Source of the DNA: an uncultured Ignavibacteria bacterium
GTDB taxonomy: Bacteria > Bacteroidota > Ignavibacteria > UBA10030 > UBA6906
Reading direction: 5' to 3'
NCBI GenBank assembly: GCA_963701735.1
Contig: CAVPBI010000022.1
Location: 72,604 to 136,603, forward strand
DNA length: 64,000 nucleotides
Shown: positions 1-64,000 of the stretch, piece by piece
How the letters are laid out: each line of letters starts with the position of its first letter
Numbering within the stretch: position 1 is the stretch's first letter
Program-made: the position numbers and the translations under genes
The notes under the pieces: model-generated
Seen by the model: only the letters and a program-made list of their open reading frames with translations
What the model was told of the DNA's origin: nothing
Database searches by the model: none

Positions 1-1092
1 CGGCTCATCAAGACCCTCATCGCGCCGCTCATCTTCGCCACGCTTGTCGTCGGGATCGCCGGCCACGGGGACCTCAAGCAGGTCGGGCGCATGGGCATCA
101 AGTCCCTTGTCTACTTCGAGGTCATCACAACGCTCGCCCTGCTCATCGGCCTGGTCGCCGTGAACCTCGTGAAGCCCGGCGTGGGCGTGAATCTTCATTC
201 GGTCGCACCTGCGACGGACTTCGCCGGCAAACAGCAGACCTTTTCGGAAGTCATCACGCACATCTTCCCGCAGAGCATCGTGGAGGCCGCAGCCCAGGGC
301 GAGGTGCTGCAGATCGTCGTCTTCACCGTGCTCTTCAGCTTCGGCGTGGCGCTCGTCACCGAGTCGCGCCGGAAGATCATCGTCGACTTCTGCGATGCGC
401 TGGCCGAAACGATGTTCAAGGTCACGGGCATCGTCATGCGGTACGCCCCGATCGGCGTGGGCGCGGCGATCGCCGTCACGGTCGGACACCGCGGGCTCTC
501 GGTCCTTATCAACCTCGGACTCCTTATTCTGACACTGTACGGCGCGCTCATCGCCTTTGTAGTCCTTGTGCTCCTCCCCGTGGCGCTTATCGCCCGCATC
601 CCCATCGGCGCATTCCTCAAGGCCGTCAAAGAGCCGGCGCTTATCGCGTTCTCAACAACGAGCTCCGAAGCGGCGCTTCCGAAGGCGTTCCAGAACATGG
701 AGGCATTCGGCGTCCCGCAGCGCATCGTTGCGTTCGTTCTGCCCACGGGGTACAGCTTCAACCTGGACGGAAGCACCCTGTACCTTTCGCTGGCATCGGT
801 CTTCGTCGCGCAGGCTGCGGGTATCGATATGCCTCTTGAGGCGCAACTCCTCATGGGGCTGACGCTCATGCTGACGAGCAAGGGCGTCGCGGGAGTGCCG
901 CGGGCGTCACTGGTGATCCTCGCCGGGACACTGGCGTCGTTCGGCCTGCCGCTCGAAGGGGTTGCGATCATCCTGGGCGTGGACGAGATTCTGGATATGG
1001 GGCGGACCACGCTGAACGTGGTCGGCAACTGCCTCGCCGCGGCGGTCATCGCCCGGTGGGAAGGCGAACTGGCTCTCAAAGGAACGACATGA
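1..1092 (+). CDS. Sodium/proton:dicarboxylate(amino acid) symporter, GltP/DAACS family (5'-truncated at window edge)
   Basis: The ORF is open from base 1. The translation (RLIKTLIAPLIFATLVVGIAGHGDLKQVGRMGIKSLVYFEVITT...) matches glutamate/aspartate symporter family hallmarks. It is polytopic and hydrophobic, and ends with an ATGA overlap into the next gene. Confidence 0.85.
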   Translation, partial: RLIKTLIAPLIFATLVVGIAGHGDLKQVGRMGIKSLVYFEVITTLALLIGLVAVNLVKPGVGVNLHSVAPATDFAGKQQTFSEVITHIFPQSIVEAAAQGEVLQIVVFTVLFSFGVALVTESRRKIIVDFCDALAETMFKVTGIVMRYAPIGVGAAIAVTVGHRGLSVLINLGLLILTLYGALIAFVVLVLLPVALIARIPIGAFLKAVKEPALIAFSTTSSEAALPKAFQNMEAFGVPQRIVAFVLPTGYSFNLDGSTLYLSLASVFVAQAAGIDMPLEAQLLMGLTLMLTSKGVAGVPRASLVILAGTLASFGLPLEGVAIILGVDEILDMGRTTLNVVGNCLAAAVIARWEGELALKGTT

Positions 1093-2411
1093 CGGCGGAA
1101 TCAATACTCAGGGGCCTGGCAGGTCTGGCGCTGATGGTCGGGCTCGCCTACGCGTTTTCGTCCAACCGACGGGCCATCAGCTGGCGACTCGTTGCGATCG
1201 GCACGATCCTGCAGGTCCTCTTCGCGCTCGTCGTCCTGAACACCGCCGCCGGCCGGAACATCTTCAACTGGATCAGCAAGGGCTTTGTCATCCTCTTCGG
1301 TTTCGCCGCCGAAGGCGCCGCCTTTGTCTTCGGTCCGCTGGGCCGGGGCCCGGGCGCCGACGGGAGCCTGGGCTTCTTCTTCGCCTTTCAGGTCCTGCCC
1401 ATCGTGATATTCTTCGCCTCCCTGATGGCGATCCTCTATTATGTTGGGATCATGCAGCGCGTGGTGCAGGCATTCGCATGGGCGATGGCCCGCCTGCTCG
1501 GGACCAGCGGAGCCGAATCGCTTTCAGTCTCGGCAAGCACATTCATCGGACAGACCGAAGCCCCGCTGGTCATCCGCCCCTATCTCCCGGTCCTCACCAC
1601 CTCCGAGCTGTACACGATCATGGTGAGCGGCATGGCACACATCGCGGGGAGCGTCATGGCAGCCTATGTCACCATGCTCGCCACCGCATACGCCAGGGTG
1701 TCCGGGACTTCCCTCGACGCGGCACAGGTAAACTTCGCCAGCCACTTCCTCGCAGCCAGCATTATGGCAGCCCCGGCCACGATGGTCGTCGCGAAAATGC
1801 TCGTGCCCGAGACGGAGACCCCCGTCACGATGGGGACCGTCAGGCTCAAGATCGAAAAAGGGTATTCGAACATCATCGAAGCCGCCGCCGGCGGGGCAGG
1901 CGACGGACTTCGGCTCGCGCTGAATATCGGCGCCATGCTCATCGCATTCATTGCCTGCATTGCGGTCATCAATTATCTGCTTGGCTGGGCGGGAGACGTG
2001 AGCGGACTGAACGCGACCCTTCGAGCACACTACGCTACCCCGCTCTCGCTCGAACTTCTCTTCGGATTCATCTTCCAGTTTGTCGCATACGCCATCGGCG
2101 TGCCGTGGAGCGATGCGATGCCGGTCGGGAGCCTGATGGGCATCAAGCTGGTCCTGAACGAATTCGTCGCGTACCTGCGCATGGCCGAGACGGTGGCCGC
2201 AGGAACGCTGTCCGAGAAGAGTATCATCATCGCCACCTACGCACTCTGCGGATTCGCGAACTTCTCATCCATCGGCATCCAGATCGGCGGCCTGAGCCCG
2301 CTCGCGGAGAACAAGCGAGGCGACATCGCGAAGCTCGGCCTCCGTGCGGTCCTCGGCGGCACGATCGCGACATGGATGATCGCCTCCATCGCCGGGATGT
2401 TTGTCCCGTAA
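1089..2411 (+). CDS. nupC: Concentrative nucleoside transporter, NupC/CNT family
   Basis: 451-aa ORF. The start was chosen at MTAESIL (1089), which overlaps the upstream stop. Typical CNT membrane topology and C-terminal region (…GIQIGGLSPLAENKRGDIAKLGLRAVLGGTIATWM). Confidence 0.8.
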   Translation: MTAESILRGLAGLALMVGLAYAFSSNRRAISWRLVAIGTILQVLFALVVLNTAAGRNIFNWISKGFVILFGFAAEGAAFVFGPLGRGPGADGSLGFFFAFQVLPIVIFFASLMAILYYVGIMQRVVQAFAWAMARLLGTSGAESLSVSASTFIGQTEAPLVIRPYLPVLTTSELYTIMVSGMAHIAGSVMAAYVTMLATAYARVSGTSLDAAQVNFASHFLAASIMAAPATMVVAKMLVPETETPVTMGTVRLKIEKGYSNIIEAAAGGAGDGLRLALNIGAMLIAFIACIAVINYLLGWAGDVSGLNATLRAHYATPLSLELLFGFIFQFVAYAIGVPWSDAMPVGSLMGIKLVLNEFVAYLRMAETVAAGTLSEKSIIIATYALCGFANFSSIGIQIGGLSPLAENKRGDIAKLGLRAVLGGTIATWMIASIAGMFVP

Positions 2412-2438
2412 CCGACACTCTCTTCTGACGGACGACGC

Positions 2439-4031
2439 ATGAAAGAAGCACCGGGAAGGTACCGCTGGTTTGTGCTCGGGGACTGGAACGGGTTCTTCGG
2501 GCTCATGTTCGACAACCTGACAGTCCTCTCGTTTCTCGCCGGCATTCTGATCTTCGGTTTCGGATACCCCGCGGATATCGTGTACACGCGCATGTTCCCG
2601 GGCACCGCATTCGGTGTCCTGTTCGGCGACCTCGTGTATACCTGGCTCGCCTTCAGGCTCGCAAAGCGCACCGGCAGGCAGGACGTCACCGCGATGCCGC
2701 TCGGGCTCGACACGCCGTCCACGATCGGGATCGCGCTCGTCGTGCTGGGGCCCGCCTTCCTCGGCCTCAAGAACGAGGGGATGAACGAGCGGGACGCCGC
2801 GATGATGACCTGGTACATCGGGATGGCGACGATGGTGTTTATCGGGATCATCAAGGTCGTCTTTTCGTTTCTCGGACAGTGGGTGCAGAAAATTGTCCCG
2901 CAGGCAGGCCTCCTGGGATCGCTGGCCGGCATCGGTCTGGCCCTGATCGGACTCATCCCGCTGATTGACATCTTCGGCATGCCGCTCGTCGGGATCGTCG
3001 CGCTCGGCATCATCTTCTATTCGCTTGTGGCGGAGATCCATCTCCCGCGGCGGATTCCGGGAGTGCTGGCATCCGTCGTCATAGGCACCACGCTGTATTA
3101 TTCGCTGGGGCCCACAGGCCTTATCGGCGGCACATTCGCGGGTTTTCCGTCGCCGGATCTGCATTTCGGGCTTCCCCTCCCGACGCTCGGATTCATCGAG
3201 GGAATGGGGAGGGCACTGAACTACCTCCCGCTCGCAATCCCCTTCGGGATCCTGACGGTGGTCGGCGGGATCAACGTGACGGAGAGCGCCAGAGTTGCCG
3301 GGGACGACTATAATACGAAGGAGATTCTGCTCACCGAGGCGGTGGCGACGCTCGTGGCGGGGGTCTGCGGAGGTGTCGCACAGTCAACACCGTACATCGG
3401 CCAGCCGGCGTACAAGCGGATGGGTTCGCGTGCCGGGTACACGCTGCTGACCGGCATCTTCATCGGGCTGGGGGGAATGCTGGGGTTTGTCTCGTTCTTC
3501 GTAGAGTTGATACCGAGGGCCGTGCTTGCGCCGATCCTTGTGTTCGTTGCGCTGGATATCGTGGTCCAGGCGTTCCTGGCTACCCCGCCCAGGCATGCCC
3601 CCGCCGTTGCATTCGCGCTGTTTCCTACGGTCGCGCGACTGCTCTCCATCAAGCTCGGTAACCCCGAGATCGTTCCATCGGAGATCTTCACGCGGTTGAT
3701 GAATGTGGACGGGAAGGGATTGCCGGAAATGCTGATCACGATCGCCCTGGGGAACGGGTTCATCGTGACGGCGATGCTCTGGGGCGGGTTTCTTGCGGAG
3801 CTTATCAATCGGCGGTTTGGAGCGACCGCGATCTATCTGATCATCCTCGCAGTCTTCTCATTCTTCGGCGTTGTCCACTCGGCCCTGCCTGACGGCTCGA
3901 TGTATTTTCCCTGGACGCTCGACGGGCTGGCGAAACAGGTCCCCTATCAGTTTGCCTTCGCCTACCTGGTGCTCGCAATCCTGTTCATGGCCCTTTCCCG
4001 AACAGGCGGCGCCCGCCAAGCGGCGGGATAA
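2439..4031 (+). CDS. Polytopic permease, possibly nucleobase transporter (NCS2/AzgA-like); family assignment tentative
   Basis: 530-aa hydrophobic ORF immediately downstream of nupC on the same strand. A GGINVTESARVAGDDYNTKEILLTEA segment is reminiscent of NCS2 permeases. No closer recognition is possible by eye. Confidence 0.55.
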   Translation: MKEAPGRYRWFVLGDWNGFFGLMFDNLTVLSFLAGILIFGFGYPADIVYTRMFPGTAFGVLFGDLVYTWLAFRLAKRTGRQDVTAMPLGLDTPSTIGIALVVLGPAFLGLKNEGMNERDAAMMTWYIGMATMVFIGIIKVVFSFLGQWVQKIVPQAGLLGSLAGIGLALIGLIPLIDIFGMPLVGIVALGIIFYSLVAEIHLPRRIPGVLASVVIGTTLYYSLGPTGLIGGTFAGFPSPDLHFGLPLPTLGFIEGMGRALNYLPLAIPFGILTVVGGINVTESARVAGDDYNTKEILLTEAVATLVAGVCGGVAQSTPYIGQPAYKRMGSRAGYTLLTGIFIGLGGMLGFVSFFVELIPRAVLAPILVFVALDIVVQAFLATPPRHAPAVAFALFPTVARLLSIKLGNPEIVPSEIFTRLMNVDGKGLPEMLITIALGNGFIVTAMLWGGFLAELINRRFGATAIYLIILAVFSFFGVVHSALPDGSMYFPWTLDGLAKQVPYQFAFAYLVLAILFMALSRTGGARQAAG

Positions 4032-4084
4032 TCTCGACTGCTGCAAGATATCCCGCCGACGGGTAGGTCCTTCCTCCCGCGCGA

Positions 4085-4648
4085 TTACTTTCCCTGCGGA
4101 GGAAACTGCTCGAGGATCATCCTGGCGACCTCGTCCGCCTTGGCCTGGCCTTCCACCGGGTCCTTTGGCGGATCAACCGTCCCTTTGCCAACACCGCGCC
4201 AGATCATCTCGAAGGCTTCGCCCTTCTTCTGAATGAAATCGATGAAGATCGAACCCTCGGTGTAATAGCTCACGTCCGTGGTTCCACCCATTCCGCCGTA
4301 CCCTCTGCCGTAACCGCCGTACATTCCTCCGTAGCCGTACCCGTAGGAGGTTACGTTGACCTTGTCCTTCGTGCCGGCATGGACTGCCACGTAGAAGTCC
4401 GGATCCCCGCTCTCGAGCTTGCTGAATCCCTTCGCGGCCAGGGCCTTGTCCACGGCGATCATCGCACGCTTTTGGAGAAGCGGCGCCTTTTCAAGAGCGT
4501 CCTGGGTCCCCTGCATCTTGACCCATTGATAGCTCTTCAATCCGGTGAAGTTGGCCGAAGGATCGTAGTCGGACGTGACCGAGACAGATGAGCATCCCGC
4601 AAGCGCCACCAGCGAGAAACAAAGGAGAACAAACGACATGTGCCTCAT
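4085..4648 (-). CDS. DUF4136-like lipoprotein with a Gly/Tyr-rich low-complexity segment
   Basis: Start at MRHMSFVLLCFSLVALAGCSS (lipobox LAGC). Contains a GYGYGGMYGGYGRGYGGMGG tract. A paralog lies at 56878-57543. Confidence 0.65.
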   Translation of the reverse strand: MRHMSFVLLCFSLVALAGCSSVSVTSDYDPSANFTGLKSYQWVKMQGTQDALEKAPLLQKRAMIAVDKALAAKGFSKLESGDPDFYVAVHAGTKDKVNVTSYGYGYGGMYGGYGRGYGGMGGTTDVSYYTEGSIFIDFIQKKGEAFEMIWRGVGKGTVDPPKDPVEGQAKADEVARMILEQFPPQGK

Positions 4649-4802
4649 AACTGCCTCTATAATAATGGGAATGTGAGAATCTTCGCCTCTATCTACGTAC
4701 GTTCCAGATAGCACTGCCACAATCCACCATAAGGATGAAAGATGGATTACACCCCCCTCCTCCCATGATCGCAACGATGGGCGGCCTGGGGGCGCCGGCA
4801 CG

Positions 4803-6039
4803 TCAGACCTCTTTGGGAACCGTCCTGACCCACGTGCCGAACTGCTTCAACTCCTCCATGCGGCACGACCAGACCAGCTGTCCGTTCCAGACAGTAATAT
4901 CAGGGCAACCGTCGCACATGTTCTGGTAGCCGTTCGGCAGGAAGTCCACCGGCTGGATGATCATGACCGTCTGGTAGTGCAGTTTCTTGAACAGACGCGC
5001 GGGGTTCGTGAGGGCCGAGCGGAAATAGCGACCCGCCGTCTGTCGCATCGGCTTGTCGATCGGGGAGAAGAGCATCATCGATCGCCCCTTCGCCGTCCAT
5101 TTCGGCGACGCGTACGCCAGGTATTTTCCATGGAGCAGATGGTGCCCCGCCTGGACGGCTTCCAGCAGCTTCGGCCCGACATACCCGTAGATCTTCTCCC
5201 TCGTCCCCACCCGTCCCGTCAGCAGCCATTTGAATGTGTCGGCGGCTTCCGAGCCGTTCAGGTATGCGCTGGGGGAAAAGTCGGGGAACCGCTCGCGGAT
5301 CTTCGCCACCACCTCAGGCGCTTTCAGATCGATCTTCCTCTTCCCTTCCTCGCTGTAGTGCAGCTCATCCGTCCGGATCCTGGTCCCGCCGGCGTACCAG
5401 TCGAACGGGAGCTGCGGCACCGCGGCGCGGAACAGGATGAAGACCATCACCTGGACGATGTCGATGTGTTTGGCAGCCCAGTCCACCATCTCCGGAACAT
5501 ACTGGAGCGTGTCCTCATACACCGTCGAATTGAAAGCGCACGAGATGTTGCCCGCCTCGGCAAGCATTTCAGCGTACTGCAGCCGCAGCTCGTTCAGCTC
5601 CAGCTCGTTCTTGTTCTTCCATTTCGGCCGCCCCTGCTTGCTGTCGATATGGAAGGTGAAGCCCATGACCCCCGCCTTCTTGAGCTCCCGGAGAAGCTCC
5701 TTTGTCAACGCGCCGCCGTTCGTGTTGATGATCGCCTTCATGCCGGCGTCGTTGACGGCCCTGACAATCTCGACGATCTCGGGGTGCATGAGAGGGTCGC
5801 CCCCCGCAATGGACACCCCGTCCGCGTTGCGCAGCCGCTTGAACACCTCGAGTCTCCTGCCGCACCACATCCATCGTCTTGTGGCTGTTCGGCACGTTCT
5901 CGCGGTAGCAGCCGTCGCACGCGAGGTTGCAGGCCGACGTGGGTTCAAGCCAGGAAATGGCATTGTCTGGCAGGGACCACGGTAGCCGGTACAGTTTTCG
6001 GTGGTCGAGACCGTTGCTCTGTTGCAGGGGAGCCGTCAT
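4803..6039 (-). CDS. Radical SAM enzyme, HpnH-like (adenosylhopane synthase family); reading frame disrupted near 5855
   Basis: The N-terminal ORF (5569-6060) carries CNLACDGCYREN, a CxxxCxxC motif. The downstream ORF (4803-5963) has VSIAGGDPLMHPEIVEIV, which resembles the HpnH segment VSIAGGEPLLHKEMPEIV. The two frames join at about 5850-5860. Confidence 0.7.
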
Positions 6040-6138
6040 GGATATCCTCGTATCATACATGAATACTGTTGGTGTCGAACTTCATGGCGCCTGCAGCTTC
6101 AGGATGCGTGCCTTCTCGCGCGGCAAACCACAACTAGC

Positions 6139-6669
6139 TCATAGCATGAAGTTGTAGCCGAGCGTGAACGAGAACGCATTGAGGTCCGGATCGAACAGCA
6201 TGTAGCGTACGCCGACCTCGAAGCCGGACTTCTGATATCCGATGCCGATGGGGAGCATGAACCGGCTCGTGTTGCCCTTCGCGCCGGCAACAACGCCCTC
6301 ATAGGTATAGTCGATGAAATACAGCCCGGCTTCCAGGCTCCCGTAGAAACCTTCCGCCAGATACTGCTTCCCGCCCAGGAACAGGCTGAACGCCGCCGGT
6401 TGGATCGACGTGTTCGCCGAGAGATCCTTCGCCGTCCATGCCAGATACCCCGCCGTGGCGGTGAATACCGTCGTGGCGCTGTACCCCATCTGGTACCGGA
6501 TGTTCCCGCCGTATCCGGTCCCGGCGATGTCGCTGAAGTCTCCCATGGGCAACGAAATCTCGAAATTCGCTCCGAGCGAGTGCTTGTTCCACCCCGGCTC
6601 ACCCTGGGCAAAAGCCAGCACGGGGAGGACGATCGCACAGAGAACGAGAGCAACAATGTGTCGCTTCAT
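6139..6669 (-). CDS. Small outer-membrane beta-barrel protein (OmpW/porin-like, PF13505-like)
   Basis: Signal peptide MKRHIVALVLCAIVLPVLAFAQG. Alternating hydrophobic beta-strand pattern. C-terminal …GYNFML. Confidence 0.7.
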   Translation of the reverse strand: MKRHIVALVLCAIVLPVLAFAQGEPGWNKHSLGANFEISLPMGDFSDIAGTGYGGNIRYQMGYSATTVFTATAGYLAWTAKDLSANTSIQPAAFSLFLGGKQYLAEGFYGSLEAGLYFIDYTYEGVVAGAKGNTSRFMLPIGIGYQKSGFEVGVRYMLFDPDLNAFSFTLGYNFML

Positions 6670-6747
6670 GACGATGTCCTTGATTGATGACGTGACGAAT
6701 GGACTTCGCGAGCGTCGTTACGAAGACAACCCGGAAGAATGCGAACG

Positions 6748-7224
6748 CTACTTCTTTTCCCCCGAAGCCTTGGGAACCTTCACCAGGGGCACCTGGTCAA
6801 TGATCTGCGCGTCGACCAGCGTCAGCATCTGATTTTCCACCTGGAGAAATCGTGCGGCTGTCACTGTTCCCACCGCCTTCGCGGCCTTCTTATAGTACTT
6901 CTCCAGCAGATCGTTTCTGTCGTTGGCGATGCTGAAGGACTCCTTGACGAGCTCCTCGGCCATCTTCTCGTCAATCTTGTCGTAGTTGGCGGCATATTTC
7001 TTGATCACCGCCATCCGCCTGTCGCCCAGCTTGCTCAACTCAACATCATATTCGCGGTAGATCGGCCAGAAAGCGTCAGCCTGCGCCTGCGTCATCGGGA
7101 CCGACGCCGTTATGATCGCCACCTTCTGGGTCTTGAGATCCTGACGGAGCAACTCAAAAGTATTTTCCTGCGCAAAGGCGGTGGCAGTGATCGATAGCAG
7201 TGCTGCAATAAGAAGTGATCTCAT
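6748..7224 (-). CDS. Periplasmic LTXXQ/Spy-CpxP-like protein (paralog A)
   Basis: Signal peptide MRSLLIAALLSITATAFAQE. Contains MTQAQADAFWPIYREY. Clear paralogy to ORF 57627-58025 (FWPLYREY…; both share a C-terminal …RFxQxE). Confidence 0.6.
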   Translation of the reverse strand: MRSLLIAALLSITATAFAQENTFELLRQDLKTQKVAIITASVPMTQAQADAFWPIYREYDVELSKLGDRRMAVIKKYAANYDKIDEKMAEELVKESFSIANDRNDLLEKYYKKAAKAVGTVTAARFLQVENQMLTLVDAQIIDQVPLVKVPKASGEKK

Positions 7225-8072
7225 CCGTTTCTCCGTACTGTTATGTGTGAATGATTCGACGAGTCAATACCTGCTCTGAGACTGTCGCTCTTCCTCAAGG
7301 TGATTATGCGAAACAGCCGGCGACGGTCGCTCTCGAAGTGATACACCTTCGCCACCTCGATCCGCCTGGCCAGGAAACTGAAGACCGCGACCCCTGCGAG
7401 CACGCCGATGAGCGGGCCTGCCCAGTAGATCCACCACCCATTCCACTGTCAGGATATGACTGCAGGGCCGAGGCTGCGGGCAAAATTTGTGCTGGTCCCC
7501 GATACAGGCGACTCGGCATGCACCATGATGGCGTACAAGAACGGAAACAGCGCAGGGGTATACGGGCGAAGCGTTCGAAATCCAAGAAATATACACAATC
7601 CGGCAATCAATAAGAAGGTGGTAATCGCCTCTCCCATCAACACTTCCGCGGTGGTGTAACCCCCGCCCGGCAATGTCGCCCCGAACGCCACGCTCTGTCC
7701 CATCGATCCCCACAAAAGGAGCGGGACTGACCCTATGATCGCGCCCGCCAGTTGGGCGAGGATATAGCGAATGGCGGTCCGGGATCCCATCTTGCCCATC
7801 ATCCAGAATCCGAATGTCACCACCGGGTTGATGTGCGCTCCGCTTTCCTTTCCGACGGGTGAAATTGCGATCAGCGCGCCCGTAGTGCCGAACAGGAAGC
7901 CGGTGATCAGCCGGCGCAAACCTTCACTGGGTATTGCCTGTGCCCCGGGGCTGCCGGTTCCAAACATCAGAATCACCACCGTCAGCCCGACAAGTACCAA
8001 CAACCCCGTACCCACCAGCTCTGATAGCAGTGGCTGCCAGGGAACCTGCTGGATCTTCTTCTCGCTGATCAT
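7221..8072 (-). CDS. Aquaporin (MIP family) interrupted by an in-frame TGA at 7446-7448
   Basis: SGAHINPVVTFG (NPV variant of NPA box 1) and STNFARSLGPAV (NFA variant of box 2). After the TGA the same frame continues as QWNGWWIYWAGPLIGVLAGVAVFSFLA, a typical aquaporin C-terminus. The true C-terminal end is uncertain. Confidence 0.75.
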
Positions 8073-8082
8073 GAGCAGGTCC

Positions 8083-9555
8083 CTACGTCACGACCGCGAA
8101 GACGTGGAAGCTCCACGGGGGCATGTCAAGATAGAGACCGCGGGACGCGAGATCGCTTCCGTCGCGGTCGTGGCTGTCGGGACCCATGAGGTCCGTGAAC
8201 CGCACCGTTTGACCTGTCAGATCGCAGTCGGGAAGACGGACGTAGCACTGACTCTGGTTCTCCGCGTAGTTCACGGCGACCAGCCATCGGAGGCTATCGG
8301 TGGCCTGCCAGCATGAAGCGATGAAGCAGTCTGATGTCCAGTTCCCTTCCCAGGCCGGTACACATGTGAGCAGATGCCACCGGCCTTCCCGGACGATGGG
8401 CTGCGAGAGCAGCTCCAGGAGCCGGTCGTAAAATTCTTGGAGCGGTTGGTCTGAAGGCTCAAGCGGCGCGCGAACCAGGTGAGGAGAAATCCGCTTGCTC
8501 CGACCGGTGAACTGACCATCATGAAAGAACCGGAGGCCCGGTGAGAGAAAGGTGATGACCGCCGCGGCCTCGTGCTTTTGCCGGGCAAATGTCGCAGCAG
8601 CTCTTGGCTCGTCATGGTTCTCCAGAAACCTGGCTAGCCTGTTCTGGTAGTCGAGACCTGCATGCAAATGCTCACGAACGGGCCGTGCGTGCCCTTCCCG
8701 CAGTCGATCGTAGAGCCGCTTGTCGTACGCGTAATCGAAACCCTCCTGCAACATCCTCCACTCAAGGTCCCAGTAGACCTCGGCCATGAACCGAAACTCA
8801 GGCAGCCGCTCCCGAACACGCCGGATGGCCATCGGCCAGAACGGTTGCGCGCGGCGGCCCCACGTCCGTTCGAAGACTTCAGGCAGGACAAGCATGGCCA
8901 TATCACAGCGCACGCCGTCACACTGCGCAGCAATCTTCAGAAGCTCTCCAGCCATTGCTTCCTGCGTGGCCGGATTGCAGTAGTCCAGTTGCAGCGTGTC
9001 CGGCCAACCCGGAAAGTACGGATCACGCCCGTACGCCAGGACACGATCCCCGAGCTTGCTCCTGGAGAGCGTGTAGTTCGAGGGCGCGCTCGCGAGGTCT
9101 GCTTCGGTTCCGGGGACGAAGTAATCGGGGTGGCTGTCCACCCAGGGGTGGTCCGGCGCCATGTGATTGGGGACGAAGTCGAGCATGAGCTTCAAGCCTC
9201 GCCTCCGGAGCCGCTCGCGGAGGCGGGCGAGCGCCGCGTCTCCCCCTAAGTCCGGATGAACGGTATAGCCGGTTATGGCAAAGCCGGAGCCGGCGATATC
9301 CTCCTCGCGCAGATCTAGCAGCGTTTCCTGAAACTCTTTCCTCCAATCCGCGTTGGTGCGTGACACTCTTCGCCCGGCTTCCCCGGTAGACCAGACGCTC
9401 AGAAACCAGACCCAGTCAAAACCCATGCCGGCCAGGCGGTCCAGGTCGGCATCGGGGATGTCATCCAACGTGGCCTTGCGGCCCAGTGTCCCGGACAACT
9501 CCGTCAGCCAGACGCGTGTGTTGATTTGATACAGGGACGGATACAATGGTTTCAC
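8083..9555 (-). CDS. Glycoside hydrolase family 13 (alpha-amylase superfamily) enzyme
   Basis: 490-aa ORF with the GH13 region-I signature LMLDFVPNHMAPDHPWV, plus the catalytic-region pattern (…GVRCDMAM…, …FLENHDEPR). Confidence 0.85.
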   Translation of the reverse strand: MKPLYPSLYQINTRVWLTELSGTLGRKATLDDIPDADLDRLAGMGFDWVWFLSVWSTGEAGRRVSRTNADWRKEFQETLLDLREEDIAGSGFAITGYTVHPDLGGDAALARLRERLRRRGLKLMLDFVPNHMAPDHPWVDSHPDYFVPGTEADLASAPSNYTLSRSKLGDRVLAYGRDPYFPGWPDTLQLDYCNPATQEAMAGELLKIAAQCDGVRCDMAMLVLPEVFERTWGRRAQPFWPMAIRRVRERLPEFRFMAEVYWDLEWRMLQEGFDYAYDKRLYDRLREGHARPVREHLHAGLDYQNRLARFLENHDEPRAAATFARQKHEAAAVITFLSPGLRFFHDGQFTGRSKRISPHLVRAPLEPSDQPLQEFYDRLLELLSQPIVREGRWHLLTCVPAWEGNWTSDCFIASCWQATDSLRWLVAVNYAENQSQCYVRLPDCDLTGQTVRFTDLMGPDSHDRDGSDLASRGLYLDMPPWSFHVFAVVT

Positions 9556-9684
9556 AATGCTATCATCCTTCGCCTTGGCCTGTGCCCGTCAGTCTTGCGC
9601 TCCGCGGGCCCGGCAACGGTTCATGTGAAAGCGACAACTGTAATGTGTGTGTAGTGAATCCTGCGCATGGCATGGCAACAGAAA

Positions 9685-9870
9685 TCAGCAGGCCTGCTCG
9701 TCCGCCGCCTGTTGCTCCGGCTTCTGATCTTTGGCCGGGAACACGTACATGCCGAGCGCCTTGTTGAGCGAGGCGGTCATTGATGCCGGCTTCGCGGCCT
9801 GATTGTCCTGCGCGTAAGAGACGCCTGCGCAGAGAATGACCACAACGACACAAATGACCAGATGTTTCAT
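9685..9870 (-). CDS. Small secreted protein (61 aa), hypothetical
   Basis: MKHLVICVVVVILCAGVSYAQD signal peptide. Third-codon-position GC about 75%, consistent with coding. Confidence 0.4.
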   Translation of the reverse strand: MKHLVICVVVVILCAGVSYAQDNQAAKPASMTASLNKALGMYVFPAKDQKPEQQAADEQAC

Positions 9871-10273
9871 ATACGGACCCTTCCACTGGTGAATATTTGA
9901 GAGCATAACCGCTATCGGCGTAAACTAGCCATCAAGCATAGCAGCCCCGCAGGGCTAACAAGCACAAGAAGCCCATGGCCACGTGAACCAGCACGGTAGG
10001 CCACAGGCCGATGCCGGACAATCCCGCGCCTAGGCCCGCATAGAGAAGGCCTGCGAAGACGCCGAAGAGGAACGTGATGGTGGCCGCTGCCACAGCGAGC
10101 CCGATCAGGGCTCAGCAGATGTCACTTCTGGTCCTTTTCGCACCGGACATCACTGGTCCTCCACGTTCAACATGCAATACGCCCGGTCCTATCGCGGATC
10201 TATCTTCGCTCCCCGAGCGCCACACATCCCACCCGGCATTGCGGGGCCCAAATCTTTTGCGGGTTCCCTGCAG

Positions 10274-11439
10274 CTACCCGAGCCGGGTGCCCTCTGCCTC
10301 GAGCCCGCCTCCCGTAGGCAGCTTGCTCCAGCTCCGGCGCTGCCATTCCTCTTTGAGGACTTCAACCGCCGCCTGCTCCAGAAACTCCGGCGCGGCCCAC
10401 TTATCCACATCGAAGTCGTGCTTGATGTAGCCGTGGCTTACCATGAAATCCTTGCCGATCTTTATGCACTGCATATTCTGCGCGCTCAGGCTCGGCACCA
10501 TGTCGACGTGCTTGATGCCTTCGTAGGTGTGCTCAGCGTCCAGGTAGAAGGTCTGCCGGTTGAGGATCACCGCAGCGGCGCGCTTGTGCTCGTTCGCCCA
10601 GCGGCCAACTTTGATCATGGCCTTCATGAAGGCGATGACCAGCTCGGGATGCTCCTTGGCCATCACGTCGGTGCAGGTGATGACAGCGGGAGTATTGGCA
10701 ACCTGCATAGTCCAGTCCGGCAACTTGGACAGGTCGAAGATCGACTTGATTTGGCCCGTAGCCTCCGAGAGCTGCTGCAAGGGCCCGCTCTGGTTGTAGA
10801 TGGCATCAACGGTGCCCGCAAGTAGTGCCTTCTCCAATGGGCGGAAGGCAAAGTCGTGCTTGTGGTCACGGCGCATCCACAGTTCAGAGGGGTTGTTCAT
10901 GGTCACTTGCAGCATCTCGGGTTTGTCATACCAGTCATCCGGGTAGGGGAACTCCACGAGCTGTATATCGTCCATGGTCATGTCATGCAGCATCAGCATG
11001 TTTTCGATGCCCATGTGTTCCTGGATCCGCCACCAATCGTTCTTGATGGTGTTCAGGCTCTTCGAGATGCCGATCTTCTTGCCTTTCAGGTCTTTCATCC
11101 GGAAGATCTTGTCTCGGGCGCGGACCATCATGCACGCCGCCCTCGTAGACCCACGTCGCCCCCAGGAGCACGGTTCGGCGGAGATCGGCGTGAACATGGA
11201 TCGGGGGATAGAGGCCGCCGAAGCGGATCAGGTTGTCGAGGTTGTGGACGTAGTGCGGGTACCAGTTGTTCTCCGGTGCGTGGCGGAAGTAGGCGTACTT
11301 GACTCCAATCTTCTTGTACTCTTCACGGCACCAGCCTAGCTCCTGGTCGACATTGTTGGCAGACACCATCGGGCAGTTGGTGAACCATACTTCTTTCCAA
11401 TTCAACGGCACTTTCGTAGATACCCTTTCTGTAGACATG
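10274..11439 (-). CDS. NMT1/THI5/SsuA-like substrate-binding-fold protein (no signal peptide); frame disrupted near 11140
   Basis: Two ORFs (10983-11600 and 10274-11197) join at …LLGATWVYEGG / MMVRARDKIFRMKDLKGKKIGI. The fold resembles sulfonate/nitrate-binding proteins and THI5. Start chosen at MSTERVSTKVPLNW. The Lys-rich MAKKRSK… extension upstream in the same frame was not included. Confidence 0.5.
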
Positions 11440-11700
11440 GCTTGTCCCTTTGTCAAAATGACTGGCTGTGAGATTTTTGAGAGGTCTCCGGGAAAGCAGA
11501 CCGTCGGTTTGCCGCTAGCTGATTCTCCTACTTTTCGTTTCGCTCGACTCTTGTTTCCCTTCTTGGGCGTTACCGCCATTTTGCTTCTCTTCTTAGCCAT
11601 GGATGCGTTCCTCTCGTGGATTGCTGATCACCCGACCGCCGATGACGGCGGTCTCACTAGGGCCTGGCCCCTGGATATGCATGATTCGCCCACGAACTTC

Positions 11701-13489
11701 TCATTGCTCTTGTCTGCCCTCCGCCTCCTTTGGATAGACTCTGTCTGCCTCCAGCGTGCGCCGCGCCAGATCGGGATTGATGCTGGACACGGCATCATAT
11801 TGGGTCAGGTGGACCTTGCCGGTCAGCTCTTCCAGGAAGTGCGATCGCTTCAGGCGGTCCATGACCGGGCCTTTCACCTCGGACAGGTGGAGGGTGATCC
11901 CGCCGTCCTTGAGCCGGTGGTTGATCGCCTCGAGGCTTTCCAGCGCCGAGGCGTCGATCGTGTTCACCGCCGGGCACTCGAGGATGACGTGGCGGACCGC
12001 CGGGTTGGCCGCGACCGCCTCGTTGATCTAGGTCCTCGATGAAACGGGCGTTCGGGAAATAGAGACTGGCGTCCACCCGGAGCGACAGGATCTCGGGGTC
12101 GGTCACCACCGTGTGGCGGTTCACGTTGCGGAAATGCGTCGGTCCCCGGGATCTGGCCCACGACCGCCACATGCGGCTTCGACGTGTGGTAGAGGTGGAG
12201 GAAGATCGAGAGACCCACGCCCGCCAACAGCCCCGCCTCCACGCCCTCGACCAGAGTGAGGAGGATCGTGGCGGCCATCGCCGCGCCGTCGGCCCGGGAA
12301 TAATGCCAGGTGTGCTTGAGGGCGCCGAGGTCCACCAGCGACAGGACCGCGACAATGATGGTGGCGGCCAGGGTCGCGTTCGGGAGAAAGTAAGCAGCGG
12401 CGTCAGAAACATCGTGGCGAGCGCGATGCCGACCGCTGTGAAGGCCCCGGCGGCGGGGGTCTCGGCGCCGGCTTCGAAGTTCACCACCGAACGCGCGAAG
12501 CCGCCGGTGACCGGAAATCCGCCCGAGACGGCCGCGCCGACATTGGACATGCCGAGCGCGATCAGTTCCTGGTCGGGGTCCACGCGCTGGCGGCGCTTGG
12601 CGGCGAGCGTCAGGGCGACCGAGATGGACTCCACATAGCCCACGATGGAGATCAGCAGCGCGGGGACAAGGAGCTTCGTCCAGAGCGCCACGTCGAACGG
12701 CGGCAGGGTGAGCTTCGGGCAGGCCCGTGGGGACCGTGCCGACGATCTTGACGCCGTGCTCGGTAAGCCCGAAGCCCCAGACGGCGGCGGTGGTCGCGGC
12801 GATGGCCACGACCGGGCCCACCTTCGCCAGGATGTCGGCGGGCCGTTCGCCGAGCCCGAAGCGGCGCAAGAGGGGCTTGAGGCCGCGGCGCACCCAGAAG
12901 AGAAAGGCCAGCGACGCGAAGCCGATCACCGCGGTATAGGGATTGATGTGGCCGAGGTTGGGCACCATCGATTTCAGCAGGTCCACAAAGCTCTCGCCCT
13001 CCGCGTGGATGCCGAGCACGGGCGCGAGCTGGCCGGCCGCGATCTGGATGCCCGAGGCGGTGATGAAGCCCGAGATGACCGGGTGGCTGAGGAAGTTCGC
13101 GAGAAACCCCAGCCGCAGCAGCCCCATGGCGAGCAGCAGCAGTCCCGAGATGGCGGCGAGCGCGATGGCCGCCCCCAGATACTCCGGCGTTCCCTGGGAC
13201 GCGACCTGTGCCGCGGCGGCCGCGGTCATGAGGCTGGCCACGGCCACGGGGCCGACCGCGAGCGCGCGCGAGGTGCCGAAGATCGCGTAGAGCACGAGCG
13301 GCGCCATCGAGGCATACAGCCCGACCTGCGGCGGGAGCCCCGCCAGCAGCGCATAGGCCAGCGACTGCGGGATCAGCATGACCGTGACAATCCCCGCCAC
13401 GATCAGGTCGTTGGTGAACGTCTTGCGGGAGTACTCGGCCCCCCAGGTCAGGATCGGGAAATAGCGGCGGACCAGGCGGGGGATGTTCA
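11701..13489 (-). CDS. SulP-family sulfate/anion permease with C-terminal STAS domain; frame disrupted at about 12700 and 11970
   Basis: N-terminus MNIPRLVRRYFPILTWGAEYSRKTFTNDLIVAGIVTVMLIPQSLAYALLAGLPP (SulP signature). A middle segment sits in the 11795-12691 ORF. The C-terminal STAS domain is in the 11701-11967 ORF. Confidence 0.8.
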
Positions 13490-14365
13490 TGCCACGCCCT
13501 CCGCAACGGTCTTGCCGGCCTGCTTGGCGAAGATCTTGGCTCCAATGGCCGCGAGGACAACCGACCACAACGTCCACATGACGACCATCGCCACGATGCG
13601 CGGGTCCGCGTTCGGAATGGCAAGCGCCGCCGCCAACACCGCTGCGATGTTGCGCGTGCCCATCCCCAGCGCCATGACGCTTCGCTGATTCTGTGTCAGG
13701 CCGAAGCCGAAGCGATACGTGATCAGGGCCATCCCGACCATGAACAGGGTCATTGAGAGGAGGGCAAAGCTGCCCGCCGTGTTGAGCATCCCCCGGCCGT
13801 AGAGCACGAGACACCACACGATCGTCAGCAACGTGGAGAGCAGGGCCAGCCCCTTGACCGCCGGGAAGATCTTGGTTGCCCCATTGTCGGCATAATGCCG
13901 GATCGCCGCTCCGATGATCAGCGGCAGGAGTATGGTCAGGAGGAGCGGTTTCGCGAGCGCCCAGGTGCTGATCGTCAACCCCTTGATCAACAGGGGTGCC
14001 ATCAACGGCATCAACACCACCGTGCCGACCATCACCAGCGGTATGAGGGCTCCCGCGAAGCCCATGTCGCCGCGGGCTTTTCCCACCATCTGCTGGAGGA
14101 ACGGCGCGCAGGGCGCCAGACTGGCGAGGAGCACCACGATGACGTAGGGCTCCGCCAACGGAAGGACCCTGGTGATCAGATAGCCGAACGCCGGCCCCAA
14201 CACCCAGCCCCACACGAAGATCAGCGCCAGGGATTTCTTGTTTCGCAGCGCCACGATAACCTCGGGCACCTTAACCTGGAGGCCCATGGCCGCCAGGTTC
14301 GACACGGTAAAGAGAAATACCAATGGCGCGAATGTGGTCTCGAGAAACTGCATAACATCGTTCAT
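13487..14365 (-). CDS. Bile-acid:sodium symporter (BASS/SBF) family transporter
   Basis: 292-aa polytopic protein (MNDVMQFLETTFAPLVFLFTVSNLAAMGLQV…) with the BASS-like two-repeat organisation. Its stop overlaps the SulP start. Confidence 0.65.
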   Translation of the reverse strand: MNDVMQFLETTFAPLVFLFTVSNLAAMGLQVKVPEVIVALRNKKSLALIFVWGWVLGPAFGYLITRVLPLAEPYVIVVLLASLAPCAPFLQQMVGKARGDMGFAGALIPLVMVGTVVLMPLMAPLLIKGLTISTWALAKPLLLTILLPLIIGAAIRHYADNGATKIFPAVKGLALLSTLLTIVWCLVLYGRGMLNTAGSFALLSMTLFMVGMALITYRFGFGLTQNQRSVMALGMGTRNIAAVLAAALAIPNADPRIVAMVVMWTLWSVVLAAIGAKIFAKQAGKTVAEGVA

Positions 14366-14505
14366 GGCCTATGTTCCTTCACAGTAACCTGTCTTGACCG
14401 ATCTTCTTGAGCCAGCCGCGTCTCCGGAAGAGCCACAGCTGACGCAGCACGACGAGGATCATGAGTGACGAACGACGAAACATCCGTACCGCACTCTCAT
14501 GCTGT

Positions 14506-16188
14506 TCATATCGCTCGGTGCGACCGCGCCAGCATCCCGCCCGAGATGTTCCGGGCTTTGAATCCGTTCTGCACAAGGATGCGGGTCGCGAAATAGGCTC
14601 GCACCGCCGAGCGGCAGATCACGCTGATCTCCCGATCGCGGGGGAGTTCGCCCAGGCGCGCGCGGAGCTGAGGCAGCGGAATGTTCACCGCGCCGGGCAG
14701 GGCTTCAACCTCCAGTTCAGCGGGATTCCGGACGTCGAGGAGGAGCGACCCGCCCACGGCATCCCAGTGCGTGAGCGGCATGTCCCCGCGAAGGACGTCC
14801 GCCGCAACCATGCCCGCGAAGTTCACGGGGTCCTTCGCGCTCCCGAACGGCGGCGCGTAGCACAGCTCGGCCTCCTCGAGATCGTAGATGGTGCACCCCA
14901 TCTGAATCGCCATCGCGAAGGAGTCGATCCGCTTCGGCACCCCGTCCTCGCCCAGCACCTGTGCCCCCAGAAGTCGCCCGTTCGATTTCCTGAAGAGAGC
15001 CTTGACGATCAGCAGCTTCGCGCCAGGGTAATACCCGGCATGCGAATTGGGGTAGAGATAGACCTTCTCGAAATCCTTGTCGCCAAGCCGGGTCAGTGTC
15101 TTCTCGCTTGCTCCGGTTTGCGCGATCGCGGCATCGAAAATCTGGCAGATGGATGTCCCCTGCGTGCCCCGATACCGGGAATTCCGCCCCGCGATCACGT
15201 CGGCCACGATCCTGCCCTGCCGGTTCGCCGGACCGGCAAGAGGGATGAGTGTCCGTTCGCCGGTCACGAAGTCCTTGACCTCGACCGCATCGCCCACGGC
15301 GAAGATATCCGGGTCTGATGTGCGCATATGCTCGTCGACGCGAATGCCCCCGCGCTGTCCGAGCTCGAGCCCAGCACCTTTCGCCAGCGCTGTTTCCGGG
15401 CGCACTCCGATCGCCAGGATCACGATGTCCGCGGGATGGACCTTGCCCGCCTCCGTCAGGACTTCCAGCGCGCCGTCAGCCGACTTCCTGAATCCAGCCA
15501 CGCCGTCGTTGAGCTCCACGCGCACGCCGTGCTTCACCATGTACCGCTCGACAATCCGCGCCATTTCCGGATCGAGCGGAGGCATCACCTGATTGAGCTT
15601 CTCGATCAGCGTCACTTCAAGCCCGCGGTGCTTCAAGTTTTCGACCATCTCCAGGCCGATGAACCCTCCCCCGACGACGACCGCGCGCTTCGGTTTCGAG
15701 ACCGTGTCGACGCCGGTGAACGGGTTCCCCACAGACCGATCGGCATCGCGGTCAAGCCATTCCCGGATCTTCCGCGCGTCAGGCACAGTCCTCACCGAAA
15801 AGATCCCTGGAAGATCGATGCCGGGAAGCGGTGGACGGATCGGCGCCGCCCCGGGGGAGAGAACGAGCTTGTCATACTTCTCGGTTGTGACAGCTCCCGT
15901 TCCAGTGTTCTTCAATTCCACCGTTTTCGTCTTCGGCGAAATTCCGATCACCTCGCAGTTCGTCCTGCAATCGACCGCGAAGACCGTCCGGAACATCTGT
16001 TCTGTCGCCACCAGGAGGCTCGACTCTTGCTCAATGGAGCCTCCGACATGGTATGGCAGCCCGCAGTTGGCGTACGAAACGTACGGTCCGCGTTCCACCA
16101 GAACGATTTCGGCCTTCTCATCCAGCCTGCGCAGGCGCGCCGCGCACGACGCCCCACCGGCCACACCGCCAATGATGATGACTTTCAT
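14506..16188 (-). CDS. CoA-disulfide reductase with C-terminal rhodanese domain (NADH-dependent persulfide/polysulfide reductase type)
   Basis: MKVIIIGGVAGGASCAARL FAD-binding motif. Active-site SYANCGLPY. Second Rossmann motif VVVGGGFIGLE. C-terminal rhodanese-like domain with …VICRSAVRA…. Confidence 0.85.
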   Translation of the reverse strand: MKVIIIGGVAGGASCAARLRRLDEKAEIVLVERGPYVSYANCGLPYHVGGSIEQESSLLVATEQMFRTVFAVDCRTNCEVIGISPKTKTVELKNTGTGAVTTEKYDKLVLSPGAAPIRPPLPGIDLPGIFSVRTVPDARKIREWLDRDADRSVGNPFTGVDTVSKPKRAVVVGGGFIGLEMVENLKHRGLEVTLIEKLNQVMPPLDPEMARIVERYMVKHGVRVELNDGVAGFRKSADGALEVLTEAGKVHPADIVILAIGVRPETALAKGAGLELGQRGGIRVDEHMRTSDPDIFAVGDAVEVKDFVTGERTLIPLAGPANRQGRIVADVIAGRNSRYRGTQGTSICQIFDAAIAQTGASEKTLTRLGDKDFEKVYLYPNSHAGYYPGAKLLIVKALFRKSNGRLLGAQVLGEDGVPKRIDSFAMAIQMGCTIYDLEEAELCYAPPFGSAKDPVNFAGMVAADVLRGDMPLTHWDAVGGSLLLDVRNPAELEVEALPGAVNIPLPQLRARLGELPRDREISVICRSAVRAYFATRILVQNGFKARNISGGMLARSHRAI

Positions 16189-16250
16189 GATACTGTCTCC
16201 CTGGCTCTGTGTTCGAACAAGTCCATCTCAACCTCTGTCACAATTTCCGG

Positions 16251-17300
16251 TCAGATGTCAGCGAATTGAATCACGACCTTGATGTCATCTGGTCTTCGTT
16301 CCAGGGCCTGCATGAAATGCTCGGGTTTTTCCCGCCGCGTCATGAGGCCCGCCAGCCATTGCCGATCCGCGCGGGCCAGCACCTGGCCGGCTTTGTACCA
16401 GTGCCGCTTGTTGGCATTCACACTCCCGACGATGACGTTGTTCCTGAGTACCGCCGCCGCGGCAACGTCCGCAATCGCCGCCCCCGCTGCTGCGCCTCCC
16501 CTGCCGACACCCGTGAGACAGACGATGCCGCCGGCCCCCACCTTGAGAATGGACTCGGCGATGACTTGCCCGACCCCGGTGCACTCGATGATGATGTCCG
16601 GTTCGAAGTCTACGTGTGAAACGCTTGTTGAGTGATACGTCGCACCGAGGGCCTTCACCAGATCAACCTTTGGGCCGGAGGTGACGCGATCCAGAACATG
16701 GACATCCAATCCAGCCTGCCTGCCGATGAGGGCGGCAAGAAGGCCAATGGGCCCTGCGCCGGTAACGAGCACACTCCGCGGCGCCCAGAACGAGCGCTGA
16801 CCTACCGCCTGCACCATCTCCCACGCTTTGGCGACAACCGTCGTCGGTTCAAGCAGCACGCCGAGGATCCCCAGCGTGGGGTCCACTTTCATCGCGTATT
16901 CGGGTTCAATCCTCCAGCGTTCAGACATGTAGCCGTCAATCTGCTTGATGCCACGCTCGGTGTATTGACCGTTACGGCACATATCCCACTCCCCCACCGC
17001 GCAGTTCGGGCACGGAACCGGGTCGGGGCGGCGCACAATTCCGACCACGAGATCCCCTTTCTTGAGGCCTGACCGCAGTCCTGGATCGATGACGCGCCCC
17101 AGCGATTCGTGCCCCAAGACCAGCCGGGTCTTCCCGGAAGGCGCCCAACCGTATTTCCCTTCAACAATTTCGACATCGGTTCCGCATACCCCGGCGGCGA
17201 CAGCTTCCACGACCACCGAGCCGTTCAGTGTGTCGGGTTCGGGGACATCTTCCCATCGTGCGGTCCCCGGCTTCATCGGTTCAACGGTAATCGCTTTCAT
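16251..17300 (-). CDS. Zn-dependent medium-chain dehydrogenase, archaeal-type glucose 1-dehydrogenase-like
   Basis: MKAITVEPMKPG…GVCGTDVEIVEGKYG…LVLGHESLGRV. NAD(P)-binding motif VTGAGPIGLLAALI. Confidence 0.75.
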   Translation of the reverse strand: MKAITVEPMKPGTARWEDVPEPDTLNGSVVVEAVAAGVCGTDVEIVEGKYGWAPSGKTRLVLGHESLGRVIDPGLRSGLKKGDLVVGIVRRPDPVPCPNCAVGEWDMCRNGQYTERGIKQIDGYMSERWRIEPEYAMKVDPTLGILGVLLEPTTVVAKAWEMVQAVGQRSFWAPRSVLVTGAGPIGLLAALIGRQAGLDVHVLDRVTSGPKVDLVKALGATYHSTSVSHVDFEPDIIIECTGVGQVIAESILKVGAGGIVCLTGVGRGGAAAGAAIADVAAAAVLRNNVIVGSVNANKRHWYKAGQVLARADRQWLAGLMTRREKPEHFMQALERRPDDIKVVIQFADI

Positions 17301-17304
17301 GGCG

Positions 17305-20078
17305 TCATGTCCCCTTCTTCCCAACTTGCGCGCCGGGCCCCTTCCTGCTAAAGGCAGACTTCTTCCCTCCTTTTAGGAGTTGCGCGGCATCAAGACTTCC
17401 GAAGAGCTGGATCAGCACGGCGACCGCTCCGGTCCATCCAGTCTGGTGACTTGCTCCGAGGCCCGCGCCATTGTCGCCGTGGAAGTACTCATGAAAGAGG
17501 AGGTGGTCCCGCCAGTGTGGATCGTTCTGGAACCTCTCCGAACCACCATAGATAGGGCGTCTGCCGTGCTCATCCCGGAGGAACATGCTGGTGAGGCGGT
17601 CTGCGATCTCCTTGCTCACCTCGAAGAGGTTCATCATCCTCCCAGAACCGGTGGGGCATTCGACCTTGAAGTTATCACCGTAGTACAGGTAGTATTGAAG
17701 GAGCCCCCTGATGAGAACGACATTGACGGGCATCCAGATCGGTCCCCGCCAGTTGGAGTTGCCGCCGAACATGCCGGTGTTCGATTCGGCCGGCAGGTAG
17801 TCCACACGGTACTCCTGCCCGCCCACGTTGAAGACATACGGGTGATCCTTGTGGAACTTCGAGATGGATCGGATGCCGTAGGGACTCAGGAATTCGTTCT
17901 CATCGAGCAGTTTCGAGAGGATCCGGCGGAGCCGTTCGGGGTTGACCAGGGCGAGGATGCCCCGTTCGGCCACTCCCAGATGACCCGGTCCGGTGGGGTG
18001 GATGGACGCCAGCAACTCCGGAATCTGTCTCAGGCGCACGTGCAACGCATCAGCGACCTGCGGGACAAGTTCTCTCTGCCACTTCTCGATAACCGTTGTC
18101 GCGCACAGCGGCAAGAGCCCGACCATGGAGCGCACCTTGAGTCTTGTCGCGCTGCCGTCCGGAAGCCGCAGGAGATCGTAGTAGAACCCGTCCTCCTCAT
18201 CCCACATGCTGTCCTGGCCGGGTTTGTTCATAGCTGCGGCGATGTAGCAGAAGTGCTCCGCAAACTTGAAGACCATGTCTCCGTAGATGGGATCATGGGA
18301 GGCAAGCTCCACCCCGAGCTCAAGCATGTTCTGCGTGAACAGGGCCATCCACGCCGTGCCGTCGGCCTGTTCAAGATAGCCTCCCGTGGGAAGGGGGGCA
18401 CTCCGGTCGAAGACGCCGATGTTGTCGAGGCCAAGGAAGCCTCCCTCGAACACATTCTTGCCGAAGCGGTCCTTCCGGTTCACCCACCATGTGAAGTTCA
18501 GAAGAAGCTTGTTGAAGGCCTGTTTGAGGAACGCTATGTCGCCCTCGCCCCGCATGGCCTGCTCGGTGCGGTGGTTGAACAGGGTTGCCCAGGCGTGAAC
18601 GGGAGGATTCACGTCGCTGAAGTTCCACTCGTACGCGGGGAGCTGGCCGCTGGGGTGAAGGTAGCGCCCGCGGAGCATCAGCTTCATCTGATCCCTGGCG
18701 AAGTCAGGATCCACGATCGAGATCGGCAGCGTGTGGAAAGCGAGGTCCCATGCCGCGTACCAGGGGTACTCCCACTTGTCGGGCATGGAGATGATATCCT
18801 CGTTGACCATGTGGAACCAGTCCCGGTTCCGGAATTCGCGGCTCCCCCCTGAAGGGGGTGAGCACGGTGTTCCTGCAGCCACTGATTGGCGTCCATATAG
18901 TAGTACTGCTTGGACCAGAGCATCCCTGCGATGGCCTGGCGCATCACGCTCGCGGCGTCCGGAGAGATCTTGGCTGGGGTCACGGAGCGGTAGAACTCGT
19001 CAGCCTCCTGCACCCTGGCGGCGAACGATTCAGCGAACTCCGACCCGAATGGAGTGCCGTCACTCTCGGTTTCTTTCTTCTGCTGATCAGCGGACTGGTT
19101 CCTCAAGCGCAGCCGGACCGTCGCCGACTGGCCCGCGCCAATTGTGAGCGGGTAGTACGCTGCGGCTTTGGTGCCAACACACCCTGGGTTCACTGCCTCC
19201 TGGCGACCGTGGACGACGCAGTCGTTGATGCCGTCTTTGACGTGAGGGCTGTTGTTCGGATACTCGGGAAAGAGCCGCGCGTTGTTCGTTTCATTCTCAG
19301 TGAACAGGAGGGCTGCAACACCTTCACAGTGCAGATAGTATGTGCCCAGCGCCGGATGCGTTGCCGCTATCGCTCGTGACCCCGCTGGTCCCTTGATCTG
19401 CTTGAGTGTCGGCTTTTCTGAAGGTTCTGCCACCCAGGTTGCCCAGTCGTTCCGGAACCAGAGCGTCGGGAGCACGTGCAGCTCGGCCGCCTCCGGCCCA
19501 CGATTGGCGGCGGTGATCTGCACCAGGATGTCCTCCGGGCCGGCCTTGGCGTATTCCACGAAGACGTCGAAGTAGCGATCCTTCTCGAAGACGCCCGTGT
19601 CGAGCAGTTCATACTCCATCTCGTCGCGCGTGCGCCGGCGGTTGGTCTCGACGAGGTCGCCGTACGGATACGCGGCCTGTGGATACTTGTAGAGGTACTT
19701 CATGTAGGAATGGGTCGGCGTCGAGTCGAGGTAGAAATAGTACTCCTTCACGTCCTCGCCGTGGTTCCCCTCGCTGTTGGTCAGCCCGAAGAGGCGTTCC
19801 TTGAGAATGGGGTCCTTCCCATTCCACAGGGCCAGGGCAAAGCAGAGGTGCTGGTTGAGATCGGAGATTCCGGCCAGGCCGTCCTCGCCCCACCTGTAGG
19901 CCCTCGACCGTGCCTGGTCATGTGTGAAGTAGTTCCAGGCATCGCCCCCTTCGCTATAGTCCTCGCGCACCGTCCCCCACTGTCGCTCAGAGAGGTAGGG
20001 GCCCCATTTTCGCCACGGTGATCCCGTTCTGGCTTCCTCGAGGCGTTTCTGTTCTGCATTCAACTTGGCCTTCGCCAT
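17305..20078 (-). CDS. Glycoside hydrolase family 63-like glucosidase (mannosyl-/glucosylglycerate hydrolase-type); frame disrupted at a C6/G5 homopolymer near 18845
   Basis: N-terminal ORF has …PWRKWGPYLSERQWGTVREDYS…. C-terminal ORF has …MPDKWEYPWYAAWDLAFH… and …SPYGIRSISKFH…GGNSNWRGPIWMPVN, the (alpha/alpha)6-barrel catalytic domain of GH63. Confidence 0.8.
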
Positions 20079-20234
20079 TGTCTACCTCCCTCGGTTTTCA
20101 CATCAGAAGATGAAAGACACCCCCCAGTGCAGGACCGGATACGGAGTCTCCGGTCGTCGGACTTCTGTTGCGCAATGGCCGGATCGGTGCCCGGGGCGAA
20201 CCCCTTCATCAGTATACCCGGGATCGAAGCCGCC

Positions 20235-20591
20235 TCAGTCATGCCGCTCTCCCGCGCCGGTCTGATCGACGCGGGTTCTTGCTTCTGCAATGGTCTCAAA
20301 CCCGGTCGACCGGACGACTTCATCGAACCTGATCTCCGGATGGCCTCTTGCCATCTCGATCACCAGGAGGATCCTCTGATAGTCCGACGAGCGGAGATGC
20401 CGCTGCAACTCTTCGTGGCTGGTCCAGGATTCATCCACCATGATTGCTTGATCCTGCTGGACATCCCGGTAGATCCGGCAACTGATGCAGCCGGGCTCAA
20501 TTCTGGTTCGCTCAGCTACGGGGCGAAGAACATCCAATGCCTCCCTGACGCTTCCGGGAGACAACTCGAAGCGGATGGTCGCATGTACCAT
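20235..20591 (-). CDS. Antibiotic-biosynthesis-monooxygenase (ABM)-like small protein
   Basis: MVHATIRFELSPGSVREALDVLRPVAERTRIEPGCISCRIYRD resembles the ABM/Dabb ferredoxin-like fold. A longer alternative start lies at 20681. Confidence 0.4.
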   Translation of the reverse strand: MVHATIRFELSPGSVREALDVLRPVAERTRIEPGCISCRIYRDVQQDQAIMVDESWTSHEELQRHLRSSDYQRILLVIEMARGHPEIRFDEVVRSTGFETIAEARTRVDQTGAGERHD

Positions 20592-20702
20592 GAGAGCACG
20601 TTTCTCTGGTGAATTGACCGGTATCGGTCTGTGAAAGAGCTGGGGAGTGAGGCAGCTCACTCCAGGAGTGAATACCAACAAGAGGGCGAGCGCATTATGT
20701 GA

Positions 20703-20720
20703 AGCGAAATGCGTGCCCGA
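20703..20720 (-). promoter_or_regulatory. Candidate sigma-54 (-24/-12) promoter
   Basis: The minus strand reads cGGGCACGcattTCGCt. The consensus is TGGCACG-N4-TTGCW, giving one mismatch in the -12 element. It lies between the sigma-54 activator gene and the ABM gene. Confidence 0.35.
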
Positions 20721-20836
20721 GAACTCAGGCTGAGGTTCCTGAAGAAAGAGGCCGAATTGTGGGGTTCTCTAGCGGAGCGACGACTGAGGAGGGCACCCTG
20801 TGCGGAGTTCTGCGCCGACATATCGGCGCGACGACG

Positions 20837-22840
20837 TCATTTCGGCATCTGGCCTGAAAGTCGGCTTATCCCAAGCCTCTCCATCTTCGACTGAAGCGTC
20901 GTGCGCTTAAGGCCCAGAACCTCCGCCGCACCACCCTTGCCTCCGATTTGCCAGCCTGATCCGTTCAGGACCTTCAAGATGTGGGCCCGTTCGACACTGT
21001 CGAGATCAGAGGCGACCGGTCCCTTGGATGTGCTTGTTGTGGGCAGGCTCACGGTGAGAGTATTCCCCGAGCTTACGATCATACCGTGCTCAATGACGTT
21101 CCTCAATTCCCTGATGTTGCCGGGCCAGGAATACCGCTGCATTGCGTCCATAGACTTCGCAGCCATGCGGTCGATGCGCTTTCCGATTCTCTTTTCAAAC
21201 TCCCTGATGAATGCCCAGACGAGGAGCGGAATGTCCTCCGTCCGCTCACGGAGCGGCGGCAGAACCACAGGGAAGACATTCAGCCGGTAGTATAGATCCG
21301 ATCTGAATCTCCTTTCAGCCACAGCGCGCGGCAGATCCCGGTTTGTCGCGGCGATGATGCGGACATCCACCTTCAACGTCTTCGTGGAGCCCAGCCGCTC
21401 GAAGCAACCCTCCTCGAGGACGCGGAGGAGTTTGGACTGCACCTCGATCGGGAGCTCGCCGATCTCATCGAGGAAGAGCGTGGATCCGTCAGCCAGTTCG
21501 AACCGACCGGCCATTCTTGTCAGCGCGTCCGTATAGGCTCCCCGCTCGCGGCCGAAGAGTTCGCTTTCGATAAGCGTGGGCGGCAGAGAAGCGCAGTTGA
21601 CCGTCACGAGGGCCCGGCCGTTCCGCCGGCTCATCCTGTGGATCGCCCGCGCCAGCAGCTCCTTTCCCGTTCCTGTTTCTCCCAGCAGCAAAACCGTCGA
21701 ATCCGTCCCGGCAACCTGCTTTGCCTGACCCAGGATGTGCCGCATTGCACCGCTCTTCCCAACGATGTCCGTCTGCTCGACCAGAAGTCCGATCTCTTCT
21801 TTCAGGTAAAGGTTCTCCCGTTCGGCCCGCTGCTTGAGCTCTTCAATCTCCCGGATCTTCTCCTTGAGCTGCGCTTCCATCTGCTTCCGGCTGGAGATGT
21901 CTATCGTTGCTCCGAGCATCGAAGCCGGGTTCCCGTCCGCATTCAACCGCGTCCGCCCCCGGGCCGCGAGCCAACGATGCTCACCTTCGGGGATGTTCGA
22001 ACGGAATTCTGTCCCGAACTCGACGCCCGAAGCGACGGCGCTTTGAACCTCCTGCCTTACCCTCTGGCGATCGTCCGGATGGATCCGCTCGAAGACGTCC
22101 TCGATGCTGACCTCTGCACCTGAAGGGAAGCCGAAGAATCGCCACCACCGATCAGAACCCCAGACCCTGTTCCGGGCGAGGTTCCACACCCAGATGCCAA
22201 CCTCAGCCGCATCCGCAGCCAGGGTCATCCGTTGCTCGCTTTCCCGCAGCTCGTGGTCCGCACGTTTCCTCGCCAGCGCATTGGCAAACATCTGCGCCAC
22301 GAGCTGGAGCCTCGTAATGAGAGGCTCGGGCCATGGGCGCTCGGCCTGCATTGCATTCAGCGCCAGAATCCCTATGGTCTGTCCGCCACCCACCGAGAGC
22401 GGCAGGAGCAAGCTCGATTTGACTCCGATATGCCGGGCGGACTCCCTGTCTCGCACCGCCTCAACCGGCAGGTCCTCCAGTGTCGAGATGGCAACAATCC
22501 GACCCGAGATCATCTGCTGCCTGCACCATGGATAGAATGCATCGATCCCCCGCTCGACAGATCCCGGACCACCCGATGGGTCATACATATGAGTGAGCGA
22601 GAAGACTCCGGGGATGGCTTCCTCCCACTGCCAGAGGGCAGACATGTCCAGGCCAAGGGTCTCGCAGATGCGCCGCTGAGCGTATTCGATGTGGCTGTCA
22701 ATCTCGGCGGCCGGCAGATTGACAAATCCGGCGGAGATATCCGTCAGGAGCGTCTCAAACGCGAGTTGTTCCTTCAGGCTTGCTTCCGGAGCGGTCGGCG
22801 GGGCGTCAGACTGTTGAAGGATTTCGAATGGTGCCGACAT
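20837..22840 (-). CDS. Sigma-54-dependent transcriptional activator with N-terminal GAF/PAS sensory domains and C-terminal Fis-type HTH
   Basis: AAA+ sigma-54 interaction domain: GETGTGKELLARAIH, GAYTD, ESELFGRERGAYTD, and the C-terminal HTH …VLGLKRTTLQSKMERLGI. Start chosen at MSAPFEILQQ. Confidence 0.85.
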   Translation of the reverse strand: MSAPFEILQQSDAPPTAPEASLKEQLAFETLLTDISAGFVNLPAAEIDSHIEYAQRRICETLGLDMSALWQWEEAIPGVFSLTHMYDPSGGPGSVERGIDAFYPWCRQQMISGRIVAISTLEDLPVEAVRDRESARHIGVKSSLLLPLSVGGGQTIGILALNAMQAERPWPEPLITRLQLVAQMFANALARKRADHELRESEQRMTLAADAAEVGIWVWNLARNRVWGSDRWWRFFGFPSGAEVSIEDVFERIHPDDRQRVRQEVQSAVASGVEFGTEFRSNIPEGEHRWLAARGRTRLNADGNPASMLGATIDISSRKQMEAQLKEKIREIEELKQRAERENLYLKEEIGLLVEQTDIVGKSGAMRHILGQAKQVAGTDSTVLLLGETGTGKELLARAIHRMSRRNGRALVTVNCASLPPTLIESELFGRERGAYTDALTRMAGRFELADGSTLFLDEIGELPIEVQSKLLRVLEEGCFERLGSTKTLKVDVRIIAATNRDLPRAVAERRFRSDLYYRLNVFPVVLPPLRERTEDIPLLVWAFIREFEKRIGKRIDRMAAKSMDAMQRYSWPGNIRELRNVIEHGMIVSSGNTLTVSLPTTSTSKGPVASDLDSVERAHILKVLNGSGWQIGGKGGAAEVLGLKRTTLQSKMERLGISRLSGQMPK

Positions 22841-23015
22841 TTCGTCAGAATGGTGTATTGGGCAGCAGGTGGGCTTCTTCCAACATACGCCGGGGATTCG
22901 CCATATGCAATCGGCCGGAATCGCTGAAAAATAGATCAATTTCGGCGATGAATCCCGAAGTCCCGCCCTTCATGCTTTCCGAAGAGCGGGACGAATGGCG
23001 GGCACGACAGATCGT

Positions 23016-23465
23016 CTACTTCCCCGCCAGCATGCCGGATTCCAGCCGGCGCGCCACGGCAAGATACAGCTGTGTCGGCGTCCGGAAATCCACACTGCTC
23101 TCAGCCGCAAAAAGCGCGGGGGCATCAAACATCGCACGGACGAGAGACGCCTTATAGCGGATCGGTGGTGTCATTCCGTTCAACGCGATATCTTCCAGTC
23201 TCTTCTTCAGGGCGTCTGACTCCCACGTGAGGTGTGCGAGCTTGATGCGCGCCACTTCGCGCACGGCGCATTCCACAACACCCTCGATGGGACTCTCGAG
23301 GCAGTAGACATACGCCTTCTCGAGCACCGGGAGATTCGCCTGGAGATATCTCGCCTGGGGGGCGTACGTCCATTCATCCTGCTGATCCTGACCCCTCGCA
23401 TCGCCACAGGCGCCGACCACCGCGGCAACCGCGAGTGCAACGGCAACTCTTACCTTTGTTCCCAT
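23016..23465 (-). CDS. Hypothetical secreted/lipoprotein
   Basis: MGTKVRVAVALAVAAVVGACGD signal with a lipobox-like Cys. Confidence 0.45.
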   Translation of the reverse strand: MGTKVRVAVALAVAAVVGACGDARGQDQQDEWTYAPQARYLQANLPVLEKAYVYCLESPIEGVVECAVREVARIKLAHLTWESDALKKRLEDIALNGMTPPIRYKASLVRAMFDAPALFAAESSVDFRTPTQLYLAVARRLESGMLAGK

Positions 23466-24149
23466 GATCCCCTCCCGGGGGCCTCAGTGTGGCCCCCCTC
23501 TCTATTTGCTCAGACGTTTCCTCCCACTCGATTGTTACAGCAGCTCATCGCAACACCGGCATCCCCTCGGACATCCGCTTGACGTTCATCTCACAGTGTG
23601 CGATGATGTAAACCTTACGCGCTCCATATCTCGCTTACGAGCGCCGACACCATGATCAGCGATCAGCAGGCCATGCCCCGATTGAACGACGATTACCGGT
23701 TGACCCGGGCAGATCTGCGACTATCAGCGCAGCGGCTTCGTCTTGCTCTGCGGCCTCGCATCACGACAAGAGGTTGATGCGTACCGGCCGCTGATTCAGG
23801 ATAAGGCCGCCGCGGACCTGATGGGCGTTTCGAGCGGACGCGGGAAGTCCTCACGATCATCTACTACGCCGACGGCACCCGGATCCTTCAGCCGATCAGC
23901 GAGTACCGGCGGGTCGACATGGAGGCGTTTCACCCGGGGCAGGCTCCCGGTGACCTGGCCGCCAGCCCCCTGAATCCGCTGCTGTATCCATAAGAAAATG
24001 GGCTACTTGCCGGGTCGTGCCCGAGCTCGGCATCGAAGGCGGCACTACTTGAACGATTTTGAGCCCGCACGGCTTGCCATGCCGCTCCCGAAACAGTATC
24101 TTCCGTGGTCCCAACCAACCGTTCATTCTCATATGCGCAGGAGGTTCCC

Positions 24150-24710
24150 ATGGTCTCGATACCATCCCTCTGGCTTCCGATTCTCCTTTCGGGGGTCTTC
24201 GTCTTCGTGGTCAGTTCGCTGATCCACATGGTGCTGGGGTATCACGCGAACGACTTCAAGAAGTTCCCGAATGAGGACGCTGTGGCCGACGCCCTCAGGA
24301 AACTGAATATCCCCCCGGGCGACTACGGCTATCCCAAGCCGTCGAACATGAAGGAGATGAACTCGCCCGAGTTCAAGGAGAAACGGAAGAAGGGGCCGGT
24401 GCTATTTGCGACCGTATTCCCCAACGGAGAGTCCTCCATGGGATCCTCCCTGTTCCTCTGGTTCATCTACTCAGTCATCGTCGCGATCTTCGCAGCCTAT
24501 GTCGCGGGCCGCGCACTCGGACCCGGGGCGGAGTATCTCTCAGTCTTCCGGTTTGCAGGCGTGACGGCATTTGTGAGCTACGCGCTTGGAGGATGGCAGG
24601 CCTCCATCTGGTACAACCGCCCCTGGTCGGTGACGCTGAAGAACACATTCGACGGGCTGGTGTACGGGTTGGTGACGGCGGGCGTGTTTGGATGGTTGTG
24701 GCCGCGGTAA
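24150..24710 (+). CDS. Hypothetical membrane protein
   Basis: Start at [28 protein letters not shown]. At least three predicted transmembrane helices. Confidence 0.5.
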
Positions 24711-24896
24711 CGAGAGAGCGGTGTGCGTAATGCGAGAGGGGGATGGCTGACACAGGCCATCCCCCTCTCTACTTTTTCTCTGGCAACCCGGGTCTGTTCG
24801 CCGCCGCACCAAGGTGCCCGGAGTGTTCCCCTTCTACCAGACGAATCGCTGTGGCACAGTCAACCTGCCGTTGGCAAAGTGTGCCCCGCAGTCGAC

Positions 24897-26009
24897 CTAC
24901 CGCCCCGTGAACTCCTCTCGCCTCACGGTCACACGCTCGAGCCTCTCACTGAGCACCTCCACCCCGATCCCGGGCCCCGTCGGGACGGCCATCGTCCCGT
25001 CCTTCGCAACCACGAACTCCGGGTCAACGATGTCTTCGCGGTAGTACCGCTTGCTGGCGGAGATGTCGCCCGGCAGCGTAAAGCCCGGAAGCGATGCGAG
25101 GGCGACGTTGCCTGCGCGCCCGATTCCCGACTCGAGCATGCCGCCGTGCCAGACCGGAATTCCACGCGACATGCACAGGTCGTGAATGCGCTTCGACTCG
25201 GTGAACCCGCTCACGCGGCCCGGCTTGATGTTGATCACCCGGCAGGCATCCAGCTCGAGCGCTGCGTTCGCATCCGCGAGCGAATGGATACTCTCGTCCA
25301 GGCAGATCGGAGTTTTGAGCTCGCGCTGCAGCTTGGCGTGGTCAAAAATGTCGTCGTAGCCGAGAGGCTGCTCGATGAGCAGCAGCCGCTGGTCATCCAT
25401 CTGCCTGAACAGATCGATATCATCGAGCGTGAAGGCGGAGTTCGCATCCACCTGGAACGGGATGTCCGGAAACGCCGAGCGCACGGCCCGGACGAGCGCG
25501 ACGTCGTGCCCGGGTGCGATCTTGATCTTGATGCGCCTGTAGCCCTCCTCCAGGTATCCTGCCACTTTTGTGACGAGCACCTCCGGCGACTCCTGGATCC
25601 CGATGCTTACCCCCACATCGATACGCGGCCGGACGCCGCCCAGCGCCTTCGAGAGCGAGACACCCCGGGACTTTGCCAGAAGGTCCCACAATGCAGCCTC
25701 CAACCCCGCCTTCGCCATCATATGCCCCCGCACAGGGGGCCAGAGAGCCATCGCGGCAGACACATCGGAGATGGACCTCCCCAGCAGAGACGGGACCAGA
25801 AAATCACGCAGGATGTGCCACGCGGTCTGGACCGTCTCGTAGGAATAGAACGGGGTCCCCTCGGCGACGGATTCCCCCCATCCGGTCAGTCCCTCCCCGT
25901 CAACCCGTACGATAATATGCTCCTCGTCGGTCTCGACGCCCATGGACGTGACGAACGGCGCGACAAGGACGAGCTTTACATGCCGGAGTTCAATACGTTC
26001 GATGCGCAT
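24897..26009 (-). CDS. Enolase-superfamily enzyme, o-succinylbenzoate synthase / N-acylamino-acid racemase (MR subgroup)
   Basis: KxK motif RRIKIKIAPG and metal ligands …QVDANSAF…, …LIEQPL…, …ICLDESI…. Confidence 0.8.
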   Translation of the reverse strand: MRIERIELRHVKLVLVAPFVTSMGVETDEEHIIVRVDGEGLTGWGESVAEGTPFYSYETVQTAWHILRDFLVPSLLGRSISDVSAAMALWPPVRGHMMAKAGLEAALWDLLAKSRGVSLSKALGGVRPRIDVGVSIGIQESPEVLVTKVAGYLEEGYRRIKIKIAPGHDVALVRAVRSAFPDIPFQVDANSAFTLDDIDLFRQMDDQRLLLIEQPLGYDDIFDHAKLQRELKTPICLDESIHSLADANAALELDACRVINIKPGRVSGFTESKRIHDLCMSRGIPVWHGGMLESGIGRAGNVALASLPGFTLPGDISASKRYYREDIVDPEFVVAKDGTMAVPTGPGIGVEVLSERLERVTVRREEFTGR

Positions 26010-26090
26010 TTTGGTGCAGGCTCCAGAACAGAGAAGGCCCCATCAACAGGGCCTCCTCACGATGTAACATCAACAGGCAGTGGAACGTCG

Positions 26091-26699
26091 TCAATAGGTA
26101 CGGAACTGCCAGGACAGCATGACCTGGACGCTGACATTCTGGTCGCGATAGCGTTCCATGTACTGATAGCGTACCTCGCCGCCAAGTTGCAGATCGCTGG
26201 CGATGGGGTACATGTAGGACACCGCGACGTACATGTACGGTGTGAAGGAGGAAACGTTTGACGTCGCCCCGAAGAACTCCACATGGGACGTCAGCAGTCC
26301 AGCCCCCATCCCCAGCCACACGTCGAAACGATCGATCACAGGCATGGAGAACGTCAGAAGAATCGGCATGACATACAGCGAAGTCTGCGCGTTCGTCGTG
26401 CCGAACTCGTTTGTGAACGATTCCACCTCCGCGCCGTACACATAATGGTAACCGGTTTCGAGCCCGACGCGCAGGAGATGTTCCGGCTTCCACATAACGC
26501 GAAGCGTGCCGGAGAATCCGTTCTGCAACAGGCCTTCCGGCTTGAAATCGAAACTGGAGATATTCCGCGTGTACCCTCCGCCGGCGTACAGAATCCATGC
26601 ATAACTGGTGTCGGGATTCCCGGCACGAAGCTGACCGCCGGGCAGGAGGAGAAGCAGCGCGGGCACCCAGAGTGCAAGCTTACTGGATATAGTAGGCAT
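26091..26699 (-). CDS. Outer-membrane beta-barrel protein
   Basis: Start at MPTISSKLALWVPALLLLLPGGQLRAG (signal peptide). Beta-strand periodicity. C-terminal …LSWQFRTY. Confidence 0.6.
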   Translation of the reverse strand: MPTISSKLALWVPALLLLLPGGQLRAGNPDTSYAWILYAGGGYTRNISSFDFKPEGLLQNGFSGTLRVMWKPEHLLRVGLETGYHYVYGAEVESFTNEFGTTNAQTSLYVMPILLTFSMPVIDRFDVWLGMGAGLLTSHVEFFGATSNVSSFTPYMYVAVSYMYPIASDLQLGGEVRYQYMERYRDQNVSVQVMLSWQFRTY

Positions 26700-27939
26700 A
26701 CGCCACCGCTGTCGGATAGTTGGTGAGGATGCCATCGAACGTGCCCCGCGCGATGAATTGATTAATGTAACTTGGTACATCCAGCGTCCACACGAACGCC
26801 CGCCGCCCTTCAGCCTTCATCGCCGCGACGTCAGCGTCCAGTGTGCCCTGTGTCCACCTGGGCCCCCAGACTTCGGCATCCACGGCGCGGCAATCGTCCG
26901 TGCTGAGCTCGCAGAGCGTCTGGAGCTGTTGATAATTGGGGTAGCGTTTCACCTCCTCAAGCACGTCATCAGTCGGAATGCCGATCATGATGTCGAGCCG
27001 CCGCCCGGCCGCCTGGGCACGGGCAAGGGCCGCTTGCTGAATCGGCACCACCTTCTCGATGAGGTTCCGCCCTTCGGTCTTCGAATCAAGCCATACGAAG
27101 CTGAGGTTCGTTTCGTCCACGACGACCGTGAGGACCTCCTCGAGCGTTGGAATCTTCTCTCCGTTGATGATAAGGCGGATGGCCGAGCGCACCTGCGCGA
27201 ACGTGTAGTCCTCGACCCCTCCGACCAGAGCAGTCTTTCTCGTCAGCCTGGGGTTGATGCTGCCGTCGTGGTACAGGATCGGCACGCCGTCCTTTGTCAG
27301 GCGCACATCGATCTCGATGCCCGTCGCTCCGAAGCCTTCCGCCAGCCGGATCATTTCCACGGTATTCTCAGACGCCGGGATGCGATCCGAGGTGCGGCCC
27401 CCGCCACGGTGCGAGACGACTTCGAATTTGCCCTCCAGGAGATCCGCACGAATCGGGCGAGCGTATTCGAGCACAAGTGGCCGGCTTGGTGATTCCTGAC
27501 CGTCGCCGATGGCTCCCGTGATCAAGATCGATTGCCGCGCCAAAGTCTCGTTCATCAGGAATCTGCCGCCGTCTTCACGCTTGATGCCCAGGCGTGCGAG
27601 CCCGGTCTGGTTGCTTGTTGCGAACCGCCAGTACCCCTCCAGGACGAAGACGGAGTCGATCACGCCGGCTTGCAGGATGAAATGACCGACGTTCTTGCCC
27701 GCGAAGATGGACAGAACATTCTTCGACCACTTGACAACCACGGTCCCACCAAACTGGTCCGCTCCCTGGAGAACGTTGTAGATGCCGGTCAGCTTTGCCT
27801 TCGAGGCTTCAGGAATAGGATATGTCTGATCCAGAACACCGCCGCCCGGAAACTGCGGCACGTCCAGTATGTTCGGATCTTCACACGATGACAACACCAT
27901 CGCGAGGGCGAGAACTGCTACAACCTGTCGTGTCGTCAT
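26680..27939 (-). CDS. Glycerophosphodiester phosphodiesterase (GDPD) family lipoprotein with N-terminal extra domain
   Basis: Signal/lipobox MTTRQVVAVLALAMVLSSCEDP. GDPD motifs VVSHRGGG…ENT and GIEIDVRLTKDGVPILYHD. Confidence 0.75.
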   Translation of the reverse strand: MTTRQVVAVLALAMVLSSCEDPNILDVPQFPGGGVLDQTYPIPEASKAKLTGIYNVLQGADQFGGTVVVKWSKNVLSIFAGKNVGHFILQAGVIDSVFVLEGYWRFATSNQTGLARLGIKREDGGRFLMNETLARQSILITGAIGDGQESPSRPLVLEYARPIRADLLEGKFEVVSHRGGGRTSDRIPASENTVEMIRLAEGFGATGIEIDVRLTKDGVPILYHDGSINPRLTRKTALVGGVEDYTFAQVRSAIRLIINGEKIPTLEEVLTVVVDETNLSFVWLDSKTEGRNLIEKVVPIQQAALARAQAAGRRLDIMIGIPTDDVLEEVKRYPNYQQLQTLCELSTDDCRAVDAEVWGPRWTQGTLDADVAAMKAEGRRAFVWTLDVPSYINQFIARGTFDGILTNYPTAVAYAYYIQ

Positions 27940-28673
27940 AGCCGGATCCCCAGGATCAGTTCGGGGATATAATAGTATCTGTTGAATGTCGGGAAGAGAA
28001 GCCACGTGGGGTAGAAAAATTTCACGCGATTGACCCGGATCCCGAGCGTCACATAGTTGTCCTTCCACAGCGGCTGCTCGAGCATCAGGGCGAGCGATCC
28101 GCCGTTGTAGAAATTGTTGTCCGTCGACGTCTCGAGGTCGCCTGCATACGTGGTCAGGCTCGTCACGATGCTGAGTTCGCCACGCAGCGTGACCGCCATG
28201 GACCCGAAATCGTATCCTACCGCCATCGCCGGATAGTTAAACCATCCGTGGGCCGTGTTGTCAAAGCCGTAGCTGTGCATGAAGCCGAACCAGTACGCAA
28301 CGCGGTCCCCCACTTCAACGTGAACGCGGTCGAAGGCGTACACCCAGCTTGCTCCCGCCGCGAAGTGGTTCGTGATAATGATCGACGTGACCGCGCCCGT
28401 CAACTGGAAATTCTGCGGAAGGCCGTAACGCATATCCCACGTGGGCAGCGGCGCCCGTATGAACGACGCCTCCTCGAGGATATCCTCAGGAGCCCGTGCC
28501 ATAAAGATGTCGAGCGTGCTTCGGAACTCCTTCGGCTGGAGTTGAACGGGGTAATGATACAGTCCGAAGGCGTGTTCGGGTTGCGCCGTTGACCGTTGGG
28601 ATAGAGCAAGCAGGAGCAGAACGGCAACGAGAAACCCGCAGAGTTGCTGTCGCGGAAAGTGCGTCATAGACAT
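27936..28673 (-). CDS. Outer-membrane beta-barrel-like protein
   Basis: MSMTHFPRQQLCGFLVAVLLLLALSQRSTAQ signal peptide. Aromatic-rich alternating pattern. ATGA overlap with the downstream GDPD gene. Confidence 0.5.
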   Translation of the reverse strand: MSMTHFPRQQLCGFLVAVLLLLALSQRSTAQPEHAFGLYHYPVQLQPKEFRSTLDIFMARAPEDILEEASFIRAPLPTWDMRYGLPQNFQLTGAVTSIIITNHFAAGASWVYAFDRVHVEVGDRVAYWFGFMHSYGFDNTAHGWFNYPAMAVGYDFGSMAVTLRGELSIVTSLTTYAGDLETSTDNNFYNGGSLALMLEQPLWKDNYVTLGIRVNRVKFFYPTWLLFPTFNRYYYIPELILGIRL

Positions 28674-28809
28674 GCGGGAATGTGAGAGAGCGGGAAGAAA
28701 CTGGCCGGACGTCGTCACCTCAGGAGGACGCAAGAGGCTAGAAAACGACCGCCCACAAAATGAAGAGGATTTGCCTGAGAAGCAACAGCGACCATTCCTG
28801 CGAGAGAGT

Positions 28810-30138
28810 CTACAGCCCGAGCGCCACCACTATGTCGGCAACATTAGTCCCTGTGGGCCCGGTGCGCAAAAGTCCTCCAGGCGATTCGAAGAACGCGTAC
28901 GAATCGTTCCTGTCCAGGAAGTCTTCCGGCCGTATCCCTCTCGCGCCGGATTCCAGGATCGCCTGTTGATCAAACCATGCCCCGGCTGCATCCGTGGGTC
29001 CATCCGTTCCGTCTGTCCCCATTGCAGCTATCGTGAATTTGCCTTCTGCCAGCCGCAACGCATTGAAGGCGGCCAGAGCCAACTCCTGATTCCTGCCTCC
29101 TTTTCCCCGCCCGCGAACGGTGACGGTCGTTTCTCCTCCCCACAGGAGACAGAACGGAGGATTGCCTGGCCGTGCACTCTCCAGCTCCGAGCGCACGGCA
29201 GAGGCAATCGCCACTCCGGCGTCCCTTGCCTCGCCCCGGAGGGCAGGGTTCACGATCCGGGACCGATACCCTCGCGCTGCAGCCTCACGGGCTGCAGCGT
29301 CCAGGGCCACCGCGTTGTTTGCGAGCAGATGATAGCTGGCTCGCGCAAAGGCCGGATCGCCAGGCTTGGGCGTGTCCGCATGCAGGCCTCGCACGCCTTC
29401 CTGAAGATGGTGCTTCACAGCTTCCGGCACCTTTTCCATCAACCCCAGCGCCTCCAGGACCGAGCACGCATCAGCGAACGTCGAGGGGTCGGGCACCGTT
29501 GGACCCGAGGCGATCGCCTCCGGGGCATCCCCGATCACGTCCGAAATGACCAGGGTGACGCAGCGAGCCGGGGCGATGAGGCGTGCCAGCTGGCCGCCCT
29601 TCACGAGGGATAAGTGCCTGCGAACGGAGTTGAACTCGTGGATGCTCGCCCCGGAGGAGAGGAGCAACCGCGATGTCTCCTGAAGATCACCGAGCGTTAC
29701 GCCCGCGGGGAGATGCTCTAGCAGAGCCGATGCGCCGCCCGAGAGCAGGCAGACGACGAGATCGTGCGCGTCGGCGATCCTTGCGATCCTCAGGACTTCC
29801 TCCGTCGCAGCGAGTCCCATGTCGTCCACCACCGGATGCCCGGCCTCGAGCATCCGGGTGCGCCCGCACGGCACCGCGTGCCCATACGGGGCGATGACGC
29901 AGCCCGCGGTTATGCTGGGTCCCGCGATTTCCTCAATAGCATGCGCCATCGTGCCGGCCGCCTTTCCCGCACCGACGACGAACACCCGCTCCGGCACGTC
30001 CTGCACAACGCGCTCGCCGCGGACACACAACACGCCATCGGCCATCGAGAGCGAACGCGCAAAGACCTCGCGGGGAGAGACCGCCCGCATGGCGGACTCG
30101 AGAATGGCCTGAACGTCAGGAGGCGGAGACATAACCAC
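28810..30138 (-). CDS. Glycerate kinase (MOFRL / glycerate 2-kinase family)
   Basis: 442 aa. …RVFVVGAGKAAGTMA… and the C-terminal …AAMGTDGTDGPTDAAGAW… are characteristic of the GckA/TtuD family. Confidence 0.8.
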   Translation of the reverse strand: MVMSPPPDVQAILESAMRAVSPREVFARSLSMADGVLCVRGERVVQDVPERVFVVGAGKAAGTMAHAIEEIAGPSITAGCVIAPYGHAVPCGRTRMLEAGHPVVDDMGLAATEEVLRIARIADAHDLVVCLLSGGASALLEHLPAGVTLGDLQETSRLLLSSGASIHEFNSVRRHLSLVKGGQLARLIAPARCVTLVISDVIGDAPEAIASGPTVPDPSTFADACSVLEALGLMEKVPEAVKHHLQEGVRGLHADTPKPGDPAFARASYHLLANNAVALDAAAREAAARGYRSRIVNPALRGEARDAGVAIASAVRSELESARPGNPPFCLLWGGETTVTVRGRGKGGRNQELALAAFNALRLAEGKFTIAAMGTDGTDGPTDAAGAWFDQQAILESGARGIRPEDFLDRNDSYAFFESPGGLLRTGPTGTNVADIVVALGL

Positions 30139-30231
30139 AGGGGCTTTTCAAGAATCGAAGGTTGTTCTCACAGAATGGCCCACAGGAATTTCTCCCTGCA
30201 GGCCATTCCATGAAGCTGCATCGAGGCTCGC

Positions 30232-30648
30232 TTACACTTTCCCCTTGAACATGGAGAGCGCCTGCTGCAGCATGTCGCCTTCAGGCATCTTCCCGTTGGG
30301 TGTCAGTGAATCGACGAGCCCGGGGAGAACGCCTGCGAGCATCGAGCTTGCCTTCTCGGGTGTCAGCCCCGCCTGCTTCGCAAGGTCGCCGAGCTGGTTG
30401 CCTCCGAGGGCCTTCGTGATCTGGTCGGCTGAAATCGGGAGGTTCTTTCCGGTCCCAACCCACGACGACACGACATCGCCCAGTCCACTCCTCGTGAACT
30501 GATCGACAAGGCCTGCCAGGCCGCCGGCATTCTGGTTGCCGAGCATGCCGGTGACCGCGTTCAGCAGCTGCACTTCGGCTCCGCCGCCGGACTTGCCGGT
30601 CACTTTTCCAAGAAGATCATCGAATAATCCCACGATTGTTCCCTCCAT
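30232..30648 (-). CDS. YidB-family protein (DUF937)
   Basis: 138 aa. Gly-rich …LLGKVTGKSGGG…GLGDVVSSWVGTGKNLPISADQITKALG is typical of YidB. Confidence 0.6.
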   Translation of the reverse strand: MEGTIVGLFDDLLGKVTGKSGGGAEVQLLNAVTGMLGNQNAGGLAGLVDQFTRSGLGDVVSSWVGTGKNLPISADQITKALGGNQLGDLAKQAGLTPEKASSMLAGVLPGLVDSLTPNGKMPEGDMLQQALSMFKGKV

Positions 30649-30938
30649 TCTGACTATCGAATGTACCCCGTCGGCTGACGATAGTCAATCGATTACTTCA
30701 ACACTCCGCCAAGCATGTTCTTCACGGTTTGCTTTCTCGCAACTGCCGGCACTACAACAGAAGATCGGCGCGGCACGAAAAGAAGCGTAGAGTATAGCAT
30801 CCCCGGGGGTAGGAATCAAGATTCGTTGCGCATTTTTTCTTGAACCTGAACCTCTTGATTACTATCATGCGGGGCCTCATCGTCCAGCGCCGCACAGACA
30901 ATGCCACCGAGCCCACAACCCCGCTTCGGAAGGTAACA

Positions 30939-32344
30939 ATGATACTCCACCGAAAAGTTCGCACCCGCGGGCATGTGCACGCCCTCCGCATCTGCATCGG
31001 AGCCGCCTGCGGCATCGCCACCCTGATGGCGACAACCGTGAGGGCTCAGGATTCCCATTACTGGAATCTCTTCTACGGCACGTACCCGACCCTGCTGGGA
31101 GGCACGGTGATCGGAAGCCCCTCCGACCTCGCCGGCTCATACTACAATCCGGGCTTCAGGCCCGCCAACAATACAGGGGAATTGCTGCTTGCCGCACAGC
31201 TGTACCAGTACGAACGACTCAGTCTTGAGGGAAATGCAGGCACCAGGATCCCCCTTTCCGGATCCTCGGTCGCAGTCTCCCCCAGCCTGGTTGCCGGTAA
31301 CTTCCCCGGTATGGACACTGCCTCGACGGACAGGTTCACGTATTCCCTCCTGGCGCGCCAGCATGTGAATTTCGATATCGAAGGCAGGATCACTACGGGC
31401 GGGACCTCCAAGGGGACCGCGAATTCGTCGGAGCTGATCCTGAACCAGAATCTCTCGGAATACTGGGCCGGTTTCACCTGGACCCGCCAGATCAACCCGA
31501 CCTGGAGCGCAGGCATCACGCAACTATGTTGCGTACCGTTCCCAGACTCAGCGCCTCGCGCTTTCAATCCGGCAGTATGACGATACCACCTCCGCAACGT
31601 CCGCCCTGAGCTACACGAACCTCATCGACTATTACCATGTGCGGCTCCTCTGGAAACTCGGCGTAGGATACAGAGACGGAACGATTCTCGGCAGGGGCCA
31701 CCGTTACCACGCCCAGCCTCTCTCTGCTCGGTTCCGGCGAGTACTATCTCGATGAGGGCCTTGAAGGGTACCCACCCGAGCCAACGTTCTTCGCGGCCAG
31801 CAGCCAGAAGGAGCTCACCCCGACATACCGCTCGTCATGGGCGGTCGGCGCCGGGCTTGCATACACGTTTGATGACGTCAAGGTCTATTTCAGCGCCGAG
31901 TGGTACGCACCCGTTTCCCGGTATCACATTCTGGACACACAGGACTTCACGGCGGCCAGCACCGGCAATCCGGTGTCAACTGCGGTGGTGCAGGAGTTGC
32001 GCCCCGTCTTCAACTACGGCGGCGGCGTGGAGATCTTCCCCGGCCAGCCGTGGTCTTTCCTCGTGAGCTTCGTCACCGATCAGTCAGCGGTCGATCCCAA
32101 CGTGGAAAACACAACCTCCTTCTCCGCCTGGGATCTGTACCACATCGCTGGCGGGGGAATCGCCACGTTTGGCCGGTACCGGCTGACGCTGGGGGGATCC
32201 ATCACGGTCGGGAGCGGAAAGGCGCGGACATTGTCCGAGCTGGCCGGCCTGATAGGAGAAACCACAGGCCTCGTCAAGTCAACAGCGTTTGAGGGCAACT
32301 ATGTTCGGGGTCAGTTGATCGCGGCCCTGAGCGTCGCGCTGTAG
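30939..32344 (+). CDS. Putative secreted outer-membrane protein (FadL/OMPP1-like?), frame disrupted at about 31560 and 31970
   Basis: Signal peptide MILHRK…ACGIATLMATTVRAQD. The continuous open frame is spread over three listed ORFs: 30840-31580, an unlisted middle segment, and 31973-32344. Confidence 0.4.
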
Positions 32345-32473
32345 CGCCGACGTGATCCGATTCCTCTCCCGCACGTCGCCCGGTCCCACCAAATATGGCG
32401 ATGCCGGGGCTCGATGTCCGAGCCCCGGCATTTCTGTTTCCATCCGTCAGAGTGATCGGAGGTCTGCGGGAGC

Positions 32474-33358
32474 CTATGTCTCCAGAAACGGAATCGTCAC
32501 CACCACGGCATTCCCCGTCCCCTCATACAACAGGTCCATCGCAGCCCTGGTCAACGCAATCCCCCGCCCGTGATTGTCAAAGACCCTGGCCTCATCGAAG
32601 TCGAGGTACTTCGCGGAGTCAAACCCGGGGCCGCTATCCTCGATGCGAATCGTCAGCTTGTCCGGCTCCCTGACGACCTCAACCCTGACCGTCTTCCCGG
32701 CATTCTCGGGAAGCGTAAGCCTCCGGTCGACCTCCTTGTGCCAGATCCCGTCATTCAGAAGGTCCGTTTTCTCGTCGTACGTGATCCCCAGATTGCCGTG
32801 CTCGATGGCGTTGATCAAGATCTCGTGGATGCCCATGGCACGAGCCGGGTTAGGCGTCGCGTTCGCGATCCAGAGAGCGAGGCGCTCCGCCTCCTTGAGC
32901 GTCCGCAAGAGGAACACCCCGCTCTGCAACATGCCGAACGGGTTCTGGCACCCGGCAAGGTTCGCGAGCAGCGACTCCTTGTACGAAAAGTCCTCCACCG
33001 CAGCGCGGATAATCGCGTGGAGCACCTTGTCGTCCGCCGATTTCGCAAGGAAATAGAATGCGCCCGCGTCTATCCCCTCTCGAATGTGCGCGTCCGACGG
33101 CGAATCGGTCTGCATAATCACCGGCGTCTTCTTCAGCGTGGCGTGACCCTTCAGCCAGAGGAGCGTGGACAGGCCGCTTTCGCCCCGGTTCTGCCAGTCG
33201 AGCACGATGGCTGTAATCTGCTCGGGATGCCGCTCCACAAGATCCTCCGCCTCCTGCACCCGCCTGACCGGGAGGACAGTGTACCCCTCCGCCTTGATCC
33301 CGGCACTCATCCTGGTCCGGGTCTGATCATCCTCGCAGACAACAAGCACTGACGACAT
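32474..33358 (-). CDS. Response-regulator receiver domain fused to RsbW/SpoIIAB-like GHKL ATPase (serine-kinase-type HATPase_c); no HisKA domain
   Basis: REC: MSSVLVVCEDD…IVLDW…VIMQTD…FLAKS. GHKL: N-box HEILINAIEHGN, G1 IEDSGPGFD, G2 GRGIAL. Confidence 0.75.
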   Translation of the reverse strand: MSSVLVVCEDDQTRTRMSAGIKAEGYTVLPVRRVQEAEDLVERHPEQITAIVLDWQNRGESGLSTLLWLKGHATLKKTPVIMQTDSPSDAHIREGIDAGAFYFLAKSADDKVLHAIIRAAVEDFSYKESLLANLAGCQNPFGMLQSGVFLLRTLKEAERLALWIANATPNPARAMGIHEILINAIEHGNLGITYDEKTDLLNDGIWHKEVDRRLTLPENAGKTVRVEVVREPDKLTIRIEDSGPGFDSAKYLDFDEARVFDNHGRGIALTRAAMDLLYEGTGNAVVVTIPFLET

Positions 33359-33387
33359 ACAGGTGCACCCTTCGTAAATCGGAACGG

Positions 33388-34407
33388 TCAGCCGCCCGAG
33401 CCCAGCAGCTCGAGCTGCCAGCGATTCCGTGCTCCGGCCGGGAGGAACGGGTGCAGCGCAAGCATCCCCGTCTTCCCGATCGACCTTTCAAGAAAATCCA
33501 TCTCCGCCAGCTTCTCCCTGACTTCCGGGTCGGGTTCCGGAACGAAGCCGGCCTCCCGCATCAGCATGACAGCCTTCGCGCTGATGGAGAGCTCAACCTG
33601 CAGTCGCAGCAGGCACAGCATATCCGCGACGATTTCGTTCGGGAACCGCTCCTGCAACGTTTGCAGGTACTGGCCGACGTGGGTTTCGGTGAGCACGCCC
33701 GTCGTGATCATCTCCAGCAGATTCTGGTCCGTGTCGAACCCGACGCCAAGCCACTCCTGCGTGCTCTTCTCGCTGAACTTGAACACGATCGCCATCACTG
33801 CCGGCACGCCGACCACCGTGGCGAATGCGGACTGGACGGGCGATACAAAGAAATGATTGAAGACGCTGTGGATGATGATCGCGCCGATCAGCCCCGGAAG
33901 GATCGCGCCACCGAGGGTGCCGGATTTCCGCTCCAGCACCGACCGGCCGAGGACCGCCACCATCGCCGTGACGCCCCCGTGCATGAGCGCCGTGCCGAGG
34001 CCGCGCACAAGCCACAGCAGCGGGTTGGTCTCGGTCACCGCGAACAGGTAGGTGATGTTCTCCACCAGCGCAAAGCCGGTACCGACAGCAAAACCGTAGA
34101 CGGCAGCATCAACGAGGAACCCGATCCTCTTCTTCCAGAGAAGCCAGATGGGCAACGCCGCCTTGAGACACTCTTCGAGGACGGGAGCGATGTATCTGGA
34201 GTACGACTCCGGCGACACTCCCACGCCGCCCGTCACGGTCCTCGCCATCACAAACGCGATCAGCGCCGCAGCAACGCCAGCCCCCACCGCCACGAGCACG
34301 GATCGAAACGTCACGAGCTTGTAGCTGTCGAGATAGACCAAGCCTCCCAGGAAGAGGACGACCGGGAGAAGGCTGACCAGCGCCGCGCCGATGGGGCTTT
34401 GCATCAC
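33388..34407 (-). CDS. PrsW-family intramembrane metalloprotease (anti-sigma-factor site-1 protease type)
   Basis: PrsW motifs EExxK (PVLEECLK), FxxxEN (GFALVENITY), MHGG and HxxxN (HSVFNHF). Polytopic. Confidence 0.7.
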   Translation of the reverse strand: MMQSPIGAALVSLLPVVLFLGGLVYLDSYKLVTFRSVLVAVGAGVAAALIAFVMARTVTGGVGVSPESYSRYIAPVLEECLKAALPIWLLWKKRIGFLVDAAVYGFAVGTGFALVENITYLFAVTETNPLLWLVRGLGTALMHGGVTAMVAVLGRSVLERKSGTLGGAILPGLIGAIIIHSVFNHFFVSPVQSAFATVVGVPAVMAIVFKFSEKSTQEWLGVGFDTDQNLLEMITTGVLTETHVGQYLQTLQERFPNEIVADMLCLLRLQVELSISAKAVMLMREAGFVPEPDPEVREKLAEMDFLERSIGKTGMLALHPFLPAGARNRWQLELLGSGG

Positions 34408-37365
34408 AGGATCTTGAGCGATGCCATGAATTCTCCCGTCCCCCGCCGGTCAGGCCCGCCTGCCACGGCGTACCCGATGGAAAGGACCGAGCTCAGGTTC
34501 GAAAACAGCACAAGCTTGACGTCGGCCTGCACGCCCACGTTTGCGCTCACCGTCCGCAGATCATCGTCCTGCAGATTCGTGACGAGGCCGGTCCCGAAGA
34601 ACGCCAGCCGCGCCCATGTAACGTACATGCCGGGGAAACCTGCCCGCCGGAACCGGAGCGGAGGAGGATTCCATTCGACCATCGCCTTCGTGAACGTCTT
34701 GCCGGGGATCTCATCGATCTCCACACCCGGAAACCTGAGCGCGCTCCCTGTACCGGCGCTCCGAGCCGTGGTCAACCCAGTTGTTGCCGAAGCCTCCGAA
34801 GAAGAAGTTCGCGAACGGATCCGCCGAGCTCCCCGCCGCATAGCCCGCGGCGGTCCTGAGCCACACAGAGGAATGCTGGAACAGCGCCGGAACACCGATG
34901 TCGAATGTCCCGGACACGAGCGGGTTGAACCGCTTCTCCGAAAGGTACGCGTATCCGACAAGAGACGCCAGGACTCCCTTCTCCGCATCCACCGCCCCCA
35001 GCGAGCGGACCACGCGCGAGTACTTCAGGCGGCCGAAGAACGTGAGAAATTCGCTCACCGCCGTGCCGATGTTCTGGAAGGCCGGGAGACGCTCGAGGTC
35101 CGAGTATCCGCTCACCCTCAACGTATACTCAAGGTTCGACGGACGATCGTTGATGAGCACATCCGTGTACCCCACGCTCAGCTGGTAGCCGCGCCTGCTC
35201 GATTTGTACGGTCCGAACAGGTCGTAGAAATCTGACACGTTGTAGGTCGCGCTCACGTCCCACTGCCAGTACCGGTATCTGAGGATCCCGTGAAACTGCT
35301 CCTTCAGATCGAAGCTGGGGTTCGGCGTGTACGCGAGTGAGAAGTCGATATTGTGGAGGAGCAGCGGATCGAAGAAATCCATCCGGACGCCGCCGCCAAT
35401 CGATTCCTTGTAACCGTGGATAATGGGATACATCGATCGCAAACCGATGGCGCCCAGACCTTCATAGTCTCCCGTGGCAACGATCAGCGAGTCAATGTTG
35501 ATGCGCGCCGCGGACGGTGGCGGGAGCTTCCACGACTGCACTTCCGGATACTTCTCGGCGATCTGTTGCCCCAGGTAGGTCACGGCGCTGACATTCTCGG
35601 TGGTCGTAACCGGCACCTGCACGGGGATGAAGCCTTCGGTCGTGAACTCGAAGGCGACGAGCGAATCGTCCGACATCGGCACCGGCCGGAACAGACCGCG
35701 TTCCGTATTGGTGATCCACTCCATCACGCGCCGCCCGGTATCGTACCGGACGATGTTGGAAACGCCGGTGTAGTAGGTCGAGCCGTACAGGTATCGCCCA
35801 TCGGGAGACCACACGAAATTGAGGGGCGCCGTGTGCTCGAAGTCGTGCAGCACATCGTAGTCGGCCCCTCCGGTCAGCAGCGTGTCCACCCAGATCCGCA
35901 CAAGGCGCTGCCTGCCGCTGATCTCCATCATCCCCGCGGCGATCGACTTGCCGTCGGGCGAGATATCCAGGTCGTACAGATCCACGCCGTAGTTCAACGG
36001 AAGGATCTCCTGCCAGCGGGCATACGGATACGGAATCCTGACCAGCCTGGAAACTCCGTCGTGATGCTGGACCCCCCAGAGCGCGCTGTCCGCCCGGCAG
36101 AACGTCAGGTCCCCGATCCGGCAGTTCTTCAGGAGCAGGCGGGATGCGCCTGTCCGGATGTCGAGGGCGTTCAGATCCCTCCATCCCTTGCTGTTCTTCG
36201 TCGTGTAAAAGAAGGTGCCGGAAGAGGGGTCGAACGCCGTGGAGGCCACGGTATACAGCGACGGCGTGGGCAGGTCGCTCACCCGCTCGACCGTTCCGTC
36301 CGAGAGATGGATGGAGCTGATGCTTGCGAGCACGCCCGGCGCGTTCATGCCCAGATACAGCGAGCGCGTAGCCGGGTCGAAGTGGGCGCGCGAGACGGCG
36401 CCGACCGGCTTCGCCGTGATCGGACGGAGGGGCGTGACGGGATACTGCCGGACTGCCGCAAGATTCGCCTCCTGGAACGTACGCTCGGCCGCGATCCATT
36501 CGGACCACACATCATCGATGTCCCTGCCATAGACCTCTTCGAACTGTCCGGCGAACGACGCGTCGGACTCCGGACCGCGCTTGAACCAGTCGATGATCGT
36601 CTGCGGCCCGTAGTGGTCCGCAAGGTAGCTGACGAATCGCGTTCCGTAGAGATACGAGTTCGCCCCGATCTGAAAATCGACGGTGGTCCCTTCCGACTCC
36701 AGACCGACGTAATCATAGAAGTACGAGCTGTCCCGGACCATCGTCCGGAACACCATCTCGTCCCATCCGTTCTGCGCGCGGCCGATCCCGCCCGACATCC
36801 ACGTCTCCATGAACACGGCGACGCCTTCGTGGTACCATCGCGGGGAGTATTTCCTCGGGTTGGTCAGATAGGTATAGGCGATCGAGACGGGCTCATCATC
36901 CGTGGGCGACACCTTGCCGAGGAACGCGCTGCGCCAGAAGCTGTCCGATCCGCCCGGCTTGTCACTGCGCGACGATATGCACGAGCTCGTGGCCGATCAC
37001 CCAGTTGATGCGCTCGTTGGTCGGCGAGGTCTCATACGTGTATTCGTACGGTGAGATCCCGAGGATCATGTAGTTGATCGGAACGCTTGTCGCGCCCGCG
37101 TAGCCGTAGTCGTCGTAGTCCTGCAGGTACACGACAACGGGTTCGGTAGGAGTGTACTCGAAGAGCGTGTGGTGGAACGAGAGTGCGTTCTGGAAACTGC
37201 GCATGAGATGGGGGATGATGAAACGGTGCTCATCAGCGTAGTACACCAGGCGCATCGATCCCGTTCGGACCGTATAGAAGTCGGCCGCGCGAACGGCCGT
37301 CGGGACCGCAGGGGCCACCAGCATGAGGCACCACAGCACCCAGAGGGCCCGGCGCCTATGCGACA
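34404..37365 (-). CDS. Large secreted multidomain protein: N-terminal HExxH zinc-metallopeptidase, PD40/TolB-like beta-propeller repeats, C-terminal Omp85/surface-antigen-like beta-barrel; frame disrupted at about 36940, 34900 and 34720
   Basis: HELVHIVAQ is in ORF 36962-37444. Repeats …ISPDGKSIAAG… and …WSPDGRYLYGS… are in ORF 34711-36912. A C-terminal barrel-like segment ends in …MASLKIL (ORF 34404-34988). A possible GTG start encodes VSHRRRALWVLWCLMLVAPAVPTAVRA. Confidence 0.6.
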
Positions 37366-37479
37366 CAACGGGAGTCGTGGTCACAGGTTTGGATATGGGG
37401 TCATGGAGGTGGAAACAGCACGAGGAGTGGCGCTGGCGCGCCACTCCCCGAGGGAAACCTACAGGATTGTCACACAGGA

Positions 37480-38822
37480 TCAGTCGTTGCCGCGGGCCGA
37501 GCGCTCGGCGTCGGGTGCGGTGCGGGCCTCGAACTCAGCATTCTTGCCTTCGACGGCGCTGCGCATCTCAACCGGCACCTTCGCCCCGAGGAACGCACGC
37601 TCTGCCACGGGAAGCGAGCCGAGCACTTCCGCCTTCTGGCTCACCGGCATACGATCGAACGACTTCAGCCGCTCTTCAACCGACATGCTGGCAGCGAGAA
37701 CCGCGCGCCCTTCGGCGGGAAGCCGGTCCAGCACAGCAAGCCTCTCGGCTCTGCGGCAGCCTGTCGAGAGCGCTGATCTTCGCTTCGGCCGGCATCCGAT
37801 CCCACATGCTGACCTTGGCTTCGGTGGGCATCCTGTCGAGCGCCTTGGCACGCTCGGTGTTGACCATCTTCTCGGCTACGAGCGCCTTGGCTTCGGTCGA
37901 CATGTTGTCGAGCGCCGAGGCGCGCTCTGCAACGCTGCTGGTCGCCGCCAGCTGGGCTTTGGCTTCCGCCGGGGCATAATTCTGAAGCGCAGCCGCCTTG
38001 TCGTTCATCGCAAGACGATCAAGATACGCCGCCTTCTCCGTCGCCGGCAGGCTGGCAAAGGCCTTGACCCGGTCCGCCATCGCCAGACGGTCGACCAGGC
38101 TCGCCTTCTCGTTGACCGGCATTGCGGCCAGGGCCCTGGTCCGATCGGTCATCGCCAGGCGGTCCCACATCGCAACGCGCTCAGTGGCCGACGTTGAGGC
38201 ATACAGGGCAGCACGCTGCGTGCTTCCCATCCGGTCCATCAACGCCGTCCGCTCTTCCACGCTCATACGGTCGGCCAGGGCGGCCTTGTCGCTGGCGCTC
38301 AGCTGCGCGAACCGCTGCGCGGCCGCATCGGTGGCATCGGCGCCGGCGATCTGGACGTCGTTCTCGGTGATCTGCCCGGAACGGTATTTCTTCACGCTGC
38401 CGATCGTTCCGGCCGCCTCGTTTTCAAACGGGGACGGATAGAAGAATGTGAAGTAGGCGAGCGTGGCGATCCCGAGTGCGATCCCCGCCAAGGGCGATCC
38501 GGTTCCGCTTGGCGTTGCTACGGTTGCTCATAACAGCCTCCACTGGAGATGGTGTGTGTGCAAGAGAATTCAAAATCTGTTGGAGCATGGTCCGTCGGCG
38601 CGGCACCGGCATCCGTTCGACTGCCCGCATCACCGACGGCTTCAGTGTCGGAGGCGCGGCAGCCGGCTGGCTCAGGGCGCCCGCGATCGCCTTCATGTCA
38701 TTGTACAGTCTCGCAACCTCGGCATCCTCCCGCACCAGCACCTGTACCCTGGCACTCTCCGCGGGACTGTTGATGCCGTCAACCTCCGACTGCACAAGGT
38801 CTCGTATCGTCTGATCAATCAT
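37480..38822 (-). CDS. Anti-sigma factor (membrane-spanning) with periplasmic 12-aa tandem-repeat domain; frame disrupted at about 38460 and 37860
   Basis: The start overlaps the ECF sigma gene stop. N-terminal cytoplasmic part MIDQTIRDLVQSEVDG…. Transmembrane helix IALGIATLAYFTFFY. Then more than 20 repeats of [LM]DR[LM]xxxE[KR]Axx. Confidence 0.55.
37560..38290 (-). repeat. Intragenic approximately 36-bp tandem repeats (coding 12-aa units) within the anti-sigma gene
   Basis: DNA units such as ggcttcggtgggcatcctgtcgagcgccttggcacgctc and ggcttcggtcgacatgttgtcgagcgccgaggcgcgctc recur. The protein shows …ALADRMSVEERTALMDRMGSTQRAALY…LDRLAMNDKAAAL…LDRMPTEAKVSMWDRMPAEAKISALDRLP. Confidence 0.7.
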
Positions 38823-39351
38823 GGCCCGATAATCCTTCCCGACTCATTATCTCTCGCAACATCGCCCGCGCGCTGAACAACCGCGACTTCACCGTCTTTG
38901 CCGGAATCCCGAGGATCGCTCCGATCTCCTCGTACGGCAACTCCTGCACATACTTCAGGACAAGGATCGAGCGATGATGGACGTCCAGCTTCGAGAGGCA
39001 CTTCTGGACGAGCTCCGGAAGGTCCGGGCTTTCCGCGTGCCCGTCTGCCGACTCGAGCCCTTCATCCAGCGCCTGCATCCGTGACCGTCGCTCAATCGCA
39101 TTGACTGACTCATTGTGCGCTATGCGGTAGATCCAGCTGAAGAACTTGTACCTGGGATCGAACGTGCTGAGCTTTTCGTACGCCTTGAGAAACGCCGCCT
39201 GCGCAACATCCTCAGCCTCTTCCTTCACTCCGAGCATCCGCCAGGCGATCGTGAACACCTGTGCCTGGTATCGCTCCACCAGCAGCCCGAAGGCATCCCG
39301 ATCGCCCTCAAGGGTCCGCTGGACCAGCCCGTTGTCGTCCAGGTGTATCAT
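38815..39351 (-). CDS. RNA polymerase ECF-type sigma-70 factor
   Basis: Region 2 …FGLLVERYQAQVFTIAWRMLG…. Region 4 …LVLKYVQELPYEEIGAILGIPAKTVKSRL. Confidence 0.85.
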   Translation of the reverse strand: MIHLDDNGLVQRTLEGDRDAFGLLVERYQAQVFTIAWRMLGVKEEAEDVAQAAFLKAYEKLSTFDPRYKFFSWIYRIAHNESVNAIERRSRMQALDEGLESADGHAESPDLPELVQKCLSKLDVHHRSILVLKYVQELPYEEIGAILGIPAKTVKSRLFSARAMLREIMSREGLSGHD

Positions 39352-39381
39352 AAGTACAGGCGTGACCCGGAAAAGTTGGTC

Positions 39382-39672
39382 CTATTCTTCCTCAATCCTG
39401 AAAATCGTGTCGAATCTGGCGATCCTGAAGACGTCGCGGATGAGCTTGTTCATGTGGGTCAGAACCAGCTCGTTTCCACCTGATTTCAAGCGTTTCTGAG
39501 TCTTCAGGAGGATCCCCAGGCCCAGGCTGGAGATGTAGTCCAGGTTCTTCATGTCAACCCGGCTGGTCGTCGTGACACGGTCGAGGACGGCATCCGCTTC
39601 GGCCACGCGGGACGCGTCGAATCTGCCCGTGAGGACGATCTCCCCATCTTCCCTCTGGGTAATCGTGAACAT
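39382..39672 (-). CDS. STAS-domain anti-sigma-factor antagonist (SpoIIAA/RsbV-like)
   Basis: 96 aa. …VDMKNLDYISSLGLGILL… carries a candidate phospho-serine in the DYISS motif. Confidence 0.75.
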   Translation of the reverse strand: MFTITQREDGEIVLTGRFDASRVAEADAVLDRVTTTSRVDMKNLDYISSLGLGILLKTQKRLKSGGNELVLTHMNKLIRDVFRIARFDTIFRIEEE

Positions 39673-39673
39673 G

Positions 39674-40120
39674 CTACTGCCTCAGACGTTTGACAAGCGT
39701 GATGGTGCTGCGGCGGTCTTCATAGGCGTACCGAACGTCGTCCAGCATGTGCCGCGACAGGTGAATGCCCAGGCCGCCCGGCGTTCGCTCCTCCAGCGAC
39801 AGCGACACGTCCACCGGACCGGTGGCGGTGACGTCGAAGGAATTCACGTCACGCGCGACGAGGTACACGACGAGCGCTTCCCCTTCCAGCCGGACCCCGA
39901 CGGTGACGTCGCGATCGCTCTCCGGATTGTACTTCACGAAATTCGTGAAGAACTCTTCCACCGCGAGCGTGAGAGCGTACGAGGTGGCCGGGTCGGGAGC
40001 GTGCCGGGCAAACTCCCCGTCGAGGAACGCAAACACCTCGTCGAGGGCTGCGACGGACTTCCTGAAGTCTTTCTCCATGATGGGATCTCGGCACCAGCCT
40101 GCGCGTGCCCGGTCGCTCAA
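39674..40120 (-). CDS. Anti-sigma regulatory factor, serine-protein kinase (RsbW/SpoIIAB-like HATPase_c)
   Basis: 148 aa. …ALTLAVEEFFTNFVKYN… (N-box-like) and …ERTPGGLGIHL… (G2). Lies 2 bp downstream of the STAS gene and its start overlaps the SIMPL gene stop by 4 bp. Confidence 0.7.
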   Translation of the reverse strand: MSDRARAGWCRDPIMEKDFRKSVAALDEVFAFLDGEFARHAPDPATSYALTLAVEEFFTNFVKYNPESDRDVTVGVRLEGEALVVYLVARDVNSFDVTATGPVDVSLSLEERTPGGLGIHLSRHMLDDVRYAYEDRRSTITLVKRLRQ

Positions 40121-40836
40121 TCGACGAGATAAAACTCGATGCTCGTGACGACGCGGATGAGCTTCACGTCGGGTGAATTCGCATCCCGGTTGCTGATCGA
40201 AAAGTACCCCTGCGTCGCGGAGCGGATCTTCCCGACCTCGCTCCCCGAGTCCGTCGCGAATTTCTCCGCCGCCGCCCGTGCGTCCTTCGTCGCCGATTCT
40301 ATCATCTCAGGCTTGATCACATTGAGCGCGGTATAGATGAACTCCGTCGGCGTCTGCCAGTTGTCAGCGGTCAACGCGACGCCCTTCCCCACCAGCGCGC
40401 CCGACTTCTCCATCGTTTGCTTTACACGATCCACATTGTCGGAGCGCGTCGTCACCGTCACGTCCGCGACATACCGGTACCGGGTCACAACGTTGGAGCC
40501 GAACGCCTGCGTGTCGTTGATGCGCGGGACCGAGTAGGAAATCGATTCTTGCTGGAAGCCCGCGTCGCGGAGGAACGAGGTCACCGCCGCCCGTCCCGCA
40601 TCGATGTCACGCTGCAGTGCGCCGAGATCGTTCCCGGTCACCCTGAACGTGATCGGCCAGATGGCAAGGTCGGCCTTGACTTCCCGCTCGGCCAGCCCTT
40701 TGACCGTCACGAACCGGTCGGACGCCCGGCCTTTGTAGATGCCGAGTCCGATCGCAATACCAGCACAGACAATGCACAGCCCTAGAATGACGTGAGGGGT
40801 AAGACCTTTTGTTTCCACAGCTTCCTCCGGACGCAT
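40117..40836 (-). CDS. SIMPL-domain protein (DUF541)
   Basis: 239 aa with an N-terminal transmembrane/signal segment. …ADLAIWPITFRVTGNDLGALQRDIDAGRAAVTSFL… is typical of the SIMPL family. Confidence 0.65.
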   Translation of the reverse strand: MRPEEAVETKGLTPHVILGLCIVCAGIAIGLGIYKGRASDRFVTVKGLAEREVKADLAIWPITFRVTGNDLGALQRDIDAGRAAVTSFLRDAGFQQESISYSVPRINDTQAFGSNVVTRYRYVADVTVTTRSDNVDRVKQTMEKSGALVGKGVALTADNWQTPTEFIYTALNVIKPEMIESATKDARAAAEKFATDSGSEVGKIRSATQGYFSISNRDANSPDVKLIRVVTSIEFYLVD

Positions 40837-41053
40837 GAACTCCCGGACCCGGAAGAGACTCTCAAGGGGGGTCCGGGCGGGTGATGGCCATGATACGAAT
40901 TTTCCGCTGAAAGTCTAGGCTGGTGCGGGACCGCGACGGCTGACGGCCAGTACGGACCGTCGCGGCGTGCCTCGCGGTGTAGCACATTCCGAACGTATTG
41001 ACTATCTTCCTGCATTCCAAACCCTCCCGAACCGCGAAAACTCCCTGACCGCC

Positions 41054-42544
41054 ATGATTACCCTCGGATACGACATCGGAAGCTCGTCAATCAAAGCCGC
41101 ATTGTTGAATGTCGATACAGGGGAAACCCTGGCGGCGGCCTTCTCCCCACGGACGGAATTGCCCATGATGGCGGAACGGGCCGGGTGGGCGGAGCAGGAC
41201 CCGGAGGTCTGGTGGACACACGTGGTCCAGGCAACCCAGGAGGTGGTTCGCAGCGCCCGGATCGACCCGGCGGCCATCAAGGCGATCGGAATATCGTACC
41301 AGATGCACGGACTGGTCGTCCTCGACGCGGCTCACCGGCCCCTTCGCCCCGCCATCATCTGGTGCGACAGCCGGGCGGTCTCCACCGGGGAGGAGGCATT
41401 CAGATCGCTCGGACCGCAGCGGTGCCTCTCGTCACTGCTGAACTCCCCGGGGAACTTCACGGCCTCCAAGCTCGCGTGGGTCCGGAGGCACGAGCCGGAG
41501 CTTTTCTCGAAGATCGCGCACTTCATGCTGCCGGGAGACTACGTGGCGCTCCGCATGACCGGAGAGCCCGCAACCACGGTCAGCGGACTTTCCGAGGGCA
41601 CGCTGTGGGATTTCTCCGCCCAGCAACCCGCCCGGTTTCTGCTCGAACACTACGGCATCGATCCGTCCGTGATGGCCCCGCTCACTCCGACGTTCGGCGT
41701 TCAGGGAAAACTCCGGCCCGCGGTTGCGCGGGAACTCGGCCTCGCGGCGGGAACGCCGGTCACGTACCGCGCGGGCGATCAACCGAACAACGCGCTCTCG
41801 CTCCGCGTCCTGGAGCCCGGCGAGATCGCCGCGACCGCAGGCACCTCCGGCGTCGTCTACGGCATCAGCGACACCTATCAATTCGATCCGGCGTCCCGGG
41901 TGAACTCGTTCGCGCACGTGAATCACGCGAGCGCTGCGCCGCGCATCGGGATCCTCCTCTGCATCAACGGCACGGGCATCTCCAACAGCTGGATCCGGAA
42001 GATTACCGGCGCCGGGTCCCGGAGCTACGAGTCGATGAACACGCTCGCGCACGCCGTCCGCGTGGGATCGGAGGGCGTTGTCGTTCTCCCGTTCGGGAAC
42101 GGAGCGGAGCGCATGCTGGGGAACCGGGATGTCGGGGCGCAGATCCTTGGACTCAACTTCAACATCCACACCTCCGCTCATCTCTACCGCGCAGTCCAGG
42201 AAGGCGTGGCGTTCGCCTTCCGCTATGGCATGGACATCATGAAGACGCTCGGTGTGCATCCGTCCGTGATCAGAGCCGGCTCGGCCAACCTGTTCCTCAG
42301 CCCGGTCTTCTGCGAAGCGCTCGCCGGCGTGTCGGGTGTTACGATCGAGCTCTATAATACCGACGGCGCACTTGGCGCGGCGCGGGGCGCTGCGATCGGC
42401 GCCGGAATCGTGCGATCCGGCGATGACGCGTTTGAGGGTCTCACGCGCGTCACCACGATCACGCCCGCCTCTCAACTGCGGCCGGCGTACGAGGAAGCGT
42501 ACGGACATTGGTCGGCCGCGCTCGCGCGTGCGCTGCCGGCCTGA
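41054..42544 (+). CDS. FGGY-family carbohydrate kinase (xylulokinase-like)
   Basis: MITLGYDIGSSSIKAALL…, …GISYQMHGLVVLD…, …GDQPNNALSL…GTSGVV…. FGGY N- and C-terminal domains. Confidence 0.8.
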   Translation: MITLGYDIGSSSIKAALLNVDTGETLAAAFSPRTELPMMAERAGWAEQDPEVWWTHVVQATQEVVRSARIDPAAIKAIGISYQMHGLVVLDAAHRPLRPAIIWCDSRAVSTGEEAFRSLGPQRCLSSLLNSPGNFTASKLAWVRRHEPELFSKIAHFMLPGDYVALRMTGEPATTVSGLSEGTLWDFSAQQPARFLLEHYGIDPSVMAPLTPTFGVQGKLRPAVARELGLAAGTPVTYRAGDQPNNALSLRVLEPGEIAATAGTSGVVYGISDTYQFDPASRVNSFAHVNHASAAPRIGILLCINGTGISNSWIRKITGAGSRSYESMNTLAHAVRVGSEGVVVLPFGNGAERMLGNRDVGAQILGLNFNIHTSAHLYRAVQEGVAFAFRYGMDIMKTLGVHPSVIRAGSANLFLSPVFCEALAGVSGVTIELYNTDGALGAARGAAIGAGIVRSGDDAFEGLTRVTTITPASQLRPAYEEAYGHWSAALARALPA

Positions 42545-42699
42545 GAGCGTCCGGGCCCGGGCCTCCCTCGCCGTGAGCGGGCACCCTGCCTGCCAGGCGG
42601 GCGCGCGCGCCCGTCTTGGTTCCCAGCCGGGAAGTCCGTATCTTTTAAGATTGTCTGCAAAGACATTCCCGACACCACACTCCACTGAAAGGACCAGCA

Positions 42700-43395
42700 A
42701 TGCAAGCCCTCGTGGCCGCCGTAGCCCTCGTCGGCCTTATCGGTTGTTCACCCGCAGGAGAGAAAGACGTGAAGCTCGAGACTCCGAAGGACAGCATCAG
42801 CTACTCCATCGGGCTGAGCGTCGGAAAGAACCTGACCCGCGACTCCATCACGGTCTCTCCCGATGCGTTCCTCAGAGGCGTGATGGATGCCGGCCGGGAC
42901 AGCGCGGCCCGCTTGATGAACGACGCGCAGGTGCAGAGCTGCATCATGGCGTTCCAGGATTCCATGAGGAGCAAACAGGAAGCACAGGCCCGCGTGGCCG
43001 GAGAGGAGCACATGACCAAAGGCGCAGCGTTTCTTGCTGAGAACGGAAAGAAGCCGGGCGTGACGACGCTCCCGAGCGGACTCCAGTACAAAGTCATGAC
43101 CGAAGGCAAGGGCAAGACGCCGACGGAGAAATCGACCGTCACGACGCACTACCGCGGGCGGCTGATCGACGGAAAAGAGTTTGACAGCTCCTACAAGCGC
43201 GGCCAGCCGGCGCAGTTCCCGTGCAATGGCGTCATCCGCGGATGGACCGAAGCCCTCCTGCTGATGAAGGAAGGATCCAAGTGGGAACTGTACGTTCCGC
43301 CGGACCTCGCCTATGGCGCAAGCGGAGCGGGCGGCGTCATCCCGCCGAACGCCACATTGATCTTCGAAGTGGAGCTGATTTCTGTCGACAAGTAG
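42700..43395 (+). CDS. FKBP-type peptidyl-prolyl cis-trans isomerase (FkpA/Mip-like) lipoprotein
   Basis: Lipobox LIGCSP. FKBP domain …TVTTHYRGRLIDGKEFDSSYKRGQPAQFPCNGVIRGWTEALLLMKEGSKWELYVPPDLAYG…. Confidence 0.85.
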   Translation: MQALVAAVALVGLIGCSPAGEKDVKLETPKDSISYSIGLSVGKNLTRDSITVSPDAFLRGVMDAGRDSAARLMNDAQVQSCIMAFQDSMRSKQEAQARVAGEEHMTKGAAFLAENGKKPGVTTLPSGLQYKVMTEGKGKTPTEKSTVTTHYRGRLIDGKEFDSSYKRGQPAQFPCNGVIRGWTEALLLMKEGSKWELYVPPDLAYGASGAGGVIPPNATLIFEVELISVDK

Positions 43396-43430
43396 ATCCC
43401 GGCAATACTCCAGCTGTACGTGTGCATGCG

Positions 43431-43460
43431 AAGGGCTCCCCATGGGAGCCTTTTCGTTTG
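43431..43460 (+). terminator. Rho-independent terminator downstream of the FKBP gene
   Basis: aaGGGCTCCCcatGGGAGCCttttcgtttg: a perfect 7-bp GC-rich stem and 3-nt loop followed by a T-rich tract. Confidence 0.6.
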
Positions 43461-43614
43461 TGGATGCTTCGCCTGCCGCCGCTACCCCGCCCTGCGGAGC
43501 GCAACGATCGTGGTATCGTCAAACAGCGGCGGTCCCGAAGTTCCACGCAGGGCAGGAGTCCCGCCCTTTTCGTATCTTTCTGCATACCCGCACCCCCACA
43601 ACCATCACGCCCCC

Positions 43615-44700
43615 ATGCAAATCGGAATCGTCGGCCTCCCGTTCTCGGGCAAATCCACCCTGTTTCAGGCCATCACAAGAACGCACCTTGACCCCTCGGC
43701 CCTCGCACGCACCGAGGCGCATCACGCCGTGGTCAAGGTCCCTGACCGGCGACTGACCGCGCTGTCCGAGCTCTTCTCGCCGAAGAGCACCGTCAACGCC
43801 ACCATCGAGTTTGTGGATGTCGTCGGCCTGAAGAAGGGGGAGTCCGGCTCGGCGCAGTTCACCACCAACTTCCTGGCCAGCGTCAAAACCAACGACGCGC
43901 TGGTCCAGGTCGTGCGTGCGTTCGCGAACGATGCGGTCCCGCATCCGGAAGGCTCCGTGGATGTCGCGCGCGACATCGCGACGTTCGAGACCGAGTTCAT
44001 CCTGTCGGACATGGCGATCCTCGAAACGCGCATCGAGCGGCTGAAGAAACAGGTCATGAAGGCGGGAGACGAAACAGCAAAGAAGGAGCTTGGCATCCTC
44101 GAACGGTGCCTCGCCGCGCTGACCGGGGAGAAGCCGCTGCGCGACATCGGGTTCTCGAAGGACGAGTCGCTCGTTCTCAAAACGTATCAGCTGCTCACCT
44201 CCAAGCCCATGCTCGTCGCGCTGAACTTCGACGAATCCCAGCAGCCGAAGGCCGCGAGCATCGTGGACGGAATCACACTCGCGAAGGGGACGCCGAACAC
44301 CGGCATCGTGGGGTTTTTCGGGAAGATCGACATGGAAATGTCCGAGCTCTCAGAGTCTGAGGCAGGAGTGTTCATGAAGGAGTACGGCATCACGGAGTCC
44401 GCGCTCGACACGCTCATCCGTTCGTCGTACGATCTCCTGGGGCTTCACTCGTTCTTCACCGTCGGCGAAGACGAGTGCCGGGCGTGGACGATCCGCAAGG
44501 GGATGACAGCACAGGAAGCTGCCGGAGTGATCCACTCGGACTTCTTCAACAAATTCATCCGCGCAGAGGTCGTCTCCTACGATCACTTCATGGCCGCCGC
44601 CGGCTCGTTCGCGAAGGCGAAGGAGGCGGGGCACTGGAGGCTTGAGGGAAAAGAATACGTCGTGAAGGACGGGGACATCCTCTCGATCAGGCACAGCTGA
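43615..44700 (+). CDS. ychF: Ribosome-binding ATPase YchF (Obg-like GTPase family)
   Basis: MQIGIVGLPFSGKSTLFQAIT (G1 motif), TGS domain and C-terminal …EYVVKDGDILSIRHS. Confidence 0.9.
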   Translation: MQIGIVGLPFSGKSTLFQAITRTHLDPSALARTEAHHAVVKVPDRRLTALSELFSPKSTVNATIEFVDVVGLKKGESGSAQFTTNFLASVKTNDALVQVVRAFANDAVPHPEGSVDVARDIATFETEFILSDMAILETRIERLKKQVMKAGDETAKKELGILERCLAALTGEKPLRDIGFSKDESLVLKTYQLLTSKPMLVALNFDESQQPKAASIVDGITLAKGTPNTGIVGFFGKIDMEMSELSESEAGVFMKEYGITESALDTLIRSSYDLLGLHSFFTVGEDECRAWTIRKGMTAQEAAGVIHSDFFNKFIRAEVVSYDHFMAAAGSFAKAKEAGHWRLEGKEYVVKDGDILSIRHS

Positions 44701-44777
44701 GGACGTGCCATCAGATACAGCTGCGCGGAGCGGTGCCTTCCGACGAGGCGGCTGCTCAGCCGCCCCCGGATGAGGCG

Positions 44778-45595
44778 CTACCTGCCTGAGGACCAGCTTC
44801 CGCTGCGGTCCGAGACCCAGGAATCCATCTTGCCGCTCGCGCGCTTCTTCTTCTTGACCGCAAAGACGATCTTCTTCCCTTTGCCGCGGCGCTGATTCCG
44901 GCCGGGCCCCGGAGGACCTCCCCACGTGGCCGATCGCTTGCCAGGAAAACCTGATGCTGGCCGCTGTCCGGGAAAGCCCGTGGACGGTCGATGACCAGGA
45001 GGACCTCCTGCAGGACGCTGCCCGGGGTATCCAGATCCGGGCCGACGACCAGGGGGACCTCCTGCGGGCCGCTGACCGGGGTATCCAATTCCAGGCCGTC
45101 GACCGGGAGGACCTCCTGCGGGGCGCTGCCCGGGGTATCCAATTCCGGGCCGCTGACCGGGAGGACCTCCTGCGGGGCGATATCCTGGGTATCCAGTTCC
45201 GGGCCTGTGTCCCGGATGCCCTCCCCCAGGCCGCTGCCCGGGATGGCGCGGATGTTTATGCCCTGGATGCTGGTTCACGGGTCGACCCGGACCGCCGGGC
45301 GCGTTCGGCTGCTGCTGGCCCGCCTGCCGCCCGTGAGGCTGACCCGGATGTCTCGGTCCCGTGCCGCGGCCGCGCCCCGGCGACTGGGATTGCCTCTCCC
45401 CCCGAACGGAGGAGTACCGTGCCGTCCGTGGTGAGGACCGGAGGACTGCTTACCCTGCGGCCGCTCGTACATGCCGACGAAATCGTTCGTCGGCTGGAGC
45501 TGCGGAGGTTCCGGGCGTCCCTGAGGAGGCATGGCCTGGGAATGCCCCGGCTTCTTTCTGCGGGGACCGAATTTTCCAGGACCTGGAAATGCCAT
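44778..45595 (-). CDS. Pro/Gly/Arg-rich tandem-repeat protein with Lys-rich C-terminus, hypothetical; strand and frame uncertain, may be one gene with a frame disruption at 45275
   Basis: 18-aa repeats GYPGQRPAGGPPGRRPGI occur five or more times. The non-repeat C-terminal part …GKGKKIVFAVKKKKRASGK uses high-GC codons (AAG, GTC, GCG), which supports the minus strand there. A competing plus-strand ORF 44954-45685 (repeat DREDLLRGAARGIQFRAA) has higher third-position GC within the repeat. Confidence 0.35.
44990..45240. repeat. 54-bp tandem repeat (about 4.5 units)
   Basis: gggaggacctcctgcggggcgctgcccggggtatccaattccgggccgctgacc-like units with minor variation. Confidence 0.7.
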
Positions 45596-45921
45596 GACGA
45601 TACCTTGGTGATGTGCGTGGATATGCCCCGTGCGACCAGCCGCAAGGTGCGGTCTGGATGCCGGTCAATGGTGATGATTGAGTAATACGCCTACTGCGCG
45701 TGGTCGGCGGAGAAGTTAACTCATTTCTGGGGTGGACTCAGCATCATCCCCTGCTGAAAGGTCAGCGAGGCGGTCGTCGGCTGGGGTGTGTTTTCCCGAA
45801 CAACACTGTAGTAATGTAGGGCTTTCACTCGAGATTTCCTAATCCCCTCACCGGCCTTCTTTGCTTTTGAGGACGCCCGGGAGTATGTTGACGGGGTCCC
45901 GACATCAACGCACTCAGCGCC

Positions 45922-47242
45922 ATGCGTCAGCCAGAAATACCCGCCTTCCTCGCGTCCGTCGCAGCTGTGACAATTGGGTTGGGAGCGCTGCACGTCCTTC
46001 CACTCCACCCCGCCGCAGCCCTCGCGTTGGTCTTCATCGGCTCCTCGGCGGCATACCTGTGGATGTGCCGGGAAACCCTCCGGGCCGGATTGTCAGACGG
46101 GCTGGTCTGGACCACGCTCGGGCTCGGCATCCTGATCAGGCTGTCGTTCTTCTCGAGCGACCCGGTCGGTTCGGATGACGTCTACCGCTACGTGTGGGAC
46201 GGGAAGGTCCAGGCGGCAGGAATCAATCCGTACCGCTATGCGCCGGACGACCCCGCGCTGGCAGAACCTGCACTCGTCGCTGTTGCCCGGGGCGGTCAAT
46301 CACCCCGATATGAAGACCGTCTACTTCCCCTTCTCCCAGTGGCTCTTCCTTCTCGCATTTCGGATCGCGGGGGAGTCGCTGTGGGGACTGAAGGCGATGC
46401 TTCTCGCAGCCGAAGCTGCAACCATGGCGGGACTCCTTCTCCTCCTCTCCCACCTGAAGCTGCCGCGGCGCCTGGTCCTGCTCTATGCCCTGTGTCCTCT
46501 TCCGATTCTCGCGTTCGCGCTGGATGCCCACGTCGACGGCTTCGGGCTGCCTCTCTTCGTTTTCGGGTTGCTGTATCACCTGAGAGGCCGCCCCGCGATC
46601 GGGCTTCTTCTGCTGGGGCTGTCCATGTCGGTGAAGCCCGTCGCGCTCGTCGTGCTCCCGGTCCTGTTCTTTCAGGCTCGCACCGGCACCGACCGGATCC
46701 GGATCGCTGTGCTCCCGCTGGCCGTGGCGCTCCTGCCTTTCGTGCCGTATGCGCTGGAGATCAACCCCCTTGAATCGCTCTCCACGTTCGCCTGGCACTG
46801 GCTGTTCAACGGGCCGTTCTTCGAGCTGGTGCGCGCGTTCGTGCAGGACAATCAGCGCGCGCGACTGATCTGCGCCGCGGCGCTGGGCATCTCGCTCGTC
46901 CTCCTGCAGTTCACGCGCCACGATATTCTTCGAAAGGCAGCCTTCTCCGTCTTTCTCCTCCTGCTCTTCTCGCCCGTCGTCCATCCGTGGTACGTGACGT
47001 GGCTGGTCGTGCTCCTTCCCGTCGTCCCGCTGCGCTCAGGGATGGTCTACGCGGCAAGCGTAAGCCTGGCCATCATCACGCTTGTGGAATACCGACTCAC
47101 GGGTGCGTGGGAGCAACACCCGATCATCCTGGTCCTCGAGTATGCGCCTGTGCTGGCGCTGTTTCTGCCGGAAGTGGCCGGGAAGTTGCGCGTGCGCCTT
47201 CACGAACGCCTGATTCACCGAGATGAGGGCCTGCGTCGATAG
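45922..47242 (+). CDS. GT-C-fold membrane glycosyltransferase (DUF2029/GT87, PIG-M/PimE-like mannosyltransferase family); frame disrupted near 46270
   Basis: …DPVGSDDVYRYVWDGKVQAAGINPYRYAPDDP…NHPDMKTVYFPFSQ (DxD-type periplasmic loop of DUF2029 enzymes), followed by about 9 transmembrane helices. Confidence 0.65.
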
Positions 47243-47379
47243 CACGGGGATGAGCGTGGTCGGAACTGACTATTGATCGAATAATGCCCGGAGAGTGAGG
47301 CTGGAGGGACGTGCATCGGGACAATGGAGATCTGGAGGGCACTGGCACGTTGGTGCAACCCGGGAGCTTTCGGCTGGCA

Positions 47380-48540
47380 TCACGCGGGCCATGCCTCCGT
47401 AAACAGCGCCTCGCCGCCATCCCTCACGACATCCACTACAGGAACGGAGAGCGCCGCGCGCAGTGCGGTCTGCAATCCAGCCGCATCCACGGTGCTGCCC
47501 GAGTAAACGGTGCCGTCGTAGGCGGGATAGAACGGGTTTGAGGTCACGGCGGCCAGGCGCGGGACACGGCGGCAGATCAGCCGGACTCCAGCCGATCGCG
47601 CAGACGCCACCTTCTCTGCAACGCGGCGGATATCGCCGGCCAGCAAGAGCTTCAGCGGGTCGTCAAACAGCACGGTTGCGCTGCGCCGCCCCAGCGCCGG
47701 TGTCATCGCCGAAAGCAGATCGAGCGCGACAAGCCCCTTCCACCGTACCACACCGGACCCTCCATGGGCGGCCCTGGCCGCTTCTTCCGTGGAGGTCCCG
47801 GCCGTAATAACCGTCCACTCGCTCCGCCCCTCTGACTCCTCTGACTCCTTCGCCTTTCCGTCGTTGCTTTCCTTCACGGCCTCATCTTCCCGTATTCCTT
47901 TCCCTTCTCTCCTCCCCATCGCTTCCCTCGTTCCCTTCCTATCCTTCATCCCTTCCACCCCCTCCTTCCCCGTCTCCCCTCCACCCTCCCCACCCATCCG
48001 AGGAATCCCGAACAGCAACTCGATGGCCTCCATCTCTCCGACAACGGTCCTGAGGTCGGTCGACCTCGCCGCCCCGGTGCTGAACACCAGCCGATCCACC
48101 ACCGCCATCGGCGCGATGCGGTTCAGCGAGCCGTCCACCATCAGCAGCTCGAGCCTCTCATCAGCGAGCATCTGCCTGACCTGCTCGAGCTCGTGCGTCT
48201 TGTTGGGCCCGGCCACAACAAGCAGGCCCGGTGCGGTCACGCGGACGACGACGACTTCGCCCAGCGCCGTCCGGAACCCGGTGCGCCGGAGGCCGGTCCA
48301 TTGTGCGTCGGTGGTCTGAAGGCAGGATTCGGAGGTGGTGACGAGCGCGCCGGCGGGAACGCGGATGCGCGGCTTCGGCAGGAGCGTGACAGTATCCCGC
48401 TCTTCGCCGTCGTACCCGATGCCGGTCAGTCCCAGCGAAAGTCCGCGGCGCGCGGCCTGCTCGAGCAATGCCACCAGCGCCGTCGTCTTTCCGGTGTTCT
48501 TCGCGGTTCCTGCAATGCCGATCGTAATCAGCGCACGGTT
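47380..48540 (-). CDS. P-loop ATPase-domain protein (BioD/CobQ-like nucleotide-binding fold) with internal Glu/Lys/Gly-rich low-complexity insert; possible accessory/reactivase protein of the downstream mutase-like gene
   Basis: …ALITIGIAGTAKNTGKTTALVALLEQAARRGL… is a Walker-A-like GTAKNTGKTT. The insert is …GGEGGGETGKEGVEGMKDRKGTREAMGRREGKGIREDEAVKESNDGKAKESEESEGRSE…. The start codon is unclear (no ATG in frame near the P-loop, so an alternative start is likely). The N-terminal 190 aa of listed ORF 47380-49113 is out-of-frame overlap with the 598-aa upstream gene and is excluded. Confidence 0.5.
   Translation of the reverse strand, partial: NRALITIGIAGTAKNTGKTTALVALLEQAARRGLSLGLTGIGYDGEERDTVTLLPKPRIRVPAGALVTTSESCLQTTDAQWTGLRRTGFRTALGEVVVVRVTAPGLLVVAGPNKTHELEQVRQMLADERLELLMVDGSLNRIAPMAVVDRLVFSTGAARSTDLRTVVGEMEAIELLFGIPRMGGEGGGETGKEGVEGMKDRKGTREAMGRREGKGIREDEAVKESNDGKAKESEESEGRSEWTVITAGTSTEEAARAAHGGSGVVRWKGLVALDLLSAMTPALGRRSATVLFDDPLKLLLAGDIRRVAEKVASARSAGVRLICRRVPRLAAVTSNPFYPAYDGTVYSGSTVDAAGLQTALRAALSVPVVDVVRDGGEALFTEAWPA
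47820..48010. repeat. Approximately 190-bp polypyrimidine (plus strand) / polypurine (coding strand) low-complexity tract
   Basis: ctctgactcctctgactccttcgcctttccgtcgttgctttccttcac…cccttccaccccctccttccccgtctcccctccaccctcccc is almost entirely C/T. It encodes the E/K/G-rich insert of the ATPase. Confidence 0.6.
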
Positions 48541-50324
48541 CCTTTGCCGAACGTCCCCGGATAGGCGCCGTCCTCCGTGTTCCCCAGCAGTCCCGCCTGG
48601 ATGGCATCGGGAAGCGACGGGGCTTCGCTGACGGCCCGGAGCGTGGACGTGATCCCTGCTATCATCTCGTCGGTCGCCTGGTCCGCACCTGCGGTCGGCG
48701 CGAGACCGGCATCGCCGAGAAACCTGTAGGCTTCCGTCACAGCGCGGATGCTGTCGATCCGTGAAGCGATGCAGATCGGGCCGCGCGAGTACGCTTCGTC
48801 GGTCGACGCGATCGTGATCGCATCGACGTCCAGCGTCCTGGCCAGCGCCGCGTGGTAGGATGTGGCGCTGGCCGACTGCACCCGGTCTTCCGACTGCGTC
48901 ATGAACGCGATGGGCTCGCCCGGCCAGATGGGCGCATCCGCGATCGCCCGGAGGGCGCGGATCTTCGCGGTGTTGTAGTCGATGAAGTTCTGCTGCATCA
49001 GGCCGTTGATCACGATATGCGGGCCGTAGCAGAAGAGGGGCTTGAGGATCGGCCGCGCGCCGAGTCGGACGCCCAACGCTACGTTGATGAGCAGGCCGGC
49101 CAGCGTCTTCCATGCGGGGACGCCGCTCAACTCGTCGTTCCCCGGTATGTCGAACGGCATGCCGTAGCGCGCCGTGATCTTGATGGCCTCGATGCCGTCA
49201 ACGGTCAGCCGTTCGGGATCGGTGCCGGCCCCGAGAGAGCCGTACACGAGATTGATCTTCGTCATGTCGGCGCCGCCTTCCCCCGCAAGCACCACGGTCT
49301 CCGGCGTGTTCAGCCCCCGGTGCGCCCGGACGGTCAGGAGCGTCGCGGGATCCAGGTGCCGCCGCATGAGCTTGATGTTCTCCAGCGACGTGATCGTCCC
49401 GTCGTTCTGGTGGGTGAGGGCGCCTTCGAGCAGCCCCTCGTATCGCGCCTCCCAGGAGGGATTGATAATGAGATATCCGTCGATTCCCCAGCGCTCGCCG
49501 ATGCGCCCGTGGACGATGTCCATGATCGGACAGCCGCTTCCGAGGAATTTGAAGACCGCCGGCTTCAGTCCGCTGTGGCGGATCCGCGCCGGATGAACAG
49601 CCGTGCGGCCGGAGAGCATACCGTCGAGAGCCTGCTTCTCCGCCTCGGACACCGCCCGGACGCCGAGGGGATAGGAGGCATTGAGATTCGCATCCCGGAC
49701 GACTGGATCGCAGAGCGCCGCATATCGCTCGGCGACTGCCTTCCCTCCCTCCCCGTGGTGCAGCAGCTCTGCGCGCAGACGGGCGCGCTCGACTGCCGGC
49801 GACGTCTTCCCCGCGCTCCACCGCAGCAGCTTCTCAACAATCGCGTCGAGATAGCCTCCGGCCTCTGGATTCCTGAAGGCGTAGGAATATCCGGCGGTCA
49901 GGTCGCGCTTCTCGCGTTGTGCGGCCCCCGCGGTCGCGGCCGGCGGCCTGTCTTCTATGTATGCGGCGATCTCCTCCATCGTCGCGTGCTCGTCGAATCC
50001 CCGGTCGAATCCCAGCTCCGCCGCCAGCTCCGGTGTCACCGCTTTGCCGCCGATGACAATGCGGGCCGAGGTGCGGATCCCGGCCGCATCAAGCATGTCC
50101 ACAAACCGCCCGAGCAGCTCGGCCACCCCGTAGCCCAGCGTCCGGCTGACGAGGATAAAATCGTAGGGTGACGCCAGGGCCCGGGAGACAATGGCTTCCA
50201 TCGGGAGGTCGGGTGACAGCAGGTCCGCGTGGTGGCCCCGCCGCGACAGGGCATCACGGATGATCTTGATGCCGACGTCGTGGACGGGATCAAGAGGAAC
50301 GCACAGGAGCCGACGCGCGGTCAT
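48528..50324 (-). CDS. Cobalamin-dependent mutase-like protein: N-terminal B12-binding Rossmann domain fused to an approximately 460-aa C-terminal domain (aminomutase/glutamate-mutase-E-like?)
   Basis: N-terminus MTARRLLCVPLDPVHDVGIKIIRDAL contains a DxxHxxG variant of the His-on B12 motif. …ILVSRTLGYG… is the SxL motif and …ARIVIGGKAVTPELAAELGFD… the GG motif. About 460 aa of non-hydrophobic C-terminal domain follows. Confidence 0.7.
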   Translation of the reverse strand: MTARRLLCVPLDPVHDVGIKIIRDALSRRGHHADLLSPDLPMEAIVSRALASPYDFILVSRTLGYGVAELLGRFVDMLDAAGIRTSARIVIGGKAVTPELAAELGFDRGFDEHATMEEIAAYIEDRPPAATAGAAQREKRDLTAGYSYAFRNPEAGGYLDAIVEKLLRWSAGKTSPAVERARLRAELLHHGEGGKAVAERYAALCDPVVRDANLNASYPLGVRAVSEAEKQALDGMLSGRTAVHPARIRHSGLKPAVFKFLGSGCPIMDIVHGRIGERWGIDGYLIINPSWEARYEGLLEGALTHQNDGTITSLENIKLMRRHLDPATLLTVRAHRGLNTPETVVLAGEGGADMTKINLVYGSLGAGTDPERLTVDGIEAIKITARYGMPFDIPGNDELSGVPAWKTLAGLLINVALGVRLGARPILKPLFCYGPHIVINGLMQQNFIDYNTAKIRALRAIADAPIWPGEPIAFMTQSEDRVQSASATSYHAALARTLDVDAITIASTDEAYSRGPICIASRIDSIRAVTEAYRFLGDAGLAPTAGADQATDEMIAGITSTLRAVSEAPSLPDAIQAGLLGNTEDGAYPGTFGKGTVR

Positions 50325-50572
50325 TGCCGTCCCCCCTCCGGCGCGGCGGCGTGCAGCCAGCGGTACTTCTCCCCCGGCCTGTGGACGTACTTCCGGAGGC
50401 GGACTCTCATGCCATAGCCGTCGAACTCCTGGTACATGATGTCCACTTCGCCCAGGTTCAGCTCATGCCCCAGCCGCAATGCGAGGTCTTTTCCCTCCCG
50501 TTCGCTCCCGCAGACCAGATACGTCTCGATATCAAGTCCGTCGAGAACGGAATCGAGTGCCTGTCCCGTCAT
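50321..50572 (-). CDS. Small protein (83 aa) translationally coupled (ATGA overlap) to the B12-binding protein gene; possible small subunit
   Basis: MTGQALDSVLDGLDIETYLVCGSEREGKDLALRLGHELNLGEVDIMYQEFDGYGMRVRL…. Its stop overlaps the start of the 598-aa gene. Confidence 0.45.
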   Translation of the reverse strand: MTGQALDSVLDGLDIETYLVCGSEREGKDLALRLGHELNLGEVDIMYQEFDGYGMRVRLRKYVHRPGEKYRWLHAAAPEGGRQ

Positions 50573-50633
50573 CGCTGTTCTCCTCTCGTCCGCGGGGAGG
50601 CGCAGCAGGTGCGCCTCCCCCGCGGTAAGGTGC

Positions 50634-52100
50634 TTACTCGAAGATGCCCGCGTGTTCGCAGACGATTTCGATGAGCATGACCAGCGCCCGGACGATCATC
50701 CGCGCGCGCTCGTGAATCAGCTGGCCGTGCTCGTCGGTGGTCCCGAGCCCGGGCGAGATGAAGATGTTCGCATCGTAGGCGATCGTGGGGATGATCCCCA
50801 TCTGCGACATCCCGTCCTGGAAGAGGTTGGAGCCGGCATACATATCCTCGATCGTGAAGATCGGGATGCCGAGCTTGCCGTCCTTCCAGCTGTCTTCGTA
50901 GTTGATCTCGACCGTCCCGCCGTTATAGCTCTTCGCGATCCGGAAGAACGGCTTGATGCGCGGATCGATCTTCGCGAATTCCGCCTTCACGATCGCGTAC
51001 AGGTCGTCGATGGGTTTCTTCATCACCTGGGGCTTGTCGCGCAGCACGCGCAGTGCGGCAACCTGGCCGGAGAGCCCCTCTTTGCCCGGATCCTGCGACA
51101 CGTAGGCGGCCTTGCCGTACGACGTGGTGGTGCCGTACCGTGCGCCGTGGTAACCCAGCGCGCGGCGGATCGGAACCATCGCATCTTCCTTGCCGATGAT
51201 CAGCGCGCTCGTCGGCGACCCGGTCGCCTTGTCCATGCTGAAGATCATGATGTCAGCGCCGACCTTCTTGATGCTCGTGCCGATGATCGGCATGCCCCAC
51301 GCGTTGTCGATGATGTACGGTACGTTATACTCCGCGGCAAGTTTCGCGATGCCCTTGAGGAGCTTCGGGGTGCCGTCGGGCGCCTTGTCGCCGTAGCCGT
51401 AGCCGGGCGTGTCGTACCCGAGCGACGCGAATCCGCCGAGCATGGTCTCGTGGCGCTTCGCATTCACGGCAAGCACTTCCAGCGACTTCGCGACGTTGAC
51501 GTTCTTCATCAGCGGCACGGGGTGATACTTGATGCCGTGCACGGGATACTCTGCGCCGGGGAGCGGGACCAGCACGGTGTCCAGGTTGTTCTGGCGCTTG
51601 CCGTAGAAGCCGAGCTCGCCGGCGGTGCTGCCGCGGTCAGCGAGGATGTCCTTGTACTTCGGCGGGAACGGCCGGCCGTAGGCGGCATGGTGGTGGGTGT
51701 GGCGCTCGAGCGGCGCAATGTAGCGCGTCCGGTAGTTGTCGCCGCGTCCGGTGAACGGGGGCGTCACAAGGCAGTCGAACGACGTCCAGAGCCCGGCTTC
51801 GCATGTGTTGATCGGCGCGGCGTCGTACTCGTCGCCGTAGGCATCCTTGATGATCTCGCGGATCTGGTCGACATACACGGAGAGCGGGACGACCTTGCGG
51901 GATTCCGCCGCCATGGCCTTCTCGATGTCCTCGCGGAGCGGAGACGGACAGCCGGAGATGGCGCCGGTGAGCCCGATCGCGCCCTTCAATTCCGCCGGAA
52001 TATTCAGACCCTCTGCGGCCTTTTTCGCCTCGGCGTAGATCTTCGGCGTGTTCACCTGGAGACGCTTGTACATCTGGAACTTGAACTGCGGTCGTGCCAT
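50634..52100 (-). CDS. Fold-type-I PLP-dependent enzyme of the SelA/DgaE-like family
   Basis: …GADIMIFSMDKATGSPTSALIIGKED… closely parallels the SelA PLP-lysine region …FSGDKLLGGPQAGIIVGKK…. 488 aa. Confidence 0.65.
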   Translation of the reverse strand: MARPQFKFQMYKRLQVNTPKIYAEAKKAAEGLNIPAELKGAIGLTGAISGCPSPLREDIEKAMAAESRKVVPLSVYVDQIREIIKDAYGDEYDAAPINTCEAGLWTSFDCLVTPPFTGRGDNYRTRYIAPLERHTHHHAAYGRPFPPKYKDILADRGSTAGELGFYGKRQNNLDTVLVPLPGAEYPVHGIKYHPVPLMKNVNVAKSLEVLAVNAKRHETMLGGFASLGYDTPGYGYGDKAPDGTPKLLKGIAKLAAEYNVPYIIDNAWGMPIIGTSIKKVGADIMIFSMDKATGSPTSALIIGKEDAMVPIRRALGYHGARYGTTTSYGKAAYVSQDPGKEGLSGQVAALRVLRDKPQVMKKPIDDLYAIVKAEFAKIDPRIKPFFRIAKSYNGGTVEINYEDSWKDGKLGIPIFTIEDMYAGSNLFQDGMSQMGIIPTIAYDANIFISPGLGTTDEHGQLIHERARMIVRALVMLIEIVCEHAGIFE

Positions 52101-52112
52101 GACAACATCCTT

Positions 52113-52556
52113 TCAGCGTGGTTGCGGTATTCCGTGGATCAGGATCTCATCGCCGGGGGCTAGCCCCATCTCCGCGCCCGACTTCCGCGTCTGCATCCGG
52201 ACGATGGTATTCTGGTGATTTGGCATATGTGTGTCGTCGAAACCGGCAATCGTGCCGATCTGCATCCCTTTGGCCGTGACTGCATCGCCGGCGAGAATCA
52301 CCCCGCCGTCCAGCAGCTCGACAAACGCCAGGTAGGCAATGCGCTGGACGTTCCCGCCGGGTGCGGCGTCCTGCTCGTCGGTCCCGATGAGCTCGATGAT
52401 CGTCCCGGCCGGGAAGGCCCGGGAAATGGGTTTGATCAGCTCAAGCCCGCGGTTGTCGAGACCTCCGGTGAGGACAACAGCGATCCTCGTCCGGATATCG
52501 GTCTTTGCGTGGTAGAACCCCCGGTTGACGAGGTTGCGCGCGTACGGGTCGGCCAT
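52113..52556 (-). CDS. Hypothetical small protein (147 aa) within the B12/PLP cluster
   Basis: MADPYARNLVNRGFYHAKTDIRTRIAVVLTGGLDNRGLELIKPISRAFPAGTIIELIG…. No recognisable motif. Tightly packed between the Ddh-like and SelA-like genes. Confidence 0.5.
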   Translation of the reverse strand: MADPYARNLVNRGFYHAKTDIRTRIAVVLTGGLDNRGLELIKPISRAFPAGTIIELIGTDEQDAAPGGNVQRIAYLAFVELLDGGVILAGDAVTAKGMQIGTIAGFDDTHMPNHQNTIVRMQTRKSGAEMGLAPGDEILIHGIPQPR

Positions 52557-52563
52557 ACGGACC

Positions 52564-53481
52564 TCAAACGTACCTGGTCACGAACGTGTCCACGTCGCCG
52601 TACAGGAAATCGACGACGGGAAGCTCGATCATGGTGTAGCACCCGGGCTGCTGCTTCACGGCCGCGCGGGCGGCGGAGACCATCACCTGCGCGGTGAGTG
52701 CCGGGTTGTTGACTTTCAGCTGGAACTTCATGGACTGGTTATGCGTCACGCCTGAGACGCCGTTGCGCTCCATGAGCACGCCGTGCCCCATGTCCTTGAG
52801 GGCCGACACGTCGTCCACTTCGAAGACGTAGGTTCTGTCCTTCACGAAGTACGGATCCTTCTTGATCGCGGCTTCCACGTCCTCGAACACCGCGCCGGGG
52901 GCGAGCTGCACGTACACCATCCTGCGGTGGATGCCCATCCCCGCCGGGACCGTAATGGAAATCGCGTCTTTCACTCCGCGAATCGCTTTGACGGCCACCG
53001 AGTGCCCCATCGAGAGACCGGGGCCGTAGTTGGTATGGGTGATGCCCTTCGGCGCCATCGCCTGAAACCATCCGCGCACGACCGAATCCACGCCCGGGTC
53101 CCACCCTGCCGCGACGATCGAGACCGTATTGTGCGCGCGGGCGACATCCCCGAGCGACTTGCGCAGCGCGGGGATCTCATGATGGATGTCGAAGCTGTCC
53201 ACCGTGCGCACGCCGAGCGACAGAATCTTTGTGGCGGTCGCAGGGACGATGCGCGACGGACAGGTGAGCACCGCCACGTCGATTGCGGTGAGCTCCCGGA
53301 TGTCCGACACGACCGGGATCTTCTGAAGCGCCAACGGATCCCGCTCGGTGATGACGCACTGCCGGTTGACGATATCGGGCACTTCGATGATGCCGGCGAG
53401 CTCCATGTCCGGTTCGGTCAGCACCGTATCGATGGCACAGCGGCCGACATTGCCGAATCCGACGACTGCTACGTTGATCAT
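52564..53481 (-). CDS. meso-Diaminopimelate D-dehydrogenase (Ddh)-family NAD(P)-dependent amino-acid dehydrogenase
   Basis: MINVAVVGFGNVGRCAIDTV (Rossmann). …VSIVAAGWDPGVDSV… and …TNYGPGLSMGHSVA… parallel the Corynebacterium Ddh segments TGWDPGMFSI and WGPGLSQGHSDA. Confidence 0.8.
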   Translation of the reverse strand: MINVAVVGFGNVGRCAIDTVLTEPDMELAGIIEVPDIVNRQCVITERDPLALQKIPVVSDIRELTAIDVAVLTCPSRIVPATATKILSLGVRTVDSFDIHHEIPALRKSLGDVARAHNTVSIVAAGWDPGVDSVVRGWFQAMAPKGITHTNYGPGLSMGHSVAVKAIRGVKDAISITVPAGMGIHRRMVYVQLAPGAVFEDVEAAIKKDPYFVKDRTYVFEVDDVSALKDMGHGVLMERNGVSGVTHNQSMKFQLKVNNPALTAQVMVSAARAAVKQQPGCYTMIELPVVDFLYGDVDTFVTRYV

Positions 53482-54218
53482 GAGGCACTCCTCTGAGGAC
53501 GTCGTGTGGTGGTTGCGGGCTGGTGCTCGATGTACGAACAGAGGGCCCGGCTTGCAGACTTCCCGTGCTCGCGGACGAGCCGCTCGACCTCGTCCGCCCT
53601 TGTGCCACGCAGCGCGTCGAGAATCTGCGCGTGCTCGGCGACCGACTCGTCGAGCCGGGACATGACGGAGAGATAGATGTAGTTGTATCGCAGCGCCTGC
53701 GCCCGGAGGACCCGGACAAACTGGGACAGCTTCTCGTTCCCGGAGGCGTCGGTCAGCATCTGGTGGAACTCCGCGTTCAGCTGGAGGATGCGGGCCTGAT
53801 CCACAGTGCGAGCGCGCCTGAGCGACGCGATCCTGTCATTGATGTCCTTCAGCCTCCGCAGCGTGTCTGGATCCATGCGCTCGCACGCGAGCCGCGCGGC
53901 CAGCGCCTCGAGGGCGCCCTTCACTTCATAGGTCTCGGCGGCGTCCTGTCTGGAAAGCGGTCGCACGACCGCGCCCCGGCGCGGGGTCATCTCCACGAAG
54001 CCCTCGGAGTCGAGCTGCAGCAGCGCCTCGCGGAGCGGCGTCCGGCTCACGCCGAGCTGCCTGGAGAGCACAGGCTCGCGGAGCTTCTCGCCGGCCCCGA
54101 TCCTGCCGTCGATGATCGATGCCCTGATCATGGACGCAATCTTTTCCCTCAGCGGGGCCAGCTCGGCCGCAAGGGTTCCGACGTCAAAGGGAGGCGTATG
54201 GGCCGGGGTCGTGGGCAT
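53478..54218 (-). CDS. GntR-family transcriptional regulator, FadR subfamily (FCD C-terminal domain)
   Basis: wHTH …EKLREPVLSRQLGVSRTPLREALLQLDSEGFVEM…. Helical FCD-like C-terminal domain. Start MPTTPAHT chosen. Confidence 0.8.
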   Translation of the reverse strand: MPTTPAHTPPFDVGTLAAELAPLREKIASMIRASIIDGRIGAGEKLREPVLSRQLGVSRTPLREALLQLDSEGFVEMTPRRGAVVRPLSRQDAAETYEVKGALEALAARLACERMDPDTLRRLKDINDRIASLRRARTVDQARILQLNAEFHQMLTDASGNEKLSQFVRVLRAQALRYNYIYLSVMSRLDESVAEHAQILDALRGTRADEVERLVREHGKSASRALCSYIEHQPATTTRRPQRSAS

Positions 54219-54227
54219 TGGTGTTTT

Positions 54228-54250
54228 TGTATATTGTATACAGTATACAA
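54228..54250. promoter_or_regulatory. Candidate GntR operator: perfect 8-bp inverted repeat TTGTATAC-a-GTATACAA
   Basis: An AT-rich palindrome in a 64%-GC background, about 10 bp upstream of the gntR start and in the divergent intergenic region. It matches the generic GntR/FadR operator pattern (t.GT…AC.a). Confidence 0.4.
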
Positions 54251-54458
54251 GATAACGGCTGCCGCCCGGATTGTCAAGCCCGGAGAGCCCCACCCCCTTT
54301 CGAACAGGCATTCGTTGCCTCACGTAAGGTTCTACGCCGAAGGCGACCCTGACAGGCGATGGTGTTGCGCAACCGCATGAAATTCAATATGTTGCACGTT
54401 ATATAGACACCGCCCCGCGGTGCGGGGGCCAGACCGACACCACCACTCAGGAGGGAGC

Positions 54459-55007
54459 ATGAAACGGGCAGCTCTTCTCGCGCTCGCGATCGGCATCATG
54501 GGCATTCAGCAGTCGACCGCTCAGTTCAGCGTAGGCATTCTCGGAGGGTACGGGTTCAGCGATGGCTACAAGATCGGGTTCGGTGCCCGGGCAGGTTTCT
54601 CGGCAAGCCTCCTGTATGTCGGCGCCATCGGCGTCATCCACACCGGACAGGAAGATGACATCACATCGGCTGCGCAATCGATCAACGTCAAAACCAACGC
54701 GTCCTACTACGGGGCCGAAATCGGGGTGAACATCGGGACCCTGCGCCCCTCACTTATCCTGGGGGCTGTGAACTTCAAGATCGAGGCGGGTCAGGAAACC
54801 AGCGAGGCAAAGTTCCTGCTCGGCCCGGGCGTCACGCTCTTCCTCCCGCTCTCCGAGAACCTGTTCATCGGCGGAGATGCGCGCCTGCTCATCGTCGGCA
54901 AGGACGATGCCCTGGACGTGGACAGCATCAACCAGATCGAGTCGAACTACAACAACCCGAGCGGAACGCTGGTCGCACTCTACGCGACGATCGGCTACAC
55001 GTTCTAG
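54459..55007 (+). CDS. Outer-membrane beta-barrel protein
   Basis: Signal MKRAALLALAIGIMGIQQSTAQ. Terminal …ATIGYTF with an aromatic C-terminus. Confidence 0.65.
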   Translation: MKRAALLALAIGIMGIQQSTAQFSVGILGGYGFSDGYKIGFGARAGFSASLLYVGAIGVIHTGQEDDITSAAQSINVKTNASYYGAEIGVNIGTLRPSLILGAVNFKIEAGQETSEAKFLLGPGVTLFLPLSENLFIGGDARLLIVGKDDALDVDSINQIESNYNNPSGTLVALYATIGYTF

Positions 55008-55203
55008 TGCCCCTCCAATCTACAATTGCCATACACGCAAAGGGGCCCGTGCTCGCGCCAACCAGCTGTGTCGATAGGGCAGTGCAGCACATGATAGTCG
55101 GCGCGGCACCGGGAATAGCAACCCGGAAGTAATGGTAGGCGGAAAACGTGAAGCCTGCGCGAGGCCATGCATCACCCTCGCGCAGGCTTCGCATCAATGG
55201 ACT

Positions 55204-55870
55204 TCACGGAGCGGAAAACCCGAACGAGAGACCGACGGTCAACGTGAAGAACTGACTCGCGGCAACATAGATGTCCCCCGGAATCTCGGCCTCTCCGGAG
55301 TTCTTCACGTAATGGTAGCGCAGCGCGAAGTCGAGCGACTTCTCTGTGTCCAGAGGAACCAGCATGCCAACGCCAAGGTTGAGGCCAGGCTCCACCCTGA
55401 ACGAGGAGCTGGACGAAACCTGGATGAGCGTGCCGTCCGGGTACGTGTACGTCCCCCCGTCAAACTTCTTCGAATACAGGTACACCCCGGCCTCCAGGAT
55501 CCCGTACGGTCTCGTCTCAGGCTTCGACGAAACCAGCTTGAGCCCAACGAGGATCGGAAATGCAGAAACGGCTCCGCCGACACTGTACTGCCCCCCATAC
55601 GGATTTGAATTCTGATCGTCGTTGAGCGCCTGGTTGTCGAGCCCGGTCCTGTAATACCCGAACCCGAGGTGATACCGGATATCCTCTCCTCCGCTCATCG
55701 AGAATCCCAGATTGAGGGCGAGCCCGGTCTTGTAGTAGGTGCCGAACGAGGCGGTCGGCATCATGACCCCCGCCGACACATCGGTGGTATATCGCAGTCT
55801 GTGCCACCGTGAAGGCGGTGGACAATGCAAAAAGCAGCGGCAGAAGCAAGAAAACCAAACGCGATTTCAT
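55204..55870 (-). CDS. Outer-membrane beta-barrel protein; frame disrupted near 55790
   Basis: Signal MKSRLVFLLLPLLFALSTAFTVAQ is in ORF 55517-55870. The barrel body …GLSFGFSAP is in ORF 55204-55830. Confidence 0.5.
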
Positions 55871-56205
55871 GGCGCGGGTTGATCCACAGAGTGGCTGTAC
55901 ATGATTGACGCCGAAATAACAGGAAAGGCAGTTCCAGATGCAATAACCGGGGCCTCTGCCTGGCCCTCGTTCCGCTTCTTGCCGTCACGATGCTTCCGCC
56001 CATCATTGCGGTCCCCGGCCCGGAACACGGCGCTTCAGGCGCGCGAGGATCCCCAGCATCGACGAGCATGCGTTCCTGCCGTGACGTAGTATCGTCCTTC
56101 TGCCGGCGCATCGCCTCTCCGAAATCAGACAGTACCGCCCCCAAAAAGCAAAGCCCCCCGGGGTTGCCGGAGGGCTTGTGCGATGACCGTCGTATGATGG
56201 CCGAA

Positions 56206-56823
56206 CTAAAACCAGCCCTGCATCCAGGAGATTCCGATGTTGACGCCCCAGTACGAGAAGGAGTTATCATCCTTCCCCCCGAGCGTTGTTCCCGAATCGA
56301 ATGCGTAGTTGTACCGCACCGTTCCCGTCAGGTATGTGCCGCGCGATATGCCTATCAGGAGGCCGGCCTCCGGCGCCAGGCCGAAATGCCAGTTGTCGTT
56401 GTCGAAGGAATACACCCCGATCTCGAGCCGCTGCAGGATGTAGTACGTTCCGACATTCAGTCCGAAGAACGGCCGGAAGTCGTCAGCCTTGTGCCCGAGA
56501 TAGTAGTGGGCGTTAAGGAACAGCGGAAACGAATTCACATACCGCACCTGGGTTCCCGACACAGCTCCGTTGTTCAGCTGAATTGTCTGATTGTTGAGCT
56601 CGCTCCAGACGTTCCACGAGAACGAGCCGCCGAACGTCACGTTCTCGTTCGTGAAGCGCTTGAACTCGACCCCGAACCCGCTGAGGCTTGTCTCCTCGAG
56701 GAAGTTCCCCATGCGGCCGCTCGGGAACCCAATGTTCCAGGTGATCCCGCTCAACAGTTGTTTCTGCGCGCTTGCCGTAGTGGTGAGCAACACGACGGCG
56801 GCGATGATTGCGAGGATTCTCAT
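56206..56823 (-). CDS. Outer-membrane beta-barrel protein
   Basis: Start MRILAIIAAVVLLTTTASAQ. C-terminal …GISWMQGWF. It is read through in-frame from the upstream DUF4136 ORF in the supplied track. Confidence 0.65.
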   Translation of the reverse strand: MRILAIIAAVVLLTTTASAQKQLLSGITWNIGFPSGRMGNFLEETSLSGFGVEFKRFTNENVTFGGSFSWNVWSELNNQTIQLNNGAVSGTQVRYVNSFPLFLNAHYYLGHKADDFRPFFGLNVGTYYILQRLEIGVYSFDNDNWHFGLAPEAGLLIGISRGTYLTGTVRYNYAFDSGTTLGGKDDNSFSYWGVNIGISWMQGWF

Positions 56824-56877
56824 ATATGCTCCAGTCTTCATGCCTGTGGTTGCGCCGCCGGCTACTGACCAGCGTAC

Positions 56878-57543
56878 AGATAGGGTGACTGTATGAACAG
56901 CTTGATTAATGTTGTTGCTGAGCCGGGTCTGGACCGAGGCCGGCGTGTCGCCTGTCAGGCCCGAGACTGTCCCCGACCAGACAGACCGGATCTTCTGCTC
57001 GGAGATTGTCCGGCCGTAATCCACCATGTCGATGAGCGTGGTCCCCGTCGAATACTCGTAGCTGCCGCCATACACAGGCGGGTAGTAGGGATAATACCAT
57101 CCGTACCATCCACCGTACCACCCATACCAGTAATCGTAGTAGTATCCGGTGTACTCGATCGCAAACTGACCGATCGCGACCACGAACACCGAGTCGCGGT
57201 CGATGCCCCGAATGCCGATCTGCGACGTATCGGTGAGCCGCTCGTACCCGCGCGCGATAAAGTTGCTCGCGACAAGCGACAGGACCTGCTTGTCATACTT
57301 CCTCCCACCGGAGATCGGGTCGGTCTTCGTGGTATCGTAGATATGCACAATGGTGTCGCGCATCACGAAGTACTTGAACTTCGCGAAGCTGACCTCCTTG
57401 TCGTACAGCGTCAACGCGGTATCATAGTCCTGGTAGCCCAGGTTGTAATCCTCGTAGCATGCGCTCACACCCAGCACAAGCGCGAGGGCCACCGCGGGGA
57501 CGATCCACGTCCGAAAGCCTGTCAGGCGCCGGATTGTCTGCAT
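56878..57543 (-). CDS. DUF4136-like lipoprotein with Tyr/Trp/Gly-rich tract (paralog of 4085-4648); its stop is probably lost by a frame error
   Basis: MQTIRRLTGFRTWIVPAVALALVLGVSAC lipobox, then …YTGYYYDYWYGWYGGWYGWYYPYYPPVYGG…. No in-frame stop occurs before the next gene. Confidence 0.55.
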
Positions 57544-57626
57544 ACTTCCTCCTGATTCATTCACAGCGATTCGTGTTCGATACCAAGCATTACTTCATCA
57601 GCGGGAGCTCGGACGACACCTTCAGG

Positions 57627-58102
57627 TCAAGAATATCCGTGATGACACCGCTCGAGCTGGAAAAATCTTCCCGCATCCTTCGCGCCGATCGCCCGCGACA
57701 TCTTCTTGAAGTATTCCCGGCGCAGATCGATCAGCTCTTCCCGGTTGTCGAAGCTCTGCTGCATCATGTCGTATGCGTCGTCGTCGGTCAGGGTGGAGTA
57801 CTTCTGGGAGTACTCCTTCAGCACGTCGACCGCCTTATTGCCGATCAGCGACTGCTTGTAGTCGTATTCGCGGTACAGCGGCCAGAACGCGGCGGAATCC
57901 TCGGGGGAGAGGCCGAGCGATTGATCGTAGAGCTCGACCTTGCCGGTGCGCAGGTCGGTCCGGAGCATTTCGATGTACTTGTCGACCTGGGCCTGCGTTG
58001 ATACCGACGTTTGTGCCGATGCCAATTCGGGCGCGAAAAAAGTGACAGCGAGAATAACGGAGAAATACTATGCGATGCATGGGAGGTTCCTTCTTGAATC
58101 AC
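57627..58102 (-). CDS. Periplasmic LTXXQ/Spy-CpxP-like protein (paralog B); frame disrupted in a T6 run near 58040
   Basis: …LSPEDSAAFWPLYREYDYKQS…GRFFQLE parallels 6748-7224. A putative signal peptide is encoded in a neighbouring frame upstream. Confidence 0.5.
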
Positions 58103-58735
58103 TTAGATGACAATGATGAGTCCTGCGCTGAGATCGCCCTGGAGAATCGGGACACCGGCGCCCACACTCACGCCCGCACCACCCGTACCCACGTAGAAAC
58201 CGCCGCCGGAGACGTACAGGGGCATGAGCAACCGGCCCTGGAGCCTCAACCCGAGCTTCTCCGAAAGGTAGATCTTCACGCCGCCCGAGAAATTCATTGC
58301 GGCGTAGATGTTTGTCTCATACTTGGTGTCTTCGGGGCTGAACATGACGATACCGGCGCCCGCACCCAGGAACGGCTTGGTCTTGCCCCGCCCGGTCTCC
58401 TAGACTGCGTTCAGCTGAAAGTAGTGCGTTCCGAGGTCGGTCGACCGACCGATCAGGTCGGGGTCAACGGTGGTAAGATAATAGGGCTCGAACTCGGCAC
58501 GCGAAGGGAGGTAGCTCCAGAAGAATTCGACCACCAGCTCCTTCTGGACGCGGTACCCAAGGATCAGTCCGTACTGGGCACCATCGTCCACGACAATCTC
58601 TCCCTCGTAGCCCTGAACCGACCCGCCCCACTGATATCCGAATGTCGGGGTGATTTCAATTGCCCCCTTCTGTGAAAATGCCGGCTGGGTGAGGCCGAGC
58701 AGGAGCAACCCTACGACGGGAATCGCCCGTCTCAT
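58103..58735 (-). CDS. Outer-membrane beta-barrel protein interrupted by a single in-frame TAG (58397-58399)
   Basis: Signal MRRAIPVVGLLLLGLTQPAFSQ. ORFs 58400-58801 and 58103-58345 are in the same frame and separated by one amber codon: …QLNAV*ETGRGKTKPFLGAGAGIVMF…. Confidence 0.5.
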
Positions 58736-58947
58736 TCCGCGTGTTAAGTTCATCAGTCCTCCAGGATTATTCTGCATCAGGCAAGCGGATAAGGGTAACA
58801 AGAAAACCCTGCAAAATCAAGGGATTCTTTGCCATCCCGGGAGCATGGCCCTCGCCAGGAACTCCCATGGAATCATCCGGATGAGGTCTGCCAATCTCGT
58901 GTGAACTGGGAAAAAGACCAGCCAGGATACGAACGCCCGGGAGAAGC

Positions 58948-59838
58948 TCAGAACCCGACGATGGGCGCCACAAAGACCCAGAGAAATCCCAGGCACATGG
59001 CCAGCACAAGGCAAATGCCAAGGAGGGACAGGGCCGTGCGGATGTCTCCATCCTTGACCAGGACGATCGGCCCGTACCCCGCTCCCGCGGCAAGTCCGGC
59101 GAGCGCCGCTCCGAACGGGATGACGTGATGCACGAGACCCTCCGCGATGGCGATCGATGCCGCGCAATGCGGGATCAGCCCGAAGAGCGCGGTGGCGACA
59201 ACGGCAAGGACAGGGTGATCCCAGAATACGGAGAGCTTTGCCGGAAGATTCACGAACGAGAGCGCAAGTCCGAGCGCAGCTGCGATGCCGACGACCCAGA
59301 GCCAGATGCGAAGCGTCCTCCGGAGGCTGTGCACGAACACCTCCTTGATCGGGGCACGCGTGAGCTCGGTGCGCACCTCGACGGCGAAGTGTGAGGACAC
59401 GGTTTCGTGCGGAGGCGTGTACTTCTTGTTCTTAAGGAGAAGGTCCAGTCCGTAGCCCGCCGCGACGCCGAACACGGCCTTCGCGAGAATCATCCCCCCG
59501 ACCGCTGTCCACTGATCACGGTGAGCGATGAGGACCGGCAGGGCTTCGTCGGATGTCGCAAGGTAGGTGGCGACAATCGTGCCCACCGACACCCGTCCGG
59601 AGACGAAGAGCGACGTCACGAACACCGACATGCCGCACTGCGGGAGAAGGCCCAGGGTGGTTCCGATCAGCGGGCCGAGCGCGCCCGAGAGGCCTGACCT
59701 GGCGACGAGGTCCACGCCCCGCGCATGGGAGAGGTACTCCATCGCCGCGTACAGAAGAAACAGCAACGGCACCATCGGCAGCGTATCGAGTACGGTGCCG
59801 GCGAGAATCTCAGGTATCGTTCCGCCGTGGTGATGCAT
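58948..59838 (-). CDS. Polytopic permease with two internally repeated Cys motifs (ArsP/DUF318-like?), hypothetical
   Basis: 296 aa with about 8 transmembrane helices. Repeated motifs LGLLPQCGMS and FGLIPHCAAS. Confidence 0.45.
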   Translation of the reverse strand: MHHHGGTIPEILAGTVLDTLPMVPLLFLLYAAMEYLSHARGVDLVARSGLSGALGPLIGTTLGLLPQCGMSVFVTSLFVSGRVSVGTIVATYLATSDEALPVLIAHRDQWTAVGGMILAKAVFGVAAGYGLDLLLKNKKYTPPHETVSSHFAVEVRTELTRAPIKEVFVHSLRRTLRIWLWVVGIAAALGLALSFVNLPAKLSVFWDHPVLAVVATALFGLIPHCAASIAIAEGLVHHVIPFGAALAGLAAGAGYGPIVLVKDGDIRTALSLLGICLVLAMCLGFLWVFVAPIVGF

Positions 59839-59886
59839 CGTGCATATCAGCGCCCGGGGCCGACGTTCCCGCAGCCCCGCGGGGCC

Positions 59887-60641
59887 CTACTTCGACCCAA
59901 AGCCATTTTCCTTTAGCCATTCCCGCGCCATCTCAACCCGCCTCCGGTCGGACGCCATCTGAATCGGGTTATTGATGCAGAACTCGAACTCCTTCCGGGC
60001 GTCCGCCTCCCGGTCCAGCTTTTCGTACACCTTCGCGAGCTCGAAACGATGACGAATGACCCCGGGTGCGATCTCGATCGCCTTGAGAAGAGCCTGCTCC
60101 GCATCGGGGTACCCCCCATCCGGCAGGCTTCCAAGCAGGAGGTTGGCCAGCGTCTTTTCCAGCCAGCTCACGTTCCCGAGAGCCAGGTAGAACGTGCCGA
60201 GGATGGACCAGGCGATGTCGTCGCGGGGATTCAGCTGAATCGACTGCAGCAGAAGCCGCTTGATGTCGTTGGCGAGGGCCACCTTCTTCTTGCTCCCCTC
60301 GTACATCGCGGTATTTCCGAGCGCCGCCGCGAGCCAGGTGTTGCTCTCGGCCAGCATCGAATCGATTCGCATCGCCTCACTGCGCATATCGCTCGGCAGT
60401 AAGGTAGGCCTGTTTCTTCTCCTCGCCTTTGGATACATCCCCGACGAAGACGTGCGCGCGCGCCAGGCGCCACTGGACCTGCAGGATCGTTCCGGCCGGA
60501 CCCGGGCCAGCGAATCGTATGTGGCGATGGCCGCTCTTGTAGTCCATCGTGCGAAAACGCGTCGTCTCCGGGAAAGACCGATTGGGCCGCAGCAGGGGCA
60601 GAGCAGAAGAGGAGGACGGCACAGAGGAGGATCAAACGCAT
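59887..60641 (-). CDS. Secreted TPR-repeat protein; frame disrupted at about 60400 and 60600
   Basis: Signal MRLILLCAVLLFCSAPAAAQ is in ORF 60231-60653. TPR-like helices …ILGTFYLALGN…ELAKVYEKLDREADARKEFEFCI… are in ORF 59887-60438. Confidence 0.5.
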
Positions 60642-60908
60642 AGAAATCTGCACTGGTTGTCCTGAATCAGACTATAATAGTACAAGATCGCGCTTTTTCG
60701 TGACAAACTCCATGGATTTCGAACGGTGCAGAGCACGTCACCCAGCGCAACCATGCGGGTGGGTCCCCCGGTGATCATTCCCGCAATCGGCGATCCCGGC
60801 CCCCGGAAAATGTCGCCGGTTTACTCTGAATCCTCCGCTGTTCCCGATTCCTTTTCCATGCCCGCAGCAGGGGCCGATCACGCGGGGCTCTTGATTCTCA
60901 TGAACGTC

Positions 60909-60938
60909 GGTGTTACCTTTTCTTACAATCGTGTTACA
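60909..60938 (+). promoter_or_regulatory. Direct repeat GTGTTAC-N15-GTGTTAC immediately upstream of nikR (possible operator)
   Basis: ggtGTTACCttttcttacaatcGTGTTACAgc ends 3 bp before the nikR ATG. Confidence 0.25.
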
Positions 60939-60940
60939 GC

Positions 60941-61441
60941 ATGCCACCCCTGACCCGATTCGGCGTTTCCATCGACAGCACCCTGATCCGGCGGTTTGAC
61001 CGGTTCCTGAAGGACCACGGCTACCCGAACCGGTCCGAGGCGTTCCGCGACCTCATCCGCGCGAGGCTGGTGGAAGAAGAGGTGCGCGACGACTTCACGC
61101 ACGCGCTCGGAGTCCTGACACTCGTCTACGACCACCACAAGCGCGACCTCGCCACGCGCCTCGGACAGGTGCAGCACGATCACCACGCAGCGATCATCTC
61201 GACGACGCACGTGCACATCACCCATGACACGTGCCTCGAAGTGATCCTGCTCCGCGGCCACGCCGGCGAGCTCCGGTCGCTCGCTGCGGCCATCGCCACC
61301 CTGAAGGGCATCCAGCACAGCAAGCTCGTCCTCACCTCCACCGAAGACCAGAACCATGACACGCATCATCGCCACCATCATCACGTTGCTCGCACTGGGC
61401 GTGCAGGCAAGCCTCGCCGCCGGCCCGGACGCACAGCCTGA
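60941..61441 (+). CDS. nikR: Nickel-responsive regulator NikR (ribbon-helix-helix + metal-binding ACT-like domain)
   Basis: RHH GVSIDSTLIRRFDRFLKDHGYPNRSEAFRDLIR. Nickel-site residues …HHKRDLATR…HVHITHDTCLEVILLRGH…. The true stop probably lies earlier than 61441 (His-rich tail), overlapping the receptor gene. Confidence 0.8.
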   Translation: MPPLTRFGVSIDSTLIRRFDRFLKDHGYPNRSEAFRDLIRARLVEEEVRDDFTHALGVLTLVYDHHKRDLATRLGQVQHDHHAAIISTTHVHITHDTCLEVILLRGHAGELRSLAAAIATLKGIQHSKLVLTSTEDQNHDTHHRHHHHVARTGRAGKPRRRPGRTA

Positions 61442-63197
61442 TACCACGCGCACGTACCAGATCGATCCGATCGTCGTGACCGCGACGTTCACGGAGGCGC
61501 TCCGGAGCGGCGTGCCCAACGCCGTCTCCGTCATTTCCCGGGAGGACATCCGGCGTTCCGGCGAGACGTCGGTCCTCTCGGTGGTCAACAAGCGCGTGCC
61601 GGGCGTGTTCATCACGGAACGGGGGGTGCTGGGATACGGCGCTGGCCCGGGAGCCGCCGGGGGCATCACCATCCGCGGAACGGGCGGGAGCCCCAACACG
61701 CAGGTGCTGGTGCTGACCGACGGCAGGCCCCAGATGATGGGTCTCTTCGGACATCCCCTGCCCGACACGTACGTGACCTCCGGCGTGGAGCGCGTCGAGG
61801 TCATCCGCGGACCCGCCTCGCTCCTGCACGGCACGAACGCGATGGGCGGCGTCATGAACATCATCTACGACTATCGCCCCGGCGCCGGCCCGTTCGCGGA
61901 TGCGGGAATTTCCTACGGCACCTTCGCGACGAAGAAGTATGAGCTCCGCACCGGCTACGGGTTCGATCGCGGAGGCGTCTCGATCGCCGGCAATTACTAC
62001 GACACGGATGGGCACCGACCGTACTCGTCCTTCAGGGTCGCCAACGGGGCGTTTCGCTTCGGGACCTCGCTCTCCGAACTGTTCTCGCTCAGCGCGGACC
62101 TGGCGCTGTCGAAGTTCAAGACGTTTGACCCTGGCCCGGCGTCGACGCCGTATGTGGACCACTGGGTCGATATCCTGCGGGGCTCCAGCGGCCTTGCGCT
62201 CGAGAACCGGTCCTCAAACGTTCAGGGGGCCCTCAAGCTCTATTACAACTTCGGCGACCACGAGATCTATGACGGTTTCCGATCGACCGACGACAATGTC
62301 GGCGCGCTGCTGTATCAGGCGTTCCGTCCGTTGACGGACAACATCACGACAGCCGGGATCGACTTCAAGCGGTACGGCGGCGTCGCAAGAATATCACGAT
62401 CGGGACGCAACTTCGGCCGCCACTACGTCGAGGAGTACAGCGCATACCTCCTGACCCAGCAGGAACTCCTCGGCGCCTACACGGCAAGCGCCGGCGTCAG
62501 GATCAATCGAAACACCGTCACGGGCACCGAAGTCGTGCCGCAGCTCGGCCTTGCCGCGCGGCTCGGAGAAACGACGCTGCGAGCGAACGTCGGCAAAGGC
62601 TTCCGGAGCCCGACCATTCGCGAGCTCTACCTCTTCCCCGCGCCAACCCCGACATTGAAGGCCGAAAGGCTCTGGAGCTATGAGGCGGGCGTGCTGCACC
62701 GGTTCGCCGACCACGGGCAGATCGAGGTCTCGGGCTACCTTGCTGACGGCAGCAACCTGATTCGAACCGCAGGGGCATTCCCCAATCTTGTGCTCTCGAA
62801 TTCGGGGTCGTTCACCCACAAGGGGATCGAGATCAGCGGGAATTTCACGCCGGTGCAGTCGTTCGCCCTGGACGCCACCTACGGCTACCTCGATCCCGAC
62901 GAGCAGACCACGGCGAACCCGCGCCACAAGCTGTTCGTCGGCGCTTCGTACGGACTTTCCCTGATGACGTTCTCCGCATCCGTGCAGCATATCGCGCGGC
63001 TTTTCGGGGCGGACTTCAACCGGCAGCGCCTTCCGGACTACACGCTGGTCAACCTGAGGCTGTCGGCCCGGGTCGCGGCGGGGATGTCCGTGTATGTTGC
63101 GGCCGAAAACCTCTTCGACACCGACTACCAGATCGTGTACGACTATCCAATGCCCGGACGGACGGTGTTCGCCGGCCTGCGATGGAGCACGGAGTAG
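61356..63197 (+). CDS. TonB-dependent outer-membrane receptor (small, BtuB/FrpB-like; likely Ni/Co or corrinoid uptake)
   Basis: Signal MTRIIATIITLLALGVQASLAA. TonB box region …IDPIVVTATF…. Plug …GGITIRGTGGSPNTQVLVLTDGRP…. C-terminal …VFAGLRWSTE. Confidence 0.85.
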   Translation: MTRIIATIITLLALGVQASLAAGPDAQPDTTRTYQIDPIVVTATFTEALRSGVPNAVSVISREDIRRSGETSVLSVVNKRVPGVFITERGVLGYGAGPGAAGGITIRGTGGSPNTQVLVLTDGRPQMMGLFGHPLPDTYVTSGVERVEVIRGPASLLHGTNAMGGVMNIIYDYRPGAGPFADAGISYGTFATKKYELRTGYGFDRGGVSIAGNYYDTDGHRPYSSFRVANGAFRFGTSLSELFSLSADLALSKFKTFDPGPASTPYVDHWVDILRGSSGLALENRSSNVQGALKLYYNFGDHEIYDGFRSTDDNVGALLYQAFRPLTDNITTAGIDFKRYGGVARISRSGRNFGRHYVEEYSAYLLTQQELLGAYTASAGVRINRNTVTGTEVVPQLGLAARLGETTLRANVGKGFRSPTIRELYLFPAPTPTLKAERLWSYEAGVLHRFADHGQIEVSGYLADGSNLIRTAGAFPNLVLSNSGSFTHKGIEISGNFTPVQSFALDATYGYLDPDEQTTANPRHKLFVGASYGLSLMTFSASVQHIARLFGADFNRQRLPDYTLVNLRLSARVAAGMSVYVAAENLFDTDYQIVYDYPMPGRTVFAGLRWSTE

Positions 63198-63202
63198 CGT
63201 TG

Positions 63203-63735
63203 TGTCCGGAGGGGTCACATACCGGGAGGGACTGACAGCCGGAGCGTTTGGCGCCGCGGCCCTGCTGCTTCCGTTCCTCTTTCATATGCTCCAGCTCGGC
63301 CACGTGTTCATGCCGATGTACATTCCCCTCGTGACCCTGGCGTTCTATGTCTCGCCAGCGGTTGCCATGACGACTGCGTGCCTGGTTCCCCTGTTGTCCT
63401 CAGTCCTGACAGGCATGCCTCCGCTGTACCCCCCGATTGCGCCGATCATGGCGCTTGAGCTTGCGTTCATGGCAGGGGCGATTGCGCTGTCCCGGCGGCG
63501 TCTGACAACCGTGCCGGCTCCGGGGATTCTGGTTGCCGTCCTGATCGCGGGGAGAATGCTGCACGTGGGGCTCGTGTATGTTGCATCGCTGGCCATGGAC
63601 CTTCCGGCCGGGTTTCTCGCAGGCGTGTCGGTCCTCACGGGCTGGCCGGGTGTGCTCCTCATGATTGTCGTGATCCCCGTTCTGTTGCGGGCGCGCCCCC
63701 CGCGGCACGTTCAACCGGAGGCGGGAACCCCATGA
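63203..63735 (+). CDS. Small polytopic membrane protein downstream of the TonB receptor (possible metal-uptake component); start uncertain (GTG/TTG)
   Basis: …GAFGAAALLLPFLFHMLQLGHVFMPMYIPLVTLAFYVSPAVAMTTACLVPLL… with about 5 transmembrane helices. Same strand as the receptor, 5-bp gap. Confidence 0.4.
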
Positions 63736-64000
63736 ACTCCGTTGCGGGCAACCGGGTGGAATACTTCGACGCGATCGCGCCGCGCTGGGAGAGCATCGTC
63801 GATTCCGGGAGAATCCGACAGCGCCTTTCGCCCGTGCTCGACGATCTGGGCATTGGGGCGGACGAGCAGATCCTTGATGTTGGCTGCGGGACGGGCATCC
63901 TCACGAGCTTGCTCCTTCCACGGCTGTCGCCTCGAGGACGCGTGAGCGCCGTCGACTTTTCGGGCGCCATGCTGGACCTGGCCCGCGAGAAGGTTTCGGA
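63733..64000 (+). CDS. Class I SAM-dependent methyltransferase (3'-truncated at window edge)
   Basis: Motif I ILDVGCGTGILTSLL. Confidence 0.7.

What the first reader, a model, noticed from the sequence alone, without database searches (positions are those of the whole stretch)
44778..45685. Tandem 54-bp repeat encoding either an 18-aa Pro/Gly/Arg-rich collagen-like repeat (minus strand) or an 18-aa DREDLLRGAARGIQFRAA repeat (plus strand)
Both strands are open across the repeat. The minus-strand product (GYPGQRPAGGPPGRRPGI x5, then a poly-Lys tail KKIVFAVKKKKRASGK) has convincing high-GC codon usage outside the repeat. The plus-strand product has higher third-position GC inside the repeat. Either way this is a repetitive, probably disordered or surface protein of unknown function between ychF and a GT-C glycosyltransferase. 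The poly-Lys tail could bind nucleic acid or membrane.
Basis: seen in the sequence. Interest (0 to 1): 0.5.

Follow-up and report, generated by a model that had tools for sequence, protein, structure and literature searches.

The report
Repeat-rich basic disordered protein gene
The 54-bp repeat is the variable middle of a real minus-strand gene for a small, very basic, probably unstructured protein found only in a few Ignavibacteria-like genomes; the plus-strand reading frame is an artefact of GC-rich sequence, and the function is unknown.

Summary
The repeat is real: TRF finds 4.7 copies of a 54-bp unit at 44989-45242, and four of six frames are open across it. Comparative data settle the strand. 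The gene lies on the minus strand at 44778-45595, in the Pro/Gly/Arg-rich frame. About nine distinct relatives in metagenomes and MAGs encode one continuous 216-290 aa protein. All have the same conserved N-terminus (MAFPGPGKFGPRRKKPG...PTNDFVGMYERP), a variable xPGxRPxxG repeat core and the same C-terminus (GKGKKIVFAVKKKK..GKMDSWVSDRSGSWSSGG). All sit between a GT-C (MptA/B-like) gene and ychF. dN/dS is 0.13-0.28 in this frame and 2.5-5 in the plus-strand DREDLL frame. Indels against the closer relatives are multiples of 3. Copy number differs by exactly one 54-bp unit from a relative that is 94% identical. The window copy is split by a missing base in a G run: G6 at 45398-45403, G7 in relative L009. 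This is probably an assembly error, because the window has no G/C run of 7 or more. The protein is not collagen-like (no G-X-Y register), has pI about 12, has no hydrophobic segment and is predicted disordered. No known family matches. Polyanion or nucleic-acid binding is inferred from composition only. It is an ordinary but uncharacterised orphan repeat protein.

The parts
44778..45595 (-). Whole gene for the basic Pro/Gly/Arg-rich repeat protein. ATG at 45593-45595, stop TAG at 44778-44780. 272 aa after restoring one G.
   Evidence: The reconstructed protein matches P0001-P0004 over 97-100% of its length. Intact single ORFs occur in L002, L003/L008, L004/L005, L007, L009, L010/L011 and L012. 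dN/dS is 0.13-0.28 in this frame.
45398..45403 (-). G6 run on the coding strand where one base is missing. It splits the gene into a 106-aa ORF (45275-45595) and a 166-aa ORF (44778-45278).
   Evidence: The alignment to L007 shows a 1-nt gap here. The window has 25 G/C runs of length 6 and none of 7 or more, against about 5.8 expected.
45404..45595 (-). Conserved N-terminal module: basic box MAFPGPGKFGPRRKKPG, then the PQLQPTNDFVGMYERPQG motif, up to FGG.
   Evidence: These columns are invariant across five sequences. Differences from relatives fall mostly at third codon positions.
45603..45606 (-). Shine-Dalgarno-like AAGG, 7 nt upstream of the ATG.
   Evidence: Conserved in the upstream alignment of 9 loci.
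44922..45245 (-). Twelve consecutive 9-aa units of type xPGxRPxxG. This is the variable, low-complexity core.
   Evidence: Units listed in register. The number of such motifs ranges from 3 to 14 among relatives.
44976..45191 (-). Four 54-bp (18-aa) higher-order units, YPGxRPAGGPPGxRPxxG. This is the tandem repeat of the finding.
   Evidence: TRF array at 44989-45242. Units differ from each other 9/11/48 by codon position 1/2/3. L007 has 5 units, a gap of exactly 54 nt at about 45084.
44778..44924 (-). Conserved C-terminal module: WGGPPGxGRNQRRGKGKKIVFAVKKKKRASGKMDSWVSDRSGSWSSGR, then the stop codon.
   Evidence: Near-invariant in all relatives. GC3 is 0.81 with a gene-like synonymous score. 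An independent gene caller chose this frame on the Logan contig L001.
44954..45685 (+). Plus-strand 243-aa ORF (DREDLLRGAARGIQFRAA repeat). Not a gene; it is an antisense open frame of GC-rich coding sequence.
   Evidence: dN/dS is 2.5-5.0 in this frame. The variable sites are its second codon positions. It has no Pfam hit and is not on record as a called gene.

Best explanation
The 54-bp repeat is the central, length-variable part of one minus-strand protein-coding gene (44778-45595).

**What is shown.**
- The gene encodes a protein of about 270 aa that is extremely basic: pI about 12, 46 Arg+Lys against 6 Asp+Glu, 24% Gly and 20% Pro.
- The protein has no cysteine and no hydrophobic segment, and is predicted to be intrinsically disordered.
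- Each 54-bp unit encodes two 9-residue xPGxRPxxG units.
- The array gains and loses whole in-frame units, presumably by slippage or unequal recombination. Central-region length therefore differs between close relatives (270, 272 and 290 aa).
- Purifying selection keeps the peptide sequence of the units and, more strongly, of the two terminal modules. These are an N-terminal basic box plus PTNDFVGMYERP, and a C-terminal GKGKKIVFAVKKKK box plus KMDSWVSDRSGSW.
- The family is confined to a narrow Ignavibacteria-like clade. It always lies between a divergently transcribed MptA/B-like GT-C gene and a convergent ychF.

**The frameshift.** The window copy is split by one missing G in a G7 run. This is most likely an assembly homopolymer error rather than biology.

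**What is inferred, not shown.**
- The protein stays in the cytoplasm.
- It acts as a flexible polycation that binds polyanions, most plausibly RNA or DNA, through its Arg/Lys clusters.
- The Pro/Gly repeats serve as an extended, tunable spacer between conserved terminal short motifs that contact partners.

**Confidence by part.** Gene, strand and frame: over 0.95. Disordered polycation: about 0.8. Frameshift is an artefact: about 0.7. Nucleic-acid or polyanion binding: about 0.35.
For: **Homologues and synteny.**
- Homologues of 216-290 aa cover 97-100% of the joined minus-strand product.
- Synteny GT-C | gene | ychF is seen wherever a contig reaches the neighbouring gene.

**Selection in this frame.**
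- Frame-agnostic DNA alignments give substitutions by codon position of 9/4/35 (L007), 15/10/61 (L009) and 14/13/65 (L012).
- Indels against the closer relatives are multiples of 3.
- dN/dS is 0.13-0.28.
- Differences between units within the array are 9/11/48 by codon position.

**Copy number.** The window differs from L007 by exactly one 54-nt unit.

**Protein properties.** Composition, pI and hydropathy are. AlphaFold2 gives mean pLDDT 48.9, pTM 0.11 and no secondary structure.

**Narrow distribution.** Only 3 clusters pass E<1e-10 among 1.84 billion representatives. All other hits match only the low-complexity core.

**Frameshift.**
- There is a 1-nt gap against L007, and L009 has the intact G7 allele.
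- The neighbouring GT-C gene also carries a 1-nt frameshift relative to L007.
- The window has no G/C run of 7 or more.
Against: - No experimental or homology-based evidence for any biochemical activity. Pfam, NCBIfam, PHROGs, PADLOC and PDB sequence searches are all empty.
- The disorder prediction rests on a 4-sequence alignment.
- Synteny is uninformative because all relatives are closely related.
- Synonymous-codon statistics inside the repeat look non-genic for the true frame: GC3 is 0.45 and the score is -0.35. This is explained by a family-wide preference for GGT/GGA/CCT codons. Avoidance of G/C runs as the cause is an inference.
- The frameshift could be a genuine mutation. No reads were available.
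Confidence: 0.6

Rival explanations
1. The frameshift is real. In this strain the gene is a pseudogene. Alternatively, the G6/G7 tract is a slippage-prone switch (phase variation, or transcriptional or translational slippage) that turns the full-length protein on and off.
For: The tract is a homopolymer inside the ORF, and both G6 (window) and G7 (L009) alleles exist. The repeat region also carries an out-of-frame 85-nt deletion in the NCBI MAG locus L006. The adjacent GT-C gene is also frameshifted in the window, which could mean the locus is decaying.
Against: Eight of nine distinct relatives are intact. L007 has GGAGGGG at this site, so the tract is not conserved as a homopolymer. The window lacks any G/C run of 7 or more, whereas relatives have them, which points to systematic truncation. 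Apart from the single missing base the reading frame is intact, with no internal stop codon in the repaired ORF. The whole-gene dN/dS of 0.17 against L007 shows no sign of decay.
Confidence: 0.22
2. The protein is exported and acts outside the cytoplasm as a surface, matrix or adhesive repeat protein. It might be modified by the divergently transcribed GT-C (MptA/B-like) glycosyltransferase.
For: The divergent pairing with the GT-C gene is conserved in every relative that covers it. Pro/Gly/Tyr-rich repeats resemble those of structural or elastomeric proteins (my own knowledge). Copy-number variation is typical of surface proteins.
Against: There is no signal peptide-like or membrane-spanning segment; the N-terminus is MAFPGPGKFGPRRKKPG and the maximum hydropathy is -0.26. 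No secretion or anchor domain is detected. The repeats contain almost no Ser/Thr acceptor residues. Synteny in such a narrow clade carries little weight.
Confidence: 0.1
3. The repeat encodes a bacterial collagen-like protein that forms a triple helix.
For: High Gly and Pro content and tandem repeats.
Against: The longest run of Gly in a G-X-Y register is 2 triplets. There is no hit to Pfam Collagen at E<=1. The period is 9 or 18 residues with irregular Gly spacing.
Confidence: 0.02
4. The plus-strand ORF (44954-45685, DREDLLRGAARGIQFRAA repeat) is the gene, or the repeat is non-coding.
For: The ORF is open for 243 codons, and inside the repeat it has GC3 of 0.82 and a gene-like synonymous score.
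Against: dN/dS is 2.5-5 in that frame. Variable sites coincide with its second codon positions. The equivalent antisense frame is open in relatives simply because the sense codons (CCN, GGN, CGN, CAG) cannot produce antisense stops. There are no homologues, no Pfam hit and no called gene. A non-coding repeat would not show a 3-periodic substitution pattern or indels only in multiples of 3.
Confidence: 0.01

Closest known systems
Uncharacterised orphan family represented by 'MAG: hypothetical protein H6Q28_696 [Bacteroidetes bacterium]' (GCA_017860485.1) and metagenomic proteins P0001-P0004
   Same: True homologues with 43-65% BLASTP identity (59-75% in the multiple alignment). They share the same N- and C-terminal modules, the same repeat core and the same neighbours.
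   Different: The window, L007, L009 and L012 subclade has reorganised the 9-aa units into an 18-aa (54-bp) higher-order repeat with 4-5 copies. The other members have only 9-aa units. The window copy is frameshifted.
Bacterial collagen-like proteins (Scl1/Scl2, BclA; Pfam PF01391)
   Same: Gly/Pro-rich tandem repeats whose copy number varies between strains.
   Different: There is no continuous G-X-Y register, no Pfam hit, and no signal peptide, anchor or trimerisation domain. It cannot form a collagen triple helix.
Polycationic low-complexity nucleic-acid-binding proteins or regions of bacteria. Examples are chlamydial Hc1/Hc2, Pseudomonas AlgP KPAA repeats, the mycobacterial HupB C-terminal PAKKA repeats and the disordered N-terminal region of IF-2, which is the label JGI gave P0002.
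   Same: Very high positive charge, tandem short repeats, predicted disorder and no enzymatic domain. This is a 'works like' analogy drawn from composition and my own knowledge.
   Different: There is no sequence similarity and no HU, H1 or IF-2 domain. Charge is carried mainly by Arg within a Pro/Gly context rather than by Lys/Ala. Binding has not been tested.
Eukaryotic Pro/Gly/Tyr/Gln repeat regions (GYPGQ-type repeats; resilin- or elastin-like elastomeric repeats)
   Same: These were the only other hits of the family profile. They share GYPGQ-like low-complexity units and are expected to be flexible, turn-rich or PPII-rich chains.
   Different: The matches cover only profile positions of about 110-215 and lack the conserved termini. 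They are not homologous and mostly have different charge.

Membership tests
Orphan Ignavibacteria-clade family (P0001-P0005, L002-L012) | N-terminal module M[AVS]FPGPGKFGPR..KP ... PQLQPTNDFVG[MV]YERP | tested here: met
   Present at 45404-45595 on the minus strand. These columns are invariant in the alignment.
Orphan Ignavibacteria-clade family (P0001-P0005, L002-L012) | C-terminal module W..PPG.G.NQ..GK.KK[IL]V[FL]A..KKK...GKMDSWVSDRS.S | tested here: met
   Present at 44778-44924 on the minus strand.
Orphan Ignavibacteria-clade family (P0001-P0005, L002-L012) | One continuous ORF of about 216-290 aa | tested here: not met
   The window copy needs one extra G at 45398-45403 to be continuous. 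This is probably an assembly artefact.
Orphan Ignavibacteria-clade family (P0001-P0005, L002-L012) | Location between an MptA/B-like GT-C gene (divergent) and ychF (convergent) | tested here: met
Bacterial collagen-like proteins (PF01391) | Uninterrupted (Gly-X-Y)n tract | tested here: not met
   The longest in-register run is 2 triplets.
Bacterial collagen-like proteins (PF01391) | Match to the Pfam Collagen model | tested here: not met
   No Pfam family at E<=0.1 for the window ORFs or at E<=1 for P0001-P0004.
Bacterial collagen-like proteins (PF01391) | Export signal or surface anchor | tested here: not met
   No hydrophobic segment; the maximum 19-residue Kyte-Doolittle value is -0.26. No dedicated signal-peptide predictor was available.
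Translation initiation factor IF-2 (JGI label on P0002) | GTPase and IF-2 domains, length over 500 aa | tested here: not met
   The protein is 239 aa with no Pfam or NCBIfam hit. The label is a low-complexity artefact.
Histone-like or nucleoid-associated polycationic proteins (Hc1, HU-tail, AlgP type) | Recognisable Hc1, HU or H1-type domain or sequence similarity | tested here: not met
   No family or PDB sequence match.
Histone-like or nucleoid-associated polycationic proteins (Hc1, HU-tail, AlgP type) | Binds DNA or RNA | not testable with these tools
   Only the composition (net charge about +40, pI about 12) suggests it.
Phase-variable contingency gene | Homopolymer tract in the ORF whose length varies within a population | tested here: inconclusive
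   G6 in the window against G7 in L009, but GGAGGGG in L007. No reads were available. The window-wide lack of runs of 7 or more favours an artefact.

The most novel reading that the evidence does not exclude
The family is a clade-specific, polycationic, fully disordered protein. Its conserved terminal motifs dock on cellular partners, and its Pro/Gly/Arg repeat core binds RNA or DNA. It could act as a nucleoid- or RNA-condensing scaffold, with repeat number tuning spacer length. If so, it would be a bacterial nucleic-acid-organising protein with no folded domain and no relation to known nucleoid proteins.
Probability: 0.2. Interest if true: 0.5.

Novelty: new member of a known kind. Interest (0 to 1): 0.25.

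Why it matters
Practically, the result fixes an annotation. One real gene at 44778-45595 on the minus strand replaces two fragments and a spurious plus-strand ORF.

It also gives a clear example of GC3 and codon statistics pointing to the wrong frames. This happens in Gly/Pro-rich repeats of high-GC genomes, where comparative substitution patterns are decisive instead.

The work flags likely homopolymer truncation in this assembly. That would affect other genes in the window.

Biologically, it defines a small orphan family of highly basic, disordered repeat proteins in Ignavibacteria-like bacteria. The family has conserved terminal motifs and a repeat core that changes in length quickly. This is modestly interesting for people who study bacterial disordered proteins, but nothing here points to a new mechanism.

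Tried and rejected
**Codon statistics.**
- Codon log-odds and synonymous-codon scores favoured the minus LDTPGS frame and the plus DREDLL frame inside the repeat.
- I rejected these as misleading once homologues and substitution patterns were available.
- ORF openness in relatives does not discriminate, because 3-5 frames are open everywhere.

**Family and structure searches.**
- Pfam, NCBIfam, PHROGs, PADLOC and the PDB sequence search gave nothing.
- Rfam gave only a sub-threshold chance hit, pRNA at E=0.4.
- No sigma-70-like promoter was found, and the terminator-like hits were at chance level.
- The GC hairpin between ychF and the gene is no more stable than shuffled sequence, z = -0.18.

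**Upstream region.** I tested whether the conserved upstream region of about 165 nt is a structured leader. RNAalifold gave a positive covariation term (+0.67) and only 5 of 31 predicted pairs showed a compensatory change, so there is no support.

**Literature.** A search for the repeat motif returned only PAR4 agonist peptides and collagen IV.

**Gene-collection look-ups.** Exact look-ups of the window's 106-aa, 166-aa and 243-aa ORFs found nothing on record.

**Second homology search.** A word-index search with the N-terminal 121 aa returned only P0005.

**More frameshift evidence.** I looked for further frameshifts at other C6/G6 runs using Pfam. The results were inconclusive.

**Structure search.** Fold search was not run. 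The model (pLDDT 48.9) is too poor to give meaningful matches.
Full report

Yes. Tandem Repeats Finder reports an array at 44989-45242 with period 54, 4.7 copies, 82% matches and no indels. It also shows a weaker 27-bp sub-period, and the repeat finder gives the same 54/27-nt register.

Two further frames are also open across the array, minus 44756-45142 and plus 44991-45434.

ychF ends at 44700. A membrane glycosyltransferase-like gene starts at 45922.

**2. Why sequence statistics alone mislead here**

I trained codon tables on 23 long ORFs of the window. Inside the repeat the Pro/Gly-rich frame looks non-genic, with GC3 of 0.45 and a synonymous-codon score of -0.35. True genes average +0.39 and wrong frames average -0.14.

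The plus DREDLL frame scores +0.42 and the minus LDTPGS frame scores +0.54, so both look genic. Outside the repeat, the 3' tail of the Pro/Gly frame (44778-44940) does look genic, with GC3 of 0.81 and a score of +0.37.

Openness of frames is also uninformative, because 3-5 frames are open in every relative.

**3. Homologues decide the strand and the gene limits**

On the minus strand, a 106-aa ORF starts at the ATG at 45595 (MAFPGPGKFGPRRKKPG...). It abuts the 166-aa Pro/Gly ORF in another frame.

I joined the two at a G run and searched. The search returned proteins of 216-249 aa that cover 97-100% of the joined sequence (P0001-P0004, E from 6e-91 to 2e-32). It also returned an NCBI MAG protein, P0005, annotated as a hypothetical protein of a 'Bacteroidetes bacterium'.

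All of these share three parts:
- a conserved N-terminus (MAFPGPGKFGPRRKKPG...PQLQPTNDFVGMYERPQG...GRHG..FGG);
- a variable G(H/Y/F)PGQRPxxG core;
- a conserved C-terminus (W.GPPG.GRNQRRGKGKKIVFAVRKKK..GGKMDSWVSDRSGSWSSGG).

Scans of genome and metagenome collections added more intact copies:
- L007, an 'uncultured Ignavibacteria bacterium' MAG, about 94% identical in DNA to the window over the gene, 290 aa;
- L009 and L012, 270 aa each;
- L010 and L011, 257 aa each;
- L008, which is the same as P0001.

On every contig that reaches the neighbouring gene, the gene lies between a divergently transcribed PF26314 (MptA_B family) GT-C gene and a convergent ychF. On the Logan contig L001, which is 99% identical to the window, an independent gene caller also chose the Pro/Gly frame for the 3' end.

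**4. Selection test**

I aligned the DNA without reference to any frame. Substitutions between the window and relatives, counted by codon position 1/2/3 of the Pro/Gly frame, are:

| Relative | Position 1 | Position 2 | Position 3 |
|---|---|---|---|
| L007 | 9 | 4 | 35 |
| L009 | 15 | 10 | 61 |
| L012 | 14 | 13 | 65 |
| L003 | 36 | 32 | 92 |

- **Indels.** Indels against L007, L009, L012, L003, L004 and L010 are multiples of 3: 54, 6, 24, 72, 27, 45 and similar. The alignment to the most distant relative, L002, also shows two gaps that are not (19 and 8 nt).
- **Inside the repeat block.** The same pattern holds there, for example 6/0/17 against L007.
- **Between units.** The four 54-bp units of the window differ from each other 9/11/48 by codon position.
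- **dN/dS.** Nei-Gojobori dN/dS is 0.13-0.28 for the Pro/Gly frame, 2.5-5.0 for the plus DREDLL frame and 1.65-2.75 for the LDTPGS frame.

The repeat is therefore translated in the Pro/Gly/Arg frame and is kept by purifying selection. The plus-strand ORF is an antisense artefact.

The low GC3 has a simple cause. In the central Pro/Gly-rich region, 29 of 40 Gly codons are GGT or GGA, against 28% genome-wide, and close relatives show the same bias. A plausible reason is avoidance of long G/C runs. That reason is an inference.

**5. The frameshift**

Relative to L007, the window lacks one base at 45398-45403. The window has G6 on the coding strand where L007 has GGAGGGG. L009 has G7 (CTCGGGGGGGAGAGG), which is exactly the sequence obtained by adding one G to the window. 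That addition restores ...PPFGGERQSQSPGRG....

Three observations point to assembly error:
- The neighbouring GT-C gene, intact at 429-441 aa in relatives, also carries a 1-nt insertion in the window at about 46265.
- The window contains 83 G/C runs of length 5 and 25 of length 6, but none of 7 or more. About 5.8 are expected, P about 1e-3.
- Relatives do contain 7-runs: 3 in 31 kb of metagenome and MAG contigs from relatives, and 1 in the 12.8 kb of L007.

This fits systematic truncation of long homopolymers in the assembly. I rate an artefact at about 0.7 and a genuine mutation or switch at about 0.2-0.25. Reads are needed to settle it.

The repeat region is also error-prone or deletion-prone elsewhere. 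The NCBI MAG copy (L006) is the L004 allele with an 85-nt deletion inside the repeats, which explains its truncated annotation.

**6. Anatomy of the repeat**

The core is twelve consecutive 9-residue units xPGxRPxxG at 44922-45245. Units 3-10 form four 18-residue higher-order units, YPGxRPAGGPPGxRPxxG, at 44976-45191.

The 18-aa organisation is confined to the window, L007, L009 and L012 subclade. It has 4, 5, 4 and 4 units respectively. L007 has exactly one 54-nt unit more than the window, and L009 and L012 have a 6-nt deletion. More distant members have only 9-aa units, with 3-8 recognisable copies. L010 and L011 also have a second repeat type.

Total length ranges from 216 to 290 aa, while the termini stay nearly invariant.

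**7. What kind of protein is it?**

The repaired protein has these properties:
- pI about 12, with 46 Arg+Lys against 6 Asp+Glu;
- 24% Gly, 20% Pro and 12% Arg;
- GRAVY of -1.48;
- no 19-residue window with positive hydropathy (maximum -0.26), so no signal peptide-like or membrane segment.

Gly is in a G-X-Y register for at most two triplets, so the protein is not collagen-like. AlphaFold2 on the family alignment gives mean pLDDT 48.9, pTM 0.11 and no secondary structure. This fits intrinsic disorder, with the caveat that the alignment is shallow.

No Pfam, NCBIfam, PHROG, PADLOC or PDB sequence match exists.

A profile search of 1.84 billion cluster representatives finds only three family clusters (E<=3e-53). 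All other hits (E>=8e-8) match only the low-complexity core. Those I inspected are unrelated low-complexity repeat proteins, several with GYPGQ-type repeats. JGI's name 'translation initiation factor IF-2' for P0002 is therefore a low-complexity artefact.

**8. Most likely mechanism**

Shown:
- a conserved, selected, disordered polycation;
- two conserved terminal modules;
- a central spacer that changes length in whole units.

Inferred, from composition and from analogy with polycationic bacterial low-complexity proteins (my own knowledge):
- it remains cytoplasmic;
- it binds polyanions, most plausibly RNA or DNA;
- the Pro/Gly repeats act as an extended, flexible spacer;
- the terminal motifs act as docking sites.

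I give this functional model only about 0.35.

Rivals are a real frameshift or switch (0.22), an exported and possibly GT-C-modified structural protein (0.1), collagen-like (0.02), and a plus-strand gene or non-coding repeat (0.01).

**9. Regulatory surroundings**

An SD-like AAGG lies 7 nt upstream of the ATG and is conserved.

The roughly 165 nt upstream are somewhat better conserved than synonymous sites. Identity to distant relatives is 57-71% upstream, against 49-62% at third codon positions. RNAalifold gives no covariation support for a structured leader.

No Rfam family, no sigma-70-like promoter and no significant terminator was found.

**10. Verdict**

It is wrong in three respects: the plus-strand alternative, the collagen-like label and the surface-protein suggestion.

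The feature is a new, uncharacterised member of a familiar class, the lineage-restricted low-complexity repeat proteins. Interest is modest at 0.25. The main value lies in the corrected gene model, the caution about codon statistics in Gly/Pro repeats, and the evidence of homopolymer errors in this assembly.

Noticed in passing
window 45922-47242 (+), indel at about 46265: The MptA/B-like GT-C gene is split into two overlapping ORFs (45922-46773 and 46175-47242). The cause is a 1-nt insertion (GCAGAACCTG against GCAGACCTG in L007). Relatives have one ORF of 418-441 aa.
   Followed up: partly
whole window: Homopolymer length distribution is truncated. There are 83 G/C runs of length 5 and 25 of length 6, but none of 7 or more (about 5.8 expected). 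Related contigs do contain 7-runs. This suggests systematic homopolymer under-calling, so other genes in the window may carry artificial frameshifts.
   Followed up: partly
window 45596-45760 (minus strand, upstream of the gene); indel at about 45744: The upstream region of about 165 nt is moderately conserved across the family (57-71% identity to distant members) and includes an SD-like AAGG. A 71-nt segment present in L002, L003, L004, L007, L010 and L011 is absent from the window, L009 and L012. RNAalifold shows no covariation support for a structured RNA.
   Followed up: partly
L006 3575-4330 (NCBI GCA_017860485.1, JAGDMH010000125.1): The deposited 'hypothetical protein H6Q28_696' (195 aa) is a frameshifted version of the 249-aa L004 protein. 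The cause is an 85-nt deletion inside the repeat region, which is either assembly collapse or a real deletion.
   Followed up: yes
P0002 (JGI sample 3300075153): JGI names this 239-aa family member 'translation initiation factor IF-2'. It has no IF-2 or GTPase domain, so the name is a low-complexity artefact.
   Followed up: yes
window 11795-12691 (-): The ORF matches only positions 243-338 of the 380-position Sulfate_transp (SulP) model, starting at its residue 6. The N-terminal two-thirds of the permease are not in frame upstream. The gene may be truncated or frameshifted.
   Followed up: partly
window 47380-49113 (-), and L007 3242-4102: A DUF1611-like P-loop protein carries an internal Glu/Gly/Lys-rich low-complexity insert (…GGEGGGETGKEGVEGMKDRKGTREAMGRREGKGIREDEAVKESNDGKAKESEESEGRSEW…). 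The insert is also present, with changes, in L007.
   Followed up: no
window 38815-40836 (-): An operon-like run of four genes: SIMPL/DUF541, HATPase_c_2 (anti-sigma-type kinase), STAS (anti-anti-sigma) and an ECF-type sigma factor. The same run is conserved on the contig that carries P0002.
   Followed up: no
window 44747-44764: A GC-rich inverted repeat (GGCGGCTG..CAGCCGCC) lies in the 77-nt gap between the convergent ychF and the repeat-protein gene. There is no U-tract and the fold is no more stable than shuffled sequence (z = -0.18). L001 has a 2-nt deletion in one arm.
   Followed up: yes

What the first reader, a model, noticed from the sequence alone, without database searches (positions are those of the whole stretch)
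47380..54260. GntR-controlled seven-gene cluster combining a fused B12-binding mutase-like protein, a SelA/DgaE-like PLP enzyme, a Ddh-family dehydrogenase and a P-loop ATPase: candidate undescribed cobalamin/PLP amino-acid catabolic pathway
All seven genes are co-directional and tightly packed on the minus strand, with 4-bp overlaps at 53478/53481 and 50321/50324. In order they are: a GntR/FadR regulator with its own palindromic operator; a meso-DAP D-dehydrogenase-family enzyme; a 147-aa protein; a fold-type-I PLP enzyme whose lysine region (FSMDKATGSPTSALIIGKE) mirrors SelA/DgaE; an 83-aa protein; a 598-aa protein with a B12-binding Rossmann domain (DPVHDVG, SxL, GG motifs) placed at the N-terminus of a large soluble domain; and a BioD/CobQ-like P-loop ATPase. 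The logic resembles the clostridial D-ornithine and lysine aminomutase pathways: B12 + PLP aminomutase, then an amino-acid dehydrogenase acting on the new amine, then a PLP C-C cleavage enzyme and a small partner subunit. The domain order and families here differ from OraSE/KamDE/Ord/OrtAB. The B12 domain is N-terminal rather than C-terminal, the PLP enzyme is SelA-like, and the dehydrogenase is Ddh-like. The ATPase could be a reactivase or chaperone. This combination may encode a new diamino-acid or D-amino-acid degradation route.
Basis: partly seen in the sequence, partly recalled or inferred. Interest (0 to 1): 0.8.

Follow-up and report, generated by a model that had tools for sequence, protein, structure and literature searches.

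The report
Uncharacterised B12 mutase operon, diaminopimelate-linked
A conserved seven-gene operon encodes a new relative of the vitamin-B12 aminomutases that has lost the usual vitamin-B6 site, and it sits with a diaminopimelate dehydrogenase and an unknown B6 enzyme, so it probably breaks down a cell-wall amino acid by chemistry not yet described.

Summary
Seven tightly packed minus-strand genes (47380-54218) sit behind a promoter and a palindromic operator. The same gene set recurs in about 160 loci from Ignavibacteriota, Gemmatimonadota and Firmicutes, with shuffled order in distant lineages.

The 598-aa protein is an adenosylcobalamin enzyme of the lysine 5,6-/ornithine 4,5-aminomutase superfamily: a KamE-like B12 domain fused in front of a KamD-like TIM barrel. 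The ATPase belongs to the KamB reactivase family. The 83-aa protein is probably the detached aminomutase dimerisation domain.

The canonical PLP site is gone. The Schiff-base lysine is deleted, and Ser238, Arg184, Gln188/Ser189 and Arg268 are replaced, identically or by one of two residues per position, across the family.

The dehydrogenase is a genuine meso-diaminopimelate dehydrogenase, with 9 of 10 substrate contacts identical. In other lineages a flavoprotein, often with RidA, takes its place. Peptidoglycan-peptide hydrolases (LD-carboxypeptidase, NlpC/P60) are recurrent neighbours.

The PLP enzyme is a deep-branching fold-type-I family, not specifically SelA-like.

Best reading: an undescribed catabolic route for meso-diaminopimelate or a close analogue. 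Substrate and chemistry are inferred, not shown. It is a new variant of a known kind, of high interest.

The parts
54249..54277 (-). sigma-70-like promoter, TTGACA-17 nt-TATCTT
   Evidence: 10 of 12 matches. It lies 31 nt upstream of the regulator's ATG.
54230..54254 (.). Operator palindrome TTGTATAC-t-GTATACAA (followed by tATACAA), overlapping the -10 hexamer
   Evidence: 12-nt arms, 92% complementary. The core motif ATTGTATACAATATACA and close variants appear upstream of the regulator gene in most of the 53 related loci printed (read by eye).
53478..54218 (-). GntR/FadR-type regulator (winged HTH plus FCD effector domain), 246 aa
   Evidence: Pfam GntR 1.5e-16 and FCD 4.7e-26. It is the first gene of the cluster in 62 of 70 loci with room. 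Its stop overlaps the Ddh start by 4 bp.
52564..53481 (-). meso-diaminopimelate D-dehydrogenase (Ddh), 305 aa
   Evidence: TIGR01921 scores 287.8 bits (cut-off 180.6). Strong full-length match to S. thermophilum DAPDH 3wb9 (E 8e-111, 373 bits). Nine of the 10 meso-DAP contact residues are identical and F146 is Y (with the residue list in PMC7424261).
52113..52556 (-). DUF6917 protein, 147 aa, constant companion of the PLP enzyme
   Evidence: Pfam PF21891 6e-42. No PDB sequence relative. It lies next to PLP488 in 66 of 70 loci, and in loci that lack the mutase (L079, L158, L159).
50634..52100 (-). Novel fold-type-I PLP enzyme, 488 aa (PLP Asp265, Schiff-base Lys291)
50321..50572 (-). 83-aa small subunit, probably the aminomutase dimerisation domain (KamE N-domain / OAM_dimer) as a separate gene
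   Evidence: 4-bp overlap with the mutase gene. It lies directly upstream of the mutase gene in 69 of 70 loci. There are 455 stand-alone homologues. Weak, register-consistent matches: hhalign against the KamE N-domain gives E 2e-4 and probability 45%; Pfam OAM_dimer gives E 0.026-0.19.
48528..50324 (-). 598-aa AdoCbl-dependent isomerase: N-terminal B12-binding Rossmann domain, helical linker and KamD-like TIM barrel
   Evidence: Pfam B12-binding. The profile search against PDB finds KamE, OraE and KamD. AF2 pLDDT is 81.7. Foldseek top hits are KamD 1xrs_A, 8t0v_A and 9q1a_C (E 1e-13 to 4e-12), then OraE, then GlmE and MCM.
49950..50324 (-). B12-binding domain (residues 1-125) with DPVH15DVG, S60-x-L and G92-G93. 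It lacks the KamE/OraE insertion that carries the PLP lysine.
   Evidence: hhalign places OraE 'IKHG', which includes the PLP lysine, in a 4-residue gap of this family.
48765..49577 (-). TIM barrel (residues about 250-520) with a remodelled PLP pocket: N288, W291, E292, A293, H335, R336 and A366 replace KamD R184, G187, Q188, S189, C237, S238 and R268. Y361 equals Y263.
   Evidence: Alignment to C. sticklandii KamD 1xrs_A and to a fused KamD-KamE (hhalign, 93% probability). Family-wide conservation is shown. The PLP contact list comes from PMC3958899.
47380..48531 (-). KamB-family P-loop ATPase (putative AdoCbl-enzyme reactivase), with a non-canonical start (CTG 48531 or ATT 48528) overlapping the mutase stop codon
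   Evidence: NCBIfam NF052386 reactivase_KamB scores 193 bits here (cut-off 210) and 219 bits full-length in L078.

Best explanation
The locus is an autoregulated catabolic operon built around a new family of adenosylcobalamin-dependent radical isomerases. The family descends from the lysine 5,6-/ornithine 4,5-aminomutases.

Shown:
- The catalytic protein fuses a base-off/His-on B12 domain to the N-terminus of a KamD-type TIM barrel.
- An 83-aa protein is always encoded just upstream of it.
- A KamB-type ATPase follows it, presumably to exchange damaged cofactor.
- The KamDE/OraE residues that hold PLP are all replaced, by residues that are identical or limited to two alternatives per position across the family.

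Inferred:
- The enzyme therefore does not use PLP in the known way.
- The substrate is meso-diaminopimelate released from peptidoglycan peptides.
- The operon's Ddh (or, in Firmicutes, a flavoprotein, often with RidA) converts meso-DAP to L-2-amino-6-oxopimelate / tetrahydrodipicolinate.
- The B12 enzyme isomerises that compound or a close relative.
- The novel fold-type-I PLP enzyme, with its partner DUF6917, then converts the isomer, by transamination or elimination, towards central 2-oxo acids.
- The GntR/FCD repressor bound at the TTGTATAC-N-GTATACAA operator releases the operon when a pathway carboxylate is present.
For: Operon:
- 4-bp overlaps and short gaps.
- A promoter and an operator whose motif recurs across related loci.
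- Of 70 loci with enough flanking DNA, 69 have S83, 66 DUF6917, 65 the KamB-like gene and 62 the regulator.
- The set survives shuffling of the gene order in Firmicutes and other lineages.

Mutase identity:
- The B12 domain is closest to KamE/OraE.
- The barrel aligns to KamD by profile (E 9e-5) and by hhalign (93%).
- Foldseek ranks KamD first at E about 1e-13, ahead of OraE, GlmE and MCM.
- The ATPase matches KamB.

Loss of the PLP site:
- K144beta/K629 falls in an insertion that this family lacks.
- R184 becomes N or D, G187 becomes W, Q188 becomes E or G, S189 becomes A, S238 becomes R and R268 becomes A in all 24 diverse members examined.
- The contact list comes from PMC3958899 and PMC9105233.

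Link to meso-DAP:
- Ddh is above the equivalog cut-off and 9 of 10 DAP contacts are identical.
- Ddh was found in 55 loci and the flavoprotein in 8, never both.
- An LD-carboxypeptidase gene lies immediately downstream of the operon in three Ignavibacteriota species (L026, L029, L056). It lies immediately upstream of DUF6917 in three Firmicutes loci, two of which also carry a peptide-binding protein and an NlpC/P60-SH3 endopeptidase.
- PBP4B/AmpH-like genes flank the cluster in Gemmatimonadota and other loci.
Against: - No substrate, cofactor or product has been tested. The order of the steps and the direction of the Ddh reaction are assumed.
- PLP binding in a different mode, for example through the universally conserved barrel lysine K356 next to the retained stacking Tyr361, cannot be excluded.
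- Ddh could be the organism's housekeeping lysine-biosynthesis enzyme that is merely co-located. A divergent asd-aspartokinase block sits beside the cluster in one sub-clade.
- The flavoprotein that replaces Ddh resembles MnmG/TrmFO, not amino-acid oxidases. Its equivalence with Ddh rests only on mutual exclusion.
- Some genomes (Thermanaerosceptrum, L004) have only the small subunit, the mutase and the PLP enzyme.
- Peptidoglycan-hydrolase neighbours are present in a minority of loci (S66 in 9 of 70) and are absent from this window.
Confidence: 0.5

Rival explanations
1. A classical B12- and PLP-dependent aminomutase moves the terminal amine of D-ornithine, D-/L-lysine, beta-lysine or 2,4-diaminobutyrate. 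The Ddh-like enzyme then oxidises the product, and the PLP enzyme with a small subunit cleaves it, in parallel to OraSE/Ord/OrtAB or KamDE/Kdd/Kce.
For: - KamDE and OraE are the closest homologues by sequence and by fold.
- A KamB-type reactivase is present.
- The stacking Tyr263 equivalent and the Asp298 equivalent are retained.
- S. thermophilum-type DAPDHs also accept other D-amino acids (PMC7424261).
Against: - The PLP lysine is deleted.
- Both phosphate-binding arginines, the Gln-Ser pair and the N1 serine are replaced family-wide.
- Ddh keeps the distal L-amino-acid/carboxylate site (T171, R181, H227, N253), which the mutase products of Lys or Orn would not fill.
- There is no homology to Ord, OrtA, OrtB, Kdd or Kce.
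- The 83-aa protein belongs with the mutase, not with the PLP enzyme.
Confidence: 0.15
2. This is a PLP-dependent aminomutase with a relocated PLP site. PLP is held inside the barrel by a different lysine (such as K356) with Arg336 at the pyridine nitrogen, as in alanine-racemase-type enzymes. It acts on meso-DAP or lysine.
For: - K356, K406 and K454 are invariant barrel lysines.
- R336 replaces the N1-binding serine, and an Arg at N1 is the fold-type-III solution (PMC9105233).
- Tyr361 is retained.
- Every known amine 1,2-shift on an unactivated carbon uses PLP (PMC3958899).
Against: - No phosphate-binding residues are recognisable. E or G and A replace Gln-Ser, and N or D and A replace the two arginines.
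- K259 on strand 1, the most racemase-like candidate, is Ile or Val in the Firmicutes clade.
Confidence: 0.2
3. This is a biosynthetic or salvage route rather than catabolism. The mutase and the PLP enzyme make 2-amino-6-oxopimelate or a related 2-oxo acid, which Ddh aminates to meso-DAP or a DAP analogue. Alternatively the cluster makes a specialised beta- or branched diamino acid.
For: - The Ddh reaction is reversible and is biosynthetic in Bacteroidota.
- asd and aspartokinase lie divergently beside the cluster in 13 loci of one sub-clade.
- In Firmicutes the replacing flavoprotein is paired with a PyrK-like NAD(P)H electron-transfer subunit, which suits a reductive step.
Against: - FadR/FCD-type regulators with their own operator are typical of catabolic operons (established knowledge).
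- Ddh alone already makes DAP from THDP, so the extra enzymes would be redundant.
- The recurrent neighbours are peptidoglycan-degrading enzymes, not biosynthetic ones.
Confidence: 0.1
4. The clustering is fortuitous, or the 598-aa protein is a corrinoid methyl-carrier protein unrelated to mutases.
For: The isolated B12 domain also gives weak hits to MtgC/MtbC-type corrinoid proteins.
Against: - About 470 residues beyond the B12 domain fold as a KamD-type barrel.
- A KamB reactivase is encoded next door.
- The gene set is conserved in about 160 loci and three phyla.
Confidence: 0.01

Closest known systems
Lysine 5,6-aminomutase KamD/KamE with its reactivase (KamB/KamC); PDB 1xrs, 8t0v, 9q1a
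   Same: - The TIM barrel fold is the best structural match (Foldseek E 1e-13, TM about 0.6 on the target).
- The B12 Rossmann domain is 24-30% identical and carries DxHxxG, SxL and GG.
- A KamB-family ATPase is encoded beside it.
- The Tyr263 and Asp298 equivalents are kept.
- The small N-terminal domain of KamE probably survives as the separate 83-aa protein.
   Different: - The Rossmann domain is fused to the N-terminus of the barrel protein instead of lying in a separate beta subunit.
- The loop carrying the PLP lysine (K144beta) is deleted.
- S238, R184, Q188/S189 and R268 are replaced.
- No KamC partner was found.
- NCBIfam equivalog scores are far below threshold (44.6 against 280).
- The pathway context is different: Ddh, DUF6917 and a fold-I PLP enzyme instead of KamA, Kdd, Kce and Kal.
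D-ornithine 4,5-aminomutase OraS/OraE and the Ord/OrtAB pathway; PDB 3kow-3kp1
   Same: - It is the second-best structural match.
- It shares the motif (H/R)Y(D/E)GL(I/L)EG after strand 2.
- OraE has a small dimerisation domain (Pfam OAM_dimer) that weakly matches the 83-aa protein.
- Both have the logic of a mutase followed by further amino-acid-processing enzymes.
   Different: - OraE has the barrel first and the Rossmann domain last.
- K629, S162 and the RTAGQS phosphate motif are absent here.
- No OraS, Ord, OrtA or OrtB homologues are present.
Glutamate mutase GlmS/GlmE (plus GlmL)
   Same: - It is an AdoCbl carbon-skeleton mutase that works on an amino acid without PLP.
- It combines a small B12 subunit with a TIM barrel.
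- It has a chaperone or reactivase partner.
   Different: - The structural match is weaker (Foldseek E 4e-8).
- There is no barrel sequence similarity.
- The reactivase family is different.
meso-Diaminopimelate D-dehydrogenase of the Symbiobacterium thermophilum / Porphyromonas type (PDB 3wb9, 3bio)
   Same: - Strong full-length match to 3wb9 (E 8e-111, 373 bits).
- It scores above the TIGR01921 cut-off.
- 9 of 10 substrate contacts are identical.
   Different: It is encoded inside a GntR-regulated operon with a B12 enzyme. In other lineages a flavoprotein, often with RidA, takes its place in the same cluster.
SepCysS / SelA / DgaE group of fold-type-I PLP enzymes
   Same: - It has a fold-type-I core with the Asp-(25 residues)-Lys PLP signature.
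- SepCysS is the top Foldseek hit.
- Like SepCysS with SepCysE, it has a small dedicated partner gene.
   Different: - Family HMM scores are far below threshold (28.6 against 385).
- It is about 120 residues longer.
- It carries an invariant 30-residue loop and an invariant H134-x-H136-H137 cluster of unknown role.

Membership tests
AdoCbl/PLP aminomutases (KamDE, OraSE; PLP fold type VI) | Base-off/His-on B12-binding Rossmann domain (DxHxxG, SxL, GG) | tested here: met
   DPVH15DVG, S60-R-T-L and G92-G93 are present. Pfam B12-binding scores 43 bits against a cut-off of 32.1. The best PDB sequence hits are KamE and OraE.
AdoCbl/PLP aminomutases (KamDE, OraSE; PLP fold type VI) | KamD/OraE-type TIM barrel | tested here: met
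   Foldseek puts KamD at E 1.7e-13 and OraE at E 1.7e-10. hhalign gives 93% probability. The profile search against PDB finds KamD at E 9e-5.
AdoCbl/PLP aminomutases (KamDE, OraSE; PLP fold type VI) | PLP Schiff-base lysine 11 residues after the cobalt-ligating His (K144beta / K629) | tested here: not met
   The segment is a 4-9-residue insertion in OraE and KamE that this family lacks. The position His+11 is an invariant Leu26.
AdoCbl/PLP aminomutases (KamDE, OraSE; PLP fold type VI) | Barrel residues that bind PLP: Arg184, Gly187-Gln188-Ser189 and Arg268 (phosphate), Ser238 (N1), Tyr263 (stacking) | tested here: not met
   The replacements are N or D, W, E or G, A, A and R in all 24 members examined. 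Only Tyr263 (Y361) is kept.
AdoCbl/PLP aminomutases (KamDE, OraSE; PLP fold type VI) | Curated family HMM score (NCBIfam Lys_5_6_beta, ornith_mutase_E) | tested here: not met
   The scores are 44.6 bits against 280 and 28.2 bits against 800.
AdoCbl/PLP aminomutases (KamDE, OraSE; PLP fold type VI) | 1,2-amino shift activity dependent on AdoCbl and PLP | not testable with these tools
   This needs enzyme assays.
KamB reactivase subunit (NCBIfam NF052386) | Full-length match above the curated cut-off (210 bits) | tested here: inconclusive
   The window protein scores 193 bits over the N-terminal half, and a 59-aa low-complexity insert interrupts it. The L001 orthologue scores 192 bits full-length. 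The L078 orthologue scores 219 bits full-length.
meso-Diaminopimelate dehydrogenase (TIGR01921) | Curated HMM cut-off and the meso-DAP contact residues of StDAPDH | tested here: met
   The score is 287.8 bits against 180.6. D92, W121, S151, M152, G153, T171, R181, H227 and N253 are identical, and F146 is Y.
SelA / DgaE / SepCysS PLP enzymes | Family HMM score and a specific structural neighbourhood | tested here: not met
Fold-type-I PLP-dependent enzymes (general) | Fold, plus an Asp that pairs with the pyridine N and a Schiff-base Lys about 25 residues later | tested here: met
GntR/FadR-subfamily regulators | N-terminal GntR winged HTH plus C-terminal FCD domain, with a palindromic GT-N-AC type operator | tested here: met
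   Both Pfam domains score above their cut-offs. The TTGTATAC-N-GTATACAA operator motif recurs across related loci.
Ornithine/lysine fermentation accessory enzymes (OraS, Ord, OrtA/OrtB, Kdd, Kce) | Sequence homology of the 83-aa, 147-aa, Ddh or PLP proteins to these families | tested here: not met
   No Pfam, NCBIfam or PDB hits to any of them.
Corrinoid methyltransferase carrier proteins (MtgC/MtbC/MttC) | B12 domain preceded by a helical cap, a size of about 210 aa, and a methyltransferase partner | tested here: not met
   Only the Rossmann domain matches, and weakly (28 bits against 370). It starts at residue 1 with no cap and is followed by a KamD barrel.

The most novel reading that the evidence does not exclude
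The enzyme is a PLP-independent B12 aminomutase in which the substrate supplies its own imine.

- Ddh (or the flavoprotein with RidA) turns meso-DAP into the cyclic imine tetrahydrodipicolinate.
- The 5'-deoxyadenosyl radical abstracts H from C3.
- The carbon radical adds to the ring C=N, as it adds to the PLP aldimine in KamDE. The resulting radical is stabilised captodatively by the carboxylate.
- The aziridine reopens to give the ring-contracted 5-(carboxymethyl)-1-pyrroline-2-carboxylate, which is 3-amino-6-oxopimelate.
- The former PLP pocket, now lined by His335, Arg336 and Asn/Asp288, would hold the second carboxylate.
- The fold-I PLP enzyme then transaminates the beta-amine. The resulting beta-keto acid is split, possibly by DUF6917, into 2-oxoglutarate and acetate.

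This would be the first dedicated diaminopimelate catabolic pathway.
Probability: 0.12. Interest if true: 0.92.

Novelty: new variant of a known kind. Interest (0 to 1): 0.78.

Why it matters
- Only about a dozen families of adenosylcobalamin-dependent isomerases and eliminases are known, and new ones are rare.
- This family has more than 1,000 members in public data. It is highly conserved: 49-52% identity between the Ignavibacteria protein and its Firmicutes orthologues for the mutase, and 64-69% for the PLP enzyme.
- It is annotated only as 'cobalamin B12-binding domain-containing protein' or 'hypothetical protein'.
- It derives from the B12/PLP aminomutases but has lost their PLP site. It therefore either performs amine migration by a new device or has moved to different radical chemistry. 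Either outcome would extend B12 enzymology.
- The genomic links to a genuine meso-DAP dehydrogenase and to peptidoglycan-peptide hydrolases point to the fate of diaminopimelate. DAP is a major component of bacterial necromass, and no catabolic pathway for it was found in the literature searched.
- Two cultured carriers, Thermanaerosceptrum fracticalcis and Calderihabitans maritimus, make the question directly testable.

Tried and rejected
- **OraS- or OrtA-like small proteins.** No sequence support. A PDB profile search with the 83-aa family found neither OraS nor any aminomutase chain. Instead there are weak, register-consistent matches to the OAM dimerisation / KamE N-domain.
- **Lys259 on barrel strand 1 as a racemase-like PLP lysine.** Rejected because it is Ile or Val in the Firmicutes clade.
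- **RidA as evidence that the PLP enzyme is an alpha,beta-eliminase.** Rejected. RidA occurs only in the flavoprotein flavour (0 of 55 Ddh loci), so it more likely serves the flavoprotein's imine product.
- **The flavoprotein as a D-amino-acid oxidase homologue.** Not supported, because it resembles MnmG/TrmFO.
- **Cobalamin riboswitch or other RNA elements.** No Rfam hit in the whole window.
- **Literature.** Nothing relevant was found for DUF6917, KamB reactivase, DAP catabolism, THDP with AdoCbl mutases, or PLP-independent aminomutases. Berkovitch 2004 was not held.
- **Distant relatives.** The search of 50%-identity cluster representatives found only one diverged full-length relative (P0241). 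After that it found only KamDE/OraE-type proteins, so there are no intermediate families.
- **Source annotations.** Cluster-member names added nothing functional.
- **Peptidoglycan genes in this window.** No S66, PBP4B or NlpC/P60 genes are present.

Full report

Yes. One search lists seven co-directional minus-strand ORFs.
- A GntR-type regulator. The mechanical ORF is 53478-54323, and the biological start is most likely the ATG at 54218.
- A 305-aa Ddh-like gene (52564-53481).
- A 147-aa gene (52113-52556).
- A 488-aa gene (50634-52100).
- An 83-aa gene (50321-50572).
- A 598-aa gene (48528-50324).
- A P-loop ATPase ending at 47380.

The 4-bp overlaps at 53478-53481 and 50321-50324 are as described. 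The remaining gaps are 7, 12 and 61 nt.

A TTGACA-17-TATCTT promoter (54277-54249) lies 31 nt upstream of the regulator's ATG. The palindrome TTGTATAC-t-GTATACAA (54230-54254) overlaps its -10 hexamer. The core motif (ATTGTATACAATATACA and close variants) appears upstream of the regulator gene in most of the 53 related loci printed (read by eye; a stricter double-GTATAC pattern matched 7 of 53). It is therefore very likely the regulator's own operator.

The flanks are unrelated: ychF and a membrane protein on one side, and outer-membrane beta-barrel proteins on the other. No Rfam element occurs anywhere in the window.

**2. Is the clustering meaningful?**

The window comes from an Ignavibacteria MAG; locus L007 is 98% identical.

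A scan of one genome per GTDB species returned 70 loci. Every locus long enough to show it had the order regulator-Ddh-DUF6917-PLP488-S83-B12-KamB-like. Loci found through the PLP enzyme in Firmicutes and in metagenomes have rearranged orders but keep the same core.

Among 70 loci with enough flanking DNA:
- S83 is present in 69.
- DUF6917 is present in 66.
- The KamB-like gene is present in 65.
- A GntR/FCD regulator is present in 62.

Retention through shuffling across at least three phyla is strong evidence of functional coupling.

The minimal version has only the regulator, the small subunit, the mutase and the PLP enzyme. It occurs in Thermanaerosceptrum fracticalcis and Peptococcaceae.

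**3. The 598-aa protein**

*B12 domain.* Residues 1-125 are a B12-binding Rossmann domain with DPVH15DVG, S60-x-L and G92-G93. It is closest to KamE and to the C-terminal domain of OraE.

*Barrel.* The remainder has no Pfam family in this protein, although some orthologues carry PF09043 (the KamD barrel). Three lines of evidence place it with KamD.
- A family profile finds KamD in the PDB at E 9e-5 and OraE more weakly.
- hhalign to a fused KamD-KamE protein gives 93% probability over 218 columns.
- The AlphaFold model (pLDDT 81.7, pTM 0.81) matches KamD chains 1xrs_A, 8t0v_A and 9q1a_C best (E 1.7e-13 to 3.6e-12). OraE follows at 1e-10, then glutamate mutase GlmE at 4e-8, then the methylmalonyl-CoA mutases.

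It is therefore a mutase-type AdoCbl enzyme of the aminomutase lineage. The domain order is permuted, with the Rossmann domain first.

*Family breadth.* The family is tight. A search of 1.84 billion cluster representatives found one diverged full-length relative (P0241), and after that only KamDE/OraE-type proteins. More than 1,000 members exist. They are named only 'cobalamin B12-binding domain-containing protein' or, wrongly, 'methylmalonyl-CoA mutase cobalamin-binding subunit'.

**4. The PLP site is not conserved**

The defining PLP contacts of 5,6-LAM are as follows (PMC3958899; PMC9105233).
- Lys144beta forms the imine.
- Ser238alpha binds the pyridine N.
- Tyr263alpha stacks on the ring.
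- Asn299alpha binds the phenolic O.
- Arg184, Arg268, Ser189 and the amides of Gly187, Gln188 and Ser189 bind the phosphate.

OAM uses the equivalent Lys629 and Ser162.

In KamE-like and OraE-like sequences the lysine sits 11 residues after the cobalt-ligating His (P0307, P0339, P0303 and others). hhalign places OraE's 'IKHG' in a 4-residue gap of this family. The position His+11 is an invariant Leu26.

The alignment to C. sticklandii KamD reproduces the published numbering, so the register can be trusted. It gives the following replacements.

| KamD residue | This family |
|---|---|
| R184 | N288 |
| G187 | W291 |
| Q188 | E292 |
| S189 | A293 |
| Y236 | A334 |
| C237 | H335 |
| S238 | R336 |
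| R268 | A366 |
| Y263 | Y361 (kept) |

The independent alignments to OraE and to the fused KamD-KamE give the same register. All three are anchored by the shared motif (H/R)Y(D/E)GL(I/L)EG.

Across 24 diverse members, including the Firmicutes clade and P0241, these positions are N or D, W, E or G, A (one S), A or G, H, R and A. None is ever the KamD residue.

The canonical PLP site, and with it the 'locking' lysine mechanism, is therefore absent. A different mode of PLP binding cannot be excluded. K356, K406 and K454 are invariant barrel lysines, and K356 lies five residues before the retained Tyr361. K259 on strand 1 is not universal.

**5. The small and accessory proteins**

*The 83-aa protein.*
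- It is a real family, with 455 stand-alone homologues.
- It is always immediately upstream of the mutase gene and is often translationally coupled to it.
- It has no OraS-like or other PDB relative.
- It gives weak matches in one consistent register (residues 19-50) to the small domain that precedes the Rossmann domain in KamE and OraE. hhalign against six KamE/OraE N-domains gives E 2e-4 and probability 45%. hhalign against OraE gives E 0.085 at residues 540-567. Pfam OAM_dimer gives E 0.19 and 0.026.
- I read it as the detached dimerisation domain. The KamE subunit would then be split, with its N-domain as a separate gene and its Rossmann domain fused to KamD. This is an inference.

*The ATPase.*
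- It matches NCBIfam 'lysine 5,6-aminomutase reactivase subunit KamB' at 193 bits here (cut-off 210).
- Orthologues score 192 bits full-length (L001) and 219 bits full-length (L078).
- No KamC-like partner was seen.

*DUF6917.*
- It has no structural or functional relative.
- It always accompanies the PLP enzyme, including in loci without the mutase (L079, L158, L159).

**6. The PLP enzyme**

- D265 and K291 are invariant. They align to the PLP Asp and Lys of fold-type-I enzymes.
- Family HMMs give only local, sub-threshold hits. selA_rel scores 28.6 bits against a cut-off of 385.
- The model (pLDDT 80.7) hits SepCysS first in Foldseek (E 8e-13).
- It is a distinct, deep-branching fold-type-I family, and its reaction type cannot be read from homology.
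- It is the most conserved protein of the cluster, at 64-69% identity between Ignavibacteria and Firmicutes.

**7. What points to diaminopimelate?**

*The dehydrogenase itself.*
- It passes the TIGR01921 equivalog cut-off at 287.8 bits against 180.6.
- It matches S. thermophilum DAPDH over its full length (E 8e-111, 373 bits).
- Ten residues contact meso-DAP in that structure: D92, W121, F146, S151, M152, G153, T171, R181, H227 and N253 (PMC7424261). Nine are identical here and F146 is Tyr. I mapped them on the alignment with the 6-residue tag offset.
- The four that hold the distal L-centre are all kept.
- The enzyme's substrate therefore most likely has both ends of meso-DAP.

*The alternative redox enzyme.*
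- In lineages without Ddh the cluster carries a 425-aa flavoprotein, often with RidA and sometimes with a PyrK-like FAD/NAD subunit.
- Ddh occurs in 55 loci and the flavoprotein in 8, never both. RidA occurs only with the flavoprotein.
- This fits two alternative ways of performing one redox or deamination step.
- The flavoprotein resembles MnmG/TrmFO rather than amino-acid oxidases, so this equivalence is inferred only from mutual exclusion.

*The neighbours.*
- Peptidoglycan-peptide enzymes recur next to the cluster in different arrangements.
- An S66 LD-carboxypeptidase gene lies immediately after the KamB-like gene in three Ignavibacteriota species (L026, L029, L056). It lies within 2-5 kb upstream in three more.
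- It lies immediately before DUF6917 in three Firmicutes loci. Two of these also carry a family-5 peptide-binding protein and an NlpC/P60-SH3 endopeptidase.
- PBP4B/AmpH-like genes abut the cluster in Gemmatimonadota and other loci.
- These enzymes release free meso-DAP from stem peptides (established knowledge of LdcA and YkfC-type enzymes).
- In all, 9 of 70 loci have the single-copy LD-carboxypeptidase within 10 kb. By my estimate that is about twenty times the rate expected by chance, although the loci are not all phylogenetically independent.

**8. The most likely working model**

Shown:
- An autoregulated operon.
- An AdoCbl radical isomerase of KamDE ancestry with its reactivase homologue.
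- A genuine DAPDH.
- A dedicated fold-I PLP enzyme with a partner protein.

Inferred:
- The pathway degrades meso-DAP.
- Ddh gives L-2-amino-6-oxopimelate / THDP.
- The B12 enzyme isomerises this compound or a close relative.
- PLP488 with DUF6917 processes the isomer to central metabolites.
- A pathway carboxylate relieves GntR repression.

The order of steps, the direction of the Ddh reaction and the exact rearrangement are unknown.

An attractive specific version treats the cyclic imine THDP as a substrate that carries its own imine, so that PLP becomes unnecessary. Radical addition to the ring C=N and reopening would contract the ring and place the amine beta to a carboxylate. Transamination and beta-keto cleavage would then give 2-oxoglutarate and acetate. 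This would explain both the Ddh link and the remodelled, Arg/His-lined former PLP pocket. It rests on chemical analogy only, and I give it about 12%.

Five barrel positions (259, 260, 288, 292 and 397) co-vary with the Ddh flavour against the flavoprotein flavour. This hints that the two flavours present slightly different substrate forms.

**9. Rival explanations**

- *A relocated PLP site.* This remains possible.
- *A biosynthetic or salvage role.* It is suggested by the reversible Ddh reaction and by a divergent asd-aspartokinase block in one sub-clade. The regulator type and the hydrolase neighbours argue against it.
- *Chance clustering, or a methyl-carrier protein.* Both are excluded.

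**10. Novelty**

No family model, source annotation or paper in the held library describes the mutase, the small subunit, DUF6917, the PLP enzyme or a B12-linked DAP pathway. The library lacks most subscription journals, so this absence is not proof.

I classify the finding as a new variant of a known kind: an AdoCbl isomerase operon of the aminomutase lineage. There is a realistic chance that the chemistry itself is new.

Noticed in passing
window 48526-48531 (also L003 and L007, about 11797-11803): The KamB-like ATPase gene has no ATG, GTG or TTG start near its conserved N-terminus. The only candidates are CTG (48531-48529, forming CTGA with the mutase stop codon) or ATT (48528-48526). More distant relatives (L001, L008) have ATG at the equivalent position. 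This suggests a non-canonical start or termination-reinitiation coupling in this lineage.
   Followed up: partly
window 47818-47994: The KamB-like ATPase carries a 59-residue Gly/Glu/Lys-rich low-complexity insert (GGEGGGETGKEG...SEESEGRSE). It is much shorter in L003 and absent from other orthologues. It splits the match to the KamB model.
   Followed up: partly
window 44989-45242: There is a tandem DNA repeat of 54 bp in 4.7 copies (82% matches). It lies between ychF and the membrane-protein gene, inside overlapping ORFs on both strands that would encode Pro/Gly/Arg-rich repeats.
   Followed up: no
L012 9069-9983 (similar ~1-kb gaps in L013, L030, L134): A CorA-family metal-ion channel gene (Pfam CorA 1e-31; the GMN motif reads SMN) is inserted between the small-subunit gene and the B12-enzyme gene in L012. 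It is possibly a cobalt or magnesium supply function recruited into the operon. The other three loci show a gap of similar size that was not inspected.
   Followed up: partly
L001, L008, L011, L019, L024, L035, L058, L060, L064, L072, L092, L094, L099 (about 1-6 kb upstream of the regulator, opposite strand): Aspartate-semialdehyde dehydrogenase, aspartokinase and a MetX-like hydrolase lie divergently next to the cluster in 13 loci of one Ignavibacteriota sub-clade. This could be lineage synteny or a link to the aspartate/DAP pathway.
   Followed up: partly
L158 and L159 (whole loci); L079 8477-11772: DUF6917 and the PLP enzyme occur without the B12 mutase. In L158/L159 they sit beside a 2-oxoacid:ferredoxin oxidoreductase, a RidA-like gene, DUF1805 and a heteromeric FAD/2Fe-2S dehydrogenase. 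In L079 they sit beside a PBP4B-like gene. The PLP module can therefore serve other upstream enzymes.
   Followed up: partly
window 50634-52100 (PLP488 residues 132-174 and 320-330): The PLP enzyme has an invariant H134-x-H136-H137 cluster. It also has a roughly 30-residue, almost invariant loop (YGRPFPPKYKDILADRGSTAGELGFYGKRQNNLD) that AlphaFold models with pLDDT of about 31-37. This may be a metal site together with a partner- or substrate-ordered lid.
   Followed up: no
mutase residues 259, 260, 288, 292, 397 (window about 49134-49550): Five active-site positions switch together between the Ddh-type clusters (K, F, N, E, D) and the flavoprotein-type clusters (I/V, Q, D, G, E). This suggests that the two flavours handle slightly different substrate forms.
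   Followed up: partly
L004, L077, L082, L135 (divergent from the regulator); L081 11548-12531: In Firmicutes a conserved 727-aa protein with no Pfam or NCBIfam family lies divergently next to the regulator. A Na_Ca_ex-family membrane protein recurs beside or inside the cluster. Both are candidate transport or accessory functions.
   Followed up: no
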